The notes under the pieces: model-generated
Databases searched by the model: none
What the model saw: only the letters and a program-made list of their open reading frames with translations
Told to the model about the DNA's origin: nothing
Assembly: GCA_964016885.1 (NCBI GenBank)
Contig: OZ024758.1
Location: 2,728,001 to 2,792,000 of the forward strand
Reading direction: 5' to 3'
Origin: Eledone cirrhosa
Taxonomy: Eukaryota
DNA length: 64,000 bases
Translations under genes and position numbers: made by a program
Shown: positions 1-64,000 of the stretch, in pieces
Position numbering within the stretch: the stretch's first letter is position 1
How the letters are laid out: each line of letters begins with the position of its first letter

Positions 1-12567: not shown

Positions 12568-12600
12568 TATCTATCTCTCTCTCTCTCTATATATATATAA
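12350..12600. repeat. Compound (TA)n/(TC)n microsatellite
   Basis: Directly visible. Confidence 0.95.
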
Positions 12601-13012
12601 ATATGACTTATCGTGAATCGCATTTCGGCCCACGAAATAACGAAAAACAACCTCCGAGATGTGTGACCCGAGCTATAACAAACGTTAAAGGCCAAACACA
12701 CTGAGACGATGGTTAAACAATCATCCGCACAGCCCCCCCCCCCCCCAAAAAAAAAACGATCAAGTAATTCGAGTCAAACAATAAAAATATGTGATTGAAA
12801 ATTTACCCTGACCCCTGGAAGGTTGGTAAAATCCAGCATTTGGGTTTCTGCGACTCCTAAATCAAGTACTGTCCGCTTACATATATATTTATATATATTA
12901 ACTTGACGTTACAATCCCCAAACTATATATTTACATACAAATACAAACATATTGATAACTATACATATATTTACATATACGTGTATGCATAAGCGTGTGT
13001 GTGTGTATGTGC

Positions 13013-13127
<115 letters not shown>

Positions 13128-14048
13128 GAATCACCTTGAATATGTACCATATCTACCGTTCCCCCTTTCGGTGTGGCAATGTTGAAATGTCCCAGTGAGA
13201 TGACTTAGGTTTGTGTTGCGGGTCTCATACCCATAAAACCACGTCTCCTCGGGTAACACGGTATTCATGCTGGCAGTATCTGGAAAAATTGAAAACACGA
13301 GGTATTAATTAATTATACAGAAACTCACAGGTACAGAGTGACTGATGCAGACTCACTAAACCCCATATAAATGTAGGCAGAACCACATATATATGTATAC
13401 ACGCCTGTATGTATATATATATATTATATATATGTGTGTGTGTAAGAACGAAACAGAAATAACAAAGCAATCGACAATAAAATGCAGAAATATATTAGTT
13501 TAACGCTTGAAATAGGAGGAAATAATCTTAACGTTTCCGATATATATGTATACACAGCTGTATATATAAATATACAACTCTGTGTGTGAGTGACCTCACG
13601 TGTGTGTGACCCTGTGTGAGACCTCACATGTGTGCTCATTTATTACATTCTATTTAAAATTACAACAGTTTATTGTTATATTATTCAACAGTTATAACAT
13701 ATAAAGGACAAAAATGGTACATTCACATAAAACAGTAAAACACGTAGTTTAAAAAAAAAATATATATATATATATATATAATAAAGATGAACGAGACATA
13801 ACCGACTTTCTTCCTCTGTTTTGATGTTATTGATTATAATTACATGAATACATTGCCTGAAACCTATTCCCACCCCACCCGGCTCCACCCTCCCCAGATT
13901 ATAGCAATATTGTTTTAATCATTTAATTTACGACAACCGCTTTACTATCTCCAAATTAAAGTAATTAAGCAGAACATGTCTCAAGATATGAAAGAAGTGA
14001 ATCAATACATTTTATTTGATTGTTCCCAAAACTAGTGGGTATCAGTAG

Positions 14049-14211
14049 AGATGTAGTGGTGTATATAAGATGGAGTGGTGTATATAAGATGGAGTGGTGT
14101 ATATAAGATGTAGTGGTGTATATAAGATGTAGTGGTGTATATAAGATGTAGTGGTGTATATAAGATGGAGTGGTGTATATAAGATGTAGTGGTGTATATA
14201 AGATGGAGTGG
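14049..14211. repeat. 19-bp minisatellite (agatg(t/g)agtggtgtatata), ~8.5 copies
   Basis: Direct tandem units with a single variable position. Confidence 0.95.
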
Positions 14212-14759
14212 ACACAGTGTATTAAGAGTTATTTATTTGTGATAGTTTGATTATTAATTTGATAGCGGGGTATTGACAGTAATTGCTAGAGCGCCGGGCA
14301 GCATAACGTTGTGTTACGTCCTTTTAGGTTCGGAGTTCAAATCCAGATTACCTTTGCCTTTCCAAACTGATGTGAGTCGGTGAGCCAAGTTATACATACA
14401 GGGTGTCCCAATATATATATATATATATATATATAAGTATGTGGTTGACGGCTGAGAGGAAGGAGTACTCAATACCGAAGCAGAGGTTTAATACTCAATA
14501 ACCCCCCCCCCCCGCACACACACTTATATATATATATAACTAGATATTTCTGAATGAGGTTCCAAATGATCAGTCTTTATTGACCACGTTATGTAATGGT
14601 TGTAGTGTAAGGGTGCCAAACCTTACTAAGCAACGTTAGTGTAAAGGCTGATTATTTGGGGCCCGTTTTAGAAATATTTGAAGGGGGCAGTCCTCCCTAA
14701 AAAGAAAAGAAAAAAAAACATGTTTACCTAAACTCACAGCGTAGTTAGTGTAATAACTT

Positions 14760-14945
14760 TTTATACTTTTGGTACAAGGCCACCAATTATCCCAGTGTAT
14801 TACTGGTACTTTATTTTATCGACCCCGTAAGGATGAAAGGCAAAGTTAACCTCGGCGGGATTTGAACTCGGATCATAAAAGGGGGTAACTCTATGCTGCA
14901 AAGCATAGCGTCCGACCCTCTACTGATACCGCCAATCCCCCGCCC
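14760..14945 (-). mobile_element. SINE family A (short-tail subfamily)
   Basis: Core, B box and head (ccgccaatccccgccc on the plus strand) all present. Confidence 0.85.
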
Positions 14946-15159
14946 GTTTGTGTAACACTATCTGTGTAACACAACTAGGGACTATGCTGAAAAATAAACC
15001 TCATTTGGTCATAAGAGTATCCTGGTCAGCCTGTCAACATTTCGGCTGACCCTCGTACAAAGGTATCGATACCATGTTTCATCTTTTCGTAGATATTATA
15101 AATGCTGATAAAGATGAGGCACCGCCATTACATTATCTTCATGGTTCAATATACTCTCA

Positions 15160-15353
15160 TAGACCTGACAACTTTCCCCGTCCGACGGGGAGATCTCCCA
15201 TCCTCTTTGGGGTGGGTGAGATATGTCTTCTCTAGTGAAAATGGGTATAGCTTTCATTATGTAAAATCTCCCTATTTTGCCTAATTTCTACCCATTTTGG
15301 GGCACATTTTTCCTGGTACTCCTCGTCTGGGGTTTTAGAGGTTGGCAGGTCTG
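15160..15353. mobile_element. ~190-bp MITE with CAGACCTG terminal inverted repeats
   Basis: Reads agacctgacaac ... gttggcaggtctg; homologous to 4434-4622. Confidence 0.8.
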
Positions 15354-15834
15354 TTCTTGTGTCAGAGTTCAGAAACGTAAATGAAGACTACACTCAGTAT
15401 TTCCAAAAAAGAAAGTTTCCGTGAAATCTCGACATAATTGGATTAACAAACAAATCTTTCTTATATATAATACCACCCTAGCATCTTAAGATTGGAAAAA
15501 TTAACCCTCTCCTCCCCAAGACAGAATGTTCACACGGCTGGTGCACCTTTGTGAGACTAATCGACTGTGGATGACATTTGGCTACACTTAAAAAATAAAT
15601 GAAGAACAACAGTAATTACAAGTTTCCTCAATTACATAATGTTTCGCTGCACACCATGATACCTGTTTACGATTACATAATATGCTCTGTTAAACATTAA
15701 GCATTTTAATCAGAGATTAATTGCAGCCCCGGGGGCGTTTTATGGACTGGCCAATCATAGCCTTCTTCCAACAATAATATGCACCCTCCCATTCTTCATT
15801 GATAGTTTATTTTAACAATTTCTAAACGTTGAAA

Positions 15835-16220
15835 GCGGCGACGAATTGGAAGTCGTTAGAACGTTGGATAGAATGTTTTATGGTATTCCTCCCGTCTCTC
15901 TGATCTCTGAGTTCAAATCCCGCTGATATCAACTTTACCTTTCATCCTTTCGAGGTCGAGAAAAAATGTACCAGTCTAGTACTTGGTTCGATTCCCTTTC
16001 TATATCTCTTTCTAAGTTACCTGTCTGTCTGTCTGTCTGTCTGTCTAGTACTAGGATCAATTCTTCCTCTATCTTTTACTATTTTTCGTCTCACACTTTT
16101 TAACTTTATCTGAAAGGAATCTGCCTGGAGAGGGATTGACTCCAAAAGGGCCAAGAAACGCCGTATGTCAATACGGCACCCTTACGACTCTATCAAGATT
16201 TACGGGGCTATACATACTTC
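15835..16220 (+). mobile_element. SINE family A variant with a long alternative tail
   Basis: Head gcggcgacgaattggaagtcgttag, B box gagttcaaatccc, core acctttcatcctttcgaggtcgag, and a tail shared with 10875-11100 and ~16400-16545. Confidence 0.75.
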
Positions 16221-17464
16221 CTTTTTTCATGGATAGTTTATTTTAACAATTGCTAAACGTTGAAAGAAGCGGTGAATAAGAAATCTTTAGAAATTGGTTA
16301 AAATGCTTGATGAGTATACTTTCAAGCTCTATGTTCTTAGAGATCAAACTCCACCATGATCAGCTTTGGCTTTCCTTCTTTCGAGTTCAATAAATAATTG
16401 CCCCTAGTTCTGGACGGGTACATTCTTTCTCCATCGCTCACTCTTTCCCTCTTTTCTCGGGAAGAAATCAGCAGCCGTCAAACTTGACACGCTATTTCTC
16501 ACTAGAGCGCCCCCTACAACTCTATCAGGAGTTAAGGGCTCATGATATGGTGTGGCAGAACTTGAAAGACAAATTTGAATCCGGTGGAATTTGAAACCAG
16601 TAAGTAAGAAAGCTAAATAGCTCAAGGTTTACCGATAACTTGCCTTATTCCTGTATAATTGGTGAAAGAATAGTTTTGCGCAGTTTTGTGTCAAATAACG
16701 ACACAACGATATTTTATCTATTAATTTAGAAAAGCGTCAGCTATTTAGATGTACGAGGGGTTATGAAGAGAGGTGTCCGCGTATATAAATTGAAATGGTG
16801 TAAACTGGAATCGAAACAAATTAAGATTCGATGCTCATAATACGTTTCGTTTACAATCATGAAATAAAAACCAAAAGGAAAAAAATACTTAAATTGGTAC
16901 AACGTTACAAAGAGCGAATTGGAAGTTTAATCATCATGTTATTTTAATTAGAAGCAGAGAAAAATGTCCGTCACCAAGTAACATAAAAGAAAATAACTCA
17001 TATATGAAAAGAAAAGTGAATTTCATTGATTTGTTTTTAAACAAAGGATAATATAAGACCATAATTTGACATTTAAATGGAGATTATTTGCATAATACCA
17101 ATAAAAACAGATTAAAATGTTATCTTATCGATTATTTGCCTTTTCTGAAGATACATTTTTTTTTCAATTTGAATTTTCTTTAAGATTTTATTAATTAAAA
17201 ATTATAAGACCTTGTGTGAAATGTTAAAAAGGAACACGACTCTTTATTAAACTTCAAGTAAGAATTAAGTTATATAGTCATTTGTTACGTATAACAACCA
17301 TTCTAAGAGAATTACATAAACATGGTGGTCACTAGCGATCTCAGTAGATTATTGCTACAAACGCTGAACTGTGGTAAAAGTCCACTTTCTTAAAGTGGAA
17401 TATGGGATAAAGGTTCGATACTTCGAATATGTATATACTTATATTATTATTTATATATAAATAA

Positions 17465-17880
17465 ATAATGATTTCTACTATAAGCACAAGGCCAGCAATT
17501 TTGGGGGAGGGGGGAAAGTCGATTAAATCGACCCCAGTGCGTGACAGGTAAATTATTTTATCGACCCTGTGAGGATGAAAGGCAAAGTTAACCTTGGCGG
17601 GATTTGAACTCAGATCATAAAGGGCCGTAATCTATGCAGCAAAGCATAGCGTCCGACTCTACCGATACTGCCAATCCACCGCCCCCCTCTCTCTCTATAT
17701 ATATATACGAATAATAAATAATAATTACCACTATAAGCACAAGGCCAACAATTTTGGGCGGGGAGAGTCGATCAAATCGACCCAGTGCATTACTGGTATT
17801 TTATTTTATTGGCCGGATTTGAGCTCAGAACATAAAGCGCCATAACTCTATGCTGAAAAACACGGTGTCCGACGCTCTAC
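17465..17880 (-). mobile_element. Two tandem SINE family A copies
   Basis: Full copy at 17465-17685 and an internally deleted copy at 17715-17880. Confidence 0.85.
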
Positions 17881-18734
17881 CTATATATATAATAAATAAT
17901 ATAGAAACCATTATTATTTTTATATATATCACAACGGGGGAAAAGTAGCGTCGTCATTTAAACTTCTCATTGCACCAGCCACTGACTCTGCAAAATATAT
18001 TTAGCACTACATTCCTCAATCGTTCTCAAAAAGTAAGATCTGAACTATCTCTACCCCCAAACCTTTGACACCCTTCTTCCTCGCGACATATAGATTTATC
18101 TAAACTGTACGACGTTTACCCTCACAGGTCACCATGTATTTTGTATTGTTCTTGTATCGTATTTATCAACTGTCAGTCTAACGGGGGATCATCCCTATGG
18201 AAATCTGAGCTCATCTTACCGTATCGTCATATAGTTTAACTATGCTCTACTTCCCACGTCTATTTAAAGGGCAGTGAATATGACCCCGTTGAGCGTCTTG
18301 GTCAGAACGGCAACACAATGACACAAATATGTGGAACTTTGATCAGTAAAGTGATATTTTCTCAATACAGCAGACTAATATTTTCGATAGAAATAGATCG
18401 TTAATTAGAACGACCAATAAAAGGCTTGTCTATTTACCACCGAATACTATTTATATTACTTCAGATATTTCACCGAGACTTGATATATGAAGGAGTGGTA
18501 CATACGAAGCGGGAATCAATGAATTAAGTTTGCAGTAAACTATTTCGACTGCGATTGTCAAAATATAAATGAATTTACATCCATAGCAGTTCGTAGGAGA
18601 ATTTTTTGCTATTCACAGAAAATATATTTAGATGAAACACTGGAATCTTATGCTAATATAATTTCGGTGTATGCGTAGATAATTTAAATTCCCCTCTCTC
18701 CGATTCGTGAAATGTCTCTCACTATACGCATATT

Positions 18735-19050
18735 CACACATACACATAGACACCCCTCCCCCCACATACATACATACAGGCACACACATACGTACACACG
18801 CCCACACTCAAACACACATACACGCACACACACACACACAAACGCACATAGACGCCCATACACCCACAGACAAACGCATACACGCAAATACACACACTCA
18901 CATAGACACATACAGCCACACGCAAACACACACAGGCACACTCACACACATACTGACACACACACACTGATACAAATGCCTCCACACAAACACAAAAACT
19001 TGCCCACACGTATATCCCCCATATACATATACAGTACACATATAATGCAT
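18735..19050. repeat. Degenerate (CA)n tract
   Basis: Directly visible. Confidence 0.9.
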
Positions 19051-19315
19051 ATATGTCTGTACTTATGTAAATGTGTGGCTAAGATGAAGAGCATGTGTGT
19101 CTTAAGTACATACCAAGTACAGAATCCCTATTAAAATGGCTGACGAGAAGTCTGTCTTCAGTATTTTGTATCTAATTTCAGCGACAAACATCTATCACCC
19201 CAAACAACAGTGTGTCCCTCGCAATAGGTTAGTCTGCCCATGCTCTAGCTGGAATTCGTGCTCCTTTCGTATCATTAGGGGACACGCTGTCAACGCCAGT
19301 ATTATCTATATCATT

Positions 19316-19945
19316 GCGGTGGATTGGCAGAATCGGTAGAGCGTCAGACACCTTTCTTTGCAGCATAGTTATGGCTCTTTACGTTCTGAGTTCAAATTCC
19401 GCCGAGGTTAGCTTTACCTTTCATCCTTACGGGGTCGATAAATAAAGTACCCGTAATACACTTGGATCGATTTAATCAATTTTTCACAGTCCTTCAAATT
19501 ACTAGTCTTGTGCCTAAAGTAGAAACAATTATTAGATTGAATGGCAGAATCAGTAGAGCGTCGGGCAACATGCTTTGTAGCTTAGTTATGGCCCTTTATA
19601 TTTTGAGTTCAAATCCCGCCGAGGTTAGCTTTGCATTTCATCCTTACAGGGTCGATAAAAGTACCAGTAATGTACTGGGATAATTGCTCGCCTTGTGCCA
19701 AAAGTAGAAATATTATTATGAGGTGGCGGATTGGCAGTATAGGTTGGAGGTTAGACGCCATACTTTTGCAGCATAGTTATAACCCTTTACGTTCTATGTT
19801 CAAATCTGGCCAAGGTTAGCTTTGCCTTTCATCCTTAGTGTCGATAAAATAAATTACCAGTAATGTACTGTGGTAGGTTTAATTGACTTCCCTCCCCTCC
19901 ATATTTGTTGGCCTAGTGCCTAAATCCGAATCCATTAGAAACAAT
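19316..19945 (+). mobile_element. Three head-to-tail SINE family A copies
   Basis: Heads near 19316, 19535 and 19720, each with gttcaaat, ttcatcctta and a tail ending in agaaa. Confidence 0.9.
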
Positions 19946-20137
19946 TAATAAACTACATCATCATCATCCGTCATGTGAGGTCATCAGTTCAAATGTCTGC
20001 AACGTTTTTCAAAAAGTATGGAACATTCTTCTTCTCCTTAGACTAAATTATAAAAGACTACAGTAAAATGGTATAACTAAAATAACTTGAATATGCGTAA
20101 TTACGTGTAGATGTGTATGGTTACAGGTGTGTATGTG

Positions 20138-20183
<46 letters not shown>

Positions 20184-21821
20184 ACAGTGAATATATAAAT
20201 ACATAAGCAAATATACCAAAGCATACATAGAAAAGAATTACCTATATGTCTAACTGTACACATATACACACATATATACACGATATTGATGTGTTCATAT
20301 ATATACTAATACACAGGAACGTGAGTATATAGAACAGACGAACTTTACATACAGTATTATACACACATATAATACAATTCAGTGTTTAAGCTACATAACA
20401 TTTAAAAAAAATCCAGTTTTCATTACTCTTTTATTCATTTCTCATGCAGCCTGCACCGAACAAGCAGCTAATCTTGTTCGAAAATTTGTTAGTTTCCTTC
20501 AGAATTTTCTCCATATATGAACCTATTGTTCCGAAATGTATTATTACAAAAGTTTATATTTTTCTAATTTTGTTTCATCTCAGAAAGATAAATTTCAAGT
20601 AAATTCAATACATAAAAATTCTTAACATTAAATCTTAGACTAACTACAATTTTCAGGAATTCATAAATTCTTTCTATATGTCAATGTAGCAGCCTAGTAT
20701 CAGATTCTTCGTTGATGCAAGTTATTTTTTATTACACCAATAACGCTATTGGGAAAGACACCACCCCTTACTCTAGTATAGAAGAACTGCCTGGAACTTT
20801 ATTTGACCGCAGCTATTGCGCACGCACACGCGCCTGATAGAGTATTTCAGTTGTACGCAGACGGTAAACAGTCGTCCCTCTCCGACACAATTTTTTCCCC
20901 TCGAAAAACCCCCAGCTGATGGATGCGAAATCCGAAATATAGGGACTATTAAATCACTCTGCTTCAGGATAGAGAGCTGCCGCCCTTTTAGTTCTGAGTT
21001 CAAATCCCGCCGAGGTTATCTTTCCCTTTCATCAATATGGGGTCCATAAAATAAAGTACCTTCTTTTCCTCCAAGTTGCTGGTCTTCTGCCAAATGTAAA
21101 AACAATTATTATAAAACTCTCTCACTATTAATATCTATCATACTTGGAGCAAATCAAGTAAATATATAAGTAAAAGTAACGTTAGTTACTTCTACTTATA
21201 TATATATTTATTTATATATATATTTATATATATACAATCTCAAACGGGGAGTACCATGAGAAATGAGGCAAAATGGGGAGATTTTATTTGAAGCCAATAA
21301 CTAATATAATTTTACTTATTCCTGTAAATACGGGAGACAACTCTAGAGATATTTCTGTATTACGAGACTACCATAGATGTATAGATTTCAATGTTACATG
21401 GCAGAATATTAATAGCAGATTCGGAAAATAATATATGAGATTTTCCATTGAAATGTTTCAGACGCCATTTTATACTATAATATTAAGCTTAATATGAGTC
21501 TAACTATATATTATATTGAAGTAAAAAATATGTATCTATATAATAGAAGAATTGAACATACGATGTATCTCTGTTTGCGTGATCTTAGAATTTAGAGAAC
21601 GCTGTCTATTGTGTTGGAAAAGGGTTTCAACTAATCTACACTTAAACAGCAGCCATGTTGTCTAAAATAACTTCCACTACATTTCTTTGAATAGAATACT
21701 GTATAACAAAGACAATACATTTTAACCCTTACATAAGATATTTCACACACACTCTCACACATATATACATACATACACACTCACACTCTCACACACAAAC
21801 ACGCGCAAACATATATAACAC

Positions 21822-21877
<56 letters not shown>

Positions 21878-21907
21878 ATTATGTAATAAACAACATAAGG
21901 CAATTAT

Positions 21908-21965
21908 TCCATTTACCAGTGGTTTCTTAAAAGCAAAAGGTTTTGCTTTCAATCCTCAGAATGAA
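21908..21965 (-). ncRNA. Type I hammerhead ribozyme motif (mirror copy of 22038-22095)
   Basis: Exact reverse complement, in the left arm. Confidence 0.75.
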
Positions 21966-22037
21966 AAATCCTGGTTTGTTTATTGAATATGGATTCTAAA
22001 AATTTAGAATCCATATTCAATAAACAAACCAGGATTT

Positions 22038-22095
22038 TTCATTCTGAGGATTGAAAGCAAAACCTTTTGCTTTTAAGAAACCACTGGTAAATGGA
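22038..22095 (+). ncRNA. Minimal type I hammerhead ribozyme motif
   Basis: Stem I UUCAUU/AAUGGA; CUGAGGA 22044-50; 11-bp stem II UUGAAAGCAAA/UUUGCUUUUAA; GAAA 22077-80; stem III ACCA-C-UGGU; GUA triplet, predicted cut after 22089. Confidence 0.8.
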
Positions 22096-22316
22096 ATAAT
22101 TGCCTTATGTTGTTTATTACATAATAATAATAATTAAGCTCTGTTGCTTACATAGAGCACTCTTTTTTCCTGGACTTTTCCGATGGAATTACTTCATTTA
22201 CACACATATATATATATATATATATACTGAGTGCGAGTGCTTCGTGTAAACCTACATCGTGTGTTGGCCACCGCCATAAATTCGGTTTTACTAACCTGCA
22301 CTTGTATGTATGTATG

Positions 22317-22347
<31 letters not shown>

Positions 22348-22953
22348 GGTCAGGTCACCAGTTGGTGCTACTGGTAACATGTATCCCAGTACAACCGGTT
22401 TCATGGTCGGGTCGTTGGCGACTAAACTGGCAACCCCACCAAGGTTTATTGGTGAGGAGGGTGACTTGGGACATCCTGCAGGACTAAAAACAAAACCTGT
22501 CAAAGAGCAAAGGAGCTCTTAAGAGTCAATAGCCATCCAAAATCACCGGGAGAGATGACTCCTTAGCCTATGTCAAGGCAGAATTCTAGGAGAAGGAAAA
22601 CTCTGATATAACACCTGCAACTCTGATGGTATCCAATGATGTTGACTTGTTCTTCTTTTTGGTAAATATCATCTTGGTTAAGAGAGTGGGACTGGCTTTG
22701 TGCAGTGCCTTTGCTCACTATAAAAGCTTCACGGCACATGCATTGCTTTATATCTGGAGATCGCTCTGCACTTGTCGTCACCTGGTACCATGGGCCCAGC
22801 ATTGTGTCAATAATTGTCACAAGTGTAGTGTTTGTACCAGAGTTTTCAAGTCGCTGGCTGGACTAAAATGTCACATTCGTTCAGCGCATCGGTAGGGGTT
22901 CTCCTACATGGATACAAAGTACTGGCCGTACTCGAAAACGAGTTGGCAGCCAC
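22348..22953 (+). mobile_element. Non-autonomous, internally deleted RTE-like LINE derivative (~600 bp) inserted in (TA)n
   Basis: Second copy at 62270-62854. The 3' part encodes a C2H2-like finger HKCSVCTRVFKSLAGLKCHIRSAHR* followed by a hairpin actcgaaaacgagt. No RT present. Confidence 0.65.
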
Positions 22954-24427
22954 TATATATATATATATATATATATTGTTTCATCGGTCCGATTTGACGA
23001 ATGTCGATATATATATATATATATATATATATGCAGATATATTGTTTACAAGACATAAACAAAGTTTGACGCTCATATGCATGCACAAACGACCGTGTAA
23101 CAAAGGACCCGCTCACACAGAAAAACAAATCTTGGAGCAGACACAGACGCACACGCACACATACACACACGCACATATAAACATACGCACATGTACATAG
23201 AGACACATGTAACAGCGAACATGTTAAAAAAGATGTACATAAACACATATATTATTGACCGTATTGGAAACCAGACAGTCTTATTACATGCGACCCACAT
23301 GGCATAGACATAAATAACAACATTAATACAAGAATGGTATTGAAACCTCTATCTGGTCGGTAAAACTGCTTGAAATATCAACCAGATCCTCTCACATCAC
23401 ATCCTCCACTGTTAAACAAAAATACACTCGTATTATAAAACTGAAAACTGAGAGTTGACAGGTTTGTTAAAAGCTTTTTAGAGTTTTAAATCATCGCATT
23501 ACTGGAGGGACAATTGCTTAAACAAGCAACTAGGATTAACTCAATCCCATTGCTGCAGTAGGGCTTGATGAACACGACTACAAATATGTGGTCTGAACCT
23601 GGAAGAGCCGAACTACCATTGTCATCACATCCATCTCTCCGTATGGTGAGCAAATAGTGTCTCACGTGCTGGCCTCCCCACAGCCCCGGCGGACAGAATG
23701 GAGAGACGTTTCCGAGGTGGAGGATAAGAGAGATGCGCATTACTTATGCTGAGATATTTTGTGCCTTATATAAGAAAGTTGCTAGAATCTTGTTGAATAT
23801 CGATAAATATCTGAACAAGAAATCCAATATAGATATCGGTTCACTTTGATATACTAAATATCCTTATTCGCATTTTCGTTTAAAATTCGTAGATATAAAT
23901 AGAATATGTATTACGATAGGTTTACAATTGTTAACATATGATTCTTATAATTTTAATATAATAGGTTTCATATTTCAATATATGTATTTAAAAATGATTC
24001 GTCATTACAATTCTTTTAAGTATTTCTGTACCTAATCTCAGGCAGGTTATAAAGTACATGTTTTGTTTAGCAGGCTCTTCCACTGCCGTTGAAAGAGTAT
24101 CTCAACATTGAATAGCACATCTGGTATCAAGAAAAACTTTAATGAATGAATCATACAACATTAACTTGAGTTTCAGTGAGTTCTTAAAAAAGAATTATAA
24201 AGATTTTTGAAAAAAAAAAAAATTTATTCAATTGAAAGATATGCATGATCGAAAAAAGTGTTCAGAGAAGATTTAATGAAATGTTGCCGTTCCATATCTT
24301 GCTGAATTAAAATAAATGTTAGAGTTATAAAGTATTAGAATTCGTATTTATTTTAATGTTAGCAATATAAATTAAGGAATCTTAGTTTATAGAAGCAATT
24401 ATTTAATACACAAACACCAGTAACAAT

Positions 24428-24825
24428 ATTTGTTTCTGGTTTAGGTACAAAGCTAATACATTATTTATCGACCCCGTAAGGATGAAAGGCAAAGTTATCC
24501 TCGGCGGGATTTGAACTCAGAACAGAAAGTAAAGGGCCGTTATTCAATGCTAAAAGGCCTGCTGTCTGACTCTCTACTGATCCTGCTAATTCACCGCCCT
24601 CCAGTAACAATAAATAAATGGTTTCTGGTTTAGGCACAAGGCCAACAATCTTTTGGAGAAGGCAAAGTCGGATTAAATCTAATCCAGTGCATTACTGGCA
24701 CTTAAGGATAAGAGGCAAAGCTAACCTCGGCAGGATTTGGACTCAGAAAGTAAAGGGCTGTTATTCAATGCTACAAAGCCTGTTGGCCGACGCTCCACTG
24801 GTAGCTCTATCGATAGCTCACCTTA
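24428..24825 (-). mobile_element. Two tandem SINE family A copies
   Basis: Each starts tttctggtttagg(t/c)acaa on the plus strand and contains cctcggc(g/a)ggatttg(a/g)actcagaa. Confidence 0.8.
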
Positions 24826-25042
24826 TACAAATGACCAGCTCTAAATTTCATCCCTGCCAATTATTATATGTCAATTCTGGCAATATATTGATATATCCTA
24901 CGATATATCAATATATTACCAGAATTAACATATAATTATCTCTCTCCTTCTTTCTCCATCATTCTCCCCTCCTCACTTTCTTTTTCTTATTCTCAATAAA
25001 TAAAATTTCATCGTGTATTATACATAATTTAAACACACACAC

Positions 25043-25083
<41 letters not shown>

Positions 25084-25087
25084 CACA

Positions 25088-25180
25088 ATATTTGCTCTAG
25101 GGTTTCTTATATATTTGATATATATTTATCCTTATCGAATGCTCTTTGGATTTTAGTCTTCACATTTATTATTACTATAA
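25088..25180. repeat. ~95-bp dispersed repeat, second copy at ~28816-28905
   Basis: aatatttgctcta...cttatatatttgatatatatttatccttatcga...ctctttggattttagt...catatttattatt in both places. Confidence 0.8.
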
Positions 25181-25222
25181 TATATATATATATATATATA
25201 TATTAATGTGTGTGCGTGTCTT

Positions 25223-25272
<50 letters not shown>

Positions 25273-26090
25273 CTTGTTAATGTCATTAGCTGGACACTGC
25301 AAATACTTCCGAACAACTTTTCCTATCAGTAGAATATGTTTTACTACGATAAGTATATGCTAGTGGTCTGTATCGGATGTTTATACAGACACAATATATA
25401 TCTAAAAATAAAATAACAATAGGAGTAAAACAAAAATCAGAAAATGATATACTATAAAACGCAAGATAATTCACATACCTACACAAAGAGCTGTAAATAT
25501 TTCCTGATCGGAAGTGAAGCATAATTTAAAAATACCAATGTAAGGTAATTCATATTAATTTATTCTCAGAAACAGTGTATCTCTTTGTTAGTCATTTGTA
25601 GCTTCTCTGAAAAACAAAACAAAACAAAACACAAAAAAACCGTTAATGAAAGAAAAACTAACGATATACTTATATATTTTACACAGGTTTAACTGTACGG
25701 AAAATAATTTAGTTTTGATTTATATACTTATTGATTTATGTATAAAAGCAAACCATCTCCCATTAAGTAGGAAGTTGTAAAAGAGAAGCAAATTGTTAAT
25801 TTCGTGCAATATATACCAGTGATAGGAAAATAGTAGTGGTAAACCCTTGTAGTTACTGAATGTTGTTGAAGATTTCGAGCTTGAGTGGCTACTCTTCCAG
25901 GATGTCGCCCTGACCATCCTCCGGGGAAATGCCTTCTCTATTCCACACAGTGGCCAGTGCGTGGGCCCTCATTTTCTCACAAGAGTAAGATGGGGAGAGC
26001 GGGAGAGAGATGGCGGGGGAATAGTGTGAGTTTGGTTCTTTTGTGTTCGAACTTTGTGTGTGTGTATGTATATATATATAATCATAAAAT

Positions 26091-26320
26091 CAACAGTGAC
26101 ATAAACAGGTACTCAAGTTTCATCGGGTTCTGGATCCCAATTCCTTCAGCCTGTGATGAGATAAATAAAAGACAGGCTGAAAGAATTGGGGCCCAGATCC
26201 CAACGAAACTTGAGTACCTGTTCATGTCACTGTTGTAATTATTTATACTAAGCTCGTCCTATGGACTGAGTGCTCTTACTCTTGGATATTTCCACTTAAC
26301 TTTTACTTCAGTATTTGTAT
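26091..26320. mobile_element. Diverged fold-back element (~64-bp arms, 26091-26235) with hammerhead-like motifs and a single 3' tail
   Basis: caacagtgacataaacaggtactcaagtttc pairs with gaaacttgagtacctgttcatgtcactgttg. A related rearranged copy lies at ~60230-60362. Confidence 0.8.
26172..26221 (+). ncRNA. Hammerhead-like motif with a one-nucleotide core insertion (CUGAANGA)
   Basis: ACAGG-CUGAAAGA-AUUGGG..CCCAAC-GAAAC-UUGA-GUA-CCUGU. Mirror copy on the minus strand at 26105-26154. Confidence 0.6.
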
Positions 26321-27465
26321 ATATATAATAGTAGTATTAATATTATACTCTAGTTATAGTTATAATATTAATGGGAGTAGTTATACTAATTTAGAGGGTG
26401 ATTTGAAGCTCAATGCAGTAGGAGTCACGCTGAGCTGTTATAAATTAGTAGTTTAAATAACACCAAAGAGTTAAAGCAATTGTAAACTATCAATTGTTTC
26501 TACCTGTATTGAACTACACATAGGAAGTTATATTCAGTAATTCCTGATAAATAATTCAGTACAGGTCTCTTCAGAGTTTATTAAAACGCTTCAGAATAAT
26601 ATTCGGCACAGTATAACATTCAGAACATCTAAAACATAAAGTCACTCATTATGACATCATGGTACAAAGTAGGACATTCGACAAAAAAAAACTTTGATTA
26701 TGTTTCTATTTGATGGCGTGGCTGAGAAATGGAAGAGCCAGCAAGTGAGAGTAAATTTTGACGTTTGGCTGTATAACAGTGTCTGCTAGTATGGTAGAGA
26801 TGCTATGTCCAAGAGAGTGATGCACTGCCGTGATAGTGTTTGTTATACAGCAAGAAAAATTACCATATTCGTCTTTTCTTCTCAATTTACAGCTTGGTCG
26901 TTTCTCCAAGCAATGTGGTATTGACAGATGTAGTGTTCATTCTGAAAGTTTCTTTAAATGTCAGTGAAGTCTTTATTCTGAGCAGAGACGCTATTGTTTG
27001 GCGGATTACTAATGCAAAAGTGAATATCGAATTTGTTTGGATAAACAGCGTTACTGTAACTGTTTTCATGTCTATCAACATAGGTTAAGCGTCAGTACCC
27101 CTCCTGGGTCCAGCAGTCAGGCTGGAGAAGATATTGATCCATAGGATGGTGAGTGAGACCTGATGGAATAGTCACTCCACTTCGACAAGGTCAAATTTGC
27201 CTTCCATCCTTTCAAGTTCGACAAAAAAAATGTACTATTCTACTACTGGGGTTGACCTTTCCTCCGTCCCTCTTTTACACTTCCATTCTCTCTCTCTCTC
27301 TCTCTCTCTCTCCTCATCTGGAAGAAATCTGCTTTATTTAAACCTAGAGACCTAGAGACGATTTGATTACAACGGCTCTGCATGTTCCTATCACAGAATT
27401 GAGCTAAAAAACACCTAGTAAATGAGTATAATATTGCTATTATATATATATATATATATATATAT

Positions 27466-27632
27466 CCCGGGTTCAATCGGGGGTAACCACAGTAAGTAAG
27501 GTACTCAATACAAAGCAGAGTATATATATATTTAATATAGAAAAGGCTTCTACAGGACTAGAACTGTTTCATTCGGGAGAAAATCATCAGGAATGAAACA
27601 GTTCTAGTCTTGTAGAAGCCATTTCTATATTA
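27466..27632. mobile_element. Fold-back element (inverted repeat 27533-27632) with a minus-strand hammerhead core and tail cccgggttcaatcgggggtaaccacag
   Basis: Minus strand reads CUGAUGA-uuuucucccgaau-GAAAC-aguucua-GUC. Same family at 48495-48640; tail only at ~43943-43975. Confidence 0.7.
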
Positions 27633-27756
27633 TATGAAGGGCTTATGCCCGAAACATCGCAACCACACCCTCACTCTCACTAAGCGTGAAACTAATAATA
27701 TTTGTAACATTTACTCCTGCCTTTGTCTGTTTTTTTTTGTTTCTTGATATTCCGAG

Positions 27757-27819
<63 letters not shown>

Positions 27820-28707
27820 GAGAGACGGAGGGTATTTAAACACCCCCATATATTTATATACCTATATTATACAGATAAATCTATCCTTATTTTATGACAA
27901 AATGTCTTTTACGAGGTTGTCCTTAGTAAACACTGGTGATGGATTTAACCAACTTAATACCAATGCTATAAGGAACAACATATCATTTAGTAAGACTGAA
28001 ATAGAAACTATATTGTTAGTGTTATTTTTTAATTTATATTTTATCCTGGAGAGAGTTCAGTGTGGTTTTAAACCGCTCCTAGCAATTACTCGAGTGACTG
28101 CAATAATTTGACACGCTAGACACCATACTATCGTTGACTTACTTTATAACCATAATTGCCAATGACGTAAGACGTAACCAGCGGCATGTTAATATGAGTT
28201 AAGAAGAAAAATATAACATTTTCAAATGGAGTTTAGAATGTTTAATTTGACATTAAACTGAAGAAAAATTTATCAGTAACGACATAAAGAAAATTATATA
28301 TAGCAACATCTAATGGCAATTGATGCTGATACAAATATCAGAATTATAATTTACGTAATTAAGAAAGATTTTTTTTTTTATCATTTAATGATTTTTGTTT
28401 TAAAATTTCTTCTAAATTTTTTTATTATTTTTTTAGAATTTCTTTCTATAATACATATTACTTTTATATAATGTTTTCATATTTTACTAAATGTTCAAAT
28501 TTACTGATGAACATTTCGAAAGTATAAAGACGAGATAGGTAGGTGACCGTAAACTTGGAATATAGTTCTCTCATATCACTTGGTGGTTATAATGAGAGTC
28601 AAATAACAGTCAAATCTCTATCATATCAAGCCTTACAACCTTGAAATATGAGCAGAATACATTGTTTTCCCTAATATACAATTTCTATATTGCATTTCTC
28701 TCTCTAT

Positions 28708-28756
<49 letters not shown>

Positions 28757-29869
28757 CTAAAGTTAAGGGTGAAAGCAGCGATTCTTTGCTTAAACTTTAA
28801 TCTGTTATTTCAATAAATATTTGCTCTATGGTTCTTATATATTTGATATATATTTATCCTTATCGAGCCCTCTTTGGATTTTAGTTTTCATATTTATTAT
28901 TATTAATATATATAGTATATAAAGTGTGTCCGGCGGTGAAGGAGGGAGATGGCGATTCAAGAAATGTGAATGCAGGTCTGAAAAATGCAATGTACTGCAT
29001 CGAACCGGGTTATGCATGCATACACATATTGTATACACACATGTACATATATATATATATATACATATATATATTGGCGAAAAATGACGGAACCAAGCGT
29101 TATACCCAACATATGCTATGCTTAGTTTCTTGAAAGCCATGTCCCTGTTTGCTCTGATCGATTTTGCATTCCGTTCCTCACGGGATCAATAAAATTAGTA
29201 CCAGACAAAATATTGCGGTTAATAAAATCTACTAAACCCTTTGAAGGCGATTTCCCCAATAAAACCACCGCCTAATAAATAAAACCAGTAAAATAGTTAC
29301 AAAAAAAAGCCTGTGTGTGCATGTGGCTTGTGTATAGATTCCTGTATTTGTGAGTCTACGTCAAATAATCTTTCATCTTCCTAATGTCATTAAATAAGTA
29401 ATCAATATCAGTGTTTTTATATCATAACATAAACGTTTACATTCCAATGCTTGTGAAAACCTAGTCTCGGATTTCAAGCAATATATGAAATTGGATGTGG
29501 TATTCCAATAATCATATGAAGACCGTAATCCTCACACCCCACACACACTCCCTTTCACCAATTGGTATAATGTATGTTATTGTTATTATTGTTATTATTG
29601 TTATTGTTATTATTATTATTATTATTATTAAACACTCCCTTGAAAACGAGGAAAACCATTGCTGTAGAAAATATATAAATGAACCCTAAAGCTTTCTATA
29701 AAGTTTCATATAAATGTCTCCCTGACTGTACACTTCATAAAGATAAGTATATTACCGAATGAACAAGATAAGTATATTCCGATGATGACATATGCTAATA
29801 AATAAAGCATATAATTTCTTCAACACATTATCAGAGGAAATCTGATTTCAAACTCTGCCCAGCGGGTCA

Positions 29870-30420
29870 CCAACTATTGATTTTATCGACATCACGTCAG
29901 TAGAATGTAACACCAGTTATAGATGAAATGAAGTCAAATTGAACAACGGACCCTGATGGTTTCTCAGCAATTCTCTTACACGCCTATAAACAAGCTTCAA
30001 TGAACAGTTCAGATATTTTCCAAAGGTTCCAAGGAAGGGATAAACTTCCCAGAAAGTTCAAAAGAATGTAAAACGTCCTCAATCCACAAAGGTGTAAATG
30101 AAGCAGATACTAAACATTACAGGTATATCTTCGCGATGTTATATAACCTCAAGGAATGAAATAGAGGAAAACTGATCATCTTACTAGATGAAAATAATTA
30201 ATTGAGTGCGCTTCCTTTCGGGAAGATGCTTCTAACACAGTTTCTACCACATTACGACTGTATATAAAAGCATCTGATCACGTCCCCCATTTAAATATGG
30301 ATGTAATATATATTGACTTCGAAAAAGCTTTCGGTATAATTGACAACTCAGCATAAACGGAAAACTAAGTGACGACATGACATTGACGAAGAAGTTAGAT
30401 AGTTGTAGCTCACGGTGAAA
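29870..30420 (+). pseudogene. Decayed non-LTR retrotransposon reverse transcriptase (CR1/Jockey group)
   Basis: Manual translation across stops and frameshifts gives IDEMKSN*TTDPDGFSAILL, SIHKGVNEADTKHYRYI, LTQFLPHYD and MDVIYIDFEKAFG (from 30297), matching the GPDG, PIHK..NYRPI and DF.KAFD motifs in order. Confidence 0.85.
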
Positions 30421-31159
30421 CCTGGATCTTTCTATCTATTGTTCTTGCTCGATGGGACTAGGGTTATCTCAGTCAGCGGTCTCATCGGCTTTACTTAGAA
30501 TGCTAAGTCTAATCAGTGAATGAACTAGAGACCAATATGATTGTTGATTCAACGTTTTCTAAGATGGCAATCACGTGTAGACGAGAGTTTTGGGTGGATT
30601 CTGATATAATTTAGAAGGAGAAAACTAAACGGATAACTAGAACCTGTTGAGGAGATTTACATATGAGGATTGGTGAACTCTCGTGTTTACAATAGTAGAA
30701 AATCAATATATAGCGTGTATGAAATATTAGACACTGCAAACTCTTGAATCGATATTTTGTGTTTTAACCACAAATTAATCAAACTATTAAAAAATAGAGG
30801 CAGTGTGACAAAAAAACAAACAAACAACTGCAGACAGCTTCAACAAGTGTAATTTACAAATTTGTTTTTCACAGTAACTGCACCGTGCATGTATGCAAGC
30901 CCCTCCATCATTTCTTCAGCAGGAATATCTTTATTATATGGAGAGAGATCGAAGCCATTTATCCAGTCAGGGCGTCAAGAAATTACTGGTGTAATGGCTA
31001 AAATAGGCGGTAGCAAATAGTAACGTCACGCCTGGAAAGTCGACTCGAGGTTCACTAAGGACTGTGTTATAGCAGCAAATATAAAATAAAATATTTCTTG
31101 ACTTTATAGTCGGTTTACATCTCAACCAATTACACACACACTTCTTTTAAAGACACCCT

Positions 31160-31290
31160 TCAATCACGAATGACTGGGATTTACACCTAGAGAGTCCCCC
31201 TCCGAGGCACAAGTCCGAGCAGTCGTCCATGAATACCAGTCACCTGTCTCCATGCCACCGATGATGTCCAAGGGAAAGCGAAAGGTAAAG
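31160..31290 (-). mobile_element. Probable SINE 3'-region fragment
   Basis: gactgggatttacacctag...cctccgaggcacaagtccg...gccaccgatgatgtccaagggaaag resembles a common octopus SINE tail. This is recognition from memory; no second copy in the window. Confidence 0.45.
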
Positions 31291-31308
31291 CTTGAAACCA
31301 GTTTCTAG

Positions 31309-31474
31309 TAGATCTTCATTACATTTATTGAAATGTGATGCGCGTTTCACGATTGATCAGCTCAAGACTCGATCTGTATTACCATAACCATCAGGACCGA
31401 TCGATACCGATCAAACCTTGATCTGATCAATAGCGAAACGCGCGTCACGCCTCAATCTATGTAATGAAGATCTA
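31309..31474. mobile_element. Diverged fold-back element carrying the GAAACGCGCGTC hammerhead signature
   Basis: tagatcttcattacat...gtgatgcgcgtttc pairs with gaaacgcgcgtcac...atgtaatgaagatcta. Single-arm relatives at ~50378-50445, ~62930-62985 and ~63110-63198 (minus). Confidence 0.75.
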
Positions 31475-31496
31475 AAACCTCATCCTTTTTATCATT

Positions 31497-31615
31497 CTTT
31501 GCCTTTCATCCTTACGGGGGTCGATAGAATAAAGCAACAGTAATGCACTCGGGTCGATTTAATCAACGTTTCCCTCCCCCCAAATTGCTGGCCTTCTGCC
31601 TAAATCAGAAACCAT
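31497..31615 (+). mobile_element. SINE family A, 5'-truncated
   Basis: Core and tail present. Confidence 0.8.
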
Positions 31616-31645
31616 TTTATATATATATATATAATGGTTTCCGAT

Positions 31646-31690
<45 letters not shown>

Positions 31691-31717
31691 CTGTATTTTT
31701 AACCGTTGGTCAATCAA

Positions 31718-31830
31718 TGATAAACATTGATTTCCAAATATAATATCTATGGACATATAAAAGATACAGAAGCGAAAACCAACCAAACTGAGTGTGTTCT
31801 GTTATTATTTCTGGCAATATTATTACAACT
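31718..31830. repeat. ~110-bp dispersed repeat, second copy at ~60077-60193
   Basis: Both contain atataaaagatacagaagcgaaaaccaacc...tgagtgtgttctgttattatttctggcaatatta. Confidence 0.8.
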
Positions 31831-34173
31831 ATATATATATATATATATATATTGTGTGTGTGTGTGTGTGTGTGTAAATGTTTGTGTGTCTATTGATTCT
31901 GTTTATGTTTGGTTGGTATATTTATCTAATTGTTTAATATGACTTACCTCTCATAGAATATCACGTTCTTCTATAAGCTATCTACACAAAATCTTTAATT
32001 TACAACTTAACTGTTCATATGATATATTCTAATATTTGTTGCTGCACCTCAGCTCTCAACATATGATTGATAACTGTATATGGCAGGAAATGGTGAAATG
32101 TATGTACAAGATCGATAGATTTTCAATATCATAATAAATATTTATTTTGTAAATGCTAAGGAATGGCTGCTATTTTGATTTCTTTACTTCTTATAAACCC
32201 ATCAAATACGGAAGGAGGAGGACTAGACTGTAACTGATATCAGAACGTATCAGCAATATTGTAATTTTGTTTACATATAGGATTAGCGCAGCAATTTCAT
32301 ACACACCTGGGAGGGGTCACGTCGTTCGGGTGAATATCTGAGATGATCAACGGAAATGGAGGCGCTATGTAAATGATATATACTCCTGGATACTAATGGT
32401 ATGGGACTATCTATATATATTCATTTATGTATCTATCTATCTATCTAGCTATGCATGTATGTAAGTATGTATGTATATATGTATGTACTAAGTCCCGTCA
32501 GATGTATTGGTATTTTTCATGGCCATACTCGATAACGAGGGGGAAGCTATCATCGTGTATGTATGAATGTATACTTTTCTATGTATGCAAGAGATGTCAA
32601 CATGAACGGACCTGTTATTTCTATCTCTTTCCCTTTTATACACACACGCACACGCACGTATGTACGTACGTACCTACGTACAGAATAATAGATGCACATA
32701 CATGCATATATACATTTATCTATCTATGTATCTATCTAAAAGGGCGTGGAGTTTTATTAAAATCCACGGTAGAATGTCAATGACTGTGAGTAATTAGATT
32801 GGTGTTTTGTAAATGAAACTTAAGAAGAAGCGATGTTGCCTCATGAACTGAAATACTTGCAGATGATTCATGAATTCAGACGAGTTTCTATGAGGTCGTT
32901 CTACCTGCCAGAATTAGCATCAATCTTAATTCCTCTTCTTACATAAGTGAGTGTTTCAAAAAGTAAGGAGATATCGAAAACTGTGGCCATCTGTACACTG
33001 GGCATGGAAAACACAGCATTATATTTATCCCCGTTGGAAGGCTTATGGCAGATTTAGGAGTTAAAAAAAATGGGCTTTAAAATGTTGTATTACACTCACC
33101 TTAACAAATCACATATATCGTTAAGGACCTTTAAAAGCCATGTTTTCTCTTTTCAGTTCCTCAAGTCTATTCTTTTTCTATTTTGCTGTTGATGAATTTG
33201 CTTCAGAAATGTTAAAAACATTTCAATTTCCGATCTTGAATCTCATTACAATATCTTATATCATACTTTGTATGTTGTTCTTATCGTCTTATCTACACAT
33301 ACCCACCTCGCACCCACATACATGTACGCATGCGCAGGAAAAGGATGCACGTGCAGGTGAACACATTCTCATTCGCGCGCACACACACACACATACACAT
33401 ACACACGAATATTTACACTGACATTTATATGTAATGAGCAGTTTGTGTCAAGTGACCAAGTAAATCGTGGGGGTATTCTGTAAAATCATTTTATGAATAA
33501 AGAATATCAGACACTATAGGCGTTGAAGAATTGTGTACATATACACACAAACACTCTCTATCTCTCTCTCTCCCTTTCTCTCTCTCTCCGTATATATATA
33601 TATATATATATAGTTTGTGTGTGTGTGCATATCTACACACTTGAATAACCCGCACCATATATGTATCAATATATATATACACACATGAAGGTCGGCGCAA
33701 GAAGCAAATGGAATCATTGGAACAGAAATAGGCTTCGCTATCTTTGGTCGAGTGAGTTAATTCCGATTTACATCAATGCCAAATTTACAGTTTATATACT
33801 ACAAGAAGAGGCAAACACTGCTGTACAAAGGTCTTGACAAATCCAAAAATACAATCGAACTTCCATACGTATGAAGATGTTAGCTTATATTACAGCAGAC
33901 ATTTACACATACTTAATGTTTTAGATTCAATAAATGTTTAGTCATGGCTTATTGGATTAACAAACTATAGAATAATGTTTACACATGAGAGTGTCGTCGT
34001 AGAATTAGCTTTATAAGAATCGTATAAGAAATTCTGTAGGTCCATAGGCGGGATTTTTCACATTCACACCTGCACAGTGACCTATGTATGTATGTAGATA
34101 TGTATGTATGTATGAGAAATCATTTCATGAATTTTCACCAATAGAGAAAGTCTTACATTGGAATTTAGACCAC

Positions 34174-34273
<100 letters not shown>

Positions 34274-34452
34274 ATCAGTATGCTTTCAGTTATATATGTA
34301 CTCGTTCATATGTTCTGTATGTGTATATGTAGTTATTACATGCTGAATTTGTGAAAGGTTTTACATATCTTTACAGTTCTATTAATGGACAGTACTGGTA
34401 ACTTTTTAACTAACCGTGTTTTTTCTGATTCTGTGAAACCCAGTTCCTCAAG

Positions 34453-34692
34453 TCAGTTAGAACCCTAGTAGTGAGGCAGTTAGAACCCTAGTACTGAGAC
34501 AGTATCCTAGTACTTTGGCAGATAGTGCCCGAGTACTTTGGCAGTTAGTACCCGAGTACTTTGGCAGTTAGTACCCTAGTAGTGAGGAAGATCTTACCCT
34601 AGTAGTGAGGCAGTTAGTACCCTAGTGCTGAATCAGATAGTACCCTGGCGCTGAAGCAGATAGTACCCTAGTAGGAGGCAGATAGTACCCTA
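34453..34692. repeat. 23-bp minisatellite (cagttagtaccctagtagtgagg), ~10 copies
   Basis: Diverged direct tandem units. Confidence 0.9.
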
Positions 34693-34744
34693 TCCCAGAT
34701 CCACAAGTATCATAGGCAAAATATTCTTAATATATATCTGCATG

Positions 34745-34928
34745 TGGATTAGCAGTATCGTTGGAGGGTCGGACGCCATGCTTTGCAGTATAGAGCTACA
34801 TCCCTTTACGGTCTGAGTTCAAATACTGCCGAGCTTAACTTTGCCTTTCATCCTTACAGGGTCGATAAAATAAAGTAACAGTAATACACTGGAATAATTG
34901 CTGGCCTTGTGCCAAAAGTAGAAACAAT
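34745..34928 (+). mobile_element. SINE family A (short-tail subfamily)
   Basis: Head, B box, core and tail all present. Confidence 0.85.
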
Positions 34929-35271
34929 ATATATCTGTATGTTTTTGTTTAGGAAGTTCCTTGATGTGAAATCGTCTGTTGAAATAGATATTGGTATATT
35001 TGAGTGATGCTTATTTTGCCAATATTGCCCATAAAATAACACGTATTATTTGATTTCCACTTCAGTTTTGTTATTAGAAATTAGTTTGTTCTTTCGTCAC
35101 ACATTCTGTGACCTTCTCATTGACTGTTACCTCTTCTTTTGAAGGTCACAGATGTCACAGAATGTGTGATGAAGGAATTTTGAAGAACAAACGAATAACT
35201 AATAAAACTAAAATGAAAATAACATATTGTGTGTCTATTTTTTATCGTTGTATTGGCAATATGATCATTCA

Positions 35272-35330
35272 AAATATATAAATACATATATATAAACACA
35301 CACAAATATATATACAAATGTATATAGGTG

Positions 35331-35361
<31 letters not shown>

Positions 35362-35624
35362 ATATACATACATACAAATATATATATATTTATGTATATA
35401 TACATACATACAAATATATATATATTTATGTATATATACATACATATATGTATATATATACATACATATATGTATATATATACATACATATATGTATATA
35501 TATATATATATACATACAAATATATATATATATATATATATTTATGTATATATACATACATACAAATATATATATATATATTTATGTATATATACATACA
35601 TACAAATATATATATATATATATT

Positions 35625-35655
<31 letters not shown>

Positions 35656-35656
35656 T

Positions 35657-35687
<31 letters not shown>

Positions 35688-35835
35688 TTATGTATATATA
35701 CATACATATATGTATATATATATATATATACATACAAATATATGTATGTACGTGTGCATGTATTCATGTATGTATACATAGATGCATACATACAATTATA
35801 TAAACATATATGTATGTATATATCTATGTATGTTT
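35272..35835. repeat. Compound (TA)n/(TACA)n satellite
   Basis: Directly visible; higher-order unit is approximately tttatgtatatatacatacatacaaa(ta)n. Confidence 0.9.
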
Positions 35836-37614
35836 AAATCATTCCAATGTACGACACTCCAGACATATGTATTAATACTTATACAATGAATTGATAAACA
35901 TAAATGCTGATTGTTTGAAAAAAATGAAATAAATTAATATTATTTTGTTTAGATTTCTGAAAACAAAACATATGGCTGGGTGGGCTGATGTAGTATTTTC
36001 AATATATTTGTTTTAGAAGTGGAAACTGAAGTATAGAAAAGTATGGCTATTAATGAAGCCGTAGAAATACAGAAAAAGTTGAAATATTTTGGAGTAAATT
36101 ATGTTGAAATTTTGCTTTTGTTTTCATATAATGACTCTTATCGTTAGGTTTGTCAGAGTTTCGAAGTTTTAACAATGCTCTTGCTAAACGACGAATAAAT
36201 CTGAAAAATAAAATCTGAAAAGAATTATAAAAAGGAAAATAAAATGTATTTATATTTATATGTAAATAAATGTGGGTTGCTATAAAAATAAAAAAGCCAT
36301 AAATATGTCAATACATTTTATCGGCAGAACTGTTTTCTCTGAATATTTTAACACTTTTGTCTTTGTATTAGAAACAATAGTGGAAGAGAAAAGAACACGA
36401 GTAAAGTATTTTATTGAAAGTATTTATATGTCTAACACGAATATAGATACGTTTCGAAAATAGAGGCAGAATAATGATGATTTATCAAATATGATTTATG
36501 ATAATAATCAAAACTTATTAGTAATATTCCTCGAATTGCATGTATACAACACTCTTACTAAAGCAGCTTAAAATATTGACATCGGATCTAAATATTTAGC
36601 TAAAAATTCGAAAAGCACTGAATGTAAAAACATGCAGATTAAATCCGGACTTTATGGTTCTTTGTTCTATCAACACATTCGTTTAAAATATTTGTATTTT
36701 CGCATTCGACATTCAATTTGGAAAAAAAAACAAAAAAACATTTGCATGATATCTCAGTAGTTCTAAGAATTAATTTTCATTTTACAAAAGACCATGAAGA
36801 TTTCACTGTCTTTCATACATATGTCCCTTGGCGTAAGTACGTGTCTGATGACGTGTAATGATACGGAGATAGATGTTTACAGGACATCTACGACGATAAC
36901 CAGAAACTATATGATCTCGGTTTAAAATACTCACAGCAACACCAAATGTCTGTCTATTAAACATAAAATATTTTCTATGGGCCTATATATACTGTTATTC
37001 TGAATCACCCTGTGTCTTAATTCTAACCAGCCAAACGTGCACTATATTCATAAACATTCAAAAAGGATTGTTTGTTTACAAAACATAAGAATTTTACTGT
37101 CGTTCATAGTTCAGTCTCTCGGGGTAACTAAGCGAGTTTTCCCGATAAGTCATATCCTCTGAAATACATGTGTACAGCACGCTTTTGATAGTAGCTTAAA
37201 ATGCTGACAGCGGGTCTAAATGTGTTTCATATACATACACATATTAGATATTGGCAGATGTATTTGAATTTAGCCGTGATTCTGCAGAGTTCTGATAGAA
37301 GCCTTCATGCTGTGAGTAGCTGTTATATTGTATATGAGAGACATTTTTTAATATAATCTTTCTTTTACATGGCATATAATTACATATAAAATAGACTCCA
37401 TCTGATGGGATTGGTTGAGTATCATGGCACTGAACCTTTCTCTACAGGATACATGCCTGGGCATGGATTATTTCAAATTAGAATTTGTCCATGAACCAAA
37501 TCTTCACTTTCTTCTCCATTGGTGTTATCATCAAAGGTAGAAGTTGCCTCAATAGAGCTTGGCACATGTCTGGTCGTAAGCGTTCCCAGACAGCATATAC
37601 CTACTACTTCAGTA

Positions 37615-37664
<50 letters not shown>

Positions 37665-38229
37665 ATGTGTTATTCCGCTTACACATTCTGTCTACGGGCA
37701 AAGAACACCTGGTATACCTTATCTAACTGGTCCATAACATAATAAGGAGTGAGTTACTAAATATTTGGCTGGTATTTCCACCTATGTTGGCTTATTGTTT
37801 ATCCATCTGTTCGTTACAAATATCAGAAAACCCTACATGTTACAGATGCTTCAATATCCCAAAACTCAAATTTTATATTTGTCACTTACTTTCTGTCTTT
37901 AAGGGTTTTGTCCAAATAACACTATAGATAAACTAATTCCTCATCTGGCAGGAAAACAAATGATTAAACCAGACCCTACGATTCTTCTTCCTTTGACTGA
38001 ATTTATGTAATTTTCGCATTAATTACGATATAATTAGCAACATATCATATTTTACTAATTAAAAAAAAAATATAAAACGTATTCCTTTGGAGTTATTACA
38101 CATCCTTTCTTATCTCAGAACTAATTTAGAAAAAAGCCTGATATAATATATTGTTGCCCCAAAATGCAAATTGAGGTTATTTTGAAGGGTTTTCTGTTGT
38201 TCCCTAAAATATCCATCTAAATTTCGATA

Positions 38230-38825
38230 ACATCTTGATAATATTGTAGATAATGTTATTGATAATATTATTGATAATATAGTAGATAACGTTATTGATA
38301 GTTTTATTGATATTAGCAGCGTTAAGTTTTGCAATGGTGGGGATGTTATTATTTGTATCGTTACACAGGCTGTTGTATAATTTGATGGTGTTGGTAGCAG
38401 CAACAGTAGTAGTAGTAATAGTAATCATAGCAGTAATAGCAAGTCGTAGTAGTAATAGTAATAGTATTAGTAGTAGTAATAGTAATCATAGTAGTAATAG
38501 CAAAAGACGTAGTAATAATAATAGTATTAGTAGTAGTAGCAGTAGTAGTAATCATAGTGGAAGTATTGTATTAGACATAGTAGTAGTGGCAGTAGCAATA
38601 ATCAAGTAGTAGTAGTAGTAATAGCGGTAGTAGTAGTAGTGGTGGTAACAGTAGTAGCATTACTAATAGTCATAGTAGTAATATTAGTAGTAATAGTGTT
38701 AGTAGCATTAGTAGTGGTAGTATTAGCAGTAGTAGCATCACTAGTAATAGTAGTAGTAATAGTGGCAGTAACATTAGTAGTATTAGTAGTGGTAGTAGTA
38801 GTAATAGTAGTAGCATTAATAATAA
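38230..38825. repeat. Degenerate (TAG/TAA)n trinucleotide tract
   Basis: Directly visible. Confidence 0.9.
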
Positions 38826-55167: not shown

Positions 55168-55527
55168 TAATGGCTGACATCTGGAGCGCTCTTATTATAG
55201 GACAATGGCTGACATATGAAGAGGTGGTACTATAGGATAATGGCTGAGATCTAGAGAGCTTTTACTATAGGATAATGGCTGAGATTTGGAGAACTCTTAC
55301 TATAGGATCATAGCTGACATCTGGAGAGCTGTTACTATAGGTTCATGGCTGACATCTGGAGATCTCTTACTATAGGATAATGGCTGACATCTAGAGAGCT
55401 CTTACTATAGGCTAATGGCTAACACCAGGATTGCTCTTACTATAGGATAATGGCTGACACCTGGAGAGCTCTTACTATAGGTTCATGGCTGACATCTGAA
55501 GAGCTTTTACAGGATAATGGCTGACAC
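55168..55527. repeat. 35-bp minisatellite (ataatggctgacatctggagagctcttactatagg), ~10.5 copies
   Basis: tggctga or a one-mismatch variant recurs at 55171, 55206, 55241 ... 55486. Confidence 0.95.
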
Positions 55528-56014
55528 GTTTAAACAGCAACATATTCTTATTAGCAGTTTAGTCATGTAGTGTCAATATTTCTATTAGTCTTTTAACAAG
55601 TTTATGTAGTTTCTCCATTATCCAAATATTAAAAATATTTTCACTTTTTTCCAATTTTGTTTTCATTGAGCCAGACTGGATAAGCGAAATATAAGTCTGT
55701 TATCTAAGTTAGATAAATAAATTAAAATAAAATAAAAAAACTACTTTGAAGTGAAACGTAAATATAATATTTGAAACTTGTGTTTCGAATTATCGGAAGA
55801 ATATATTTGAATTGTTTCTATCTAATGTTCTAGTAAACACATTGATCTTTGCTCTTCGATGATTTATGGAACCATAAATTTTGATATCATACTTTTGGAT
55901 TAATAAATTAATAAATATGAGTTTTCATGATAAAAATTTACGACCTGAACGGATATCTCTAAATTTACTATAAAGGCTGCACACTTAGTGTTATTGGTGT
56001 TGTTATTTAACCTA

Positions 56015-56235
56015 TGGTTGGTATGTTAGCAGTGTCGGCTAGCATCGGACAACATTCTTCGTGGCATCGAGGTACGTGCCTTTTCGTTCTGAGTTCAAAT
56101 CTACTCGAGGCTAGCTTCAACTTCCATCCTTACGGGGTCGATAAAATAAAGCTGCAGTGACGCACTGGGGTCGATTTAATCGACGTTCCACTTCCCTTTA
56201 AACTGCTGGCCCTGTGCCCGAATCAGAAACCATTA
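56015..56235 (+). mobile_element. SINE family A, full length
   Basis: B box, core cttccatccttacggggtcgataaaataaag and tail present. Confidence 0.85.
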
Positions 56236-56698
56236 TTTAGCCCAAGGTCAACTTGACTTAGTATAGTTAGAGTTTAGTTATATATATTTACCAGGTCTAG
56301 CGGCGATCATATATAATTCAGCTTGTTGGCTCCTGTTATTTCTTGAAAGTTTCTAATATTTAGTATACGAAATAATATCTATCTTATAAAGTAATAGAAA
56401 CAGATTGAAGACGAAACATCGTGTACTCGCAATCCCAAACACATTTACATACATACCGTACATACATACCGTACATACATAACGGAAAATAATATATATA
56501 AATACACATTTGCACATATAATTTTGTGTGAGGGTGCGAACGGATATACAGTATTTTTGATAAATATAATTATTAGATTTAAGTAGCACACACAATTTCA
56601 AAAATTTACCGTATATAGTGACAACACGGGAGCCCGTGCATAATCACATGGAAACATCGAAGCCAAATACCCCTCAAATCGCTCCCTATATTCTAGTA

Positions 56699-56905
56699 CA
56701 GGAATGGCAAACATGCAGCCCGCGGGCCGCATGTGGCCTTTTACAAGCACACAGTTGCGGTACGCACACAGATTTTTACAGCACGAGCATGTTTTATCTT
56801 CGTAAAATTAGTTATAATGTGCGCAATTAGTTGTCGTGTGTTACCTTCAAACAACACATATGTGACCGATATGACCAGCGGGGGACTCTCAGTTTGACAT
56901 GTCAG
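56699..56905. mobile_element. hAT (Charlie-type) MITE with 8-bp target-site duplication
   Basis: Termini caggaatggcaaac / gtttgacatgtcag, flanked by ttctagta and ttctagaa (NTCTAGAN target); subterminal gcccgcgggccgcatgtggcc. Confidence 0.85.
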
Positions 56906-57536
56906 TTCTAGAATATATTAAGTAATGTAGTGCAACATATTCGTAGGAAGATTACATGGTTATGACTTTCATATTAGGTCTACTCAATTGACCTTCGGTT
57001 AATCAACAACAACAACAAGAACACCAAGTCACGCTTATTTATAATGAAGTTTGATATATCTATTCAATTCTGATAAATCTTTTCCATTAAAATATATGGT
57101 TTCATTAAATATCTAAGATCACTTTGTTAAGTAGAAAATTAGATAGCGACAATTCACTTACATAGTTCTGATAATTCTGAAGACAAGATTGTTTTAAGAA
57201 TTATATTTATAGCTTACTTGAAAATAAATTTAAATGTTTTAATCTAACTTAGATAAGCGATATACATTTCGCTCAAACAACCTTAGCCAATGAAAGCCAA
57301 AATTGTAAAATTTATGTATGAATTTTCAGCGTTTGAATAACATATTTGCATCAAGAAATTATTAACAAACATATATTTCTGCTGATGATGATGCTATTGT
57401 TGTTATTTCCCCCTCCGCCTCCTCCTTCTGGTAGACATGGTTGGGAGAATCCTATAAGAGTGGCTAATCTGTGAACATCATAATTTTATTTCTAGCAGAT
57501 ATAACCCCACACGCTGACGATGATCTCCCTGCTCTG

Positions 57537-57648
57537 TTACTCCCATATCCCATACAAGCCCCATGACGCCAATGTTATCTTGGCTACAATGAATGCTGCA
57601 AATGTAAAGCCGAAAAATGACACAGCTATCCAATTCTGTTTATGCAGC
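57537..57648 (-). CDS. Candidate terminal coding exon of an unidentified membrane protein
   Basis: Acceptor ttttcttgtttaacattcag|G, then LHKQNWIAVSFFGFTFAAFIVAKITLASWGLYGIWE*, with AATAAA about 45 nt past the stop. No homologue recognised and no upstream exon found. Confidence 0.3.
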
Positions 57649-58403
57649 CTGAATGTTAAACAAGAAAAGTGAATTTCACTTGTAAAGAAAACTAACGGTT
57701 TCTTCAGTGTAGTAGATTACGTGAAGCGTCTCTCATTTCGCATAAATAATTGAAGTTTCTCGTTGATTTTCTGACTATTCCACAGTCATCATATCTCTTG
57801 TCAGGAATGTCGTATATAATTGTACGGGGCATTCGGAAGTTCGTACTGCGTATTTCGTCACCCATATAAGGTATGCACCACCTTTGTTCTACTGCCTAGA
57901 TATGATATAGTTTAGGAGATATTAGTGCTTTAAGCGAGTCTGTCCCCATGTTATATTCTGGTCTTCTATCTGGTCAACGATCCTCCTGTACTGGTTATTG
58001 TGAGGTCCACCTCTAAGTATAATGTCAGATGTATTCTATTTGATTTCCATCTCCCGAGGGGACCATGTACAAAAATAATACTTAGTTATGTTTCTGCGAC
58101 CTGTCCTAGGCGAGCATTGAAATACATAATAAATATTGTCTCTCTAAATAAAACATTCAAGACTCCTTCAAGGTTTATGGGTCTATACAGACATACATAT
58201 ATGTATAGTGAATGTACGTGTGATAAACTTAAATAATATATTTACAACCATGACATAATATATAGAAAAGTGGACAAACACCAGACGAGATATCTTGAGA
58301 GCGATGAGATATCTCAGGGGGTTCTCTGTACAATTCTCCGCTTTATGTTTGTTAAAGTAGCATTTGAGTTTACCATATGTAAATTTAAAATAAATCTTAA
58401 CCG

Positions 58404-58476
<73 letters not shown>

Positions 58477-59326
58477 ATATATATCTGTGTGTGTGTGTGT
58501 ATGTGTGTGCGCATGTTTATGTATATTTGTGTCTCTGATTGTATATGTGTGTTAGTGAGAGAAAAACAGAGGGAGAGTATATAAATGTTTGTGCGTGTGT
58601 GTATGTGTGTGTGTTTGTTTATGTATATATCTGCCTGTGTTTGTGAGTGTATATGTGTGAGAAAAAGAAAGTGAAGCTGAGATGATGCGGAGAGAGAGAG
58701 ACTGGAATAGAGAGGAGATGGTGTGATGATGCAGAGATAAAGATAGAGATATGAAAAGAGTGAGGAAGAAATGGTGCAGAGATAAACGAGAAAGAAAATG
58801 AGAGAGAGATAAAGTGAGGGAGAGATGATGCAGAGAGAGCGAGAAAGAGAAAATGAAGAAGAATTTTGAGGATCGGTTTTCTATCCAATAAAAATCAACA
58901 AAAATAAAACAGCAGAAACTGTATAGGTCAGAGAACTATTCTTCTTCTACTAGGAAACGTATCTTTCTCCCAAGCTAAAGAAATAAACTGCCGCGAAAAT
59001 TAATTTCAATGCTGATATGTACATTCTACACGATAACTCATCCATCATTTATGACAGCTATAAATATATCCCAAGTTTTCTATTTCACAAATAACATTCA
59101 CTCAATTTCCATTTCTCTGTTAAATTCACTGTTATCCACCAACGGATTGAAATTTGTTTGTATACATACATACATAAATTCATATATATATATATATATA
59201 TACATACACACATACATACACACACGCTTAAACACACATAGATGCATAGTACATACATTCATACACACACACTTGCTTACATATATTCATACATACATAT
59301 ATACATATATGCACAAACCAGCACAT

Positions 59327-59736
<410 letters not shown>

Positions 59737-60229
59737 CACACCCACACACATGTACACACATATAAAATTACATTTTTTCCATTTTCTGTTTCTTTCTGAA
59801 ATAAAATCATAATCATCGTGAATGTCATCATCATCATCATCATCATTATCTACATCACCAACGCAACCACTATCATGACCATCTTCATCTCTCCCTCACC
59901 CTCTCTCTCTCTCATTTTCTTTCTCGTTTATCTCTGCACCATCTCTTCCTCACTCCCTTCATCTCTCTACCTTCATCTCTGCATCATCACATCTTCATCT
60001 CCTCTCTCTCTATCTCTATCTCTCTCTCTCTCTATCTGCGCATCATCTCATCCCCACTTTCTTTCTCTTTCCTTCTGATAAACATTGATTGCCAGATAAA
60101 TTAACTATTGAGATATAAAAGATACAGAAGCGAAAACCAACCCAAACCAAACAGTGAGTGTGTTCTGTTATTATTTCTGGCAATATTACAACAATATGAC
60201 CCTCCCCAAATATAACAATATATATGTAT

Positions 60230-60358
60230 GTATGCTGCAGTAATACTTTGGTAGAGATAGCCAAGGTTAGGAGCACTCAGTCCATTGTTTTTATAACAGA
60301 TTGAATGAGTTGGGGTACATAGCCCAACGAAATTAAGTACCTGTATATGTCACTGTTG

Positions 60359-60362
<4 letters not shown>
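60230..60362. mobile_element. Relative of the 26091 element: inverted tail plus a plus-strand degenerate hammerhead (60296-60344)
   Basis: gagcactcagtccat is the reverse complement of the tail at ~26261; acaga-ttgaatga-gttggg..cccaac-gaaa-ttaagta-cctgt...atgtcactgttgta matches 26172-26237. Confidence 0.7.
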
Positions 60363-60393
<31 letters not shown>

Positions 60394-61127
60394 AATTTAG
60401 ACTAAATATATTTAATTCAAGAGACATTTACTAAAAATAAATATTCGTAGAGGAACAAAACACAAAATTGATGACTGACTAATATTGTCATTTATTTATT
60501 AAGTATGACAGACAACTCCAGATATATTTTGGCTTTACAGTGTGCTTATGTCCGGAACAGAGCTTCTACTGCATTTGCAGAATTAGTAATACCTGTACAA
60601 AGCTGTACATTAGTTGACGTAGGATAATATTATTATCTAGAGAATAAATAATACTTAAACCCATCCGCATGGAAACGATATTTAAGTTAATGTTAAAGTA
60701 TTTAATGCAGGGAGCATTAAATTGTATTGAACTTAGCCTGGCAACAGAACGAAACAGGAATCGATTTTAGTGGTCTCTGCTGCTTCAGTGGACAATTTTA
60801 TTTCTCGTACAAGGCCTAATTAAAGTTAGGCAGGTTCACCCATTTGTATTATAGTGTCACTTTCACAGTTACAATGAATAACCATCCTTCCAAACCTGTG
60901 GAATTAGACAAAATCGAGAAAACATCATTCAACGGAATAAGGCATTAAATTTTACAGACAGAATTAGAAGAATTATTTTGAAAGGTTCCAGGTCCAAACC
61001 ACCAGAAGATGTCAGCATATTTGCATAGGAAAGAATTAAAATGATTTCCTGCAATATATTATTTTTGCTTGGGGTGCCTATGACCCTCTCAGGAGGAGGG
61101 AGAAAAAGGAGAACAAGAAGAAAATGG

Positions 61128-61455
61128 ATGGCAAAGCTACCCTCGGTGGCATTTGAACTCAGAACGTAAAGGGTCGTATCCTCGGCGGGATTTGAACTCA
61201 GAACGTAAAGGGTCGTATCCTCGGCGGGATTTGAACTCAGAACGTAAAGGGTCGTATCCTCGGCGGGATTTGAACTCAGAACGTAAGGGGTCGTATCCTC
61301 GGCGGGATTTGAAATCAGAACGTAAAGGGTCGTATCCTCGGCGGGATTTGAACTCAGAAAGTAAACAGACATATCCTCAGCGCGATAATAAAGGGACGTA
61401 ACTATATGCCACAAAGCATGTTGTCCGACGTTCTACCAATACTGCATATCCACCG
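61128..61455 (-). mobile_element. SINE family A copy with an internal 39-bp segment amplified ~6 times
   Basis: Units cctcggcgggatttgaactcagaacgtaaagggtcgtat start at 61141, 61180, 61219, 61258, 61297 and 61336; the SINE head continues to ~61455. Confidence 0.9.
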
Positions 61456-61460
61456 AAGTT

Positions 61461-61865
61461 GTAGTAGTAGTGGTAGTAGTAGTAGTAGTAGTACTAGTAG
61501 TAGTAGTGGTGGTGGTGGTGGTGGTGGTGGTAGTGGTAGTAGTACTAGTGGTAGTAGTAGTACTAGTGGTAGTAGTAGTACTAGTGGTAGTAGTAGTACT
61601 AGTGGTAGTAGTAGTACTAGTGGTAGTAGTAGTACTAGTGGTAGTAGTATTAGTATTAGTGGTAGTAGTATTAGTAGTGGTACTAGTAGTAGTACTAGTG
61701 GTAGTAGTAGTATTAGTAGTAGTACTAGTAGTAGTAGTAGTATTAGTAGTAGTACTAGTGGTAGTAGTAGTACTAGTGGTAGTAGTAGTACTAGTGGTAG
61801 TAGTAGTACTAGTGGTAGTAGTAGTACTAGTGGTAGTAGTAGTACTAGTGGTAGTAGTAGTAGTT
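61461..61865. repeat. (TAG)n-based repeat with an 18-bp higher-order unit (tagtagtagtactagtgg)
   Basis: Directly visible; source of the Ser/Thr/Val-rich ORFs. Confidence 0.95.
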
Positions 61866-62269
61866 GCTGCTGCTACTGTCTGCATTGTTTCAAGCAGATC
61901 AAGCTTTCGATATGCGTGGGTATCATTAGGTATTTTATATACAACGACCAGAATGGAGATTACAGTGCTTTACTCAATCTATCAGCATATCTGGACTATA
62001 GCTTTAGCACTCATTTGACCAGACTGAAGAAAAACTGAAAATGGTTTCTCAGTGCTTTCTGACAATTATTCAGCAAAACCACCTCAGAAAGAACCACGCA
62101 TCAGGTGGACATTCTGTTTTTCTTATCACAAATTTAAGGGAAAATCTATTCATCCACTATGTATATGATGCAATTAAAATTAATGAGAAATTCTCACTGG
62201 GGACACTGAGATTCGATTCTGCAAAATTACAACAGGTATATATATAAGTGTATATATATATATGTAACA

Positions 62270-62854
62270 TGGTAACATGTATCCCAGTACAACCTGTCTC
62301 ATGGTCGGGTCGTTGGCGACTAAACCGGCAACCCCCACCAAGGTTTTTTGGTGAGGAGGGTGACTTTGGATATCCTGCAGGACTAAAAACAAAACCTGTC
62401 AAAGGGCAAAGGAGCTCTTAAGAGTCAATGGCCATGCAAAATCACCGGGAGAGATGAGCCCTTAGCCTTTGTCAAGGCAGAATTCTAGGAGATGGAAAAC
62501 TCTGATATAACACTTGCAACCCTGATGGTATCCAATGATGTTGACTTGTTCTTGTTTTTGGTAAATACCATCTTGGTTAAGAGAGTGAGACTGGCTTTGT
62601 GCAGTGTCTTTGCTCACTATAAAAGCTTCACGGCATAGGCATTGCTTTATATCTGGAGATCTCTCTGCACTTGCCATCACATGTTACCATGGGCCCAGCA
62701 CTATGTGTCAATAATTGTCACAAGTGTAGTGTTTGTACCAGAGTTTTCAAGTCGCTGGCTGAACTAAAAAGTCGCACTCGTTCAGCGCATCGGTAGGGGT
62801 TCTCCTACATGGATATAAAGTAGTGGCCGTACTCGAAAACGAATTGGCAGCCAC
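62270..62854 (+). mobile_element. Second copy of the non-autonomous RTE-like derivative
   Basis: Colinear with ~22375-22953 along its whole length, and flanked by (TA)n. Confidence 0.75.
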
Positions 62855-63020
62855 CATATATATATGTATACTTATACCTATTGTAATTTTGTCATTATTA
62901 CTACCGAGGTTTTGATTCCAGAGCCTAGCCAGATCGATGCAGATCAGTAGCGGAACGCGCGTCACCAACCAATAAACGTAATGAAGGAGTAACCATTCGT
63001 CCTCGTATTACACTCCCTGG

Positions 63021-63081
<61 letters not shown>

Positions 63082-63627
63082 GCGAACAAAGAATCAGTGT
63101 TGCATCATATACATATTTAATTAAGTATTATATATGTTTCACTGTCGATCAGCTCGAGGAACGATCGATTAATGGTCGAACCTGACTCTTCAGATATGTG
63201 TTAACATGTAGACTCGCGTCTGAGATTGGTTGAATATTATCCCAATTCATTCTTATATGCTGCCACACACTCGGTCAAATGAGTGTGCCAACACCGTATT
63301 CTATCTATCTATCTATCTATATAATGAGGTATATGGTTTGTTGATTATTATTCAACAGAGTTAATTTCATAAGCACTCTACTGTGTTTTATCTGGAGTAT
63401 GATTAAGATTAACAATAATAATAAATGGAAAATATCTTTACAATGCCATATTTATTTCATTACACAGATATTGACATACCTTAGCTGGCTTATACTATTA
63501 TGTCAATATCTTAACACCAAATATTATATTTTATCTGATGAAGCATACTAACATTTAGTCTCCTTGAAATATGTGTATAGAAATAATTGTGCTATTATAA
63601 AGATATTTTCCATTTATTAATATTGTT

Positions 63628-63676
<49 letters not shown>

Positions 63677-64000
63677 AATGGTTGCACGCTATATCTCGTT
63701 CAAATGACACCATAGCGATTTTAAGGCGGACTAGTTGAATGCTATGACTCTGTATTCAATGTATATTACAAAACTCGGTGTTGGTTTCGGATGGAAAATC
63801 TTTCATGATAGAACACTTTAGTCAGTGTTGGCATCAAACTGAAGCACGTACATATATATAGAAAGGAGAACTGAGACACGAGCATAACTGGCCGTTTAAT
63901 GGTTCTGAAATGATTGTTTTCAAGTCTCTCATAAAAGTACAATAAACGTCAAGAAACAGTGATTCGCAATATAAATCTTGTGAAAATCTCTATAAATATA

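What the first reader, a model, noticed from the sequence alone, without database searches (positions are those of the whole stretch)
21871..22200. Second, unrelated perfect palindrome that also carries a hammerhead on each strand
Seen: 130-bp exact arms around AA. The right arm reads UUCAUU-CUGAGGA-(11-bp stem II)-GAAA-CCACUGG-UA-AAUGGA. Outside the catalytic core it shares no evident sequence with the 7414 element, yet the layout is the same: 5' ends meet at the centre, one arm has a ~70-bp extra tail, and (TA)n flanks it. A truncated relative at 42733-42890 has the arm end and the tail in opposite orientations. Two independent palindromes both containing a complete hammerhead are unlikely by chance or through a random assembly error (inference).
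Basis: partly seen in the sequence, partly recalled or inferred. Interest (0 to 1): 0.85.

Follow-up and report, generated by a model that had tools for sequence, protein, structure and literature searches.

The report
Mirror-image stub of Penelope jumping gene
This palindrome is a short insertion of a young Penelope-like jumping gene, whose end normally carries a hammerhead ribozyme motif and occurs thousands of times in this genome, so the object is ordinary, but its junctions suggest the two mirror halves were likely copied separately from a capped RNA, which bears on an open question about how these elements insert.

Summary
The palindrome (21871-22132, 130-bp arms), the type I hammerhead motif (predicted cut after 22089) and the 68-bp tail are real. 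They are the terminal repeat (pLTR plus tail) of a Hydra-clade Penelope-like retrotransposon. The right arm recurs at 100% identity as direct repeats about 4.27 kb apart around a 710-aa RT/GIY-YIG ORF with the Hydra motifs. A 28-nt hammerhead word has 3,813 exact matches. An inverted 5'-truncated copy, a one-sided tail, (TA)n targets and hammerheads on opposite strands are all published PLE features. The 7414 element is a second PLE family. The less ordinary part is the junctions. 25 of 25 head-to-head pairs have exactly one tailed arm. Either arm can reach further 5'. Short arms stop at one G 200 nt from the tail end, with an added G in 53 of 58 purine cases. This best fits twin priming from two RNA start sites running off a capped 5' end. 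Ribozyme activity is untested, and there is no excess of junctions at the cut site.

The parts
21871..22002 (-). Tail-less inverted arm: pLTR sequence from -199 (1 nt short of the inferred RNA start) to start site A (-68), joined to (TA)n
   Evidence: 132 of 132 nt match the full-length element
22003..22200 (+). Tailed arm: pLTR from -197 to start site B (0)
   Evidence: 40 of 40 scored genome hits 100% identical over 198 nt; direct repeats around the ORF in L031-L033
22037..22096 (+). Type I hammerhead motif, predicted cut after A22089; stem III is a self-complementary ACCA-C-UGGU, predicted to work as a dimer
   Evidence: activity untested
21907..21966 (-). Mirror copy of the same hammerhead motif
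22133..22200 (+). PLE 'tail', the stretch between the two recurrent 3' ends (sites A and B)
   Evidence: tail definition in PMC8557442 and PMC11167929
21836..21870 (.). (TA)n target, left side
22201..22226 (.). (CA)/(TA)n target, right side
7330..7752 (.). Same kind of stub from a second PLE family: tailed arm on - (7330-7582), tail-less arm on + (7584-7752), hammerhead core at 7653, predicted cut after 7707
42739..42890 (.). Sister-family stub: tail-less arm on - (42739-42834, first 5 nt of the hammerhead core lost) joined to a tail-only arm on + (42826-42890); almost no overlap between the arms

Best explanation
This is a protein-less stub insertion of a young Hydra-clade Penelope-like retrotransposon, made of two head-to-head copies of its hammerhead-bearing terminal repeat in a (TA)n run, and the two halves were likely made by twin priming. 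Shown: identity with the element's pLTR, two fixed 3' ends 68 nt apart, one of each per insertion, and a pile of 5' junctions at one G with an added G. Inferred: the element's RNA starts at that G (316 nt before the ATG) and is capped. The RT-endonuclease nicks both strands of a (TA)n target. One nick primes cDNA at site B (tail end) and the other at site A (tail start). When this happens on the 5' pLTR copy of the RNA, both cDNAs run off the cap after about 200 and 130 nt, and their 3' ends are joined, giving this palindrome. The hammerhead is the element's ordinary passenger ribozyme; it is predicted to cleave poorly unless dimerised, and it does not appear to set the ends of these copies.
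For: Identity: (3 of 4 fetched close pairs are direct repeats 4,253-4,288 nt apart around the ORF; intact in L033), Hydra motifs RWK, DKT, CxCX5C, CxxC, CxH, 3,813 exact matches and 0 for the reversed control. One event: 25 of 25 head-to-head pairs among the first 100 matches have one tailed and one tail-less arm (two are one duplicated locus, one tail is cut short); a 16-nt direct repeat flanks L138. Both arms first-strand: the tail-less arm reaches further 5' in L165, L175, L179, L183 (35-540 nt), and the tailed arm in L148, L152, L164, L170. In L179 and at window 42739 the tailed arm is tail only and ends at site A. Capped end: 58 copies have a purine before the G at -200, 53 G and 5 A, against 439 templated pyrimidines; 30 of 30 examined are 5' junctions. 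Of 40 palindromes, the added G is on the tailed arm only in 12, the tail-less arm only in 6, both in 3, neither in 19. Literature: a purified PLE protein cuts and extends both strands and starts RT at two internal sites that bound the tail (PMC11167929); an extra G marks capped 5' junctions of L1 and twin priming explains L1 inversions (PMC11702581).
Against: Many palindromes have both arms ending within 10 nt of each other away from the G, including a 2.5-kb-arm case (L159); snap-back predicts this directly, while twin priming needs a shared broken template or joining at self-complementary microhomology. One-sided deletion after insertion could also shorten either arm. Among 31 tight palindromes the tailed arm is longer more often (15 against 8, with 8 equal; 20 of 51 pairs dropped). 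The RNA start and cap are inferred from DNA only; an RT that adds C at any template end would give the same G. In the 7414 family the added-G signal is weak (6 G of 15 junction arms). Rfam does not recognise the hammerhead, and Pfam and PDB give no hit for the ORF.
Confidence: 0.65

Rival explanations
1. Same PLE stub, but made by snap-back: one cDNA primed at site B folds back at its 3' end, primes its own second strand, which stops at site A; the hairpin tip is then opened and trimmed.
For: Near-symmetric centres at many positions, up to 2.5-kb arms; tailed arm longer in 15 of 31; snap-back is seen with R2 proteins (PMC11371274 passages); self-priming was proposed for PLE palindromes (PMC3846280 passages).
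Against: Needs later one-sided deletions of 35-540 nt to explain L165, L175, L179, L183 and window 42739, and for 6 sister-family copies with different junctions (6 of 9 shown, loci selected by likeness to 42745-42890). Added G on the tail-less arm alone in 6 of 40. Solo tail-less copies that begin at the added G (L201, L226). Gives no reason for the fixed stop at site A.
Confidence: 0.27
2. A distinct palindromic, two-ribozyme element (an ambisense viroid-like or retrozyme-like RNA) that is transcribed, self-cleaves on both strands and spreads as a unit.
For: At least 40 near-identical palindromes of this size; complete hammerhead on each strand; animal retrozymes are reported to derive from PLEs (10.64898/2026.07.22.740005, abstract).
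Against: Centres differ from copy to copy while arms stay 98-100% identical, so each palindrome is built anew; arm lengths run from under 100 nt to 2.5 kb; a read-through transcript is predicted to fold as one hairpin (-220.6 kcal/mol) that hides both motifs; no tandem array; no excess of junctions at the cut site (10 of 22 against 9 of 18 at a control position).
Confidence: 0.04
3. Long-read fold-back chimera or assembly artefact.
For: No laid contig spans this locus; perfect palindromes are a known long-read artefact (recalled).
Against: The two arms end at different, element-specific sites and have different unique flanks; the pattern repeats in 25 of 25 pairs; a target duplication flanks L138; older palindromes carry mismatches between arms.
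Confidence: 0.02

Closest known systems
Hydra clade of C-terminal EN+ Penelope-like elements (Craig et al. 2021, PMC8557442), e.g. Hydra-1_Obim and Penelope-13_HM
   Same: RWK, DKT, CxCX5C linker, CxxC and CxH, (TA)n target, type I hammerhead near the 3' end. Hydra-1_Obim has the same stem III form (acca-N-tggt) and, by eye, shares long ORF motifs. Penelope-13_HM is listed with an inverted 5'-truncated copy and a hammerhead on each strand.
   Different: A family not among those listed in the Hydra sheet as far as the hammerhead sequences show: unit 4.25 kb rather than under about 3 kb, with a long microsatellite-rich 3' region; tail 68 nt rather than 30-40; a second hammerhead-like motif with G17 behind the stop codon.
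PLE minimal/dimeric hammerheads (Cervera and de la Pena 2014, PMC4209133)
   Same: Type I motif in the pLTR, short palindromic stem III, mostly solo copies genome-wide; pairs 100-700 bp apart on opposite strands already noted.
   Different: U-A rather than G10.1-C11.1 closes stem II; stem II is 11 bp; activity not tested here.
PAc (Poseidon, Anolis) in vitro mechanism (Frangieh et al. 2024, PMC11167929)
   Same: Two internal RT start sites bound the tail; AT-rich target; both strands extended; hammerhead cleavage not needed.
   Different: Other clade; that paper (main text read) does not address how inverted copies form or a capped 5' stop.
L1 twin priming (Ostertag and Kazazian 2001, as described in PMC11702581)
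   Same: Second target end primes on the same RNA; head-to-head join; extra G at full-length 5' junctions.
   Different: In L1 the second priming site lies next to where the first cDNA ended; here it is a fixed site and the two cDNAs usually overlap, which yields a true palindrome.
Non-LTR retrozymes of animals
   Same: Short, non-coding, type I hammerhead, PLE-related.
   Different: Those are tandem head-to-tail arrays; this is a head-to-head stub rebuilt at each insertion.

Membership tests
EN+ Penelope-like element | Single ORF with RT and C-terminal GIY-YIG endonuclease | tested here: met
   710-aa ORF L033:2166-4298 with FDIVDFYPSI, YRDDG and VVYEA...YVG motifs; 1,342 homologues. Pfam and PDB gave no hit, so the assignment rests on motifs and on by-eye likeness to the published Hydra alignment.
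EN+ Penelope-like element | pLTR direct repeats / partial tandems flanking the ORF | tested here: met
   L031, L032, L033
EN+ Penelope-like element | Inverted 5'-truncated copy and one-sided tail | tested here: met
   25 of 25 pairs; tail is 68 nt, longer than the 30-40 nt in PMC8557442
EN+ Penelope-like element | RT phylogeny with PLEs and telomerase | not tested
   No tree built; no named reference proteins were held as usable sequences
Hydra clade | RWK motif and DKG changed to DKT | tested here: met
   RWK at 37, DKT at 114
Hydra clade | CxCX5C linker; CxxC and CxH beside the conserved E and N; no CCHH | tested here: met
   CSCRKPDEC 555, CSLC 658, CPH 689; no conserved CCHH seen by eye in alignment A1
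Hydra clade | (TA)n insertion and canonical hammerhead | tested here: met
Hydra clade | Generally under 3 kb | tested here: not met
   Repeat unit 4,253-4,288 nt; the paper gives this as a tendency, not a definition
Type I hammerhead ribozyme | Conserved core and three stems | tested here: met
   In 85 copies N7 varies in 19, the other six positions of CUGANGA in 0-3 each (the 3' half was fixed by the search word)
Type I hammerhead ribozyme | Covariation in stems | tested here: inconclusive
   Almost no variation within this young family; between families in this genome stem I and stem II are replaced while pairing is kept; no formal covariation statistic run
Type I hammerhead ribozyme | Match to Rfam hammerhead models | tested here: not met
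Type I hammerhead ribozyme | Self-cleavage | not testable with these tools
   Needs an in vitro assay
Non-LTR retrozyme | Tandem head-to-tail units each with a hammerhead | tested here: not met
   Head-to-head pair, not an array; 1 short direct pair among the first 100 matches (L192)

The most novel reading that the evidence does not exclude
This family records in vivo how Penelope-like elements build their head-to-head repeats: a two-site twin-priming reaction in which each target strand uses its own fixed start on the RNA, and priming on the 5' pLTR runs off the cap like a strong-stop cDNA, stamping out hammerhead palindromes of fixed size. The added G maps the element's transcription start to the base, and a conserved G17 second hammerhead may act as a non-cleaving dimer partner.
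Probability: 0.55. Interest if true: 0.5.

Novelty: new member of a known kind. Interest (0 to 1): 0.3.

Why it matters
As an object it is ordinary: a PLE stub. Its value is as a test set. Craig et al. 2021 name the formation of tandem/inverted repeats as unresolved, and Arkhipova et al. 2013 proposed self-priming on an antisense template. A very young family with hundreds of identical copies, an intact ORF, two fixed start sites and a cap-like signature gives base-level predictions (RNA start, two priming sites, strand use) that can be tested directly. Four searches for PLE twin priming, cap/extra G, palindrome/tail or structures listed no paper whose title or abstract start makes this case; the library lacks most subscription papers.

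Tried and rejected
Rfam at gathering and at E up to 10: no hammerhead family. Pfam (E 0.1) and PDB (E 0.01) on the ORF: no hit. The repeat finder on the whole window was swamped by microsatellites. No PLE ORF remnant in the window itself (tblastn); no tRNA. Sequencing runs: no RNA holder listed, which says nothing on expression; contigs of 4 runs (2 studies) hold the family and a few fold-back joints with other centres, but none spans this locus. Hypothesis that copies start at the hammerhead cut: not supported, 10 junctions of 22 against 9 of 18 at a position 12 nt upstream (only junctions with a pyrimidine before the site are seen). Hypothesis that the centre is a splice acceptor: the junction pile is at the G 6-7 nt before the nearby AG, not after it. 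The heterodimer energy used a 9-mer shifted by one base and is not used. One search used one young reference, so older subfamilies were missed there; searches replaced it. Search of earlier findings by sequence and by place gave nothing.

Full report
Observation. The sequence at 21600-22500 and an exhaustive palindrome scan confirm 130-bp perfect arms at 21871-22132 and 169-bp arms at 7414-7752. The right arm holds a complete type I hammerhead motif: stem I of 7 bp, CUGAGGA, stem II of 11 bp, GAAA, stem III ACCA-C-UGGU, and A22089 as the cleavage nucleotide. A strict descriptor finds only the two arms in the window and nothing in 60 local shuffles (it misses the 7414 motif, which has a bulged stem II). 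The hammerhead fold is within 0.8 kcal/mol of the best fold of 22020-22122 (-19.2 against -20.0), whereas the whole palindrome folds as one hairpin of -220.6 kcal/mol. Rfam finds no hammerhead family.

What it belongs to. The right arm plus tail (22003-22200) has 1,741 candidate places in the 3.0-Gb own genome; 40 of 40 scored are 100% identical. A 28-nt word from the hammerhead has 3,813 exact matches and 0 for the reversed control; a looser hammerhead pattern has 5,142. Of 4 close pairs fetched, 3 are direct repeats 4,253-4,288 nt apart around one long ORF. It is intact in L033 (710 aa), has an early stop in L032 and is in two frames in L031. Pfam and PDB give no hit, but 1,342 homologues were found, and the protein carries RT motifs and every motif that Craig et al. 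2021 give for the Hydra clade of Penelope-like elements: RWK, DKT, CxCX5C, CxxC and CxH (section read; positions; alignment). Their supplement lists Hydra-1_Obim with the same stem III form, and Penelope-13_HM with an inverted 5' copy and a hammerhead on each strand (part 2 read; passages). No tree was built. I did not identify the host.

The other two elements. The 7414 arm has 228 candidate places. In 7 of its 30 fetched loci (L037, L044, L048, L049, L053, L054, L059, plus a weaker L061) the C-terminal part of a related ORF lies nearby at 28-54% identity, upstream on the same strand in L044, L049 and L059, with the CxCX5C and CxxC motifs in L044. It is a second PLE family with no nucleotide likeness to this one. 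The 42739-42890 element belongs to a sister family that keeps the core, stem I and stem III but has a wholly different stem II. Its left arm runs from site A 95 nt upstream, its right arm is tail only.

What is already known. An adjacent inverted 5'-truncated copy, a tail at one end and (TA)n targets are standard PLE anatomy (PMC8557442 passages; PMC3846280 passages). Hammerheads sit in PLE pLTRs, have short palindromic stem III, cleave weakly and mainly as dimers, and pairs on opposite strands 100-700 bp apart were noted in 2014 (PMC4209133, parts 1-2 of 4).

How the palindrome is made. Positions count from the tail end (22200 = 0). Among the first 100 of the 3,813 matches (all on one contig, not chosen by shape) I counted 25 head-to-head pairs within 8 kb and 1 tail-to-tail pair. 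All 25 have one arm ending at site B (0) and one at site A (about -68 to -76) (L138 and L142 are one duplicated locus, L157 has a cut tail). Among the 47 remaining loci examined, 11 have an inverted partner, 10 of them with the same one-tail pattern and 1 complex. L138 is flanked by a 16-nt direct repeat (none seen in the 4 others examined, which sit in (TA)n). So one event makes both arms. Either arm can reach further 5': tail-less longer in L165 (about 540 nt), L179 (132), L183 (56), L175 (35); tailed longer in L164, L148, L170, L152. A tail-only arm cannot have been the template for a longer tail-less arm, which argues for two first-strand cDNAs. This fits the in vitro behaviour of the Anolis PLE protein, which cuts and extends both strands, starts at two internal sites that bound the tail, is predicted to be a dimer, and does not need hammerhead cleavage (PMC11167929, parts 1-2 of 4).

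Why 130 bp. The 30 close relatives of this palindrome examined have centres that differ in detail but cluster at one G at -200 (selected by likeness, so not a frequency). An unselected count supports a real stop there: 58 copies have a purine before that G, 53 G and 5 A, against 439 with the templated pyrimidine (G against A p = 3.5e-11; both arms of some insertions are counted). All 30 of the 58 that I examined are 5' junctions, not read-through variants; 14 G cases are tailed arms and 13 tail-less. Among 40 palindromes the added G is on the tailed arm only in 12, the tail-less arm only in 6, both in 3, neither in 19. An extra G at full-length 5' junctions is the mark of a capped template in L1 (PMC11702581 passages). 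The G follows a pyrimidine and lies 316 nt before the ATG, as a transcription start would (inference). The window copy stops 1 and 3 nt short of it. In the 7414 family junctions also gather at one base, but the added G is in only 6 of 15 junction arms, and the query began there.

Against this reading. Many centres are symmetric away from the G, including 2.5-kb arms in L159. In 31 tight palindromes the tailed arm is longer in 15, equal in 8, shorter in 8 (20 of 51 pairs dropped, mostly for mismatches to the young reference). Snap-back synthesis is documented for R2 (PMC11371274 passages), and later one-sided deletion could shorten either arm. The cap is inferred from DNA alone. I put the PLE identity at about 0.95 and twin priming at about 0.65.

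The hammerhead. In 85 copies N7 varies in 19 while the other six positions of CUGANGA vary in 0-3. There is too little variation in the family for covariation; between families the stems are replaced with pairing kept. Stem III pairs with a second copy of itself around a C-C mismatch (-8.2 kcal/mol), as for dimeric hammerheads. Copies do not start at the cut site more than at a control position (10 of 22 against 9 of 18), in line with uncut RNA being the template. In this stub the two motifs are on opposite strands, so they cannot form a dimer in one RNA, and a read-through transcript would be a long hairpin. No function of the stub itself is indicated.

Earlier AI notes on other genomes reached similar readings for PLE stubs; they are leads, not support. 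Supplements of the other papers were not read and may bear on the mechanism. Verdict: real, a new family of a known kind, ordinary as an object, moderately useful as evidence on the PLE insertion mechanism.

Noticed in passing
L033:4700 (402 nt after the stop codon); L032:4494-4560: Full-length elements carry a second hammerhead-like motif, a diverged copy of the first, with G at the cleavage position in 16 of 17 such rows among the 100 listed (counted by eye). G17 is usually not cleaved (recalled), so it may be a non-cleaving dimer partner or a decayed duplicate.
   Followed up: partly
L159 (G000:C1:2204500-2210400): A 4.9-kb palindrome, 99.3% self-complementary, with arms ending 10 nt apart inside the ORF.
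   Followed up: partly
window 7376-7395 and L032:1926-1945: The 7414 tail holds, in reverse orientation, a stretch like one in the 5' UTR of the 21871 family (GCACTCTACAGTTT); GAGCACTC also sits in the 21871 tail. Unexplained; possibly a protein-binding motif.
   Followed up: no
L138 and L142 (G000:C1 34.75 and 35.99 Mb); L141 and L144: The same insertions with near-identical flanks occur twice about 1 Mb apart: a recent segmental duplication or an uncollapsed haplotype.
   Followed up: no
L076, L082, L140, L161, L029, L072, L112, L114, L005, L054: Further unrelated type I hammerhead motifs turned up in flanks of fetched loci, pointing to several more PLE families in this genome.
   Followed up: no
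L032:7133-7606 (-): Fragment of another GIY-YIG-type PLE ORF right beside the element.
   Followed up: no
window 7190-7290 and 7840-7920: tRNA-like SINE-type fragments flank the 7414 element by eye; ARAGORN calls no tRNA.
   Followed up: partly
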